NCBI GenBank assembly: GCA_951406725.2
Contig: OX597829.1
Location: 5,456,001-5,520,000 of the forward strand
Reading direction: 5' to 3'
Length of the DNA stretch: 64,000 nucleotides
From: Octopus vulgaris
Lineage: Eukaryota
Notes under the pieces: generated by a model
Database searches by the model: none
What the model was told of the DNA's origin: nothing
What the model saw: the letters and a program-made list of their open reading frames with translations, nothing else
Position numbers and translations under genes: made by a program
Shown: positions 1 through 64,000 of the stretch, piece after piece
How positions within the stretch are numbered: the first letter of the stretch is position 1
Layout: each line of letters begins with the position of its first letter

Positions 1-335
1 TGGTAGTCGGAGCTTCAGGTACTGTTACCATCTTAGTGACTAAAAGACCGAACGTTGCCTACATGTTACACTAGCATCCAGTTCAATAATAGGCTAATTG
101 GATCTCAATAAAAATTCATAATGTACCCCTTATCCCATGGGCGTTTGGTGAATTATATGATGAAATTAGAAAGTTTCAAAAAGTGTGACGTAGTAACAGA
201 GGGAAAGGTAGCAACAGAAAGAGGATGATTTATATCAGTGAAGGCGAGAACGACGGTGGAAATGGGATGGTAACATTAATAAAACTGTCATATACAGGTG
301 ATGTTACAGGTATACTTTCGTAAATACATAGATAC

Positions 336-374
<39 letters not shown>

Positions 375-473
375 AGGGGGTGTGAGAAATACGTAGCTTT
401 AAGGAGAGAGGGGATAAATAGCTTTTCTGCTGTCCAACGCCAAGAACCATTCACATACAGACACACACACACA

Positions 474-513
<40 letters not shown>

Positions 514-877
514 TATATGTGTGTGTGTGTATGCATACTTACATACGTACATACATACATATGTCTGCTACACATCATTTTAAACTCCTGATTTCCTGTG
601 TGTCCGTTTGTAAGATGTGTGTGTGTGATTCCCATTGAATCATTTAAATTATACTAAACGTGCAACGGAGGAATTCCTTACGAATATCCTGCAACGAAAC
701 TGCAGTATAGCGGATGATGCCTGGTAGCCGTAAGTGGTGAAAGTACACTTAAGACACGCTGCTAGTTCCATGCCCAAAGCAAGTTTGGATTTACATTTTA
801 AAGTCTCCTATCTAAACTTTAATTTTAAATAGAGCATGTACATATAACGAAGCGATAGCGCGAAGCAGTGTTTAGGT

Positions 878-1207
878 ATGAGCAGAATTTAGGCTAGTTG
901 AAATATACAGTTCTATATTTAAGCGATGACGAATTATGTACATTATTTACATTATTTACATTTGACGGATATTTGTCCTCATCTTGTTTGTTGTTAACAC
1001 AACGTTTCGGTTGATATACCCTCCAGCCTTCATCAGGTGTCTTGGGGATATTTCGCATTTGGGTTCTCATTCCTAACGTATTTTTCGATTGCTGTTATTA
1101 TTATTATTGTTGTTGTTGTTGTTGTTGTTATTCAGGTCATTACCTGGAATCGAACTCGGAATCTTGGGGCTAGTAGCCCGCGCTCTTAATCACTACGCCA
1201 TACGCCC
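878..1207 (-). mobile_element. tRNA-headed, hammerhead-containing short non-autonomous retroelement (family H1)
   Basis: Minus strand reads GGGCGTA-TGGCGTAGTGA (A-box-like)...GAGTTCGATTCC (B-box), then (TAA/CAA)n, a linker, a hammerhead motif and a (GTAAATAAT)n tail. Related body copies at 1222-1340(+), 19860-19978(-) and 63730-63881(+). Confidence 0.8.
996..1041 (-). ncRNA. Minimal type-I hammerhead ribozyme motif (family H1)
   Basis: GACAC CUGAUGA A GGCUG[GAGGGUAUAU]CAACC GAAA CG UU GUGUU. Stem I GACAC/GUGUU, stem II with one mismatch, palindromic ACGU stem III, GUU triplet. Confidence 0.8.
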
Positions 1208-1234
1208 GTGGGCAATTAAGGAAATTTTCCCCAA

Positions 1235-1280
1235 GACACCTGATGAAGGCTTGAGGGTATATCTGCCGAAACGTTGTGTT
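1235..1280 (+). ncRNA. Minimal type-I hammerhead ribozyme motif (family H1, inverted copy)
   Basis: GACAC CUGAUGA A GGC...GCC GAAA CG UU GUGUU. Lies in 1222-1340, an inverted partial copy of 940-1055. Confidence 0.8.
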
Positions 1281-1461
1281 AACAACAAACAAGATGAGGA
1301 CAAATATTCATCAAATGTAAATAATGTAAATAATGTAAATATGTTTCTGACATATTTCAATTGCTAAAAGACATTACATTGCAGTTACCGTGGAAGATAT
1401 CTCCTATGATAAAACGCTGTGAAAAATCGTTTTTACGTTCAGTATCTGCCTCTATTAGGAA

Positions 1462-1508
1462 TCTCAGACATAGATGTTTCGAGACTATTCCCGCTCTCAT
1501 CAATGAAA
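1462..1508 (-). ncRNA. Type-I hammerhead ribozyme motif, C3U core variant (family H2)
   Basis: UUUCA UUGAUGA GAG[CGGGAAUAGU]CUC GAAA CAU CU AUG UC UGAGA. All three stems pair; GUC triplet. Confidence 0.7.
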
Positions 1509-1742
1509 TGTACCTAAGAGAGGTAACTCTGAACGAACTAAGAGACCTATTGGTTTACGTATAATCCAGTCAATACATTGACTGATTTATGTTAGTAGAT
1601 CGCCCGTGATAAATAACGAAACGTTAACACCAAGTTGTGTTTATTTATCATAAGAGAGATATATTCTCCACGGTGACTGAGGGCATTTACCATTTAGCAG
1701 TTGAAATATGTTTGTGACGTATTTCAACTAGCCTAAACTCTG

Positions 1743-1822
<80 letters not shown>

Positions 1823-1823
1823 A

Positions 1824-2006
1824 CGAAAAGACAAAAGACGAAGACAGGTGGTGTACAAAACAAACAGATGTATTAGTATAACGCTCAGGAATTGAAAAAA
1901 GTCTTTTACGTTTCGAGCCTACGCTCTTCTACAGAAAGGGACACCGAAAAAAGCAAGGAGAGAAACAAGGAGAGAAAAAAATGTGTGTAGTGGCTACCGA
2001 TCTATC
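1824..2006 (-). mobile_element. Short dispersed repeat carrying a hammerhead-like motif (family H3)
   Basis: Homologous to 29311-29493 (aaaagacgaagac.ggt...aaacagatgtattagt.taacgctc...cttttacgtttcgag). Confidence 0.75.
1903..1938 (-). ncRNA. Minimal hammerhead-like motif with A6U core (family H3)
   Basis: CUUU CUGUAGA A GAGC[GUAG]GCUC GAAA CG UA AAAG. Perfect stems I and II, palindromic ACGU stem III, GUA triplet. Confidence 0.7.
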
Positions 2007-2093
2007 ATGGTGACTGCCGGACAGAAGGGTCCTTTAGGTAAAGTTCAAAGGTTTTGATGTCGTGGTGTATTGCAAGGATATATATATATACTG

Positions 2094-2166
<73 letters not shown>

Positions 2167-2452
2167 GTGTGTGTGTAAGGATTTACTATGGTCAAGGCTG
2201 CGTGGCATTCGATTATAAATAAATAAAATGGAAATTGCACATTGTGTATAGGACATCACCAACGAGTCAGAAATACGTAAACGCACGAAGTAGGGAGTAA
2301 TAAACAGTCCGACAACTGATGAGCGAGTTATCTTCTTTTGGTATTTTCTCCTCTACTTTTCTCTCGTGTGTTTACGTATTTTTCACTTGTTGGTGAAGTT
2401 CTGTGCACGATGTGTATTTTCATTCTCTCTCTCTTTCTTTTCTCTCTCTCTC

Positions 2453-2508
<56 letters not shown>

Positions 2509-2551
2509 TAAATAAATGGAGTTGAACGCAGATGCTATTCAAATTCTTTTA

Positions 2552-2634
2552 CTTTCGACATATGTTTCGAAGATAACATTGGTTTTATTCCAAAGGAATA
2601 AACGGTGTAAAATTCAATCTTCTCATCAGGAAAG
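2552..2634 (-). ncRNA. Type-I hammerhead ribozyme motif, canonical core, long stem II (family H4)
   Basis: CUUUC CUGAUGA GAAGAU...AUCUUC GAAA CAUAUG UC GAAAG. Perfect stems, palindromic ACAUAUGU stem III, GUC triplet, internal hairpin UUUAUUCC/GGAAUAAA in loop II. Confidence 0.85.
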
Positions 2635-2811
2635 AAAGAGAACCGATCTTAACAACAAGACATTATACTACACAAATTACTGCACATTAACCTGGAGTTT
2701 CTACCGTTGAATAGATCGCTACATCCTTGTTACTTGCGTGAATTTTGCTACCCTGGTGACTGTTTATTGAATTTTCCATGTTAACGGTAAACAAAGGATA
2801 ATTCATTCATC

Positions 2812-2860
<49 letters not shown>

Positions 2861-2865
<5 letters not shown>

Positions 2866-3140
2866 TTAGAGACAAAACCACTATTAACTTAAAATTGAAT
2901 AGAAGATCTGAATACCACCTGATGAATGTCCTTAGAAGAGACACGAAACAATTGTAGTGGCGAATTTAATTTTATTTAATTTATATAAAATTTTTTATGT
3001 ATTGGATTAAGTCTTTCCTTGTTTGATTTGCATAATAGTGGTTTTGTCTCTAATTAATATTATATAATATTTTACTATAAAATTGGAATCAGTCCTAAAT
3101 CTGATTTTTCCCTGTAAATTTGGATTTATTCCCTAATATT
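2861..3140 (+). mobile_element. AT-rich fold-back element containing a hammerhead (family H5)
   Basis: Inverted repeats attaattagagacaaaaccactatta (2861-2886) and taatagtggttttgtctctaattaat (3033-3058). A related copy lacking the ribozyme is at 12380-12595. Confidence 0.7.
2915..2960 (+). ncRNA. Type-I hammerhead ribozyme motif (family H5)
   Basis: CCAC CUGAUGA A UGUC...GACA C GAAA CAAUUG UA GUGG. Palindromic ACAAUUGU stem III, GUA triplet. Confidence 0.8.
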
Positions 3141-3178
3141 TATTATTATTTATATATATATATATATATAATAAAAAT

Positions 3179-3296
<118 letters not shown>

Positions 3297-3310
3297 GTAA
3301 TAATAAATTA

Positions 3311-3936
3311 TATTATCTCTGGCTGCCCAGTCCTGGCTAAGAAGGAATATATTCACAGACATGACAGAGTTGGAACCTACATACACTGGAAGCTATGCCA
3401 ACATTATGGAATAACAACAGAAAAAAGATGGTTTAGGAACACACCAGAAAAGGTCACGGAAAACGAGAAAGCAACCATACTCTGGGATATGCCGATACAC
3501 ACAGATAGAGAAATTAAGGCCAACAGACCAGATATAGTTGTCAGAGATCATGAAGAAAAAAAATGCTTTCTAATTGATGTATCAATACCGGCACATGACA
3601 ACGTGTCTCTAAAAGAAATGGAGAAACTTTCAAAATACAAAGACCTGGAAATAGAGGTAACCAGAATGTGGAATCTAAAAACAGAAACAATTCCTATCAT
3701 AGTAGGTGCATTAGGCATGATAAAAAAATATTCAGACAAATACATAACAAAAACTCCAGGACTTACAAACACATATAACATACAGAAAATTGCACTACTA
3801 GGCACTGCACACATCCTACGCAGAACACTTTCCATACAATAACCATCAAAGCATCACAACAAATCACAGCACATACCCAAGGCACACAGAGCTGCGCTCG
3901 GTAGTGAAGTGAAAGCACGATATAAAAATAAAACTA

Positions 3937-3940
<4 letters not shown>
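3311..3940 (+). mobile_element. 5'-truncated R4/Dong-like non-LTR retrotransposon (restriction-like endonuclease C-terminus plus 3' UTR) inserted in (TAA)n
   Basis: ORF 3120-3842 after the poly-I artefact: GCPVLAKKEYIHRHD...ILWD...NRPDIVV...LIDVSIP...KLSKYKDL...PIIVGALG (PD..D nuclease motif). Flanked on both sides by (TAA)n. Confidence 0.9.
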
Positions 3941-4023
<83 letters not shown>

Positions 4024-4120
4024 TTGAGGAAATATTATTCCTAACTTACAGGGAAAAATTCAATTTAGAACAACTAAATCAAATTTCACAAAATATAATA
4101 TATATATAAAAATTAGAAAG

Positions 4121-4320
4121 AAACACCTTTTAACAATTCAAAATGAACAATTAAATTACATCATCTTGAAAATTACATATAATAGAAATATAAAATATGA
4201 AATAACAATAATATACCGATGATTAAGTAATGTACAAAATAATAAATAAAACGTATATATATGTAATTTTCTAGATCTTGTAATTTAATTGTTCATTTTG
4301 AATTGATAAAAGGTGTTTTT
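4121..4320. repeat. AT-rich inverted repeat with about 60-bp arms
   Basis: aaacaccttttaacaattcaaaatgaacaattaaattaca versus tgtaatttaattgttcattttgaattgataaaaggtgttt. Confidence 0.75.
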
Positions 4321-4357
4321 TTTGTAAGTTATATATATATATACACACACACATAGT

Positions 4358-4604
4358 CTTTATTTGTTTCAGTCATTAGACTACGGCCATGCTGGGGTAC
4401 AGCCTTGAAGTTTTAGTCGAATAAATCGGCCCTAGTACATCCTTTCTAAGTCTGGTATTTATTCTATCGGTCTCTATTGCCGAAGCGCTATGTTACGGAG
4501 ACGCAAATACAGCAACACCGGTTGTCAAGCGGTAGTGGGGAGACAAAGAGAGTCACAACGACACATACACACACATCCTCACACACACACACACACAAAC
4601 ATAC

Positions 4605-4646
<42 letters not shown>

Positions 4647-4796
4647 GAATGCTTCTTTCAGTTTCCGTCAACCAAATCCACTGCTAAAGCTTTGGTGGGC
4701 CCGAGGCTACAGAAGACACTCTCCCTAGGTGTCATGCAGTAGGACTGAACCCAGAATTATGTGGATGGGAAATAAGTTGCAGGCACACCCGCACCT
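4358..4796 (-). mobile_element. tRNA-derived SINE family A, diverged copy
   Basis: Diverged match to the 24609-25023 copy, including the internal (TA)n(TG)n tract and the cagcatggcc...gactgaaacaa tail. Confidence 0.85.
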
Positions 4797-4842
4797 TACA
4801 CACACACATACACACACACATACACACACACATACACACACG

Positions 4843-4893
<51 letters not shown>

Positions 4894-4902
4894 TTTTTTT
4901 TT

Positions 4903-5291
4903 TTTACTTGTTTCAGTCATTTTGACTGCGGCCGTGCTGGAGCACCGCCTTTTAGTCGAGCAACTCGACCCCGGGACTTATTCTTTTTGTAAGCCCAGTA
5001 CTTATTCTATCGGTCTCTTTTGCCGAACCGCTAAGTGACAGGGACGTAAACACACCAGCATCGGTTGTCAAGCAATGCTAGGGGGACAAACACAGACACA
5101 CAAACACACACACGCATATAAACATATATACGACGGGCTTCTTTCAGTTTCCGTCTACCAAATCCACTCACAAGGCTTTGGTCGGCCCGAGGCTATAGTA
5201 GAAGACACTTGTCCAAGGTGCCACGCAGTGGGACTGAACCCGGAACCATGTGGTTGGTAAAGAAGCTACTTACCACACAGCCACTCCTGCG

Positions 5292-5293
<2 letters not shown>
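4903..5293 (-). mobile_element. tRNA-derived SINE family A, full length
   Basis: Head GGCGCAGGAGTGGCTGTGTGG...GGTTCAGTCCC (A/B boxes), body, and tail GGCGGTGCTCCAGCACGGCCGCAGTCAAAATGACTGAAACAAGTAAA. Confidence 0.92.
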
Positions 5294-5340
<47 letters not shown>

Positions 5341-6027
5341 GGAGAGGGGGGAGAGAGAAGGAAAGAGAGGGAAAGCTAGAGATTAAGACAGACAGCGGGA
5401 GAGACGGCCAGACAGAAAAACAGACAGACAGATGGACTGGAAGATAGGCATGGATGAATGGAGGGAGGGAGGGAAGGGCGGAGAGAGGGAGGGGAGTTTT
5501 TAATTGATATTTTCTGATTTGCATAATAGTGTGTGTTTCGTATTAGTAAAGTAACGCTCCCAAGATAAAAGAAAATACACACACACATGCACACACACAC
5601 ACACACACACACAAAGGCAGACAAACAGATTAATAATATGTTAGGTAGATAGATCTATGGGTACATGGACAGCCAGTTAGGCACTGAGTTCATTCAAAAA
5701 TGTTAAATATTTAGAACTTGTTCGAGAAAGACAAACTACAATTTGTTTGGGACAGTTATTTTGGGGACATGGCATCATTCCAAGTATTGCAAGATTAATG
5801 GATAGTTAGTAAGCCCTAGGTGCCAATCATTTGTACTGTTTCTGCAAAGGTCACCCAACATATTGCGATGACAGTCGGTAGATGTCAGAGCGTTAAGAAC
5901 TGTGTTAAGATCACTTAGGGCGACCTTTCAGTATATTCAGCGTTTAGGGACTGCTGATTTTGTTGCTATCACTAGGTGTGTGTGTGTGTGTGTGTATTTA
6001 TAAATATATTTAATTTATATACCTATA

Positions 6028-6029
<2 letters not shown>

Positions 6030-6081
<52 letters not shown>

Positions 6082-6140
6082 CACATACATGCCTGCATAC
6101 ATACATACGTTAAATACGTATATTTTCAAACATACATACA

Positions 6141-6186
<46 letters not shown>

Positions 6187-6245
6187 CACATACATGCCTG
6201 CATACATACATACATTAAATACGTATATTTTCAAACATACATACA

Positions 6246-6291
<46 letters not shown>

Positions 6292-6360
6292 CACATACAT
6301 ACCTGCATACATACATACATTAAATACGTATATTTTCAAACATACATACAATTTCATATA
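6030..6360. repeat. Three tandem copies of a roughly 105-110 bp unit containing (TA)n
   Basis: ttacacatacat.cctgcatacatacatac.ttaaatacgtatattttcaaacatacatacaatttcat occurs three times, separated by (AT)n. Confidence 0.9.
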
Positions 6361-6549
6361 CCCACATACAAACACACGCGTGCACGACACACACACTATA
6401 ATTATAAGTATTTTAAACACATTTCTCTCTCTCTCTTTCTCTATCTGTAAGCACACACAAACACTCACATAAACATACTTATCTCTCTCTCTCACCCTCC
6501 CCTTCCTCCTCCTCTTTCTTTCTCTCTCTCTATATATATGTATATATAT

Positions 6550-6932
6550 ATATATATATACACATACATACATACATACATACATGCATACGTACGTACG
6601 CACATACATACGCACATACAAAAATACATACATATGTACATATATACATATATACATACATACGTAAATGCATAGATACATACATACATACATACATACA
6701 TACATGCATACATACATACATACATACATACATGCATACATATATACATGCATACATACATGCATACATACATGCATACATACATACATGCATACATACA
6801 TGCATACATACACACATACATACATACATACATACATACATACATACATACATACATACATACATACATACATACATACATACATACATACATACATACA
6901 TACATACATACATACATACATACATACATACA

Positions 6933-6966
<34 letters not shown>

Positions 6967-7164
6967 CATACATACATACATACATACATACATACATACA
7001 TACATACATACATACATACATACATACATACATACATACATACATACATGCATACATATATACATGCATACATACATACATACATACATGCATACATACA
7101 TACATGCATGCATACATACATACATACATACATACATACATACATACATACATACATACATGCA

Positions 7165-7198
<34 letters not shown>

Positions 7199-7318
7199 CA
7201 TGCATACATACATGCATACATACATGCATACATACATACATGCATACATACATACATACATACATACATACATACATACATACATACATACATACATACA
7301 TGCATACATATATACATA
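6550..7318. repeat. (CATA)n microsatellite array
   Basis: Seen directly; produces the artefactual MYVC/HTYI ORFs. Confidence 0.97.
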
Positions 7319-7585
7319 ATGTTGCTGTTTCGTGTGGAAATCTAGGCGAGCGGGGTCACAATCGCCACCGTGCTAACAAAGATTAACAATGGTTTAAACA
7401 TTTTGGAGCCATTTATTTTCTACTCGTACGCAACATCGTGCAGGTGTACTGCGTGTATATACAAATATATGGCAAGTGTACGGTAGACTACAAAATAAGT
7501 AATATAGAAAATAAGACAAACATGAATACAAAAAATTATTTGAACAGGTTTTGACCGATATTTAGCTTCCTGATATACAACTTTC

Positions 7586-8275
7586 GGATCTTTTCGGTTT
7601 GAACGGCAGTTTTTTTCTAGCGGCGTCATATGAAATTGTCACCCATAATCATGACCCTAGAATCGATCTATTGCATTTCAATCTTTTTACAGATAGAGAA
7701 AGAGAGAGAGAGAAATGTGTTTAAAATACTTATAATTATAGTGTGTGCGTCGTGCACGCGTATGTTTGTATGTGGGTATATAAAATTGTATGTATGTTTA
7801 ATTGATATTTTCTGATTTGTGTAATAGTGTGTGTTTCGTATTAGTAAAGTAACGCTCCCAAGATAAAAGAAAACACACACACACACACACGCACACACAC
7901 ACACAAAGGCAGACAAACAGATTAATAATATGTTAGGTAGATAGATCTATGGGTACATAGACAGCCAGTTAGGGGTGGGGAGAAGGGTATCTTTTTTTCT
8001 TCACAAATGTAAAAAACCCAATCTGTTTCTTAAACGAGGAACATATTCATACGGGACAGAATGTTTTTTTTTCCCTCAATAGACGTCAGTGATTGGTTGA
8101 AATTGCAGAAATTGAAGAAAAAAAAGCAACAAATATCTTACAGACTATAGAATTTTCTCAATAAAGCCAAGAGAAAAAGATGTTTTATAAACACATTCTA
8201 CCAGTATACGAAGTTTAAAAGTGTTTAGTTACGTGGAAATTATGTTAAAAACTGCCGTTCAAACCGAAAAGATCC
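7586..8275. mobile_element. Non-autonomous TIR DNA transposon (MITE), Merlin-like
   Basis: TIRs ggatcttttcggtttgaacggcagttttt / aaaaactgccgttcaaaccgaaaagatcc with an exact 8-bp TSD caactttc (7578-7585 and 8276-8283). GG termini plus an 8-bp TSD fit Merlin/IS1016. Confidence 0.85.
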
Positions 8276-8477
8276 CAACTTTCTTCTAACAAAGTTTTAT
8301 TACAAAATACATTCAACATGTATATTATGACTGACGCACACGCGGGCGAAAAGTAGCGAACGAGGAGACAAAAATGTCGGCTATACTGAAACATACATGG
8401 ATATACGATTATCTACACAACGTTATATGTCTCCGGTTAATGTAAGGAAAATAACTAGATATATTTAAACTATCACC

Positions 8478-8805
8478 TTGCACCTTGGGCAAGTGTCTTC
8501 TACTATAGCCTCGGACCGACCAAAGCCTTGTGAGTGGATTTGGGAGACGGAAACTGAAAGAAGCCCGTAATATATATGTATGTATATACATGTATGTGTG
8601 TGTATATGTTAGTGTGTTTGTTCCCCTAACATCGCTTGACAACCGATGCTGGTGTGTTTACGTCCCCGTTACATAGCGGTTCGGCAAATGGGATCGATAG
8701 AATAAGTACTAGGCTTACAAAGAATAAGTCCTGGGGTCGATTTCCTCGACTAAAGGCAGTGCTCCAGCATGGCCACAGTCACATGACTGAAACAAGTAAA
8801 AAGTA
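8478..8805 (+). mobile_element. SINE family A, 5'-truncated
   Basis: Starts at gcaccttgggcaagtgtcttc and ends at gactgaaacaagtaaaa. Confidence 0.9.
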
Positions 8806-9117
8806 AAAAAAAAAATAAACAAAAAAAAGTATCATACAAAGACTTTGTCGGTTCACCATTCCAGAAGCAGGAGAAAATTGATGGCACCGGTACAAAGCCA
8901 CGTTCGCAGTAAGATGAAATAACCAAAGAAGAAGAACATTCAGGGATGACAGAGGGTTTTCTGAGATATAGACGGACACAAGAAGGGACACCAGACCTTT
9001 TTTTCTGAAAACGAAACAATCTCGATACTAGATTCTAGAACTGGAAGTGACTCATTTCTGTCAAGACGTCAAAACTAATACAAAATAGTAATACGGCAGA
9101 CATATAGTTGGAGATAA

Positions 9118-9962
9118 CACATACATACACACATACATACCTACATACATACATACATACATACATACCTACCTACATACATACATACATACATACATAC
9201 ATACATACATACATACATACATACATACATACATACATACATACATACATACATACATACATACATACACACACACATACATACATACATACATACATAC
9301 ATACAGACAGACAGACAGACAGACAGACATACACACACACATACATACATACATACATATATACATACACACATACATACATACATACATACATACATAC
9401 ATACATACATACACACACATACATACATTACATACATACATACACACATACATATATACATACATACATACACACATACATATATACATACATACATACA
9501 TACATACATACATACATACATACATACATACATACATACATACATACACACACATACATACATACATACATACATACACTCACATACATACATATATACA
9601 TCCATACATACACATACATACATACATGCATACATACATACACACATACATACATACATGCATACATACATACATACACACATATATATATACATACATA
9701 CATACATATATGCATACACACATACATACATACATACATACATACATACATACATACATACATACACTCACATACATATATATATACATACATACATACA
9801 TATATACATACATACATACATATATACGTACATACATACATGCACATACATACATACATACATACATATATACATACATATATACATACATATATACATA
9901 TATACATACATACATGCATGCATACATACATACATACACATACATACATACATACATACACA

Positions 9963-9996
<34 letters not shown>

Positions 9997-10230
9997 CACT
10001 CACATACATACATATATACATCCATACATACACATACATACATACATGCATGCATACATACATACACACATACATACATACATACATACATACATACACA
10101 TACATACATACATACATACATACATACACTCACATACATACATACATACATACATACACTCACATACATACATATATACGTACATACATACATACATGCA
10201 CATACATACATACATACATACATACATACA

Positions 10231-10264
<34 letters not shown>

Positions 10265-10572
10265 CATACATATATACATATATGCATACATACATACATA
10301 CATACACTCACATACATATATACATCCATACATACACATACATACATACATGCATACATACATACGCACATACATACATACATACGTGCATACACACGTA
10401 TATACATACATTACATACATACATACATATATACATACACACATACATACATACACTCACATACATACATATATACATACATACATACACATACATACAT
10501 ACATACATACATACATACATACATACATACATACATACATACATACATACATACATACATACATACATACAT
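9118..10572. repeat. Compound (CATA)n microsatellite array, about 1.45 kb
   Basis: Seen directly. Confidence 0.97.
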
Positions 10573-10639
10573 AAGATATTAAACCAGTATTTCCCTGGAT
10601 GCAATCATCCATGCACGAGGTTAACATATCCTCTAATTA

Positions 10640-10698
<59 letters not shown>

Positions 10699-10706
10699 CT
10701 GTGTGC

Positions 10707-10742
<36 letters not shown>

Positions 10743-10774
10743 ATGTATATATATATATATTCTTTTATTTTTTA

Positions 10775-10965
10775 ACTTGTTTCAGTCATTTGACCGCGGC
10801 CATGCTGGAGCACCGCCTTTAGTCGAGCAAATCGACCCCAGAACTTATATTTTTGTAAGCCTAGTACTTATCCTATCGATCCCATTTGGTGAACCGCTAA
10901 GTTACGTGGACGTAAGCAGACCAGCATCGGTTGTAAAGTGGGGGCAAATACAGACAAATCCACAC
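10775..10965 (-). mobile_element. SINE family A, 3' half
   Basis: acttgtttcagtcatttgaccgcggccatgctggagcaccgcc...cagcatcggttgt. Confidence 0.88.
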
Positions 10966-11320
10966 ACACGCAATATATATATATACATACATACATATAT
11001 GCATGCGTACATATATGCATACATGAATGCATGCGTATATACATACATGTATGTATGTATGTATACATACATACATACATGCATACATACATACATACAT
11101 TACATACATACATACATGCATGCATGCATACATACATACATACATACACATACATACGTACATACATACATACACACACATACATACATACATACATACA
11201 TACATACATACATACATACATACATACATACAAACATCTATGCATGCATACATGTATATACCTGCCAGTAAGCAACATTGACGTTAGATGATGAAGATAA
11301 ATATATATAAATATATATAT

Positions 11321-12378
11321 GTAACAATGAAGGGTGAAATTAATTAATTTGGAACAATTATCAATTACACCAAGTAGTCTTCGGCATGTAAAAGCCTCAT
11401 TCGAGGAAAATTTAAGTAATACTAAGCAATTAAGGGTTTAGCAACGAATTGCCTTACCACACACCGAATTTAGAAATAGCAGTCAAAGAGATTATAGCTA
11501 TTTCTTCTACTAAAAGGGAGATCACAGTAAAGGCACAGCATTTGAAAGGCAAACACAAACAGGTAAAAGAGAATGAATTAACGGCAATCTATCATACAGT
11601 TTTAAGTCACCTACGGACGTACGTTTCGAGATCAAGTCTTAGGAAAGCATAAGAATTAGATAACTCTACTTTACCCAGACTTCTTCTTTCATCAGCGCAT
11701 GATACTAACAATCATGAATGATTGAATATTGAATTTTGAGATACTAGAAGGCACAAACTCAACTCAGTATCAGAGCGAGCTAGAAGCCACAGCTAGTATC
11801 ACCAAATTCAAAGTATGAATGAAAGCTTGTGTCACCAGTCCCTTCCCACCCGCGTGTAGCCAAGACAAAGTGCTGTGGTCATTTACTGGGATGAATATGG
11901 TTTATGAGTAACAATGAAGGGTGAAATTAATTAATTTGGAACAATTATCAATTACACCAAGTAGTCTTCGGCATGTAAAAGCCTCATTCGAGGAAAATTT
12001 AAGTAATACTAAGCAATTAAGGGTTTAGCAACGAATTGCCTTACCACACACCGAATTTAGAAATAGCAGTCAAAGAGATTATAGCTATTTCTTCTACTAA
12101 AAGGGAGTGGGTAAAGTAGAGTTATCTAATTCTTATGCTTTCCTAAGACTTGATCTCGAAACGTACGTCCGTAGGTGACTTAAAACTGTATGATAGATTG
12201 CCGTTAATTCATTCTCTTTTACCTGTTTGTGTTTGCCTTTCAAATGCTGTGCCTTTACTGTGATCTCCCTTTTAGTAGAAGAAATAGCTATAATCTCTTT
12301 GACTGCTATTTCTAAATTCGGTGTGTGGTAAGGCAATTCGTTGCTAAACCCTTAATTGCTTAGTATTACTTAAATTTT
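11321..12378 (-). mobile_element. Hammerhead-bearing element with direct and inverted partial copies (family H6; Penelope pLTR-like architecture)
   Basis: 11321-11520 equals 11908-12107 (200-bp direct repeat). 12108-12378 is the reverse complement of 11407-11677, and the two 67-aa ORF translations are identical. A diverged family member lies at about 43993-44182. Confidence 0.75.
11612..11699 (-). ncRNA. Type-I hammerhead ribozyme motif with long stem II (family H6)
   Basis: UGCG CUGAUGA AAGA..AAGUCUGGG...CCUAAGACUU..UCUC GAAA CGUACG UC CGUA. Palindromic ACGUACGU stem III, GUC triplet. Confidence 0.78.
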
Positions 12379-12646
12379 TATTAAATTAGAGATAAAACCA
12401 CTATTATTTTGAATTTTTTAAAAATATTTTTTAATTGATTTTTTACTATGTATTGGTTTATGATTTTTCACTGTTTGATTTGCCTAATAGTGGTTTTATC
12501 TCTAATTTAATATAATATATATATTTATACTATAAAATTAGATGTAATCCTAAATCTAATTTTTCCCTGTAAGTTTGGATTTACTCCCTAATATTATTAT
12601 TATTAAATAAATATATATATATGTACGTATGTATGCATGTATGTAT

Positions 12647-12762
12647 GTCGATTAAATAAGTACCAGTTACGTACTGGGGTCGATATAATCGACTAAATCT
12701 ATTTGTCTGTCCTTGTTTGCCCTCTCTGTGTTTAGCCCCTTGGGGGTAGTAAAGAAATAGGT
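12647..12762 (+). mobile_element. SINE family B, 3' part
   Basis: gtcgattaaataagtaccagttacgtactggggtcgat...tgtttagcccc...agtaaagaaata matches 41917-42148. Confidence 0.85.
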
Positions 12763-12879
12763 TTATAACCATCATCATCATCATCATCATTTAACATCCT
12801 CCTTCCATGCCAGTATGGGTCAGATGGCTTGACAAGAGCTGGCCAGGCAGGAGCATGCACCATGTTTTAATTGACCTGT

Positions 12880-13730
12880 GGAAGCTGTTGCCCGAGTATG
12901 ACCGGTGAAAGCTGGGTGTCAGATGATCTACTCCGAAGAGTGCCACTGTCAGAGATACAAGCCCCACCCCGATATCCCATGCACTCCTGATCTGTAATAA
13001 TTGATAATGAAGTCACACGTAACACCAAGAGAAGTTCAGCATTTAGGTGGCTACGTGGGAGAGATGCGGCATTAGGCTGATCAAAAGGTTGAATCTGTAG
13101 CAAACAGCTTTACCACCTTCTCTGCCGTACGCCTTCGAGATTGGGCAGTTTACGAAAGCCATGTTAAAAAGATACGCCATTTCTTCATGAACTACCTGAG
13201 AAAGTTGTTAAAATCACCAGGCAAGACAAGGCCCCAGACATGGAGGTCCTCTTTCGAGCTGATATGCCAAGCATTTACACATTGCTAAGAGCGATCATCA
13301 GGTGGGCAGGCCACCCTGTTCGAATACTTGACAAAATGAGTGTTTAGCAGCGAACTCATGGAAGGCAATCGCATGCAAGGTAGACAGAAAAAATGTTTTA
13401 AGGATACACTCAACCTCACTGAAAAACTTTGAGATCAAGGCCGACACTTGGGAAAGACATTCGAAAGACCGCCTTGCCTGGCGAAGCTGCACAAACAAAG
13501 GTTTCACTTCTTATGAACAGAACATAACTTCAGGAACACAATGAAAACGCGAACTGCGAAAGTGCAGAGCCAACTCGTCGCCTTCAGTCTCAGCAGACAA
13601 CCGGTGCCCAACTTGTTACAGAGCCTTCCATGCACGCATAGGACTGATCGGCCAAAGATCCACACACCGTGCCCCGTCTTCTTCTCCCATGTGATGCTCT
13701 TGTTCATCGTCGATGACGGCGGATGAACTA
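12880..13730 (+). mobile_element. Degraded 3' end of an RTE-clade LINE
   Basis: Frameshifted RTE-like C-terminal motifs (LRKLLK..QDKAPDMEVLFRADMPSIYTLL; KCFKDTL..LKNFEIK..TWE..SKDRLAWR) and a tail ending tcatcgtcgatgacggcggatgaac. Confidence 0.7.
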
Positions 13731-14425
13731 ATAATGAGCATACCTATATTTCAGTGCTTGAGGCTCTTTTCAACTGGACTGGCACGGATATATTTTAGTG
13801 ATTTTAGTGGAACTTCTCTTTTCTTTATGTCTGAAAGAATTAATGCCGTAGTTATGCAGTTCCTTGAATTCACCTTCTCGTACCTGTATGCTTTTAGTAT
13901 TGGAGCGGGAAATCATTACCAGCAACTTCAGCTTCGTATAACACCTGTATGACAGCACATTGCTAAGCTTCTGCTGTGGCATAGAGACTCGGTGCTGGTT
14001 GTTTCGTTTCTTTCATCACGTTTTTGTATTGATCGTTAGACTATAACTTGTTTCGAGGTTATGAATATTAAATAATATGTGAGTGCATAAGCGTATATGT
14101 TCGTGTGCGTATGATAGATATCGTCCGTCTGTCGACATGTGTACGTATGCACGACTAATTTTTGAATGCAAATATAAATGCAACTCAAAAACAGGGATAG
14201 TTTTATCATTCAAATACCTGACTATGTATTGCTATACTCAGGGAGTTGACAAAATACGCACGCTGTATTCAAACGTGTATGCGTTTGCTCATTGTAGAAG
14301 AGAGTTTACATTCTTTAATACAGAATATAGCAGAGAGTATTAAACCTGTCCAATGGTAAGATAATTTATTATTATTCATATTAAGATTATGCCCACTGAA
14401 ATGTAACAACCTCTTTTTCGGTTAG

Positions 14426-14460
<35 letters not shown>

Positions 14461-15046
14461 AGATGAAGATGGATAAAGATGAATAGGGATGAATTCTGGG
14501 AATTGTACAGAGCATTACAGAAATGGCTATAGGCTAAGTTATATAATAATGGATTCTGCTTTCATTTCTCATAGCTTTATGATATAGTAGACAGGAGAGT
14601 GATGGAGGGTTGTGTGTTTGGATGATAAGAGGAGGAATTAGAGGTAACAAGTGGGAGACAGATATAAAGTGGCAAACGGAGTCATCTACACGTCCGTGAA
14701 CCGCGTTGGATGTATAATGTCAGCGCGTGTGGCCGACGGGAAACAAATATGCGAGAAAGAAACTGCACATCATATGAGTTTTCTTCTTTACGTGAAGACT
14801 AGGTCAATCCTCACTGCCTGATTCCGGTGAAGCGTACAAACGAAGAGGCGAAACGCTTGTGAATCTGAAAATACCTGACAATATTTAAGGTTGGATTTAG
14901 ATATACTTGCAAAACCTTTGAGTGGCTCCTGCAATTTCTGCTGGGGCCGATGTTTATTTCACCTACACACAAGCACATTTATTTCACCTACACACAAGCA
15001 CATAGGCACACACGCACACGCACAAGCACGCATATATATATATATA

Positions 15047-15352
15047 TCACGTGACCACGTGATCACGTGACCGACCAGGCTATCAAATGTTGCTATACAT
15101 CGCTGGTCACAATGTGATTCGCATTGTTTTAGCCTTCAAATGACGCCACCCCCGCTGGCTAAGCGAGCAGGCCTACAGAAGAAAGAGTGAGAGAAAGAGT
15201 ATAGCAGGGATCGCCACCACCCCCTGCCGGAGCCCCGCGGAGCTTTAGGTGTTTTCGCTCAATAAACACTCACAATGCCCGGTCTGGGAATCGAAACCAC
15301 GATCCTACGACTGCGAGTCCGCTGCCCTAACCACTGGGCCATTGCGCCTCCA
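15047..15352 (-). mobile_element. tRNA-derived SINE family C
   Basis: Minus-strand head GGAGGCGCAATGGCCCAGTGGTTAGGGCAGCGGACTCGCAGTCGTAGGATCGTGGTTTCGATTCCC (A and B boxes); tail of CACGTG-containing repeats. Confidence 0.85.
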
Positions 15353-15365
15353 CACACCCACATCC

Positions 15366-15452
<87 letters not shown>

Positions 15453-16541
15453 CATGAGATACACAGATATAGACGACAGCTTCGTATAACACCTATATTA
15501 TATGTATATATCTTAGATATATACATATAATATATATTTTATATATATATACACACACACACATAGATAGATATAGATAGATACATTGATAGTCATAGGC
15601 GACAGACGGACTGGCAGACAGGCAGGCAGACACACAGATAAATAACAAATAATATTACAATAGCTAATAAAGTTATTTCCGGAAGATTTAAAGTCCTCCA
15701 CATTAGTGGGTGAAGCGTCTAGGTTCACTAATATTTCATACCATGCTAACTGGTGGCATGTTTGTTAAGTGCCAAAAATAAAGAAAGAGGAAAGATTCAT
15801 ATTCAAGGTTCTTACTGAATGTTGACACTTAATGCTTCAGGTTTTCAAGAAGCCACAAGTTTATCCTGTCTCACAAGTAGAATCTTTAAGGAGGGAACGA
15901 AGAAAACATATATAAATATGTATTTGTGTTTGTGCGTGTATATATATATATATATATATATACATACATAAATACATATATGTATACACACACATATACG
16001 TTTGCATGTGCGTATTTGTATGTATGTATATGTGCGTATGTGTATGTATGTATGTATGTATGTATTTATGTATGTATTGGTTAATAATGACCAATTAAAT
16101 TTTGGCAGTTCTGAAAGGACACACATCTACTTAGAGATAATGTTTTACTTTATATCAGCACCTCTGAAAGCATGGTACTGATTTCCTTTCTGTCTCAGCT
16201 TCTGTTTTGTATGTGAGGACAAATTTCCCTTCTGGTAAAAAAAAAAAAAAAAAAAAAACATCTCCTGTTACTTTTGTCTATTTATTGATTTATTTGTCAA
16301 AATGTGTGAGGCTTTTTATATTTTTTATGACATACAAACGTAGATATATCTACATATAGCATACAGAAATGAAGGGGGGTCAGGAATGTTTCTAGTATAA
16401 ATGAAGATTGCTTTTCTATCCTGGGGTCCTGACTTCAATAACATTACTTGGCACATTGGCTAATCGCCTATGTAATGGATTGCATGCCTAATTCATTGGG
16501 CCATATGAATATATAGATATAGATATATAGATAGAGTATAT

Positions 16542-16780
16542 GCATTCAAACATATAAGGGATGGCCATAATAGGACATCCGACTCACTAGAAAGAGCAGC
16601 CAAACTCCAAACCACTAATAGTTGTAATTCTGAAATGGAAAGAGAAATAAAAACATTTACCCTATCCTTTTTTATTTCTCTTTCCATTTCAGAGTTACAA
16701 CTATTTAGCGGTTTGAGTTTGGCTGCTCTTTCTAGTGAGTCGAATGGCCTATCAGGGCCATTCCTTATATTGTTGAATGT
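16542..16780. repeat. Long inverted repeat (fold-back) with about 110-bp arms
   Basis: cgactcactagaaagagcagccaaactc...ctgaaatggaaagagaaataaaaa versus tttttatttctctttccatttcag...gagtttggctgctctttctagtgagtcg. Confidence 0.88.
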
Positions 16781-17399
16781 ATATTATATAGTCTTTGACT
16801 ATCTTTTCTTTCTCACTAGACCGCTGGTAGCGGAGAATTTTTTCTAGAATTTTTTTGCTACCCTAAAATTTATTAATTATAGATAGAGTATATGCGTAGA
16901 TTCATACACACACGCACATATAATAACGTGTGTGTGTACGTGTCTGTGCGTGTGCGTGCGTGTGTTTGCATGTGTGTGTGTGTGTCTGAGTGTTTCTGGA
17001 TAACAGACCTGCTGCCATTTCTCTCTACCTTCTCAGCCACTGCTACTTTTGTCTTTGCTCCTTTGGGCTTTGTGGACTCATACCACACAAACTTACATCC
17101 CACTCGTCTTTCATCTTTCCAGCACCTTTGTTTTACCGCACTCGTTATTGCCTTTATCCTTCAATCCCAGAACATCCGCCATCTTTGCTCATATCTTTCA
17201 CACGAATTCTTGAGCAAAGTTTAAAGAAAAATATTAATGGCATCAATCTCACAGTTTGAGAAATCCTGCAAATACCATAAGTAAAAACTCTTTTGCCAAA
17301 CCCATCAAAAAGAAAATTCACCTTAGATTCTGTTGAGCAAGCGCACCAAGTTTTAACGTTCTAACTTATTTCCACTATTTACAGTAGTGCTTGGAATGA

Positions 17400-18080
17400 A
17401 TGTGTGTAGCGTGTGTTCATTGCATTGCCCATAACAGAAAAAGTTGAGCAGAGAATCTGCATCAAATTTTGCCAAAAGCTTGGCGACACCTGCTCAGAAG
17501 CCTAGGCAAAGTTTTCAAAAAGTTTTCATCGTTCTCGACACAATCAAGGAGATCTTGTGCAACTGAAACCCGAGTGTCTTCTTGGTCAGCTGAAAGTAGT
17601 CTGGGTATAAACTTGGCAGACACGTGTCTTATACCCACATCTTCTTTTATAATTGACTGAAAGTGAACCGTAACTAATCTGCACATTCTCTGATAACTCA
17701 CGGATGGTGATTCGACGATTTCCCCTCACAATTGCACGCACATCTGTGATGTTTTTCTCAGTTCTGCCGGTTGCGAGTGTCCCAGAATGCTTGTAACTAT
17801 CGACATTTTTTCATCCATCTTGGAAACGTCTGAAACACTCCTACACTTGTGTGCGGCTCATACACTCCCCTCCGCACACTTTCTGCAACTTTGCGTAGGC
17901 CTCTGAGCAGGTATCGCCATGACAACTTTCTCTGTCACGGTCAATGCGATGATCACTCGCTACACACCTTCCTTCAAAGTACTGCTGTAAACAGCGGAAG
18001 TCTGTGCCTAGCGGCTCCACTTGGTGTGCTTTAGCTTCGTTACTATAGTAACAGTCGAGACACTTATTGATCAGACCTCG
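17400..18080. mobile_element. Rearranged mariner relic
   Basis: Plus strand gives EQRICIKFCQKLGDTCSEA (N-terminal HTH). Minus strand gives IIKEDVGIRHVSAKFIPRLLSADQ...QDLLDCVENDENFLK. Ends in the mariner-type TIR acttattgatcagacctcg followed by TA. Confidence 0.8.
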
Positions 18081-18509
18081 TATGTACGTGTTTGTGTGTA
18101 TGTTAGAGAAACCTGCGGCAAGCAGGTAGCATGCAACACATTCGTTATGTAAAAAAATACTATTTTTTTCTTAATTTTATTCGGTTTAAGGAAACGTAGA
18201 CTCTACTAGCTACATAGAAGACAACCCATTTGGGAAAACAGTAGTCTAAATAAAAATTTACGCACAAAAGACAAGTTTTTGCAGGCCTGAGTAAAGAGCC
18301 TATACAGAAGATGAGCGATTCTGAACAAAAGTCTGAACAAAAGTTAAGAACCTTTACAGACGGACAGATTCTGAACAAAACAGAACAAAACATACAGAAG
18401 ACGCTTCAGAAAATGTTCCTAGTGTTGATGGCCTGCAAAGAGATCAATAATAGGAATATCATTTACATTTACATGCCCAAAACATATTAATTGTGGAAAC
18501 TTCAATATA

Positions 18510-18782
18510 TCATCATCATCATCGTTTAACGTCCGTTCTCCATGCTAGCACGGGTTGGACGGTTCGACCGGGATCTGGGAAGCCAGAAGGCTGCGCCAGG
18601 CTCCACTCTGATCTGAAAGTGTTTCTTACAGCTGGATGCCCTTCCTAACGCCAACCACTCCGTGAGTGTAGTGGGTGCTTTTTACGTGCCACCGGCACAG
18701 GTGCCAGGCGAGGCTTGCAACGGCCACGATCGGATTGGTGCTTTTTATGTGCCACCGCACGGAAGCCAGTCCAACGCTGTCA
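18510..18782 (-). mobile_element. 3' part of a SINE with an RTE-like (GAT)n tail (family D)
   Basis: catcatcatcgtttaacgtccgttctccatgctagcacgggttggacgg; a related fragment lies at 12770-12865. Confidence 0.7.
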
Positions 18783-19162
18783 TCTCTCTCTATATAAACG
18801 GCAGTTTGTCTGTGCGTGTTTCTGTGTGTCTGTTTGCTTGTACCCTCACCCTGACCACATTTCAACCGATTCTGATGAAACTTGACACACACATAGCCCA
18901 ATGTCATAATTCAAAACTAACGCAGCGAAAATTTTGAAAAGTTCCCCCAGTTCTGAAAAAAATCGATAAATTCGACATGGGGTCGAGAATCAGAAAAACA
19001 AACCACAAACTGTCTAGGGGACGCAACTCCACCTTTTTTAACTAAAAAAAAATTTACCATCATTTTTTTCCATTTTTTTGCTATTTTTTGGCTATAACTC
19101 TCTAAAATTGCTTTATAGTTATTTCCCTTACAAACCTGAGCAACGCCGGGCGATACTGCTAG
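18783..19162 (+). mobile_element. Non-autonomous Helitron
   Basis: 5' TC...tatataaa start, 3' hairpin cctgagcaacgccggg followed by a CTAG terminus, inserted between A and T. Same 3' end as the copies ending at 30331 and 30806. Confidence 0.82.
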
Positions 19163-19859
19163 TATATATATATATGAGTGTGTGTGTGTGTGTGTGTGTG
19201 TATTGCACAAGTATATATACATGAAAGTAAAGAGGCAAATGGAAACATGTCATGTGTGAAAATACCTTAATCGTCTTCAAACACTGTCTGTTAGTCGCAG
19301 AAGCTGGCTATCAACCCCCAAAACACAGGAAACTTTCTTCCCGAAGTCAGATTCAAAATTCCAGGGTTGTTGTCATTGGTGACGACATGATCAAAGATAA
19401 GCCTATAGAGATTGTATATAAGTGTTGCAGCAGGTAGGAATAAATATGCGCTGTGTATAAGAGTTAAGATAGAGTAGAAGCTCAGCCAGACTTCACATAG
19501 GCAAAGAATACAATTACGAAGTCTTTCGTATCGGTAACAGCGTAAGAATCGGCATACTCTTTAGGAATGAGATAAATAAAGTGAATCAAATTAAAGACAT
19601 AATACTTAAGTTTAGATAAATCATAAGCAAAATGATAGCAACCGAGATCTCTGCATATACATCGCAATCAGTTGGGGAAAAAAAACTACGTGGCCCCTTT
19701 TCAGAGTGCTATGATATCTAATGGCAGTAATTTCGTTATCATGACTGGTGACTTTAACACTTAAATAACACGTTGGACAGCACAATGGTGGTTAATCTTA
19801 AGTAGTCTATCTTATTTCAATGTGAGATCTCTCCTGAAAGATGTAAATATAAAGAGAAA

Positions 19860-19978
19860 ATGTTTTCATTATTTACATTATTTACAACTGACGGATATTT
19901 GTCCACATCTTGTTTGTTGTTAACACAACGTTTCGGCTGATATACCCTCCAGCCTTCTTGAGGTGTCTTGGGGAAATT
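19860..19978 (-). mobile_element. Family H1 fragment with a mutated hammerhead core
   Basis: GACAC CUCAAGA A GGCUG..CAGCC GAAA CG UU GUGUU at 19922-19967; core G5 is changed to C. Confidence 0.8.
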
Positions 19979-20924
19979 ATTGAGTAAACGTAAAATCTTG
20001 TTCGCATCCAATACAGCGTTATTGTTGAATGCTTAACGAGACTATCCAGTTTCAACACGTTGAAACTCGTCTTCTGGGATTCAACAGATGCTAATAAACT
20101 CATAAAAATTTGCAGTTTAATCGGATAATCGCCAAGTTAGAATCTCCTACAGTAATTCTGCATTAATTTTGCTTGCAATGCAATTAAAGTTTATTAAATA
20201 CATTTATTTAAGAACGAAGCTCATTTGTGATTCTGTTCCTGGATTAGTTCAAATGCTGAAAGTAGACATACGTCCCTCACATAATGAAACTTTCAAAGAC
20301 ATCTAAAATGGGCACAAATCAAATGCAGCCACTCAAATCTTTATTCGAGACCACAATAAAAAGTTTTATGATTGCAAACAAGACAAAACTCTGTGTTGGC
20401 GATTGGTATCTTGCAAAATTGGTAATGCAAAAGTGACAGAAAATTTTGATGAAATTCCAATGTTTTCTGCTATGAGTTTAAAAATTAGTCCTGCTCGATC
20501 TCGAGTTTGTCAAATATCATTTCCGGCTTTTGATGGTATTCGTGTTGATATGAAATTTACTATCACATGCATTAATTAACTGATTTATTTATGGATAATT
20601 GTCAGCACATTTAACTGTAAAGATAACTAAGTGCATTAAGGTTTAAATGGACATTCCATGCAAAGAAATCTGAAGTTCTTGTTCTAATATTTTCATACTT
20701 AGACATTTTTTTTTTACATTTGTTGAAGTCTTATTTGCAAACTTGAATAAACTGACTGTATTTTGAAATTAGAAATGTCGAACTAACCATAGTTTTTAAT
20801 ATATCGAATAATTATTTTGTTCCTTTAGCATTTTGAATCACGTCAAGGATTTTTATTGGCAAAAATTCTCCACAGAGCTCAATTAATTAGTTTGGTATTC
20901 ATATAAAAATAAAAAATAATGATA

Positions 20925-21120
20925 TCAGATTTTGGCGCAAGGCCAATAACTTGGGGTGCAAGCCGATTACATCGGCACCAGTACACGACTGGTTCTTATT
21001 TTATCGACTCCGAAAGGAAGAAAGGCAAAGTCGACCACCGGCAGAATTTGAAATTAGATCGTAAAGACAGACAATATGAAGCAATGCATTTTTCCTTGCG
21101 TGTTAACGATTCTACCAGTT
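20925..21120 (-). mobile_element. SINE family B, diverged
   Basis: ctggttcttattttatcgactccgaaaggaagaaaggcaaagtcgacc...aacgattctaccag. Confidence 0.75.
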
Positions 21121-22504
21121 ATACTTATAGAAATAATTGACTCGAATTGCTTAGTGACTTTCATTTGATTAGTTTCATGCTCAACAGAAAGTGGGTCGTA
21201 TTTGCTGAGAAACACAATATGCCACGAAAGTTTCCACGCTCAAAATCACCAAAATGTTGACCAGGACAAAATATAAATAAAAAACAATTCCTTCTTACAT
21301 AGAAATAAGATATCATTTAAGAATCTTAATTAGTTATTAGCAGTTTTTGTTCCTTTAATTAACATAATCAACAATAATATTATCAGTTTATCTTCAAGCT
21401 GATGCTATCTTAGTGGCTGTTTTCCATTAAACATAGTTTTCTTTGGAGGAAAAATAGGAAACAAAATTACTCCAAAATACAAAAATACAAGAAGCAGAAA
21501 ATGTTGCTCGTAATTTTGAATTGAATATTAGAAATGCTCAGCTAATTGTGAAGCCTTAGTCAGAGAAATCAAAGAAAATCTCATAATCATTATCAGATTT
21601 TTTTCGAGTCTACATTATCAAGTGGAATTTCCTCAGAAACATAAGTAAAATGACACAGATGGCTAATGATTACGTAAAACTGGAAAAATCTTGGTCTTTA
21701 AACCATATCTAATGTAAATAATAAATCAGAGATACTTACTAAAAGCTGCCACTTTGACAAGCGCTTCCTAAAACACTGGAACATTATGTTTTCACTTCAC
21801 TGATTGGATCTGAGTATTTTTACTGACCAAATCATAACTTCTTATTAGCAGATTTTCCTGATCTCACAATATATATATTTCAAAATATTCTACTCTATTT
21901 TTCCACGGACATATATCTTGTAAATGTTTCAGTAATAGGTCCAGTCTACCATCTAGTGATTGCTTTGAAGTACATTTATATGAAATTGTCAGTTATGATG
22001 CAATAACACCATCAGTTATGAATAGTTTCTTAGGCTAGTTTCTTGGCAACTCACTTTGTGTACGGTCTGCCGAACAAAAATCGTGGTTCGGAAACATTTT
22101 ATCTCCGTTCATCTTATATAATTTTACACATGAAACTCTTCATACTGCCTACATAAGTCGAGATGGATATTGTGATTATTTGTAAGAGAAAAAAATATAT
22201 ATATATATATTTTTTTTTATTTTGAGTTTTCATCATGTTTACATGAGTTGGACAGATCTTCAGCAGCATAGCGTATTTATATCTTTTTTGATATTTGTAA
22301 TTTATTCTTGGGGATTTCCCTTCGGTGATCAATATCATCCATTACTTTTTCCAATATCTTCCTCAGTTTCCTTTTCATTTGTATTCTTTGTCACTTCATT
22401 ACCTCACATGTCCGTACTAGTTCAGTCTCCACTCTTACACACATCTTATTTATCTCATATCCTGTTTTTCTCTTAGTTCATCTGCTCTGTGTCGCATATG
22501 CATA

Positions 22505-23633
22505 CACGGTGGTATGAAAAAGTTCCCGGACTAGTTTTGTAGCGAACCAACAGATGGTAGCACACGGTTGCATGTGCAGTGAGAGTTATCAGTGACCTTC
22601 AAGAGGCAGAGTGCCAAGTGACATTACTGTGCTACTTCGCAAGGTGTGAAATATGTGTTTTTGTGACCGCAATTTTTCGAGTGGCACAGGTGATCCAAAA
22701 GTGTAAGAACGTCCCTGAAAGGGCATGGGCGATCTGGAAGACCTCCGACGAGCATCACCCACGGAAACATGCAGAAAAGTCATCAGCTTGTGTATGAGAA
22801 TCAACGACATTACAGATGTTATTGGTCTGTCGTATGGCTCCGTGGAGGTAATCCTAACGGCTAAATTGAACTCGCAGCGAGTCTCTGCCAAGTTTTGTCC
22901 CCCGCCTGCTGACCACTGAGCAGAGGGAACAAGATTTCTGTCAGTGTGCCACTGATGACCCATCCTTTATGTCGAGGATCATCACCGGTGACGAGAGTTA
23001 GGTCCGCGGGTACAACCCTGTGACGAAACAGTAGCCGTCACAATGGAAGAACTCTTCATCTCCATGACTGAAGAAGGCACAACAGAGACGTAGCTCAATC
23101 AAGAGCATTATCATAGTATTTTTATTTCAAAATCCGCGGTATTGTGCATCGAGAATCCTTCCCCGCGGGCCAGATCGTCAATTGAGAGTTCAACCGCGAA
23201 GTCTTTGAAGCGTTTGAAAGAGGGCATTTGGCAAAAGAGACTGGATCTACGGAGCGCGAAGAATTAGATTCTTCACGACGATGATGCACTCTATCATCGA
23301 GCTTGCCTCAGTCGTGAATTTCTCGCTAAAAAGAACATGGTATCGCTACCATACTTACTCTATTCGCCAGATTTAGTGCCTATGGTCTTCTCCAAAAGGA
23401 AAACGCAGCTCAAAGGTGTCCATTTTAACACCGCTGTTGTGATCCAGAGCGAAACGTGGAAGATCATCGAATCGCTTATAGAAAATGATTTCCAGGCCGG
23501 GTTCCAAAAGTAGCAAGGACGCTGGAACCGGTTTATTGAAGCGCAAGATGACTATTTGGAAGAAAAGGATGGTTAAAACTTAAGTAAATAAGTTTTTTTT
23601 TATGACTAGTTCAGGAGCGTTTTGTTACATCAG
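22505..23633 (+). pseudogene. Near full-length mariner transposon with a disrupted transposase
   Basis: Motifs RVSAKF, RIITGDES, SQWKNSSSP, SIKSIIIVFF, ILHDDDA and YSPDLVP, with stops and frameshifts. Degenerate TIRs flanked by TA. Confidence 0.88.
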
Positions 23634-24608
23634 TACAAACATTACAAATTTTGTAGAATATATTCACTCCATTATTTTGAAGTCTGTGCATATCTTCTTA
23701 TTTTAATACTTTATTTCGGAACTATACAACGTTTCACTTCATGTAATCTACTTTTCTCTGGGAGAGGTAATAACTCCAACATTTTTCCTACCCTTTTATA
23801 CTTTTGCAACTCTACTTTTTGTAACACCTTTTGTAACACCCTAACCCTAACCCTTCCTCTGATAATTAGATCACTCAAATAACAGTCAAAGTACCTGTCA
23901 AATGCTTCAGGGGAACCTCTCGATCATTTGAAATGATGTATTTTACATATGCTTTGTCGGCTTACCACTTCTGGACATCTGCAACACACGAAGTCATTCT
24001 TGTTTGGCAGCCTGCATATGGATCCTCAAATTACGGGATCACCTGCTCCTGTACCCTTAATCTTTTTCCATGAAACCTCCATCAACCTTTATCTGCGCAG
24101 GTAAGTTTTCATACCCAAGTCTTTTCAACCATTATGGCTCCGTCAGTGGTATTCTCGTGGAGAAATCTTTCACGTTTGCTGGTCAGCTTACATCCAGTTC
24201 CCATGTTATAAGTTATAGCACTTTATACATATTTAGCAAAACTGCATTAAAGCTTTCCTTCACCATTTTATCTGTCTTACCATGTATATGTATACACATA
24301 CTTGCTAAGTGCAAAATTATCACCCTCTTCGCTCCAAAGCCACAAGAATACTGCTGCTAAGGACCTTTTCAAGTTAACGAGAGAGCCTCTACATAATTAA
24401 CCCCTGTAGGTAGTAACATAAAATTAAAAATAAGGAAAGAGTACTCCAAGGTAAGAACTATTTTGATTTTTTTTAATAGTCGCCAAGTGATCAGAGATGA
24501 AGAATTTGCTGGTTCTGCATACAAACGCTAGTCTTTGTGGTGCATTTTGCTTTAACTATGTCATGTATGTGGGATTACCAGAAAAGATCATCTGAGATTC
24601 TACATATA

Positions 24609-25023
24609 GGCGCAGGAGTGGCTGTGTGGTGAGTAGCTTGCTTACCAACCACATGGTTCCGGGTTCAGTCCCACTGCGTGGCACCTTGGGCAAGTGTCTT
24701 CTACTATAGCCTCGGGCCGACCAAAGCCTTGTGAGTGGATTTGGTAGACGGAAACTGAAAGAAGCCCGTCGTATATATGTATGTGTGTATATGTTTGTGT
24801 GTCTGTGTTGTGTGTCTGTGTTTGCCCCCCCCCCCCAACATCGCTTGACAACCGATGCTGGTGTGTTTGTGTCCCTGTAACTTAGCGGTTCGGCAAAAGA
24901 GACCGATAGAATAAGTACTAGGCTTACAAAGAATAAGTCCTGGGGTCGATTTAGTCGACTAAAAGCAGTGCTCCAGCATGGCCGCAGTCAAATGACTGAA
25001 ACAAGTAAAAGAGAGTAAAGAGT
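24609..25023 (+). mobile_element. SINE family A, full length
   Basis: Complete head with A/B boxes, body, microsatellite and gactgaaacaagtaaaagag tail. Confidence 0.93.
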
Positions 25024-25405
25024 ATGCCTTCAAGTGTAAATAATTTGGTATTCCTGACAGTGAATGCATTCATTGTTGTATGTCTATCTATCTGAATAAG
25101 ACTCTGTGTTGAAAGATCATATATCAATGAATAAAAATATAAAATGAAGGGAAATATAATGACTCATATTAATACGTAACTGAGCTGGGTTTGTAGAAAT
25201 AAAAAGATTCTCTATTATTGAAAATATGCAGCAAGAAATACAGACAAGGAGCCATCCATGCACACATACAGATAATAACAAATACATACACATAAAAAAT
25301 AATCAAAAACAAACATACAAGCTTGAAAACGTGTGTATGAGTGGCATATTTATACACATACACACATATATGCATATATATATATGTATATATATATATA
25401 CATAA

Positions 25406-25512
<107 letters not shown>

Positions 25513-25649
25513 AGGTTTGCATGCATATACTATGCTTCTACACAAATATATTGTTTGATTAAGGTAAGTTGAGACTTCGAAGTCACTGTCAATAGTTTTC
25601 CTAGTAGAAAGAGATAAATATGCAATTTATTGAAAAGTACTTACGCTAA

Positions 25650-25702
<53 letters not shown>

Positions 25703-27561
25703 CGTGTGTGTGTGTATATATGTTTAAAATACATACATATACGCACATATCACACGCATGCATACGCATATATATATAGATGCATGTATGTATATATATA
25801 TGTTTTGTGAGCGCATATGCATGTATATTTTTATGTACATATATATATATATATATTTGTGCGTATTTAACATTGTATGTATGTACGTATGTATGTAATG
25901 CCGACATAAGGTAAGATATTGGCGGTTCTATTATTGCTCTCCTGTATATTGAATCTGCTCTGAGACCGAAACAGTTTGAAATACAGGCAACTAAATTATC
26001 AATAGAGGGAAATTTTAGCGGTAAAAGATTTTGCCTTTTATCAGCAGGGGTTTACATGCAATATTGCCATGATATATGTGAATTGATTCCACTCTCAAAG
26101 AAAGTAAATTATATTTATCTATTTGTTTGTTTATTTGTTTATTTATTTATTTATCTAGCATTGAGCTTGTCTGGGTCTTTCACAATGAAAACAATTCTTT
26201 TCGGAACTGAATAAAAAAAAAAAGAAAAAAGAGATAAAAGAAAAAATATATATGTATACAAAAATGAAGAGTTTTGACTACGAAAGAGTTGTAATGAAAG
26301 ACGATTTGTCTGCTCCATTACTTTATGTGTTGGTAAAATGTTTTGAAGGTCGTAAGAAAATAAATATTGCATGGACGTTTTAATTGAATTATATAAAAAA
26401 AAAATGTGTTTTGGTTTATGTAAATAATAAGTATTGGTTTGTGTACACACACACACACACACTCACACATTTAAATGTTGTCTCTTGTGTTAAATAAGCT
26501 TATGTTTCGTTGCTGGAACTGTCTTTAATTAGATTCTGCATTTACTACAAGTAAAAATAGACGGCAGTATATTGGCAGAATTGGTATAAAAGCAGGGAAA
26601 AAATGCTTTGCGATGTTTAACCATGTTTCTTTACGTTCTGACACTCAATTTCACTAATGTCGATTTTATCTTTCTTTCATCCGTCCTGAGTCGATGAAAT
26701 AAGAACCAGCCAAGCACTAGAATCAATTTAATAAACTTTAGAACTCCCCGGCTATGTCGCATAAATTATTACTATTTATAATGATTGTTGGAATATTTTA
26801 GCGGGATTGGTAAATAAAAACTTTTTTGTGGTATTTAGTCATTATGTTCTAAGTTTAAATTTCACAAACAATATTTCCAGTCAAGAAATAGACTTAATTT
26901 AATTGACTAAACACTTACCGTAAAATATTGTGTCCTTGTGTTTCAGTAATTTCTTCCCAAAGCGGTGTCCTACTTCTACAACCTTAAGTAAATAAACTTT
27001 ACTATATTAGTTTGTTTTACAAATAGATTGTGCCTTTAAAATTTGTATTTATGTGTATATATTTTTTATAAACAATACTATTTTCCTATACCAACAAATG
27101 TTCAATCTTGTATATTTACATAGTGTTCTTTTCATCACTACTCCGTCATGTAGAGTCGCGGGTATATTTGCAGATAAGATCAGAATACGATTCTTCTTAC
27201 CAGCAAAAGGAAAATATTATTAGTTATTTTCTAACGTTCTTTTTTTCCCACTGCATATCTTTTTGTACTTAATTCTTTTAATGATCTATGCATTCAATAT
27301 ATTAGCAATAAAACATTTATATCAATATAGAGTTCATAGCATTGATAATACAGAATTGATAATTTTCTCAATTACAATTCGCAAATAGTTACTCTTCAAG
27401 AGAGGAACCTGGTCAATCTGCTTTTTAACCATAAATTATGTTATTAATGTTATCTAGAAATAGGTCGTCCTTTCAACGAATTTTCATCTGCAATTTGGCG
27501 TCAAAATTAGTCTTTCTTAATTAAAACCAGTGTGTAAAGTAGGAAATGAATATTTTCTTAT

Positions 27562-27980
27562 CTTTTACTTGTTTCAGTCATTAGACTGTGGCCATGCTGT
27601 GGCACCGCCTTGAAGAATATTTAGTTGAATGTATCGACTACAATACCTATTTTTTTCTATAAAGCCTGGTACTTATTCTATTGGTCTCTTTTACCGAACC
27701 GCTAACTTACAGGGACGTAAACACACCAGCACCGGTTGTCAAGTGGCGGAGTAGGTGGGGACAAACACAGACACAGACACACACTTGGACATACACACGC
27801 ACTCACTCACACATTTATATATATAATAAGACGCGCTTCTTTCAGTTTCCGTCTACCAAATCCACTCAAAATATTTTGGTCGGCTCGAGGCTATAGAAGA
27901 TACTTTCCCAACGTGCCACGCTGTGGAACTGAATCCAGAACCAAATGACTGGGAAGGAAGCTTATTTTCACACAGCCACA
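27562..27980 (-). mobile_element. SINE family A, diverged
   Basis: Colinear with 24609-25023. Confidence 0.85.
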
Positions 27981-28769
27981 CCAGAGCATCATCTTTTATA
28001 ATAAAGTTGTGTGGTTAAATGATTAACCTTGCAGTCACATGCGTTCTAGTCAATTCCGCTTGCATGGCACCCTGTTATTAAGAATCGTTCATGCTTTAAG
28101 ACTGAATTGTGTAGAAAAGAAAACTGGAATGGTAACAAAGACCGTTTTTGAAGGAGGGCAACAAACTAGAAACGGTCGAATAACATTAAAAAATTGGATA
28201 AACAAACAAAACTAACAGACAAATCATTAGTGAAAACTCCATTGTCGACACACAGCAATGGCATCTAGAAGAAATATATTACAACAGTACCTCTACGACT
28301 CCATCGCAGTTATGAAGGCCCAAACGAAAACCCTCAGAGCCATTTTTTCATAAATACTAATGCTGCGCCGCCTACGGTCATTAATCTTAGGCATAAGCTA
28401 AACAAGCTACAACAATTTTAGGATCATAAACTACAGGAACCGCAAAGGAATTAAAATGAAACATATGCTTTCAATTTCCTTGACACTTCTTGGTACTAAG
28501 TTTTTAATGAGAGCCTACCAAGTTTATATAAATTAAGGCCTCACCATGTCTCTCGATTTCATACTACCACCGGTTGCAAACAATCTGAACAAGTCTTTTG
28601 TTTGATGTTAACAAGGTATTTTAACGTTTTGCTTCTTACCGTAGCGACCATGAATTGCACCGTTTTCTTTCCTTTTCTGCTCCCATTTTCCGGTACCAAA
28701 TAAAAATTTCATAAATGTTGCGCTTTGTACTTTGATAAAGCCATATGTTGTTTGCTTTTTCCCCTTATA

Positions 28770-28931
28770 GGCGCAGGAGTGGCTGTGTGGTAAGTAGCTT
28801 GTTTACCAACCACATGGTTCCGGGTTCAGTCCCACTGAGTGGCACCTTGAGCAAGTGCCTTCTACTATAGCCTCGGGCCGTTTAAAGCCTTGTGAGTGGA
28901 TTTGGTAGGCGGAAACTGAAAGAAGCCCGTC

Positions 28932-29011
<80 letters not shown>

Positions 29012-29218
29012 ATGTGTCTGTGTTTGTCCCCCTAGCATTGCTTGACAACCGATGCTGGTGTGTTTATGTCCCGTTACTTAGCGGTTCGGCAAAAGAAACC
29101 GATAGAATAAGTACTAGGCTTACAAAAGAATAAATCCCGGGGTCGAGTTACTCGATTGAAGGCGGTGCTTCAGCATGGCCGCAGTCAAATGACTGAAACA
29201 AGTAAAAGAGTAAAAGAG
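28770..29218 (+). mobile_element. SINE family A, full length
   Basis: Colinear with 24609-25023. Confidence 0.93.
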
Positions 29219-29391
29219 AGAGAGTTATACATTTTTCCTAGTTAACCTCTTCATAGTAAATTTTGCAGTGTCCCATTGTGTCACTGTGATAATCTATAGT
29301 TGGAATTTACAAAAAAGCAAAACAAAAGACGAAGACGGGTGTGTAGACAAGAAACAGATGTATTAGTTTAACGCTCGGGAAGTGAGAATGT

Positions 29392-29427
29392 CTTTTACGT
29401 TTCGAGTCTACGCTCTTCAACAGAAAG
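29392..29427 (-). ncRNA. Hammerhead-like motif with A6U core (family H3, second copy)
   Basis: CUUU CUGUUGA A GAGC[GUAG]ACUC GAAA CG UA AAAG. Confidence 0.62.
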
Positions 29428-29819
29428 CAACACGATGAAATAAACAGAGAGAGAAAATAAAAAACAAAGATTAGTGGCTAGCGATCGATCTATACCTGTT
29501 TGTAGTACACTTATTTACAATCAATAGTTATTGGTTATTGTAGCTATTGAGATTTAAGTGCAAAACATCCGCTGGTAATATTGAGATACAATTTTACCAG
29601 CGGATGTTTTGTTGTCAAATTTATACAGTAAATTTATACAGGCGCAGGAGTGGCTGTGTGGTAAGTAGCTTGCTTGCCAACCACATGGTTCCGGGTTCAG
29701 TCCCACTGCGTGGCACCTTGGGCAAGTGTCTTCTACTATAGCCTCGGGCCGACCAAAGCCTTGTGAGTGGATTTGGTAGACGGAAACTGAAAGAAGCCTG
29801 TCGTATATATATGTATATA

Positions 29820-30331
29820 TCTATATATATAAAACTGTAGTTGTGTGAGTGCCTGTCCCCTTCGATTTAGATTCCTAACTACTCCCACATTTTGCGGTGC
29901 AGTTTAACCAAATTCGGATATCTTATAGTCGTGATTAATATCGAGCCCGTCTGAGTACTAGCGCGCGTCTACGATGAGTCTACGATTTAAAAAATAATTT
30001 AACATCATTTTTTATTCCATTTTAATGCATAATTTTTCGTGTGTCGATGGCGGCGGAGTTGGCGTCCATGGTCACACCTGCACCTGTTTGCTTCTCCCCT
30101 TCTTCCCTCCCTCGTGAAGCTGTGGGGAAGGGAGTGTAAGGAAATCAACGTCGTAAAGCGTTGTCAAGGAGACCAGCGTTCTTTTAGAACAACGACTTCA
30201 TGGCTTGAAGACACCAAAACAGAAATGGCTAAGAAAGCCCGAATTGGCATCTATAATGGATGTAACTCTCTAAAAATGCTTATATAGTTATTTCCCTTAC
30301 AAACCCGAGCAACGCCGGGCGATACTGCTAG
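29820..30331 (+). mobile_element. Non-autonomous Helitron
   Basis: Starts TCtatatatataaaactg; ends cccgagcaacgccggg-cgatactg-CTAG followed by T. Confidence 0.85.
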
Positions 30332-30439
30332 TTTAGATATAAAAGTATGTTTATTATGGCCATGGCCGTCCTTCGTTTTGAGTAACACAACTGTCATTGC
30401 CTTATAAGCCATCCTTTTTTCTAAAGATATATATATATA

Positions 30440-30806
30440 TCTAAAAAGCTGAAGTTGTCTGTGTGTGGCAGATATGGTAGCTTTCAACTAACACTATCTC
30501 CTCTGAGACCCTGCGGCGCAAGTTCACAAAAATTGAGAGTATGATAGAAGAAGGCTTGCTCTTCTTTCCGTAGAAGAAAAAAATTCAAATCGGACCATGT
30601 TAACACCAAAACTTATTTACATCAAAAAGGTGCTTTTTTTCTATGAAAATCCTTATTTTTTTACGATTTTTTGACTGCTGTGTCGCCATTTTTCGGTGTA
30701 TTTCAACCAGAAAAATGTTCACTTAAAGAGGATAACAACTACTTTTCAAAAATTCCAATTCTAAAGGGTCGAAACAAACCCGAGCAACGCCGGGCGATAC
30801 TGCTAG
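30440..30806 (+). mobile_element. Non-autonomous Helitron (second, different body)
   Basis: Starts near tatatatatctaaaaagctgaagttg; same 3' hairpin and CTAG followed by T. The 5' boundary is uncertain (30420-30440). Confidence 0.82.
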
Positions 30807-31859
30807 TATATATATATATATATATATATATATCTGTGTGTGTGTGTGTGTTTGTCCCTCTAGCATTGCTTGACAACCGATGCTGGTGTGTTTACGTCCC
30901 CGTCACTTAGCGGGTCGGCAAAAGAGACCGATAGAATAAGTACTGGGCTTACAAAGAATAAGTCCCGGGGTCGAGTTGCTCGATCAAAGGCGGTGCTCCA
31001 GCATGGCCGCAGTCAAATGACTGAAACAAGTAAAAGAGTAAAAGAGTAAACAATATATGCTGTATCGTTTTACTTATTTCAACTCACCCGCATTCTTCTT
31101 CATTTGCTTTTCTATTTTGGGGAAACTTGAGATTCACAACTTATTTTCATAAAAGGAGCTTCACAATATCAGTCGTTTATTTTGTTCACCTGACCATAAT
31201 CATAATTCAATAAATTAATAATAGAATATCAAGATGGCTGTCCATTCTTATAGTCAATAAATTAGTAACGGAATCGCAAAATGACCAAAAATGCCTTCCA
31301 GAGACAAATAAATCTGATATTTTTAGAATCAGGTTAGTTAGATTATTACTTTATCTAATGAACTTTTATGAAGGGAATATATAATTATTAGGAAAGGAAT
31401 TTGGATTCTCTTATAAATTGGTTTTGATAGAATGTACAGAATAGTATTTACAAATAGTATTTTCTTACAAATAAACAACTTCAGCGAATATCCGAACACC
31501 TTAACGTTATAACATCAAATCTTCTTTGCAGGCGTTTCCTCAGAAAGATGTCTCATGGCAGTCAAGTGAATGGCTAAAAAAAGCAGCCAAATTCAACTCG
31601 GATCACACCTTACTGCATTTAAAATTCGATAATATAGTAAGAGTTTCAATATGTGTGTGTGTTAATTTTATTCGAGGTCTCATCGAGTATATAATTTAAA
31701 TAAAGTTTGAAGTTTATTCAGTTTATAAGAAAATAAGAAATATCAAACTCTACGCTTGTAGTGATTCCATAATCCAGTTAAAGTTCATTGCCTCTATGCA
31801 TATGTAAACAGTCATTTTAAACATTAAATGTGTTTACATGCATAAATACACACACACAC

Positions 31860-31911
<52 letters not shown>

Positions 31912-31943
31912 TATACGAATGTATATTTTCATGTATATATATA

Positions 31944-32328
31944 TGATTGATTGATTGATTGATTCTAGTTTCAGCTTATGCGCTGTGGCCATGCTGGGGC
32001 ACCGCCATTTGGTGTTGCTACTTGGTTTCACTTCATGGAGGCTTTCTAGCAACTGCTATTTGGTGCATGAGAGAGTTCGATGCAGCTGCCCTCATCTGCC
32101 CCTCCTGCCGTGAAGTTGGTTCATCTGGGACACCTGACAGGAAGAGATCCAGCTCCATTTTAAAGACATCTGTATCCACCCCATGCAGGTCTCTCAGGTT
32201 CTTCGGGAGGATATTGAAGAGCTGTGGGCCTCGGAAGCCCAGGCTATCACAGAATCTTGTCCTACATCTTGATGGCAAGTTTGGAGTCCTAGGCACCACG
32301 CAGTGGCGCCCAGTTCTGGCATTTGCGT
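31944..32328 (-). mobile_element. 3' end of a CR1/L2-group LINE with an (ATCA)n tail
   Basis: ORF SLGFRGPQLFNILPKNLRDLHGVDTDVFKMELDLFLSGVPDEP; a second, diverged copy lies at 34345-34540(+). Confidence 0.8.
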
Positions 32329-32454
32329 AAATATTTATATATAAATATTTATATATAAATATTTCTATATAAATATTTATATATTTATAAAAATGGTAAG
32401 ACAACAAAAGAAAAAAAGAGAGCTCGATATTATATAAATAGAGGAATTTATCTG

Positions 32455-32760
32455 TAAATATAATATGTGATAATTATTCGGTAGCCATGATAGAACCCCC
32501 CGTTTCGGATGCCGAGGTGGAAATCCACGCCGCCATCTCTTCAGTTATCCGACCATCGGAAAAATGCTATGAAAAATGATCGTTATACAAAGGGAAATTA
32601 CTGTGTGATTGCTGTGTGACTCCCTTTGTATAACGGTCATTTTTCATTGCATTTTTCCGGTGGCTGGGTAACTGAAGAGATAGCGGCGGGGATTTCTCCC
32701 TCGGCATCCGAAACTCGGAGTTTTATCATGGCTACCGAATAATTTTCACATATTACATTT
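32455..32760. repeat. Fold-back element with about 140-bp arms, each containing a hammerhead-like motif (family H7)
   Basis: attattcggtagccatgata...cgttatacaaaggga versus tccctttgtataacg...tatcatggctaccgaataat. Confidence 0.88.
32667..32727 (+). ncRNA. Hammerhead motif (family H7); mirror copy at 32489-32550 on the minus strand
   Basis: GGUAA CUGAAGA GAU...AUC C GAAA CUCGGAG UU UUAUC. Stem I GGUAA/UUAUC, near-palindromic stem III. Confidence 0.65.
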
Positions 32761-32817
32761 ATATATATATTATATGTATGTATGTATGGATGCATGTATA
32801 TATATATATATATATAT

Positions 32818-32900
<83 letters not shown>

Positions 32901-32941
32901 TAAATTTACTTGGAGATGGATGCGTGGCGTTCAATAATATA

Positions 32942-32988
<47 letters not shown>

Positions 32989-33009
32989 CATATATGTACA
33001 TATATGGCA

Positions 33010-33074
<65 letters not shown>

Positions 33075-33698
33075 TGTATGTATGTATGTATGTATATATG
33101 TATATATGCATATATGGGCACATAACATCACAAAACGTAAACAACACGAAACACGCAAACTTTTTTGCGAACAACGTGAGAAACAAATGGAAAATAAGAC
33201 AAGTAACATAAAGAACGACCCTTCATCAGTTGTCGGCTGTTTATTCACTCCATATTTCGAGCAATTCACTACAATATGTGCCTTCGAGAAAACAGTCGCA
33301 AACCAAAATGAAATTTGGGATTTTGCGGATGGGCAAAGTTAGTAACAAAAACAGAACAGTGAAACAAATAGTGAGGGCTGCTAAGCCAGAAGGGGCAAGG
33401 TGGCGAACGCTGAGGAAGATTCTTTGACAAGCGAAAAGATAGGAGAGGAGACAGACAAGAATAAGTCTGGTCTGTGAAGCAGACAGGAAGAAAAGACAGA
33501 TGAAGACGTGTGGTAAAAAAAAGATGAACGATGGTCATGTGTGAGCAACGAGAGAGTAAAGGAGAAAGGGGTAGAGAGAGAGGGATGGACAGAGAGAAAA
33601 CAGAAGGGGAGAAAAAAGAATCAGAGAAAACAGTACAGAGGAGAGTCGCATCAAATTTAAGATAAAATTACGTGGAAATGGATGCGTGGCGTTCAATC

Positions 33699-33779
<81 letters not shown>

Positions 33780-33787
33780 TAATAATA

Positions 33788-33837
<50 letters not shown>

Positions 33838-34028
33838 TATATACCTACATATATGTACATACTGACATATATATGTATATATATATATGGATATATAGGC
33901 ACAGGACGTCACAAAACGTAAACAATATGAAGTATGAAGACAAACTTTTATTTATATTTGATATATATGTATATATATATATATGCATGTATACATACAT
34001 ATATATTCTATACAAATGTAGATGTTCA

Positions 34029-34092
<64 letters not shown>

Positions 34093-34344
34093 TATGCATG
34101 TATGTATTTTCATGCTTGCACACACATGCGCTCCCTACCACCACTTCATAATCCTTCGTCTAAAATACTAGCCATTTTAGATTGGCGAAATTGTTCAATG
34201 AATCGAAGAATATTAAAACCAGATTAGCACTGATAGAGAAGTCATTTGATCGCAAATATTGTGGCTATGAACATTAGGAAATTGAATTGATATATCTATC
34301 ACGTTGCACAAATATTTTTGTATATATCTTTAAAATATATCTTT

Positions 34345-34540
34345 AAAAATCAAAGCTGGACCTCTTCCTGTCGAGAGTCCCAGATGAGCCTACCTCACGG
34401 CAAGAGGTGCAAATGAGGGTAGCTATATCAAATTCCATTCTTCATCAAGTGCCACATATTAGAGGAGGCTCCTAGTAATAACAGTGTAGTGCAAAACGGC
34501 GGTGCATCAGCATGGCCGCAGCTCTGAGTCGAAACTTTAA
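34345..34540 (+). mobile_element. Second 3' fragment of the same CR1/L2-group LINE
   Basis: KLDLFLSRVPDEPTSRQEVQMRVA plus a ggcggtgcatcagcatggccgcagc tail. Confidence 0.78.
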
Positions 34541-35148
34541 TAGAAAAAAAAAAGGCTAACAAATTTTTTTATAGTGGATCAGTCAATACTAAAACGTCTA
34601 ATTATACGTTTTTTTTTTCTTTTTTTTGTTTTTTGTTTTTTGTTTTGGTCCTTCACATCCGTGTCCATACTATTCCGAAATTAAGAACCGAAATTTACAC
34701 GGAAATAAAACAATGATACTATGTGAAAGGTATCCCAGGCTGATACGTTTTTCGCAAAATACACAAAAAATTTATTCAAAAAGTCTTGATATCCAACTGA
34801 GCTCACAATTTTTTTTTTTTTTTCGGTAACCAGTAGAAAGAAATCTTTAGTGGTTTCGTATACCGCTGACTTATAAATTGTACATATCCACTCGTCACAT
34901 TTCGTTTCTTTGTATGAATCCAAATCTAAAGATATTGATTTCAAATTTTGGCACAAAACCAGCAGGTTTGGGAGAATAGTTCAGTCCTTTAAATCGACTT
35001 CAGTGTTCAACTGGTACTTATTTTGTCGACCCCGAGAGGATGAAAAAATAAGGTGGGCACCGTCGTGCTGACAATTCTGCCAGCTCACCGCCTTTAAAAA
35101 TCTGAAGATATTAAAACTACTCTCATACAAAGGCTTAATTTGTTATAA

Positions 35149-35215
<67 letters not shown>

Positions 35216-35688
35216 GAGTGAGAGAGCAGTTTATGCCATCAAAGTGACACTGGGGTAAAATATACGAAGCCCAATATACCCATCATGACTACCCGTCTGA
35301 TAAGGGTACACCAGGCACATGCATCACAACCATATGTGCGCGACATGGTGATCTCATATCAAGATAAACAGCACATGACCTTGCAGGTGGGGCCCAGTTA
35401 GAATTTTCTTCAGGTTGAGTAGCCCATCCCGCTCAAACGGTCCCTGAATAAGGGTTGTTTAAGGATGTTGAAAGAACCACCCATGTTTCCAGAGGTGAAC
35501 TATTCAAACCCCAAAGAATCCCCCCAACACATGGCCATGATGCTCCCCCACTACTTCTGCTCGTGATCAGAGATGCACATATCGTCAGCCACTAAGGGAC
35601 ATGCTCAACTGGTTAAGGTCAAACAACTGACAAGCAAATCTGTGGTATTGAGCAGAATATTTGCTGTAACCCATCTTTTATACCAAGA
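35216..35688. mobile_element. Non-coding, roughly 470-bp insertion within a (TTA)n tract
   Basis: GC-balanced block with sharp borders and pure (TTA)n on both sides; no convincing ORF. Confidence 0.65.
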
Positions 35689-35689
35689 C

Positions 35690-35750
<61 letters not shown>

Positions 35751-37070
35751 GTTATTATTATTATGATTTAATGAAAATAATACCAGATAATAGGATCACC
35801 AGCTTCAGACAGCTGAAAGGCAGCGGATTCACGCACGACACTCTCGCCAAAGCCGGTTGCTATAATCTCTCTTACATTATTGCTAACAAATAGGCGATCT
35901 TATTAGTTTCTCTCACACAAAATAAAAATGACATTTTTTTCCTGAGGAAAAGGCAAACCCAACGTCTTCCCGCTACCAATATTTAAATACGTAACTAATT
36001 ATTCAGATAGACAGATACAATATTTGGCTGGTATTTCATTTTATTGAAAAGAGAAGGATGGAAGGGAAGTTGTTGTTGTTGGCATTTAAAGTAAGTACCC
36101 AAAGAACAGGAACAAATGGTGCAATAGTCCGATGTTCTAACGGTTCTGCCAATCACCCACTCTATGCCAGTTGATAGAATATTTAGTTCTTCCATCAACT
36201 TTATGCTTAATTTTTACGGTCATCAAATGCGAAATTATATACATAACCATTTTTATGGCTGAGTCGAGGTAAAACTATTTACCTTGCTATTTTGTGAATT
36301 AATGAACTTAGTTTCTCGGATATTGACGTGTCGACGCCCCCAGACGATGAAGTAGGCTAGCCCAGTACGTAGGTATAGAGGAAGAAGTCTAGACGTCGAG
36401 GAGTTGAGTAGAGGTCATCCGAACGTGCGATATAACAGGTATACTATATCATATTATAACACAACAAAGTCCATGTTATCTGTTTCAATTTTTTAATATA
36501 ATATGCACAATCAGAATAAGTCCTGGGATCGATTTCCTCGACTAAAGGCGGAGCTCCAGCACGGCCACAGTCAAATGACTGAAACAAGTAAAAGAGTAAA
36601 AGTGTAATCATGGATCAACTGCGAAAAACTATTAAAAGAGTTTCTAGGTCTTCGGCAAATTGCAAGAAATAGCAACCAAATTCACTCAAGTAACGTGCCT
36701 ACCTCATTAAAAAGGGAAACCATAGATGTAGAAACCAATGAGACAGTCGGTTTGTATGACTAAAACACCTTTCCTCTTTCATAGATATATTTCATCAGAA
36801 CAGACGTGGAATTAACCAAAACCAATGCTAAGATTCTTAATGGTCTTTGCTGAATGCTATAGATGTTCCTGAAAAGTGTCCCCGTGTGGTGCAGACATGT
36901 AATTGCTCGTACGTGCAAGTGTCTGTTGTCCACCGCTGATATTTTCCAATGAAAAGACCAGATCAAAACAGTTTCGCAACAGTGTCGAAATATTTACTAG
37001 AAGACACTTTAACTGATGTCCTAAGTAGTCTGCAACCTCGTACTATAAACAATATTTGATGTATCTATAA

Positions 37071-37270
37071 GGTAGTGTGCTGGCAGAATCGTTAGCACGC
37101 CGGTACAAAATGCTTAGCGGCATTTCGTCCGCCTTTACGTTCTTAAATCAAACTCCATCGAGGTCGATCCTTTCAGGGTCGTTAAAATAAGTACCAGTTG
37201 AACACTAGAGTCGAGGAAATAGACTTACCCCTCTCCCTAAAATTGCGTGCTTATGCCAAAATTTGAAACA
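37071..37270 (+). mobile_element. SINE family B
   Basis: ctggcagaatcgttagcacgccgg...aaatgcttagcggcatttcgtc...aataagtaccagttg. Confidence 0.82.
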
Positions 37271-37994
37271 TATATATAAATATATATATAAATAAAAACA
37301 TGTCAATATGGGTGACTCGAACCCTGCATTTATTGTATGGTAGGTGACTATCACCGATTAAAATATAGAACACCTCTTATTTTATTTTCTTAAATTATGT
37401 ACGCTAAAGTAATTTTATTTATATATTATATATTATTTGTACGATTTAATGCCTCAGATATGGTTCAAGTCTCCTTTGAAAGTTTGCTAGACTTTTCTGT
37501 CTCAAATTGGTTCTTATATATAAAATCAATCAATACAGTTAATCGATAGATGTATCTCTTGAAGAATCTCCAAGTTGCAATTACTCGGAATTAATGAGAA
37601 AAGACATTTGCAAAGTGAAGAGTAGTTTGTCTTCGAATACTCAGATCATCTCTTGAGTAAAAATACTGGGATTAGCTTAAGTTGTTTGAACCAAACGACC
37701 ATTAGCTACACTTTGCTAATATAAACTGAAGGGAAGCATCCTAAAATCCCATTACCTCGAGCTGGCCTCAAGTGAACTGAGATGATGTAGAAAAGCAGAT
37801 GTAACTGAAAATACCTAAATAAAGTGCAGTGATGCAAAAATTATTAAAACAGATACTGTTTCTGCTGCGCAAGTACTTGGGTTTCGTGGCTAGATTTCTT
37901 GTTAATAGGCAAGAGCTGTTCAAACGAACATAATCATAGGCACGCATATGCTTACACAGAGGAGAGAATCTAATGCTTTAATACAGATACATAC

Positions 37995-38111
<117 letters not shown>

Positions 38112-39119
38112 CACACATAGATATATACATAGATATATATATACATACATACATATATACATACATGCATACACGTATATCTGTGAATGTGTATACGTGA
38201 TTGTGTGTACTAACTTCTTCAAACTGTGTACCAACTTACTCTAATGACTAAGTAATAATAGTTCTACTGTGAGTCAATAAATTGTACTCGAGTTTTTTTT
38301 TATCATTTTTTTTCCTCTGTGTGTGTGTGTATGTATGTAAAAACGATACTTCATATACACGCGTGCAAACCTATGCGCGCAATTTATCATTATTATCGTC
38401 GTCGTCGTTATCATCATCATTATCAGCACAATAATCATCAGCATCTTCAGCATCATTATCATCGCCGCCACCATCCTCCCATCCTCCTACTCTTCCTTCC
38501 CTCCCCTCCTCCTCCTCTTCATCATCATCATCATCATCATCATCATTCACACATGCACACAATATATCGTTGTTATCATCATCATGGTAGCCATATTCCT
38601 CCTTGTCTTCATGTTCTCTTTGATCATCATCATCAGCAGCAGCACTTTTTCTACGTCTACTTTTCCCCTCCATAATTATGTAGATTTGCATGAGTCTGTC
38701 TTCTCCAGCGCAATATTTCACTTCTTGTTGCGATCCTTTGCCGTATCTTTCATGTTTTTTTTGTTTTTTTTTTATTTTTTATCATCCTGAGATTATCTTC
38801 CAAAACATTTTGTATTTTCCTGATTATTTATTTTTTTTTTGCGGGTTCTTTCCCCTTGAAACTTTTCTACCCAACTTTCCTCCTTCGTACGCATAACATG
38901 TCTTTATCAAGTCAAAATTTGAAGCCACTGTTTTGTCCTTACTCTAAATGTTCCAAAAGCTATCTTGAATATACACCTTGTAAATAAGGTGACCTACGTA
39001 ACAAGAAGTTAAAAAAAAAACTACATTCCCGCGTAATTTAAAGTAAATAGATAAATAAACAGAAGTTAACTAGATAGACAGACTATATGTGATATTCTCC
39101 GGCAGTTATATTCTGGAAA

Positions 39120-40330
39120 TCCTTAGATTTCAAGTATAGCCAATCTCTTTGGAAAGGACGGTCAGTCAGTGACTCTGACCGTGAGTGGCATCGAAAGAGT
39201 TGCTTTTAAATTAGTGGTTGTCTATGCCCCGACAGAAATAAGATGGCCAAATTTGTTCAGGTGCTTGGAAGTTCTTATGGAGACATCTCGATCATTACAA
39301 CTCTACAACTAGTAGGGGATTTCCACTATTGTTTAGATGCACGGAGGGACTGCGTGGTGCTAGCTCATACAAAAGATACAAAATCCTCAAAAACCTGCTC
39401 AGAATTTTCCAACTGCCTCACAAGGACGTACTGAATTTCACTAATGTGCCAACTACAGCGAGACATCAAGTCTTTAGATAATTTGAATACTTGACAAACC
39501 AGTGGATGAAAATAATGATCTGTCCGGTTGATTTAGATAAGACCGAAGACAGAGACCCAGATATTAGATGTACTTGTCCTTATCGGCATGCAAAGACTAC
39601 TGGGAAAGGTTTAGTAAACTAGTTAAGCAGTGACCAGCAGGAGCAGTCGTCAACAGCAGTTGTAGGACGAGAACAGATGTGAGCTACTCGACTCTGAGCA
39701 TGTGTGCAGTTTTTCAACAGTTAACTCGACTTTCGGAGTGGTAGGTGAGCTGGAGACAGTTCTAGTCACAAGACGTGTAGTACTGTTAAAGGCTGATAAA
39801 ACGAGCTTGAATTTGTTTAGCGAACTATTGACTAATGCCCTACTGTTGTGAGCCGTGAAGAACTGAGTTTACCGAGAAAGCATGCCGAAAAACAGAATGC
39901 TGTAGACAACTGTTGATCCCAACTCTGCTGAGCAAGGAATTTATGATTTTCACCAAAGTATTAGCGAAAGGGTTTGATCTAGAAAGCGCAAACGTGTGTA
40001 ATCAAGAAGACGTTCGTTCCTGACAACCTTCAATTCGTGCGAAACAGTGCAGAGAAGGTTGCTAATTAAGCTGGGTTTGTGGATATCCGGAAACATTTTG
40101 GTAAGATCGACAACCGTCATTTGGAAGACATCCAAAAGGTAATCGGTTTCAGTTCTGTTTACAGACACCGGGGTTACTGTAAAGCCAAGTGGCATGGACA
40201 ACTCTAGGAAGCATTTTCCATCTGTTGTTCAGTCTGACAGAACAAATCATCCCCGTCCATTTTGTACATGTCATCTCTCTAACCACTGCTACAGGAGTTC
40301 GAATGGTTGTAGGATGAGCGCATCTCTTTC
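39120..40330 (+). mobile_element. Highly degraded L1/Tx1-like LINE remnant
   Basis: Endonuclease-like FKLVVVYAP and LVGDF motifs, followed by decayed RT-like sequence with many stops. Confidence 0.5.
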
Positions 40331-40485
40331 AAACTGGGACCAGGGAAGGTCATGTTGGCGCATGCGATAGATGTCACTGACATGATGTCAGATTCTTCCG
40401 CAATAGAAGCAGTTGGCCCTATTCTAGAGTCACAACAGCATGGCCTCAGACTAATGACTGTGCGTTCATGTTGTGTACACACACA

Positions 40486-40547
<62 letters not shown>

Positions 40548-41916
40548 TACACACACATACATACGTGCATATTGTGTCTTTTCTATTTTGCGGTGCTTGT
40601 GTCTATATAGTAGCAGCAAATACGACCCCACCATATGAAAGCAATATTCTGGTCATCAGAAATTGTGAGTATATGATGGTTAATTACATGTTGTTGAAGA
40701 CTACAAAGAATTATATTTGATGTAAACAGTGTCTTTGTATTCTTGGAAGACATCACTTTGCGATGAAGATACTTTCAAGATGTCTGCTCAAGATAGAAAG
40801 TAGTTGCTTGACATAAGGTCTGTAGGTAACGAATAGACGATGCGTGTGTGTGTGGGAAAATTAGACGGAAACAAGAATTTGTGTGATCTAAAAAAGTACA
40901 TCGCATGTGAAGGGTGACAATAAGCTTACAGTGTACGAAAGGACGAGTTTTTCAAACATATCTGAACTTAGAAACACACCAGAATTGATGGTGTGCGCAT
41001 ACACTTAAGCGTTTGTTAAGATAGATGTGATTTCATAGAGATTTTGTTGCCATTTGCTCTTGGTCGAATGGCTACATAGATCCTCTCTCGTTGGCTTATA
41101 ATAGTGAAGTTACGATGAAAGTTGTTCATATCCGAGTTCTATATTTAATGTATCTAGATTCATTCTTGTGTGAAATAGAAGATCATTTACACTTAGAATA
41201 AGTATGTTAAAAACAATTCATGTTTAGATTCTCCAGTTTTCACAAAATCTTTGCCGACATTAAACATTAGTAATTTTTGGGCAAAGCCGGTAAAAATAGA
41301 AGCAGTGGGCGATATGGCAGAATTTATCAATAAAGATTAAGTAAGGTCATTTTACTTGTGATAAGTTTCGTGCTTCATAACCTGACGTGAGTTTCCATTT
41401 CAATGGAAAATTATAAAAGCTGCAAGTGTAAATTAGAAATGGAGGAAAATAGCAAAATAAAATTTCTAAAACTAAGACATATTAATCGATTTATAGTAAT
41501 AAATAGCATTGAGTAATTATTCTGCTGGCAGACTTCGTGAAAGAATTAACAATCGTTGCTGAATATTTCAGAAATGTCATCCGCATGAGAAACATAAGGT
41601 AAGTTTTTGCTAGCTTATTCAAATGTTGGGAACAGGGAAAACAAAGTGAAAGCTGGAAATGAAAGAAATGAAAACTATATATATGTCAATGTTACTTTTT
41701 TATTCTAGTTAACTTATTAATGTTTCCTGTATTAAATAGATTAATACTAATATAGTTACTGGATGTAATTTCGTTCGTGATCATTTTCGCCAGAGTGTCA
41801 CGCCACAAAATAAATTGGGAAAAAAATTTAATAATTACATATGGAACTAATTAATTTCTTTTGATTGAACATGATGGTCTAATTTGTTAACTATCTTACT
41901 GCCTGCTATCTTACTT

Positions 41917-42148
41917 AGGCGGCGAGCTGGCAGAAACGTTAGCACACCGGGCGAAATGCTTAGCGATATTTCGTCTGCTGTTACATTCTGAGTTCAAATT
42001 CCGCCAAGGTCGACTTTGCCTTTCATCCTTTCGGGGTCGATAAATTAAGTACCAGTTACGCACTGGTGTCGATGTAATCGACTTAATCCGTTTGTCTGTC
42101 CTTGTTTGTCCCCTCTGTGTTTAGCCCGTTGTAGGTAGTAAAGAAATA
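41917..42148 (+). mobile_element. tRNA-derived SINE family B, full length
   Basis: GGCGGCGAGCTGGCAGAAACG (A-box)...GAGTTCAAATTCC (B-box), body and agtaaagaaata end. Other copies at about 26575-26740, 34935-35095(-), 45963-46090, 58405-58620(-) and 63897-63990(-). Confidence 0.88.
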
Positions 42149-44181
42149 TATCTTACTGCCTGCCTGGGCAAATATATTTTCATAGATCATTCCACAAAAC
42201 TGTACATAAAAGCTATCAGTTCGGCAACATTCACTAACATAGCTCACAAATACAATCGCAAAGTTAATGACATTTGAGAATCCTAAAAGTTGATTAGATC
42301 GTCGTCTTTGTTTGAGTAGTACTTTATTAAATGTAGGAAATTAAAAGCGAAGTCGAACCTATCAGCAATTATACGTAGAAGGAAAAAATGACTAAACTAA
42401 ATATCACACGGCATCCAACCGTCCTTACGATCAATATAATTATAAGTTATGTTAGCTTTTAGTGCTTAAATCCCCAAAGACTAAAAGGAACTAGCGGTAA
42501 ACCATTTCTATATATTCTATTTTTCATCATATTCTGAATTGCATTAGTCTTAAGCGGTGATATTATGTAATTTCTCAAAGTCGATACAGATTCTAGGCCT
42601 CTAAAACTTTTTCCTGGCCATTTACAGGATATAGCTATGTCTGAATACCCGAAACTAGATTTGCTTTACAGAAGCAGAATATACTTTTGCCTTCGATCAG
42701 TTACTGAATCTCTACAAAAATCCAAAACCAAAAATAGATTACTACTAAGGGTGACGATGCTGTGTATCATCTCTCCTCCAGACCTATACAAAATACTTAT
42801 CTCTCGTTAGCCTTAGTCTCTGACTCCATAGTAACCACTTTCGACAGCTTTTCCTCCTCAATCCCAGCCCATGTTTTTACTATAGATATTGACTTACAGA
42901 TGTTGAAGCCGAGCATAAAGCGTATCACTCACAGCAATCTAGGGGTGCATATGAAGGTCATGGACATTATTCCTTCCTCCCATCTCGGCGATGACAGAAA
43001 AACTGTAAAGAGTTTATAACTTGACTAAGGACGACTTGAGTGCAGTAGAAAACAATTATCTCATTCATGGATAGCGATGTGATGAAAAGCAGTGGCAATT
43101 CCTGGAATATTTTCAAATGTTAAAATATTTAGGCTGAATTGTTACCGAGTGTACCAAAATTTTCATATATGTTTTTTTTTCTCTTGATGAAGGTAACATA
43201 GAAATAGAGAAATAAATTTCCCAATATCAGATAAATAAATATCCGTTCCCTATTTTTGATAATTATGATAATTAAGACGAGCTAGAGAGGTTTTCTATTC
43301 ACAGCTGCTAAAATTACAAGGGCAATTTTGATCATAGATCTTCTGGTTCAAAACTGAACTGAGGCTAAACAACAACCCATGGACATGTGACATGCTTGAG
43401 ATATCAACTAATCACCACTCAAATTGCACTTTATCATCTAAACTGGGTGATATAATCCCAGACATACCGCTTGAAGAAAGACATGATGGTCATGGCAGGA
43501 ACAGCTGTGATCACAGACATCAGCAAACAGTGGTAAAAATGAAGATGGTTGAGAAAACTTTGTCTTATTTGGAAGGAAGATTTCAATCTCAAAATTTATT
43601 TAAATTACTTTTTTTACAGAAATTATTTTAAACTCTGTCACATTTAGTTTCATAATATCTATATCTAAACCTTTTATTTGCCAGCTTTGAAATATAGATA
43701 TATTTTCTTAAGTTATTCCATACAGTTACTAACCAGTTCTGAAACCAGTCGTTTCTGCTACCGTGTTTCTTTGTCCCTTGTCATTTATGTGAACTTTGGA
43801 AAAACAGGAAAATATTTTTGTTATTTTAATAATATTAGCCTTTTGAACTGATTGGCCAGATATTTCTTGGAGCAAGAAATGATGCAATACACACTTACCA
43901 TGTAGGCATAGCTTCCTCCCAAACCATTTCTGAGTGAGATTTAGAACTTTATACAAATGCTTGGTATATATATAAGTAGAGACTTATTTTTGTAGTAAAA
44001 GAAATAGTATCCCTTTGACTGCTATTTCTAATATTTTCGGTATGTGGTTTAAGCAACTTGTTGCAAAAAACCCATATTATTATAATTATATAATTTTTAC
44101 CGAATAAGGTCTTTTTCCATACCAAAATACTACTAGGTGAAATTTATTGATGTTATTAAATTAATTATATTTCACCCTTTA

Positions 44182-44234
<53 letters not shown>

Positions 44235-44276
44235 ATAGGGTGTGTGAATAAATTGTCGTCTAAATTACGCAAAATA

Positions 44277-45143
<867 letters not shown>

Positions 45144-45184
45144 TAATGTTTGTTACAATCACTTGCTGACACATACCCTGCGTC

Positions 45185-45620
45185 TTAGGGCGAGCGAAGA
45201 ATAAGAGATGTTACAACATGCATGACTGAAAGCTTGGGAAAGCGAAGTGGCAGAGGCAGTAACGAAATATCTTCATTTAATACACATACTTTTAAACTGA
45301 TAGCGTTTTTCTGAGGATGTGGGCCAGCACAATCTTTTGAGTTTCCCTGAGACACGGTTTTCTTGGAATGTTGTCTAGATGTTTCTGTCATACATTTTTT
45401 TTAATCACACCAAACTCACCTACAATAACAAGAGCAGTTCTTGCTTTAAGATGCCACATCTTTTGTATTTCAATTTCCAGATCCTTAATTTGTCAACTTC
45501 CTTTAATAGACATATTTTTATTAGTGACAACATTTACATCTAATATTCGACAAGTATTTTCTTCACTGTCTTTTTTAATTATGTCTGCTTTATTAGCCAG
45601 GATCGTTCTGCCGGTGTTGT
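45185..45620 (-). mobile_element. Diverged R4/Dong-like 3' fragment between (TAA)n tracts
   Basis: RTILANKADIIKKD..TCRILDV; then KDLEIEIQKMWHLKARTALVIVGEFGVIKK. Confidence 0.75.
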
Positions 45621-45625
45621 TGTCA

Positions 45626-45844
<219 letters not shown>

Positions 45845-45845
45845 A

Positions 45846-45899
<54 letters not shown>

Positions 45900-45900
45900 C

Positions 45901-45965
<65 letters not shown>

Positions 45966-46139
45966 CGACTTTGCTTTTCATCCTTTTGGAGTCGATTAAA
46001 TAAGTACCAGTGAAACACTGGGGTCGATATAATTGACTATCCTTCTCCCCACAATTTCAGACCTTGAGCCTATAGTAGAAAGGATTATTATTGCTATTTT
46101 CATATAAACATAACAGGTTAGTTATGTCTGTTATCAGTC

Positions 46140-47135
46140 AGGCGCTTACAACCCTCTCCCAGTCGGGCAATGGAATCAGTGTATGTTCCACTTTAGAAAT
46201 TTATAGCGGATTAGTGGCGGGAAGTGCGACGACGTTCTCGGGGAGACTCTGGGCAACGACGAAAATGAACTGGACAGTCTGTTCCGGAGGATTTTCCGAT
46301 CGGGGAAATATCATGGATAATTTCCAGATGTCCTCAGTCTGGCAGTGCTACCGGGTGAGTGTGGTGGGAGCGCTACTGGTTCGAGACAAGCTCTACAGGC
46401 ACAGATGCGCTGTCAGACGGACTTGTTCGAGGTGTGCGCAGAGTGATGAAACCGTTCTGCACGCCCTCGTTCAGTGTCCGGGCATTGCTGACATATTGGG
46501 TTATTTATGTTGCACAGATACTGTCACATGTGAGACGGATTTGTTTGTAGGCCAAGTTTGTAGTGATGATCGCCCCACCGCCCTTCTTTAATCAGGCAGG
46601 CAAGGCAGTTTTCCTTTGCCTGGTGGCTGTGGCGAAAGAGGTTGTTTGGTGGACAAAGCTGAAATGCATGAGGACAGATACGTTCCTCTTTGATGAAGCT
46701 CTCATTGACTTCTTCAAGTTTCACTTGAAAAGGAATTTGCGAATGGAGAGGAAAGTGCTGTCCTCCAGTGAGTTTATTAGAAGGTGGGTAAAAGTTACAA
46801 AAATGGCAAGAATGAATGATACCTCTTTTCGTGCAGACCTGTGAATCGGAGAGAAGGAATTGGAGAGGGCACTTGCTCATAGGTTTTCAGGGAAATCTCA
46901 GACAGTGAGGTTTTTCGATTATCCCTAAAGGCGTTCCTGTGTCAGGAGGGTCACATCTCTCTCATTCTCCCAACATTTTTTCAAAAACCTTTGTATGCTA
47001 TGCATATGTCTCTTTTTTATCATTTCATTATTACTTTTTTTTATCATTTCATTATTATATGTAAACCCCCACACTTTATGTCTGTATCTGTATTGTCACC
47101 CTTATCCTTCGCCCTTGTGGCAAATAAATGAAATC
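46140..47135 (+). mobile_element. 3' end of a Tx1/L1-like LINE
   Basis: ALLVRDKLYRH...TCSRCAQSDETVLHALVQC (zinc finger); VAVAKEVVWWT...FFKFHLKRNLRMERKVLS; UTR ending in aataaa. Confidence 0.75.
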
Positions 47136-48142
47136 ATTACTATTGTTGTTGTTGCTTGGTTGTTGTCGTTGTTATTGTTGTTGTTAGAAAAATATAATAA
47201 ACTGATTACACTCAGCGGGTGTCATTGGAGACCCAAACATAGGACCGATAATCTTTCCAGCCTAACTTTTGGCGATAAATATCTTTGACATTAGATATTT
47301 CTGTGACACCCTAACCCTGATTTACAAGACAGAAAGACAGAAAAATATATAAAACCAAGCCATAAACTAACGTCAAAACAACAACTGTTTGGTACGCGGA
47401 TTACATCCTTTTTCTTTCTTTTATTTGTGTGTGTGTGCGCGCGCGCACGTGCGTGTGTATACAAATAAAATTGAGGAGGCGGAAAAGGGGAGAGAGAGAG
47501 TGAGATCGCATGTGTTTTTTCATTAACTAACATTTTGAGACTCTGTGTAAATGTGTATATGAATAAATTGTAAATATGTGCTCCTATAAGAAACCCTTAA
47601 TTAAGCCCCACTCGAAGTTAGCTGTTACACGGTTACATCTAAAACTTCTTGTCAGTGCGTGAGAATTCACTTTTACAATCATTACTGGATAACAATCAAC
47701 ACCACCATTACAAGCAAATCTGCGAATTATTGTACGTGTGTTAGTTATTTGATTTTATCTTTACATTTAAACGAAAATCTATTCTGAGGTTATCAACAGG
47801 CCTAAGAAAATCTTTCGTGAAGTGGGTAAAAAATTCTCGATATTGAGTCAATTCAAATGGATATTGAGTCAATTCAAATTGAGTCAATTCAAATAGACAA
47901 CATGCCTCCAAAATAGCCTTCACAGTTTAATAATTGCTATCCTAATTTTTTTCTGTGGTTGGACTCGATTTTTAAAAAAACCTTTAAAATCAACAAAAGT
48001 CTGCCATAGGAGAGAGCGGTAGACGCGTAAACAAACTGCTGTCATCGCCATTTCAATCTTCACCATCACCAAAAATACTTAAGACTCATATATTTCCCAG
48101 TAAACACTACCTAAGAATACACACACACACACATATACATAC

Positions 48143-48183
<41 letters not shown>

Positions 48184-48191
48184 TAGAGATG

Positions 48192-48307
<116 letters not shown>

Positions 48308-48419
48308 TTCACATATATATACATACATCCATGCACACATACATGTATGTATGTATGTATGTATGTATGTATGTATGTATGTATGTATGTATGTATGTAT
48401 GTATGTATGTGTGTATAGA

Positions 48420-48817
48420 CAAGACATCATAAAGAAGAATGGAGATTTATATACATCTTGAAAACTTGTTTATTACAATATTTTGATCCGACACGCGTTT
48501 CTTCTTCATGAGTGTCATGATATCCGTTGATGTAGCATTTATGTGTATTTAGTTGGTTCATTTACGGTACATATTCCTCCAGAGTAGACATTCCTATGGA
48601 ACGTCACCCACCTACACGGGTACAAACTTGAATAAAGCTTCGTAAGAATGTCTAACTTGAGTCAATATGTACTTCAAATAAAACAACCAGATGGACATAA
48701 ATAGTAAATCAACGGACATTAAAAAACTACTGCAGCAGAAAAACGTGTCGGACTGAAATATTGAAATAAAAAGTTTTCAAGATGTATAATTCTCCATTCT
48801 TCTTCATGATGTCTTTA
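48420..48817. repeat. Diverged fold-back element
   Basis: aagacatcataaagaagaatggaga...catcttgaaaactt...ccgacacg versus cgtgtcgg...aagttttcaagatg...tctccattcttcttcatgatgtctt. Confidence 0.8.
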
Positions 48818-48832
48818 TGCGGCATACTCTTC

Positions 48833-50990
48833 CTAACAGGTCAATAGCATCAGCAAAGTGCAGGTTGAAAATGAGCCATCCTCCAATGAAGACAGAAGGG
48901 TAGATATTGTCTTCTGCATAATGTTCTTCAGGAAGATGTTGCAGATCAATGGAGAGAGGAGACATCCTTGTCTAACATCCACTGTTGTCCTGAAGAAAAC
49001 TGCGATGTTATTGTTGAGGAGAAAACTGTTTGCGATTTCATACAATGCTTGGATTACTTCGTCGAAGTATTTGTTGAAGTTGTAATTCTTAATCACCGTG
49101 CCAAAGACGGTCAAATGCCTTTTTGAAACTGTTGAAGCTGTAATAGAGGTCAGACTAGTGCTGCAGATATTTCCCAGTAAGCAAACTGATGTTAAATATC
49201 TGTTCTACAGTTCTACTTTTGGGCTAAATTCAGCCTGTTCTTCTGCAAAGATTTCTTCTGCCTTCCCCTTAAGTCTGTTTAGCAGAACTCATAGCAATAC
49301 TTCGCTGAGGTAGTTAATTAGGCTGATTGCTCTATAATTCTGGCAGAGACTTAAGTTACCTTTCTTGAAAATAGGCGTCAGTTCGGTCCACTGCTTTGGC
49401 GGCTGCTTTGACTCCCATATCCCATGACAGGTAACTGTTAGTGCCTCGATAACGTTTGGCCCTCGATAAGCTTTGCTTTAGGAACTCTAATGGAAAGTTA
49501 TCCACTCCTGGAGATTTTCAATCTTTAGGCATGCGTACTGCCCCTTCGGTTTTCTCCAGGAGAACTAGAGTATTCCCAAGTTATCTGTTGATGTTGTTGT
49601 TGTTGTTGCTGCTGCTGCTGCTGCTGGAATTGTCTAGACTATTGATGTCGTATAAGAATCTGTGGTTTTAAACGTCTTTGCAATACTCAGATCATCATGG
49701 GTCATACCATTCTCATCTGTGAGAAGCAGGGCTTATTTCGTCCTCATAAGTTTCTTTGTTTTCGTTGGGATTCTGATGGTTTCATAAGCAACCCTGCTGC
49801 TTCCTTTCTTTATCTCAGCTTTGATGATTTTGCTCTGGGCCATTTCTCTTTCGCTTCCCTCCTTTTCTTCCAAACGTTCCTATTCTCCGTATTGTGTTAC
49901 AAACTTGCCTCCTGACCCCTTAGCTTGGCCTTCCTCGGATCTCGTTATAAGTCACATAGGTCCAAGATGTCATCATTTTGTTGTTCTTTTCTTTCTTCTC
50001 CCTTGCAGTTTAGAGCCGTTGCATGAAGTCTTTTCTTGATGTTGTCTGTCAGAGAGATTATATAGTCTTCTAGAATGTTATGGGGCTGCAAACCTGCCAA
50101 TTAGTTTCGTCTCAAACTCCGCTGTAACCCAGGGATCTTTCGGTTCGTCTATGCCATAACTAATACGTATAGTTCTTTGCTTTTGGCTCCTTTTTCAGTT
50201 TGAGCCACATTGTCATTGGGACCAAATCATGATCACTGCCGATATCCGCATCAGAGTAAGTCCTCGTCCTAACTTTATTCAAGTTGGACTTGAACTTTTG
50301 AGATGCGAATGAAGGCAATTTGGTTGTGAGTCCCATCATTCGACGAATGCTATGTTGTTTTGCAAGAGGTCTTTTGTGTTTTGGCTAGGATCAACTTATG
50401 AATACTAACAAATTTTAGGATTTGCAGTCCATCATCATTGGTTTCTTCAAATCAGAATTGTACCAGCCTATTTGTCATATGCATCTGGGCTTACTTTAGC
50501 GTTCCATTATCCAAAGATGGTAAGGACATTTTTTTTAGGAGATTCCCTGGTGATTTTATCTAGTTCCTCATCATCTAGTTCAACATCATCATCATATTCA
50601 AGCGTTGGCGCATAGACTTACAGGTCACTTGTGTACGGCTGATGACTGGACTTAATCTGTTAACGATAAAATCCACTCCATGTTCATGCTCGGTGTCATC
50701 TCCACTGTTTGCGGTCTTCGTTTGTCGATGTCTCGCCAAATCCAGTCCAACCGATTTCAGCTGGTTCAAAGATATCCCAGGAGTACTTGTTAATTCCGTA
50801 TGTAACTACCTTCGTCTTTACTCATGCATGTAGAGTTCGGACGTTCCACATCCCAAAGACAGTATTGCCTTTGGGAAGATTGAAGGTTGTCAGTATGGGT
50901 GCTATTGTCACTGTTGTTATCATCCCAGTTGCACATCGGTCGTCTCCACCTTGGGAAACATAATTGGAGATCGCGGTCGTTCGTTTACGG
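48833..50990 (-). mobile_element. Degraded RTE-clade LINE (AP endonuclease plus N-terminal RT)
   Basis: FGMWNVRTL, HEHGVDFIV, YSDADIGSDHDLV, KKGNLSLCQNYRAISLINY, VRQGCLLSPLICNIFL. Confidence 0.88.
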
Positions 50991-50994
50991 ACAT

Positions 50995-51277
50995 ATACAT
51001 AATACATACATACATGCATACATACATACATACATACATACATACATACACACATACATTCATACATACATACATACATGCATACATACATACATACATA
51101 CATACATACATACATACACACATACATTCATACATACATACATACATACATACATACACACATACATTCATACATACACACATACATTCATACATACATA
51201 CATACATATATACGTACATACTTACATACGTACATACATACATACATACATACATACATACATACGTACGTACATAC

Positions 51278-51308
<31 letters not shown>

Positions 51309-51334
51309 CATACATACATACATACATACATACA

Positions 51335-51365
<31 letters not shown>
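50995..51365. repeat. (CATA)n microsatellite
   Basis: Seen directly. Confidence 0.95.
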
Positions 51366-51367
<2 letters not shown>

Positions 51368-51916
51368 GATGTAGGTGTTAAACAGTTATTCTGCTTGAAA
51401 ACCCCGAATATTTTCACTAAATTAACGAGGACACACTTTAACATTAAGTCTGCAGATTAGAGTGAAAGGTGACCAAGGAAAACGTCCAACACTTTCTTAA
51501 TAAACAATACGTCACTCTCTGTAACTAAAATTCCAGTTATGGAATTTGCTTCTTAGCTAGAAACCAACAACTTCTTTATAAGAATATTCCAAAATATCAA
51601 TAAAGATGCGTATATAAGCATCTATACTTTTCTGTATATGCTACATCAAAGCTATTGCTTTAGAATTATATCTATGATTACTGAGGTTTTCTGTTACATA
51701 ACAAACTGCCTCATTACACATTTTGAGAGACTGGGCCTCACAGTTCCAGAAACGACTAAGCTAAAAGAGAAAAATTACTATCGCAAAGTTATCAATGGAA
51801 CTTTTAAAAATATTTGAAACACTCAAGGTTAGCCTGTAGAATCTATACAAGCACACTTGGGCCGACAAATGGCATATATTATATATATGTCTGCGTGTGA
51901 GTGTGTGTCCATTTAT

Positions 51917-51964
<48 letters not shown>

Positions 51965-52713
51965 TTGTGTATGTAATATATATATATATGATATATAATA
52001 TATATATTGATAAATAGATAGATAGATGGATATACATGCACATATACTTATACATATGTAAGTCAAACATACGTATTCACAGGTTTAGTGATACGCATAC
52101 ATGCAAACACGCACACACAAGCATACACACATACATACACACACAGTATTACCCACGCGCAAGCAGGAATAACTAACTCATGCGGTCTAAATTCCAATAA
52201 AGAAGCCTTGATGCTAGGCTGGACACATTTCTGTCTCTGTTGGAGAGAGAATTTGAAAACTAAAACCAGAACATACAAACAATACACACACACACATACA
52301 TACATACGTATATTCACACACAATGCATGCATGAAAACTTATATGCGCATCACACTCGCACCCACGCACGCACATACATACACAAATTCACACACACACA
52401 TAAATACATTCATATTTTAAGTGTGTGAATATTTTCTTGAGTTACGCTTTTCAAAAGACTTGAATTATAAATTACTTTCTACTTTACACCGAAATTTCTG
52501 TCATCAAGAGGTTTGCTTGCAACAAACGATCTTCTGTTTTCTGAATGTTTCTTCAAGACATTAATAATGGTATGATGGAAGCAGTTAGCTATCTGCAAAA
52601 GCCATCACTGACTCGATGTTTATTAATGAAGCAGCTCTAACTACAATAATCTAATGTTACATGTGGTTAGATCAGAATGCCAGTGTCAAATCTATGAAAG
52701 AAAATATAAACGT

Positions 52714-52867
52714 GGTGGCTGTGTGGTAAGTAGCTTGTTTACCAACCACATGGTTCCGAGTTCAGTCCCACTGCGTGACACCTTGGGCAGGTGTCTTCTA
52801 CTATAGCCTCGGGCCGACCAAAGTCTTGTGAGTGGATTTGGTAGACGGAAACTGAAAGAAGCCCGTC

Positions 52868-52912
<45 letters not shown>

Positions 52913-53307
52913 AGCAGGAGTGGCTGTGTGGTAAGTAGCTTGCTTACCAACTACATGGTCCGGGTTCAGTCCCACTGCATGGCACCTTGGGTAAGTGTCT
53001 TCTACTATAGCCTCGGGCCGGCCAAAGCCTTGTGAGTGGATTTGGTAGACGGAAACTGAAAGAAGCCCGTCGTATATATGTATATATATATATGCGTGTG
53101 TGTGTTTGTGCGTCTGTATTTGTCCCCCTAGCATTGCTTGACAACCGATGCTGGTGTGTTTATGTCCCCGTCACTTAACGGTTCGGCAAAAAGAGACCGA
53201 TAGAATAAGTACTGGGCTTACAAAGAATAAGTCCCGGGGTCGAGTTGCTCGATTAAAGGCGGTGCACCAGCATGGCCGCGGTCAAAATGACTGAAACAAG
53301 TAAAAAG
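52714..53307 (+). mobile_element. SINE family A, head-only copy (52714-52868) followed by a full copy (52911-53307)
   Basis: Two consecutive heads separated by (TA)n. Confidence 0.9.
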
Positions 53308-54208
53308 AAAAAAAAAAGAGATACATTCCAACCTAACCATCATTTGATTATCAGGACTGGTAGACTGAAAAACGCCTGCGGTATTTAGTTGTTCTTTACG
53401 AGTTGAGTCCGGTCCGGGTTGCTGGGTTCAACATCCTCGACTGCACCAAGTAAAACCACAGGACAAAAAGCCTAGTCTTGTTCATTTGTTAAGAACAAAT
53501 ATTTATATGTTTAATAGATAGCAGAACCGACAGAGTATAAAATACCATTGGTCTTTTACGACGGAAAGGACCAGTAGTATTTGAGTTCCTTTCACATGGT
53601 CAATAAAGACAAAAATTAAAAAAAGAAGCAATTAGTAATCGAATTAATCAATTATATCTCCCACAGGACCACTGAATTTGTGCTTATGTAATAAATAACC
53701 ATCATTATTATTGCTATTTAGGCTGAGTCAAACCTAATATTTTGAGTTGAATGATATCTAGAATTACCCCTTATATATCACACGTGGAAAAACAAAAAAT
53801 GGTTAAAAAAAATAAAATGGTATCCGTTATTTATGTTCCCGTGTTGACTTACAGCAACAGTATGTATCTGTCTAAAACAGCATGCATTCATCTTCAGAAT
53901 TTTCCTTCTTTCCATCTTTACTTTAAAAACAGTGCAGACTGTTTTGACACTTAGACATAGCAAATTGCGTGTATGTGTGCGTGCGCGCGAGTCGGTGTGT
54001 GTATGATTATGTGCACACGCACACACTTGTGTGCAATGCCTGAATGTATACATAAGTATGTGTATGAATCAAAGTGCTTCTTTGTACATTTATATACACA
54101 CAAATTCCAATGTATTGACATGCATATATAGAGAATCACGTACACATATAAGTCAATAATATGCATATATATACATATATATGTGTGTGTGTATGTGTGT
54201 GTGTATGC

Positions 54209-54263
<55 letters not shown>

Positions 54264-54462
54264 TCAAACCACACACACACACACACGTACATGCACACAC
54301 GCACACAGGTGTGTGTGTGTGGTGTTATGCATGTATAGATATCCTTTATTTAATGACGAGCCATCAAAAGCGTTAACATGTACAATTTACTAACGCGCTA
54401 CTTTTAATACATGCTTGCTTTATAAGCGGCAAATTTATGGCAGGAACTCGAGAAGGAACATA

Positions 54463-55050
<588 letters not shown>

Positions 55051-55314
55051 GTGTGAAAAGAACACTGTATTTGAATTGGCACCCCCTTATTTAAATTGAT
55101 GCATGCGTCGCAGTATTCAGCAACATATGATTTAATGCTATAGAATACAGAGAAGATAATACGATTGACCCAGGTGTAGAAGCGACGGCGTGAGTATTTG
55201 ACGCAACTGGCATTAGATCCCAAACCAGATTGTCAGGGGATAAGCGCAGCCAATAGAACGTGTAAACACACATACACACATGTATATATATATGCGTCGA
55301 TTTCATTTCAATCG

Positions 55315-55535
55315 AAGGAGAGGGGCTTTCTCCGTCCGGGTTGCGGATCCGTGGAATAAGCTGCCGGACGAGATGGTGAAGATGCCGACGACCGCTCGGT
55401 TCAAAGTCTCCCTTGACCACAAGTGGCCTGAACTCTTTACATGAACACCACCCTGTACATAACTCCATGTCCCCCTACATGGCCTTGCTTTTTGCTTTTT
55501 GAGCCAAAAAATTAACTAACTAACTAACTAACTAA
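55315..55535 (+). mobile_element. 3' end of a CR1-like LINE with a (TAAC)n tail
   Basis: AFSVRVADPWNKLPDEMVKMPTTARFKVSLDHKW matches the FS.RV...WN.LP...FK..LD C-terminal motif of CR1-group ORF2. Confidence 0.8.
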
Positions 55536-55590
55536 CATATATATGTGTGTGTGTGTGCGTGTGTGGTGAACGAGAGAGAGAGAGGGGGGC

Positions 55591-55759
55591 AGGTGTGGCT
55601 GTGTGGAAAGAAACGTCCTAACAACATGGTTCAGGTTCAGTACCGCAGCTTAGCATTGTGGGTAAGTAAATTCTTCCGTAGTCTCTCAGGCCGAATAAAG
55701 TCTAGTGAGAGCATTTGGTAACTGAATGCAGCCTGTCGTGTATATGTATACATATATAT

Positions 55760-55790
<31 letters not shown>

Positions 55791-55975
55791 CGCGTGTGTA
55801 TGTGTGTTGTTGTGCCTTTGTGTCTGTGTTTGGCCGTTACAACCGCTTAGCGGTTCGACCAAAGATGCAGATAGAATACGTACCAAGCTTTAAAGAAAAG
55901 ATACTGGATTCGATTTGTTCGATGAAATTCTTCAAAAGGTGCCCCAGCATGGCCGCAGTCGAATGGAACAACTAG
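55591..55975 (+). mobile_element. SINE family A, old diverged copy
   Basis: gtggctgtgtgg...catggttcaggttcagt...ggtgccccagcatggccgcagtc. Confidence 0.75.
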
Positions 55976-56229
55976 AATATAAAAAATCGAAACAGGGGCA
56001 GCTGATGAAGGGGAACATTCCTTGTATTGTTTGTCTTGTACTCTGTTTTTTCGTTGTTAAAAAAAGTCCGTTTCCTTGTTTGATTTTATGCTTTCGTTTC
56101 TCGTTATGTTCTACGTTTATTTGTGGTGTCCTGTTCTCATATATGCATGTATATATACATATAGATGTAGGTATGTACATATTTGTATGTATGTATGTAT
56201 GTATGCATATGTTTTATTTACTAAATTGT

Positions 56230-56309
<80 letters not shown>

Positions 56310-56766
56310 TTTTACTTGTTTCAGTCATTTGACTGCGGTCGTGCTAGAGCACCGCCTTTAAAACGGTGTACAGGATGGCGCCAGTGGTTTCAAGGTTAAG
56401 AAGAGTCTAGCAGTAAGATTCAGATTAGACGAAGATACAACAGAGGTAGAATAAACAAAAAAAAGTGCTCCATCCAGTAAGAGATAAATATATCAATTTA
56501 AATACACAGCTAAAAGGGCTACTAATATTTTTATGCTTTTATTATAACTGAACAGACATATTTATATATGTATTAAAAAAACGCAGGTATCTCAAAGCAA
56601 TATTAGACTCTCTGCGTTATATATATTTTTAAAAGTAAGGATGCTGGACTGTAAAAAATAAGAAAAAAAAACATGGAAAAGATGTGAAGAATGTTGGTGC
56701 AAAAAAATGGTAAAAGGAGGGGTGGAAGGGAAACGAAATCGAGAAAACTAAGATTTCGCAGACTAT

Positions 56767-56881
56767 TTTACTCTCTTTACTCTTTTACTTTTTTCAGTTA
56801 TTTGACTGCGGCCATGCTGGAGCACCGCCTTTAGTCGAGCAAATTTATTCTAATGCTAGGGGTTCAAACACAGGCACACAA

Positions 56882-56944
<63 letters not shown>

Positions 56945-57504
56945 CATATATACGACGGGCTTCTTTCAGTTTCCGTCTACCAAATCTGCGCCAATTTTCT
57001 GTTAATTTATTCTAAATCAGTTGTATTTAATGACGTTGATAAATTGTGAAAAACAGTACAGTCAACTGATACATCCCTGAAGGAAAATAGATAGATTTAG
57101 ACAAAACTTAGTCGCATAAAAAACAAGTTTCCCGATTTATGGAACCCAAACCCCAAACCCTAACCTCAATATAGTGTGCTTCTATTCTCTACATAGCTTC
57201 GATGTTTAAATTCAACTTTACTCTTTTACTTGTTTCAGTTATTTGACTGTGGCCATGCTGGAGCACCGCCTTTAGTCGAGCAAATCGAACCCAGGGCTTA
57301 TTCTTTGTAAGCCTAGTACTTATCCTTTCGATCACTTTTGCCGAACCACTAACTTATTCTAATGCTAGGGGGACAAACACAGACACACTAACTTACGGGG
57401 ACATAAACACACCAGCATCGGTTGTCAAGCGATGTTGGGGGGACAAACACAGACACACAAACATATACACACACACATACATACATACATACATACATAC
57501 ATAC

Positions 57505-57562
<58 letters not shown>

Positions 57563-57761
57563 CGACGGGCTTCTTTCAGTTTCCGTCTACCAAATCCACT
57601 CACAAGGCTTTGATCGGCCCGAGGCTATAGTAGAAGACACCTGTCCAAGGTGCCACGCAGTGAGACTGAACCCGGAACCATGTGGTTGGTAAGCAAGCTA
57701 CTTACCACACAGCCACTCCTACTTACCACACAGCCACTCCTACTTACCACACAGCCACTCC
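56767..57761 (-). mobile_element. Two SINE family A copies (internally deleted at 56767-56985; full at 57217-57761)
   Basis: Colinear with the other family A copies. Confidence 0.88.
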
Positions 57762-59354
57762 ACTTTGCCAAGAAATTTTAAACTCTGACACGGAAATATC
57801 TGCTCGCATGACAAACAATACTGCATAATACTATGGGTCACATGCGTAACATGGAAAACATCATCATTGGTAGCCAGTCACTGAGACGACTTGTTTAAAG
57901 ACCCGTGAAACCACTTTCACGGCATTCATCCAAATAATCCTGTCATTTAAACAGGTATCTATAATTGTCAAAATTGATCTTACCCTCTTTGGAAAATTTA
58001 TGCAACACTGAATTGCTGATGTACCAAGCCATAGTGGCAGTCCTGTAGACATAATTCTTGATTATATGTTTCATACATATCAGAATGTGCGAGTTCAGCT
58101 TCAAAAGTTGGTAATTAGATAAAAGTCTACCTTTAAACATAAAGACAAAAGGAACAACTACATATGGAATATGAAAGATCACAATATTGACAAGTAAAGC
58201 AGCATTTCGTTAACCTAATAATCTACACTCCAGCAACAAGTATACCATTTATGCGAATTCTCTGGCCTCTACAATGACAAGAAAAACTTCATTATCACTA
58301 GACAACAGAAAATTTAACAGAAAATCAGAGCTAATTTTCAAATGACATTACGAAACCAAGCTGTATTATTCAAAACCATCAGAGCTAATCAACCTCACTA
58401 ATTGTTTCAGATCTTGGCATAAAATCAAGAATTTTAAGAGAATGAGTAAGTCGATTATAACGCCCCCTAGTGCTCAACTGGTACATATTTTATCGATATC
58501 GAAAGGATGAAAAAGCAAAGAAGACCTCATCTGAATTTGAACTCAGAACGTAACGAGTCGGCAGAAATATTACAAAGAATCGTTTCTGATGCTCAAACGA
58601 TTCTGCCACTTTGCCGCCTTTTTCATCCAGACTAATTATAAACATCCGTAAAACCGAAAGTTTCTAAACCACTGTCCCTTACGAAAGGCAGTTATGTTTT
58701 AAACAAAACAATAAAACTCGATGTGAGATACCGATCGACAGTGTATACATTTCACAGCTAATTCTGAATGAGGAATTCTCAAGGAGGAGGCAAGAAAATA
58801 CTAGAAATAGATACAATGTCATTACCAATTCGAATATGCTTGTGGTACGTTCGAACTCGTAAGCAAGATATTCACAGTGTTTTATCATGAAGAAAATTTC
58901 TCGCTGAGAAAAGCATCAACAACAAAAAATAATAAACGTATAAAAGAAATGAACTCAGGAACTTGAGTGGGAGAAGTACCTTCCTGAAAGAAATTGAGAT
59001 AATGTTATCTATATATGTGTGTATAAGGATGGATATATGAAGAACTCGTATGAAAAAGAAACGGTAAAAAAGAAGACGTAAAAGAGACAAGTAAAAATAT
59101 GTCCAAGGAACAGAAATAGATTGAAAGAGACAAGAGAAAAGAAAAAGAGGGTGAAAATATAATAAAAGGAGAAAGAGAAACTGTAAATCTTTTATGAGAG
59201 TCAAGGAATAGTTTTCTACGTAAGGATTTTTCTCAGACTGATCATTTTCAACTATCGAGCCTAAAAAGTTATGGGTTTTTAGTGTCGCTATGCCTAAACG
59301 AAACAATAATATATTACATAGACAGACAGACAGACAGATAGATAGATAGATAGT

Positions 59355-59438
<84 letters not shown>

Positions 59439-59445
59439 CAGATAG

Positions 59446-59549
<104 letters not shown>

Positions 59550-59639
59550 CATAGAGAGTGTGTGTGTAAATGGAGTTTTCGTCAGTTCATATAATGTAAT
59601 AGGTATGTATTATGAGTACTGATTTTGGTTTACCACTAA

Positions 59640-62612
59640 AATTCTAGCTTGAACTGCAACTGAAAAAGGTGGTGCTGAGGATGCCTATCAAAGACGGATA
59701 GGACTGGTTTCTCTTTGAAAGGGTAGATACAAATTAAAATATAAAATAAAAAGACAAAACATTCGACATCCCTCGAAAAGAAAAAAAAAACAATTTAATT
59801 CAGCTAGAAAATAAAAACAGATGGAATCTCTTACAGCTGTTTCTAGAATAGCCAAGCATGTGGATCATGATATTGAGTAAGCTTTTCATTGGATGAGTAT
59901 TCCGTCATCAAAGAGGGAGAAGTCTGAAAAAAGTTAAAATGAATATCCCCAATCGAGGATATTAGTATTTTCCAGTTTATCAACAATGAAGAAAGGATCA
60001 CAGTAAAATGGATATGCGTTACGGAGTTCCAAGATCGAATAAATAATTAAGTTCCAATTAATGATAATCCATGGCAAAAAATAGCGAAAGTTACCAGTTC
60101 CAGTTTTTGAAGAGAGAGTGAATTAGAGTCGAGTAGGAAAGATATACTGCAGTGTAAAAGAAAGAGAAAATGTTAGGTGCTCTATAACAGATATATACTA
60201 GTCTGTATTGTGGGAAGTCTAAAACAGACTACACGAAAACAGGCTAAGAAACCAAGGTGGAAAAGGAACATTGAAGGGGACACCAACATGCTTAGGGAAG
60301 ATATTAATATTTTGGAATGAAGAAAATTAGATGAATTAAGAAAAAGGGGAAAGATTGAACAACTTACAGGAAAGTACAGTATGAGAAGAAAGAAGATTAC
60401 TACCGTATTTGAAGAGCTAAAAGATCAAGAGGTATGAACAAAGGGTGACGCAATATAAACAGAAATCAAGTTTTCAGCAAAATCAGAAGACGTTCTACAA
60501 GAAGATGAATGGTATGGTTAGGAATGATGATGTAATCCTTGATGCAGATGAAAGTCAGAAGTTTTAGAGGTATATCTGGAGTGTAGGAAAAGGGCACAAT
60601 AGAAGTGTGGAGTGGCTGATAATCCCATGCCAAACTGGAAAGCTCCTAGCAAAGACGAGGTGCAAGGGTTCTGGTTGAAAAAAAGGCTGAGGTCCCTTCA
60701 CGGGAGAATTGTTGAACAACTGAATAAGATCTTGAATGGAGAAGAGAGATTGCTAAAATGACCAACCTTTGGAAGAAAGATCTTGTGCTTGAAGGACCGC
60801 AGCAAAGGAAATGCAGTTGACAACGTTAGACCAGTCTCTTGCCTCCTCAGGTGGAAGCTTGTCAGGCGGCATTGTACGAATATCTGGAGGAGGAGGAGGA
60901 GGGGGAGATGGGCTAAAGATCAGTTGTTGATTGATAAGACGATCCTTGAAGGTTGAAAAAAAGAGGTGCACAAACACCGCCATAGCTTGGATCGATTATT
61001 ACAAGGCTTAGTGGGTAGTGGAATGTTTGGAAATGTGGCATTGAAGCAAACATTAGATAGTTTCTCGTGAGCCGTATTGATAGATAGGAGACTGAGCAGA
61101 TATGATGTAGACAGACATAGTGACTTGTGAGGAATATTTCGGGGAGACTAGTCTTCCGCTTTTGCTATTTGTGTGGTGAATGGTTCCACTTTCATTAGTA
61201 CTGAGAAGGCCAAAGATTGGTTACGAGTAAGGAAGATGCATGAGCATAAAATAAACCACCTGCTGTTGATGGATGACCTAAAACTCTGAGGTAAATCCAA
61301 TGAAAAGATTGTACCGCAGACACAACATACATTCAGTATGGACATAGGAGTGGAATTTGGCATAAAAACTGCTGGGCAATATAGGTAGAATTGATAAGAT
61401 GAAAGGAATTAGGAGGAAACGCGTATAATTATTTAGGCATCCTGGAAACAGACCAAATGAAAGAGCTGTTACCTAATGAATATAAATGGGGACTGAAATT
61501 GGTGTTAAAAACAAAGTTGATTGGTAAGAATAAGATATTGACTGTCAACACTTGGGCCGTTGCAACTCTAAGGTAAATGCAATTCTAATGATGTCACTAC
61601 AAGAAACTCCACACTCCAAAAGTCACGTAGACAGGTTGTATCTATCGCAACAGAGAGGAGGAGAAAGAGGTTTCGCTAGCTGTGAAATGTGTGTGAAGTC
61701 TGAGGAAAACAATTAGGCAATGTATGTAAAAAATTCAAAGCAGATATTGATGACAAAAGTCTTGAGAGGTCATGAAGCAAAGGAAAAGGGTGAATTTAAA
61801 CAAAATTGACAGAATGACACCTTAAGTAGATAGGAAAGAAATGTATGGTCAATTCCTACGAGACATACCCGAAGCAGTTTACCAAAGATAAGATCTAGGA
61901 ATGGTCTGGATAAAGTTGAAATTGAAGCCCTTTATTTTCGCAGTCGAACATGCAGTGAGAAAGAACTATATCAAATTCAATATTGCTGAGTCAGCGACTT
62001 CCCCATTTTGTGTGACGAGAAAATGGAAACAATAAGTCACTTTATTAGTTAATGTAAGGTACTATCACAGAAAGAGTAGGAGAAGAGGCACGACAACATC
62101 ACAGAATTGGTTCACTGGAAGCTCTGTCTTAATTGAGTATAGCATGGGCAGAAGTGAGAAATGGTATGAGAATCAACCGGAAAGGACTGCTAGAAACGAA
62201 CAATATAAGATCTTGTGGGACTTGACCATCCAGTGTGGTCATCTTATATTGGCTAAAAGAAGAACAAAACAATTATTGTTTATGTCGCTTCACCGTGGGA
62301 CCATAGGGTGAATGAGAAAGCAGGTGAGACAGTTGGGAAATATCAGGATCTGAAGAGGGAAATCAAGAAATAATGGGAATCCGGCACAGAGGAGCCGTAC
62401 AGATTGTGTTTGACGCACTGGGAGCAGTTATTAAAGGGTTAGATGCCTGGTTTGAGAAGATAGGAATTGACACCAGAAAATACTAAGATTTTAAGGGGGT
62501 GTTAAAATGTTGAAAGTGAAGGAATGTCCAAAAGGAATTCTGGTCACTGGATATAGCCCGCTCTTTTGGTATAGTGTCAGTATATAACATCCGCCAAAGG
62601 AAACGCATCACG
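59640..62612 (+). mobile_element. Long degraded R4-clade LINE (RT, CCHC remnant, restriction-like endonuclease, 3' UTR)
   Basis: IAWIDYYKA, GIFRGD.SS, KINHLLLMDDLKL, DIGVEFGIK, YNYLGILE, RRHDNITELVHWKLC, KILWDLTIQC, KYQDLKREIK; ends at (TAA)n; many stops. Confidence 0.85.
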
Positions 62613-62613
62613 G

Positions 62614-62737
<124 letters not shown>

Positions 62738-62864
62738 TTATTATTATTATTATTATAATAATGATGATGATGAGGAGGAGGAGGAGGAGGAGGAGGATGA
62801 CGATGACGACGACTACAACAACAACAACGACAACAACGACAACAACAACAATAATAATAATGAT

Positions 62865-63571
62865 AAAGCACTAAGAACAAAATATGTAAAAAACAGAATT
62901 GACAACACATCAGAAAGTGATAAGTGCAGAACCTGTGGACAAAGTGGTAAAACCGTATGGCATATTACCAGTCAATGTACACCACTAGCCCAGAAGGAAT
63001 GTAAGAGAGGCCACGACAATATAGCAAGGCTTATCCATTGGACATTCTGCAACAAGTATGGACTTGACAGAGCAAAGAATTGGTACGACCACAAACCTGA
63101 ATGCATCGATGAAAATAGAAATGCAAAGATCCTATAGGATTTTATGATTCAGTGCGATCATGAGATGGAGAATAGGAGACCAGACATAGTCTTAATTGAG
63201 AAAGAAAACAAACTATGCTGGATCATAGATATAGCATGCCCAGCTGATGAAAAGGTATGCGATAAGGAAAAAAGAAAAGTCGAGAGATATGACAGGTTAG
63301 CTTGGGAAGTTAAGCAGTTGTGGTCGATGAAAAAGGTAGCAGTAGTACCAATAATTGTCGGAGCCCTGGGAACAGTGAGCAAAAATCTCGAGAAGTACGT
63401 GGAACAAATAGGGGCTGCAATAAGGGTGGAGCACTTGCAGAAAACAGCACTGCTTGGAACCGCTCGAATACTCCGGAAGGTGCTCGAAAAATAAGAGGTG
63501 TTACCTTAGTTCACTGGTAGTGAACAGCTGATAACGTAGTACATCTCCAGCGTTAGAAGCTGTGCAAAGGC
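62865..63571 (+). mobile_element. 5'-truncated R4/Dong-like LINE in (TAA)n
   Basis: KALRTKYVK..DKCRTCG..TVWHITSQC...RRPDIVLI..IIDIACP..PIIVGALG..LLGTARILRKVL; 3' UTR then (TAA)n. Confidence 0.9.
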
Positions 63572-63581
63572 AATAATAATG

Positions 63582-63708
<127 letters not shown>

Positions 63709-63781
63709 CAACAATAATAACAACAACAACAACATCGAAAAATACCTTAGGAATGAGAATCCATGTTCGAAATTTCTCGAA

Positions 63782-63827
63782 GACACCTGATGAAGGCTGG
63801 AGGGTATATCAGCTGAAATGTTGTGTT
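63782..63827 (+). ncRNA. Hammerhead motif in a family H1 body (63730-63881)
   Basis: GACAC CUGAUGA A GGCUG..CAGCU GAAA UG UU GUGUU; two C-to-T changes at CpG positions relative to the other copies. Confidence 0.7.
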
Positions 63828-64000
63828 AACAACAAACAAGATGAGGACAAATATCCGTCAAATGTAAATAATGTAAATAATGAAGAAGAAGAAGAATCCT
63901 TTCTATTATATGAAGAAGGCCTGAAATTCTGGAGAGGGCGGTAGTCGATTGCACCGACCCCAGGGCACAACTGGTGCTTATTTTATCGATTACCATAATG

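Follow-up and report, generated by a model that had tools for sequence, protein, structure and literature searches.

As a rule, SINEs parasitise LINEs as elements in their own right, and where a terminal repeat is known to hold a Pol III promoter, the element concerned is a non-coding LTR element. Penelope-like elements (PLEs) of the Penelope/Poseidon type, including the anole element PAc, carry a single ORF encoding reverse transcriptase (RT) and GIY-YIG endonuclease, and their pseudo-LTR (pLTR) overlaps the start of that ORF (PMC11167929, PMC3846280; these and the other articles cited here are drawn on in part). In PAc-type elements the hammerhead lies in the first codons and an AC-rich stretch serves as an internal RT start, and two internal RT starts were demonstrated in vitro for the anole element (PMC11167929). 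Rotifer Penelope shows inverted pLTRs, a one-sided tail, and short duplications (PMC3846280), and Poseidon-type PLEs more generally have an optional tail of 30–40 nt on one inverted pLTR, 8–10 bp duplications, and inverted 5′ copies (PMC3846280, PMC11167929). Minimal PLE hammerheads have no loop 3, a palindromic 15.2-16.2, an extra base before stem II, a long stem II, and a 5-bp stem I, and they occur as opposite-strand pairs 100–700 bp apart (PMC4209133). The octopus locus described here is like these systems in the features listed, and its predicted hammerhead is, by structure, an ordinary minimal PLE member. It is unlike Poseidon-type PLEs in that its pLTR holds a tRNA-derived A/B-box module at which most head-bearing copies begin.

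We studied a 64,000-nucleotide stretch of Octopus vulgaris DNA (contig OX597829.1), hereafter the window. A sequence-only reading had proposed that it contains, from position 878, a non-autonomous, Pol III-transcribed, self-cleaving element. Several of its observations stand: a tRNA-like head with A and B boxes, a (TAA/CAA)n run, and then a hammerhead motif are all present on the minus strand, no run of four T (T4) separates head from hammerhead, and the inverted partial copy reported 5′ of the head is found at 1223/1228–1341, 95% identical to the long arm. The extent had to be redrawn, as the element ends at 905 and positions 880–905 belong to an older inverted repeat. The body had also been said to recur at 19860 and 63730; family copies do lie there (19867–19978 and 63689–63882), and both are headless, the one at 19.9 kb with a broken hammerhead core. 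The features are as follows.

905–1222, minus strand: long arm, a Penelope pLTR comprising about 8–15 nt of 3′ UTR, head, microsatellite, ORF start with hammerhead motif, AC-rich repeats, and tail.
1215–1222, minus strand: 3′ UTR remnant 5′ of the head (to about −15), from the junction compared with ORF-linked copies.
1131–1214, minus strand: tRNA-Arg-related head; +1 at 1207, A box at 1200–1190, B box (GTTCGATTCC) at 1155–1146.
About 1091–1130, minus strand: (TAA/CAA)n microsatellite within the pLTR, varying in length from copy to copy.
906–1070, minus strand: Penelope ORF codons 1–55, with ATG at 1070–1068 and a frame that crosses the hammerhead; assigned by 44% identity to the N-terminus of protein P0003.
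996–1041, minus strand: minimal type-I hammerhead motif, by pattern; predicted cut at 1001/1000, one stem II mismatch.
933–963, minus strand: AC-rich (AATGT-type) repeats, where tail-less arms end.
905–932, minus strand: Penelope "tail" of about 30–35 nt, on a single arm, running on into the ORF in full-length copies.
1223–1341, plus strand: second arm, inverted, headless, and tail-less, its own hammerhead core with two stem II mismatches.
19867–19978, minus strand: headless, tail-less arm of the same family, hammerhead core broken.
63689–63882, plus strand: headless, tail-less arm starting in a (TAA)n run behind the 3′ end of another retrotransposon.

By analogy with the anole element (PMC11167929), the AC-rich repeats at 933–963 are likely the proximal internal RT start. 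The element interrupts the left arm of the older inverted repeat, which is about 100 bp long (880–905 plus 1342–1413 against 1644–1745, 72–96% identical) and supplies an empty target site; the 6-bp match between the window copy's own flanks is not above chance. Elsewhere in the window, two retrotransposon 3′ fragments (44277–45143 and 62664–63546) are 86% identical in opposite orientation, have (TAA)n tails, and encode the C-terminus of a restriction-like endonuclease; by motif we take them to be Dong/R4-like. An abundant repeat family of some 410 bp, tRNA-like at one end, containing microsatellites, unrelated to the Penelope pLTR and probably a conventional SINE, is present in at least nine window copies (4359–4776, 4877–5323, 8480–8821, 24601–25025, 27550–27982, 28766–29233, 52715–53327, 55586–55987, and 57216–57723).

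The identity of the insertion follows from its position in longer copies. At one census locus (L077), a GIY-YIG endonuclease is encoded upstream of the head. Across 30 loci anchored on that endonuclease, the head lies about 25 nt past the ORF stop in 28 and the body follows downstream in 27, with RT encoded further upstream in a single ORF whose order is RT and then C-terminal GIY-YIG. In 5′ pLTRs, the body continues directly into the ORF N-terminus, so that the stop of the ORF is followed, after about 25 nt, by the head, (TAA/CAA)n, and the ATG, and then by the hammerhead, the AC-rich repeats, the tail, and the remainder of the ORF. The 55-residue translation of 1070–906, which includes the residues encoded by the hammerhead, is 44% identical to the N-terminus of the 847-aa full-length relative P0003 (E 2e-6); a metagenome scan with P0003 gave no match. 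One natural locus (L368) preserves body, ORF, head, and body together, and there and at two further loci (L256, L263) direct pLTRs flank the ORF and overlap its start. Because the head follows the stop of an RT-GIY-YIG ORF and the body is that ORF's N-terminus, 905–1341 is a solo inverted pLTR insertion and not a separate SINE or retrozyme, and we hold it as practically certain that the feature is a Penelope pLTR. The suggested check of the body against autonomous Penelope pLTRs has thus come out positive, since the body proves to be the N-terminus of an RT-GIY-YIG element. An assembly artefact at the head-ORF junction is unlikely, as a word 34 nt upstream of the head has 790 exact matches in the genome. 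The RT of the element shares 44% identity with an anole protein of 836 aa, likely PAc, and 28% with that of the genome's other PLE family, and from sequence comparison the element is likely of the Penelope/Poseidon type. All ORF copies examined are broken, the longest single frame being 343 aa.

Two other GIY-YIG families were considered as partners and rejected, as neither the dominant one (intact 781-aa ORFs) nor a second one (L061, L369–L374) has body similarity or a matching hammerhead. A young PLE family distinct from that of the window insertion (L051–L060, e.g., L058:818-4521), which we would guess to be Neptune-like, has many intact 781-aa RT-GIY-YIG ORFs with 95–99% identity. Upstream of these and overlapping them is a second ORF, some 479 residues long and of no clear Pfam family, and the family has direct repeats of about 500 bp inserted in (TA)n; a pattern search found no hammerhead in it. 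The (TAA)n of the Penelope pLTR is often expanded or hit by insertions (L195:2018-3499, oriented; L185, L191, L214, L217), and in L195 an RT-coding element has inserted into it.

The family is large and moderately old. Contigs C1–C18 were sampled at round coordinates in 100 stretches of 10 kb, and 18 of these contained the family, which suggests roughly 50,000 loci (30,000–80,000, Poisson). Complete head-plus-body copies are numerous in the genome, judged from a search in which 40 of 4799 candidates were scored. Its age is suggested by the divergence of 133 units from the column majority (median 5.6%, minimum 1.6%). Genome-wide linkage of head and hammerhead, as the sequence-only reading anticipated, is borne out. 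An exact B-box word was used to draw 30 loci in genome order; at 21 of them a body lies on the same strand no more than about 350 nt away, and at 25 one arm or the other contains a body, so that chance nesting of head and body in the microsatellite is rejected. Exact-word counts in the genome were 7247 for the body, 65 (about 1%) for the ORF past the tail, and 3735 for the 5′ end of the head, where the word included two degenerate positions; 656 matches were obtained with a shorter word placed some 85 nt upstream of the 790-count word. In public sequencing runs (contigs, with their type guessed), family sequence occurs under three organism labels.

The integration marks are those of Penelope and not of a LINE, as had also been claimed. 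The 3′ ends are bimodal, 72 of 133 falling at body positions 130–159 and 59 at 170–186, and among 45 inverted pairs, 40 have one tailed arm, five have none, and none has two (p 2.5e-8). Flank words of at least 8 nt are shared in 20 of 43 pairs compared to 38 of 1806 mismatched pairs, and these words, 9–15 bp in length, are target duplications. Inverted pairs, single tail, and duplications agree with rotifer Penelope (PMC3846280), and the marks are also in keeping with the pair of internal RT starts of the anole element (PMC11167929).

For most head-bearing copies, the 5′ end is the tRNA-related head with its A and B boxes. At 51 de-duplicated head-anchored sites, 45 copies begin between −7 and +15 of the tRNA +1, the remaining six start more than 200 nt upstream in the ORF, and none starts between −8 and −214; the anchors restrict 5′ ends to positions upstream of +39 or +2 and leave upstream extension free. 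Before counting, we removed near-identical duplicates (L203, L212) along with seven A-box loci that the B-box set had already supplied; L293 is a possible further duplicate, and L219 and L220 are two arms of a single insertion. The 45 copies at this wall comprise 37 whose junctions, located at a short palindrome, are inverted or of the snap-back type, and eight with plain flanks, the latter (six of them clean by eye) starting at −4 to +6. A few copies end just upstream of the wall, namely the window copy at about −15 and two census copies at about −40; as the window copy overshoots the usual limit of −7, its template RNA likely started further upstream. The promoter-like module appears to determine where tens of thousands of copies have their 5′ ends, and since most head-bearing copies start at the head, the element likely generates SINE-like copies of its own terminus in large numbers.

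The head is related to tRNA-Arg, with a z of 8.6 (against shuffles) to the genome's tRNA-Arg(ACG), which was also its top match among 24 tRNA sequences of six amino-acid types. It carries the short palindrome at −7 to +5, and its anticodon loop and acceptor 3′ half are diverged. ARAGORN called no tRNA in the window, and Rfam tRNA and hammerhead models had no match at 850–1420 (hammerhead cut-off E ≤ 10); of the 248 Rfam matches across the window, the 150 listed were all to miRNA and snoRNA models and fell on simple repeats. Separately, more than 25 tRNA-Arg-like matches, many spaced about 206 bp apart, cluster at G000:C2:211887735-211907142.

The hammerhead was recognised by pattern, a minimal-hammerhead descriptor giving two matches in the window and none in 60 Markov-1 controls. 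The motif has a CUGAUGA core (1036–1030), an extra A, a stem II with five of six pairs and one C-A mismatch, a GAAA (1008–1005), a loop-less palindromic stem III, and a 5-bp stem I. By pattern, the core is intact in 52 of 133 units. Folding of head and body showed no special stability (z −1.1), and two copies co-folded without constraint formed no dimer hammerhead. We consider the hammerhead probably dispensable for making the SINE-like copies.

Beyond the identity of the locus as a pLTR insertion carrying a tRNA-Arg-derived A/B-box module, we think it probable that head-bearing copies are mostly products of the element's own RT-GIY-YIG protein from RNAs started at that module by Pol III. Pol III transcription of the head is plausible from its sequence, with 5′ ends piling up at the tRNA start. 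In the mechanism that we propose, Pol III would initiate some 6 nt upstream of the tRNA +1, on a master copy with the ORF start still present downstream, and the RNA would either end at a leaky TCTTT lying about 75 nt beyond the tail (giving about 400 nt) or read through. The protein, for which a separate capped transcript is the probable source, would nick both target strands and prime RT internally at two sites, the AC-rich end and the tail end; one cDNA would reach the RNA 5′ end, often snap back at the short palindrome, and be joined head-to-head to the second cDNA. The SINE-like class would then be a by-product of the masters rather than a separate lineage. Solo copies are probably dead ends, as they lack the ORF past the tail and the anole protein needs RNA beyond the start sites. 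Two copies (L263:1095-2265 and L345:1145-1815) begin at the tRNA head and continue into the ORF, and they are candidate masters or read-through templates.

A bolder version, which we put forward tentatively and would expect to fail somewhat more readily than to hold, is that the template RNA, both short and full-length, is made by Pol III from the captured tRNA promoter, with T4 runs purged and the leaky TCTTT acting as a switch to the 400-nt RNA. Bearing on both versions, the column-majority sense strand of 2.7 kb contains zero T4 runs and one TCTTT, located 72–78 nt past the tail, and read-through is therefore possible. Letter shuffling predicted 4.8 T4 runs (P 0.005) and a Markov-1 model 2.85 (P 0.056), and with TVTTT included, the Markov-1 model predicted 5.8 against one observed (P 0.022); a synonymous shuffle of a 294-codon piece showed no T4 deficit. 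Decayed single copies have 0–4 T4 runs (four in L240), and five other retrotransposon ORFs of the same genome have 22 in 8 kb. TCTTT is described as a Pol III terminator of about 50% efficiency in mammalian cells (PMC8466645). At 30 loci with the ORF start, 13 of the 17 template-jump points below 130 fall at 50–82 (p 0.003), with the boundary picked post hoc and the anchor forcing values of at least 48. One locus (L337:1064-1923) has three head-to-tail units, each made of the body and the first 78 nt past the tail and each ending at the TCTTT, an array that could be the trace of template jumping, more than once, to the 3′ end of an RNA. We take the T4 deficit and the clustering of jumps near the TCTTT as hints, not proof.

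The foremost alternative, which we judge unlikely, is that the tRNA module, perhaps an old SINE or a piece of a tRNA captured in the pLTR, is a mere passenger, that the wall reflects palindrome fold-back or RT stalling at −7 to +5, or a Pol II start, and that the copies are truncated Penelope insertions. The inverted or snap-back junctions of 37 of the 45 wall copies speak for it, as do the palindromes found at inverted pLTR junctions, with self-priming, in rotifer Penelope, which need no tRNA (PMC3846280), and the usual location of PLE promoters within the pLTR (PMC6765202). However, the eight plain-flank copies stop at the same place, and the wall stands at the 5′ foot of the module, whereas stalling would fall at its 3′ foot. 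The A and B boxes, moreover, have been kept while the anticodon loop and acceptor stem diverged, and the sense strand is without T4 runs.

It is quite improbable, in our view, that the short copies form an independent non-autonomous SINE lineage, with short masters of head, body, and little ORF borrowing the Penelope protein in trans. Short copies do outnumber ORF-linked ones by about 5–8 to 1, and three loci that keep 50–250 nt past the tail (L337, L339, L359) are possible masters. Nevertheless, comparison of 94 short with 30 ORF-linked units, both sets chosen partly by query similarity, found no fixed difference, and three haplotypes are common to 90 short (55:17:14:4) and 26 ORF-linked (15:4:7:0) units at similar ratios, from which it is likely that both kinds of copy derive from the same masters. 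A tRNA-derived SINE in the sense of a distinct non-autonomous lineage was not what we found, as the head lies inside an autonomous element, and the sequence-only reading's non-autonomous element gives way to the pLTR of an autonomous RT-GIY-YIG element, with variants common to both classes.

Hardly credible, finally, is a non-LTR retrozyme, in which hammerhead-cleaved tandem transcripts would yield monomers or circles as retrotransposition templates: P0003 also encodes the hammerhead core, the main non-CpG variable core site is the free position N7, and there is the single three-unit array of L337 (among 30 loci chosen for the ORF start), but the copies are dispersed and mostly inverted with no tandem array at 18 census sites, their ends are the tRNA start, the AC-rich end, and the tail end rather than the cut site, the tandem monomers bounded by that site which the retrozyme claim implied were not seen, headless 5′ ends show no clear excess there (7 of 70, p=0.08), and the anole ribozyme is unneeded for in vitro insertion, with no reads ending at its site (PMC11167929).

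None of the Penelope texts consulted mentions a tRNA module. The word "tRNA" is absent from the portion of PMC3846280 consulted and has a single, unrelated use in that of PMC8557442, and our literature search, in which subscription papers were thinly covered, found no Penelope element with a tRNA-derived promoter. Among octopus repeats, the published SINE families include OK, OR1, and OR2, the last a CORE SINE (PMC4758252), and the consulted part of an octopus repeat annotation (PMC13282606) gives class totals only and makes no mention of hammerheads in its supplement. The family may already be catalogued in Repbase or Dfam under a SINE or a Penelope name, and repeat annotation may divide such an element into a "SINE" and a "Penelope" family. 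For the integration mechanism of Penelope, its fixed 5′ end, two 3′ ends, and inverted junctions make up a large natural data set, one that also indicates where the hammerhead is not required. If the bolder version is true, a Penelope element would act as its own SINE, its 400-nt RNA would flood the genome with SINE-like copies, and the locus would be a snapshot of how a Penelope-driven SINE might arise.

Three further systems come close. The schistosome SM-alpha/Sj-alpha repeats are like the octopus unit in being short and in having a Pol III-type promoter followed by a type-I hammerhead (PMC6765202, PMC8490949); SM-alpha, however, is tandem and released by an active ribozyme, with no autonomous partner named in the parts of those articles used here, whereas the octopus unit belongs to an autonomous element, occurs as scattered copies, and does not have its boundaries at the cut site. 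Animal retrozymes are likewise short, hammerhead-bearing derivatives of PLE pLTRs, often solo monomers, but they are defined by tandem units with a ribozyme in each, and the part of their description consulted reports no tRNA head (bioRxiv 10.64898/2026.07.22.740005). The TRIMp3 elements (Cassandra, Helenus, Ajax) share with the octopus element a small-RNA-derived Pol III promoter in the terminal repeat, but they are non-coding LTR elements whose partners are expected to use Pol II and have no repeat in common with them, and Penelope is not mentioned in the part of that account drawn on (PMC10886601). In the octopus, by contrast, it is the coding Penelope element itself whose repeat carries the promoter-like module, and what appears to be new is a coding Penelope pLTR with a tRNA-type promoter module that seems to define a SINE-like class of copies.

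Follow-up and report, generated by a model that had tools for sequence, protein, structure and literature searches.

The double-hammerhead model of ribozyme cleavage is established. Minimal hammerheads have been reported by the thousand per animal genome, in many families and mostly as single truncated ends of Penelope-like elements (PLEs), and in that work monomers remained uncleaved while dimers were cleaved weakly (PMC4209133). A dimer model is restated, with Lunse et al. cited for dimer cleavage by PLE hammerheads, in an account of SINE-like hammerhead elements of Schistosoma (PMC6765202). Non-coding animal retrozymes have been argued to derive from the end repeats (pLTRs) of PLEs (10.64898/2026.07.22.740005), and a mechanism for the tails of PLE insertions has been described (PMC11167929). 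Here and below, comparisons with published work refer to the available portions of the sources cited. A literature search combining octopus and hammerhead returned no description of the motifs considered here, and neither "ribozyme" nor "hammerhead" occurs in the available main text of a paper on the repeats of O. vulgaris, whose supplementary repeat library may differ (PMC13282606).

The window analyzed here is a 64-kb stretch of the Octopus vulgaris genome (OX597829.1, positions 5,456,001–5,520,000; assembly of 2.8 Gb in 227 contigs), in which a sequence-only reading had pointed to six hammerhead motifs within 2 kb. A descriptor scan bears this out, with a type-I hammerhead parse obtained for six of the six at the expected places (Table 1). 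Our preferred explanation, to which we assign a probability of about 90%, is that these are minimal type-I hammerheads within the pLTRs of five PLE families (H1 to H5), carried by truncated and partly inverted insertions and likely to cut RNA only as same-family pairs. Each motif is a member of a dispersed repeat family, the first-look candidates for H1 to H5 numbering 6758, 855, 4053, 2788, and 965, respectively, with 40 scored for each. The locus is a densely packed instance of something already in print, namely PLE pLTR hammerheads, which Rfam models miss. As with the minimal hammerheads of PMC4209133, the motifs are of type I with a stem I of 4–6 bp, an extra base at 9/10.1, a palindromic stem III and a U3-A8 variant, and they come from many unrelated families, mostly as single truncated copies, with opposite-strand pairs 100–700 bp apart; they differ from that set in having palindromes of up to 12 nt, A6U in H3 and A·C at 10.1-11.1 in H5. 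The insertions resemble endonuclease PLEs in having a reverse transcriptase with C-terminal GIY-YIG, pLTRs and AT-rich targets (10.1101/2021.04.23.441226; PMC11167929), as well as in their 5' truncation, inverted adjacent copy and tail at one end (10.1101/2021.04.23.441226). They depart from the described Penelope/Poseidon and Neptune elements in the tRNA-like segment of the H1 3' UTR and in the length of the H4 tail, 152 nt as against 30–40 bp.

Table 1. Features of the 2-kb cluster (positions in the window; clade labels presumptive).
Feature	Positions	Strand	Evidence or remarks
H2 element 3' tail, split off by H1 insertion	840–906	-	match to 3' end of H2 copies
Target-site duplication AAATAT around H1, copy 1	901–906	+	sequence; copy 2 at 1337–1342
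H1 main arm: 5'-truncated 3' end of Penelope/Poseidon-like PLE	907–1222	-	
H1 hammerhead (minimal, type I) with an additional A after A9 and an ACGU palindrome; cleavage predicted after U17	996–1041	-	
H1 tRNA-Arg-like segment	1136–1207	-	A-box-like 1200–1190 (one change in window copy), B-box-like 1155–1146
H1 inverted arm, more truncated, without tail	1223–1336	+	94.7% identical to 935–1048 reversed
Second H1 hammerhead (inverted arm)	1235–1280	+	
H2 body, old family, apparently non-coding	1337–1745	-	70–79% identity to other copies; inverted terminal piece ~1644–1745
H2 hammerhead, UUGAUGA, stem III ACAUCUAUGU	1461–1509	-	U3·G8, one palindrome change in window copy
(TA)n(GA)n microsatellite separating H2 from H3	1748–1819	.	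sequence
H3 pLTR of autonomous PLE family (Neptune-like)	1820–2031	-	adjoins (TA)n(GA)n run
H3 hammerhead, CUGUAGA-A, family-wide A6U, ACGU palindrome, A17	1903–1938	-	
H4 truncated 3' end of coding PLE	2507–2814	-	2507–2667 plus inverted tail 2663–2814; (TA)n run each side
H4 hammerhead, CUGAUGA, canonical core, long stem II, ACAUAUGU palindrome, C17	2552–2634	-	
H5 young short element, apparently non-coding, fixed 5' end	2848–3150	+	92–99% identity; short inverted piece 2848–2886; between (TA)n runs
H5 hammerhead, CUGAUGA, ACAAUUGU palindrome, A17	2915–2960	+	family-wide A·C replaces G10.1-C11.1

A single H1 insertion holds the motifs at 996 and 1235, one in each of its arms, so that the insertions number five rather than six; the families are five, as originally claimed. 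H1 (907–1336) is nested in H2 (840–1745), where it is flanked by a 6-bp target duplication, and its main arm comprises the tRNA-like segment, (AAC/AAT)n, the pLTR with its hammerhead and a one-sided tail. Inverted arms are present in 23 of 40 H1 insertions and also in H2, H4, and H5, with tails at one end; none was seen at the window copy of H3. The inverted piece in H4 is the 152-nt 3' tail of the family, placed on the 5' side, and the (TA)n run at 2815–2862 is common to H4 and H5, each of which has another on its outer side. Under the PLE explanation, all of these insertions would have been made by PLE reverse transcriptase/GIY-YIG proteins at AT-rich and microsatellite sites.

Comparison with dinucleotide-shuffled controls, a check proposed along with the initial claims, shows that motif density in the window far exceeds that of shuffled sequence. 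The strict descriptor produced four matches in the window relative to a mean of 0.07 (maximum 1) in 30 block-wise dinucleotide shuffles, and a descriptor allowing one mismatch together with a short self-complementary stem III produced eight, relative to 0.23 (maximum 2) in as many shuffles of the same kind, although one of the eight, at 35098, is probably a chance match. A family-based count returned exactly 12 motifs (at 1.0, 1.2, 1.5, 1.9, 2.6, 2.9, 11.6, 19.9, 29.4, 32.5, 32.7, and 63.8 kb), in agreement with the dozen or so per 64 kb noted previously and at the same places. A coincidental origin of the six motifs in AT-rich repetitive sequence might be argued from Rfam, which returned no match in the 64 kb at gathering score and, for positions 1–4000 at E ≤ 10, 46 matches with no hammerhead family among them. 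It might also be argued from the folding of the monomers, which is unremarkable for all six (z from -1.8 to +0.3 relative to shuffles). However, ordinary folding is expected for motifs without a stable stem III, and the ACGU self-duplex amounts to only -1.7 kcal/mol. Chance is refuted by the excess over shuffles, both in the window and in a genome sample (34 matches vs. 1–2), and by the conservation of the H3 motif, whose variation is restricted to tolerated positions; the motif is also fixed in family majorities, and we consider the probability of this reading negligible.

Both H1 motifs (GACAC, CUGAUGA-A, ACGU, and U17) and the H4 motif have a canonical core, while the remaining three of the six depart from it: H2 by U3·G8 and a broken palindrome, H3 by A6U and H5 by the mismatch at 10.1-11.1. 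A self-complementary or nearly self-complementary stem III had been claimed for all six motifs, and the palindrome is perfect in five. The exception, the H2 copy, carries one change, and the majority of its family has both U3-A8 and the perfect palindrome ACAUCGAUGU. Across families the palindrome spans 4–12 nt and is variable in sequence, yet self-complementary.

Three of the families, H1, H3, and H4, are those of protein-coding PLEs, of which truncated 3' ends remain at this site. The evidence is most complete for H3, for which a GIY-YIG-like frame was identified 800 nt upstream of the motif at one locus (L053). A search with this endonuclease frame gave 15,915 candidates, of which 150 were scored and 30 loci fetched, and the H3 pLTR lies downstream of the endonuclease in 27 of the 30. 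A complete H3 unit, pLTR-ORF-pLTR and carrying RVT_1, occurs at one locus (L171), H3 being the only family in which we saw a pLTR on both sides. The reverse transcriptase frame with C-terminal GIY-YIG is complete in H3, and the protein had no match among solved structures. At least 23 of 29 leader-bearing H1 copies have at least 149 nt of upstream coding sequence in common, and the upstream frames contain an endonuclease C-terminus and a reverse transcriptase (RVT_1, E = 4e-4), all frames in the three long H1 loci being broken. For H4, an endonuclease-like frame lies upstream in 9 of 29 loci, and its Atlas match, at 0.95, is to a cluster in which 11% of the members are GIY-YIG; none of the H4 loci read has an intact full-length ORF. 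A Pfam scan of the H1 and H4 endonuclease frames gave no GIY-YIG match, and the pairwise match between H1 and H3 is weak (E = 0.052). Based on the layout of their motifs, we take H1 to be Penelope/Poseidon-like and H3 to be Neptune-like.

H2 and H5, by contrast, look non-coding and are read here as non-autonomous. The sequence-only reading had regarded the elements as non-autonomous in general, which holds for these two families but not for H1, H3, and H4, where reverse transcriptase or GIY-YIG frames occur upstream in other copies. No coding partner was identified in the loci read for either family, and no tandem array of hammerhead units occurs among the 29 H2 and ~45 H5 loci read. H5 copies have a sharp start ~45 nt upstream of the core, and those read show no continuation into a shared coding region; the query used for their 5' end is itself palindromic and consequently favored inverted pairs. 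In H2 copies the 3' end is rejoined to the 5' start in a head-to-tail junction. We suggest that both families would borrow PLE proteins. In this they resemble metazoan non-LTR retrozymes, short non-coding type-I units proposed to ride on PLEs (10.64898/2026.07.22.740005; PMC7229834), from which they differ in being dispersed single or inverted units without long tandem arrays.

The 72-nt tRNA-like segment of H1, hereafter its head, lies ~35 nt past the stop codon and has words resembling the A- and B-box consensus at tRNA spacing. Compared with 25 distinct host tRNAs, it aligns best to Arg(TCG), with 47 identities (z = 6.7). It falls below the thresholds of ARAGORN and Rfam and is called by neither; ARAGORN also found no tRNA gene in the 64-kb window, with relaxed thresholds giving mostly noise. 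We determined the 5' ends of 40 H1 insertions that had been selected on their 3' part or met by chance, after dropping edge-cut and pLTR-less pieces: 24 begin within -25 to +20 of the head, with 13 starting downstream of this interval and 3 upstream, a pile-up at the head with a rate ratio of 10.5 relative to elsewhere (p = 2e-12). A TTTT run is absent from the sense strand of all six full head-to-tail copies, which are non-independent, as against 21% of random 300-nt windows. From these sequence features we judge it roughly an even chance that the head is a working Pol III promoter whose 300-nt RNA is copied by the PLE enzyme, in which case most H1 copies, the one in the window among them, would be SINE-like offshoots. 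The pile-up could instead result from reverse-transcriptase stalling or fold-back, as a small hairpin (TGCCC-AC-GGGCA) coincides with it.

A further alternative would have H1 originate as an independent tRNA SINE, one that acquired a PLE tail later and was never part of a coding PLE. This would account for 37 of the 40 copies, chosen on their 3' part, being without coding sequence, for the 24 that start at the head, and for one related head that has no hammerhead tail (L201). However, in at least 23 of the 29 leader-bearing copies the head, (AAT)n and pLTR come immediately after a PLE stop codon, contigs of sequencing runs X17–X19, whose kind we guessed, bridge the H1 ORF and the head, and the window copy itself retains ~20 nt of leader between stop codon and head, leading us to consider this origin doubtful. 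Contigs of runs that we guess to be RNA also contain H1 family sequence and are uninformative as to strand, level, or ends.

SINEs normally partner LINEs. Octopus tRNA-derived SINEs were reportedly described by Ohshima and Okada in 1994, with OR1 and OR2 said to be of tRNA-Arg origin, and H1 would be like these elements in its tRNA-Arg-like head and its abundance. A literature search for named octopus SINEs returned nothing, and one for a tRNA promoter located in the 3' UTR of a PLE found no paper in the open literature, Repbase and Dfam being outside its scope. H1 also shares with the Schistosoma elements a short repeat in which a Pol III-type promoter is followed by a hammerhead, whereas the Schistosoma elements carry cleaving tandem hammerheads and H1 is dispersed, inverted, PLE-tailed and situated within a coding PLE (PMC6765202). 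A broader and more tentative scenario, which we place slightly below even odds, is that a tRNA-Arg Pol III promoter was acquired by the coding element H1 immediately behind its stop codon and that H1 sheds a 300-nt hammerhead RNA retrotransposed by its own enzyme, making it a SINE born inside a PLE and outnumbering its parent, and that a dozen or more hammerhead families are kept apart by palindrome and stem I "dimer codes," the commonest of them using an A6U core. The possible promoter capture by H1 and the core variant of H3 carry the interest of the locus, and the former, if correctly read, could surprise specialists.

To place the cluster in its genomic context, 76 evenly spaced 10-kb stretches (759,900 bases) were scanned with the descriptor, giving 34 matches relative to 1, 1, and 2 in three shuffles. 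With a library of families, 88 stretches (879,900 nt) contained 49 motifs, or 42 without one tandem array, corresponding to ~3.6 motifs per 64 kb; as the library was built partly from the window, the window is favored and the genome figure is a lower bound. Both results uphold the proposal of a large and diverse population of ribozyme-bearing elements. Extrapolation gives ~150,000 motifs genome-wide, compared to 2,000–9,000 descriptor hits per genome obtained by different methods in PMC4209133, and with motifs this numerous the 2 kb examined here represents a local pile-up in microsatellites. At least five insertions per 2 kb has a Poisson probability of 6e-8, although the window was chosen for this property, and 60 of the 88 stretches are empty. 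Nesting and microsatellite targeting account for the sites in the pile-up. The preference for (TA)n-rich sites proposed earlier is seen overall, as (TA)6+ is found within 300 nt for 25 of 38 sampled copies compared to 30% of random positions, but is family-specific and not general (14 of 16 H3-type copies, none of six H1 copies). A genome with motifs on the order of 100,000, in many families, would be a natural panel for studying the role of weak PLE hammerheads, including their dimer rules, A6U, and palindrome length.

The sequence-only reading had further proposed that any pre-mRNA crossing the region would contain several potential self-cleavage sites. Active cis-acting sites affecting a host transcript would be consistent with the number of motifs on each strand of the 2 kb (four minus, two plus), with the fully canonical core of H4 and with a local density above the Poisson expectation. 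Yet published monomers of the same type were not cleaved (PMC4209133), the ACGU self-duplex is weak and the monomers fold either in an ordinary manner or not as hammerheads, and the pile-up has the explanation given above. Pairing in stem I amounts to 4–6 bp within a family and 0–3 bp between families, on which basis we rejected heterodimers across families. Within the 2 kb, one family alone is represented twice, by the two H1 motifs, and these are on opposite strands. As a same-family, same-strand partner is probably needed and none is available within 2 kb, a pre-mRNA passing through is unlikely to be cleaved, and we regard the cis-acting reading as highly improbable. A scan of 150 of 160 candidate frames also identified no host exon and only two matches, both to retroelements; short exons would escape such a scan, and the region may therefore still be intronic. 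According to the dimer explanation we prefer, two same-family copies in a tandem transcript would pair via the stem III palindrome, forming a swapped dimer with both stem III and stem I probably made between the partners, after which the RNA would be cut. The ribozyme would in this way serve its source element by trimming tandem RNA, and the copies at the 2-kb site would be dead fragments in neutral decay.

Family alignments, in which preferential conservation of core and stems had been anticipated, gave different outcomes for H1 and H3. In 36 H1 copies the frequency of mismatch is 9.7% in the core (35/360), 9.2% in the stems and 8.0% in the flanks (207/2584). This lack of contrast is in keeping with neutral decay from a single source and by itself lends no support. 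Among 62 H3-type copies selected without regard to the motif, non-CpG positions differ from the majority in 3.5% of cases in the core (22/620) and 4.8% in the stems (42/868), compared to 11.8% in the flanks (485/4108) and 33% at free positions (62/186). Natural A6C variants are known to cleave slowly (PMC3088659; PMC7151607), A6C at <0.1 per min (PMC3088659), while our literature search found no A6U as a natural variant; A6U and the families described here may already stand in the supplements of PMC4209133 or PMC13282606. Slower cleavage is expected of H3, which is without A6, and of H5, which is without G10.1-C11.1. The family-wide A6U of H3 nevertheless appears to have been retained under selection, judging from the alignment: position 6 is U in 58 of the 59 listed cores and A in none, and N17 is A in 42 copies, U in 12, C in 5, and G in 0.

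The 2-kb cluster of truncated Penelope-like element (PLE) insertions contains a sixth PLE-type insertion beyond those listed in the sequence-only reading, and the window copy of this element is without the cleavage strand. The S-G-C strand order was found in four of 19 loci related to it, with stems III and I of 4–6 bp and a stem II that is not adjacent, an arrangement that resembles type SGC of PMC10085705. A related permuted-order motif lies in another element copy in the window; its pairings are weaker and it failed the S-G-C scan.

Two further hammerhead families were observed in the window, one of them as an inverted pair with six additional copies in the sample of evenly spaced genome stretches, all close to (TA)n, and the other with intact copies at L177 and L214. 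Elsewhere in the genome, seven identical, canonical-looking type-I hammerheads (ACCGGU) are spaced at ~359 nt in a series that contains a strand switch and forms a retrozyme-like tandem array. Also frequent in the genome sample is a family resembling H3 (the pLTR of a coding PLE), with the core CCGACGA (U4C) and the ACGU palindrome.

Features in the window and at other loci of the genome
Feature	Position	Strand	Detail
Sixth PLE-type insertion	2184-2456	+	core word at 2317-2323
Permuted-order motif	33200-33300	-	
Inverted hammerhead pair	32481-32735		stem III short hairpin-type
Second further family	11595-11710	-	palindrome ACGUACGU, long stem II
Hammerhead series	L175:2272-4550		G000:C1:20.00 Mb
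H3-like family	L002:3192-3226, L193, L217, L222, L236, L239, L244		
H5-related fragment	12379-12622		83% alike to 2968-3169
LINE-like 3' end with H1 copy	63138-63882		
Similar LINE-like ends	~3300-4023, 44332-44781		
H1 copy	19869-19978	-	core mutated
tRNA-like head	L201:5609-5700		

An older fragment related to H5 (a short non-coding element) is also present, and the hammerhead motif is absent from its aligned part. At one LINE-like 3' end, the start of a copy of H1 (a PLE 3' end with a tRNA-Arg-like head) falls within the (AAT)n tail. For the similar LINE-like ends in the window Pfam gave no match; by their motif, they are probably of the restriction-like endonuclease type. In the core-mutated H1 copy the pLTR appears to adjoin the leader directly, which would be consistent with deletion of the tRNA-like head. 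A head related to that of H1, followed by (AAT)n without the hammerhead tail, occurs at L201 and is possibly an older relative.
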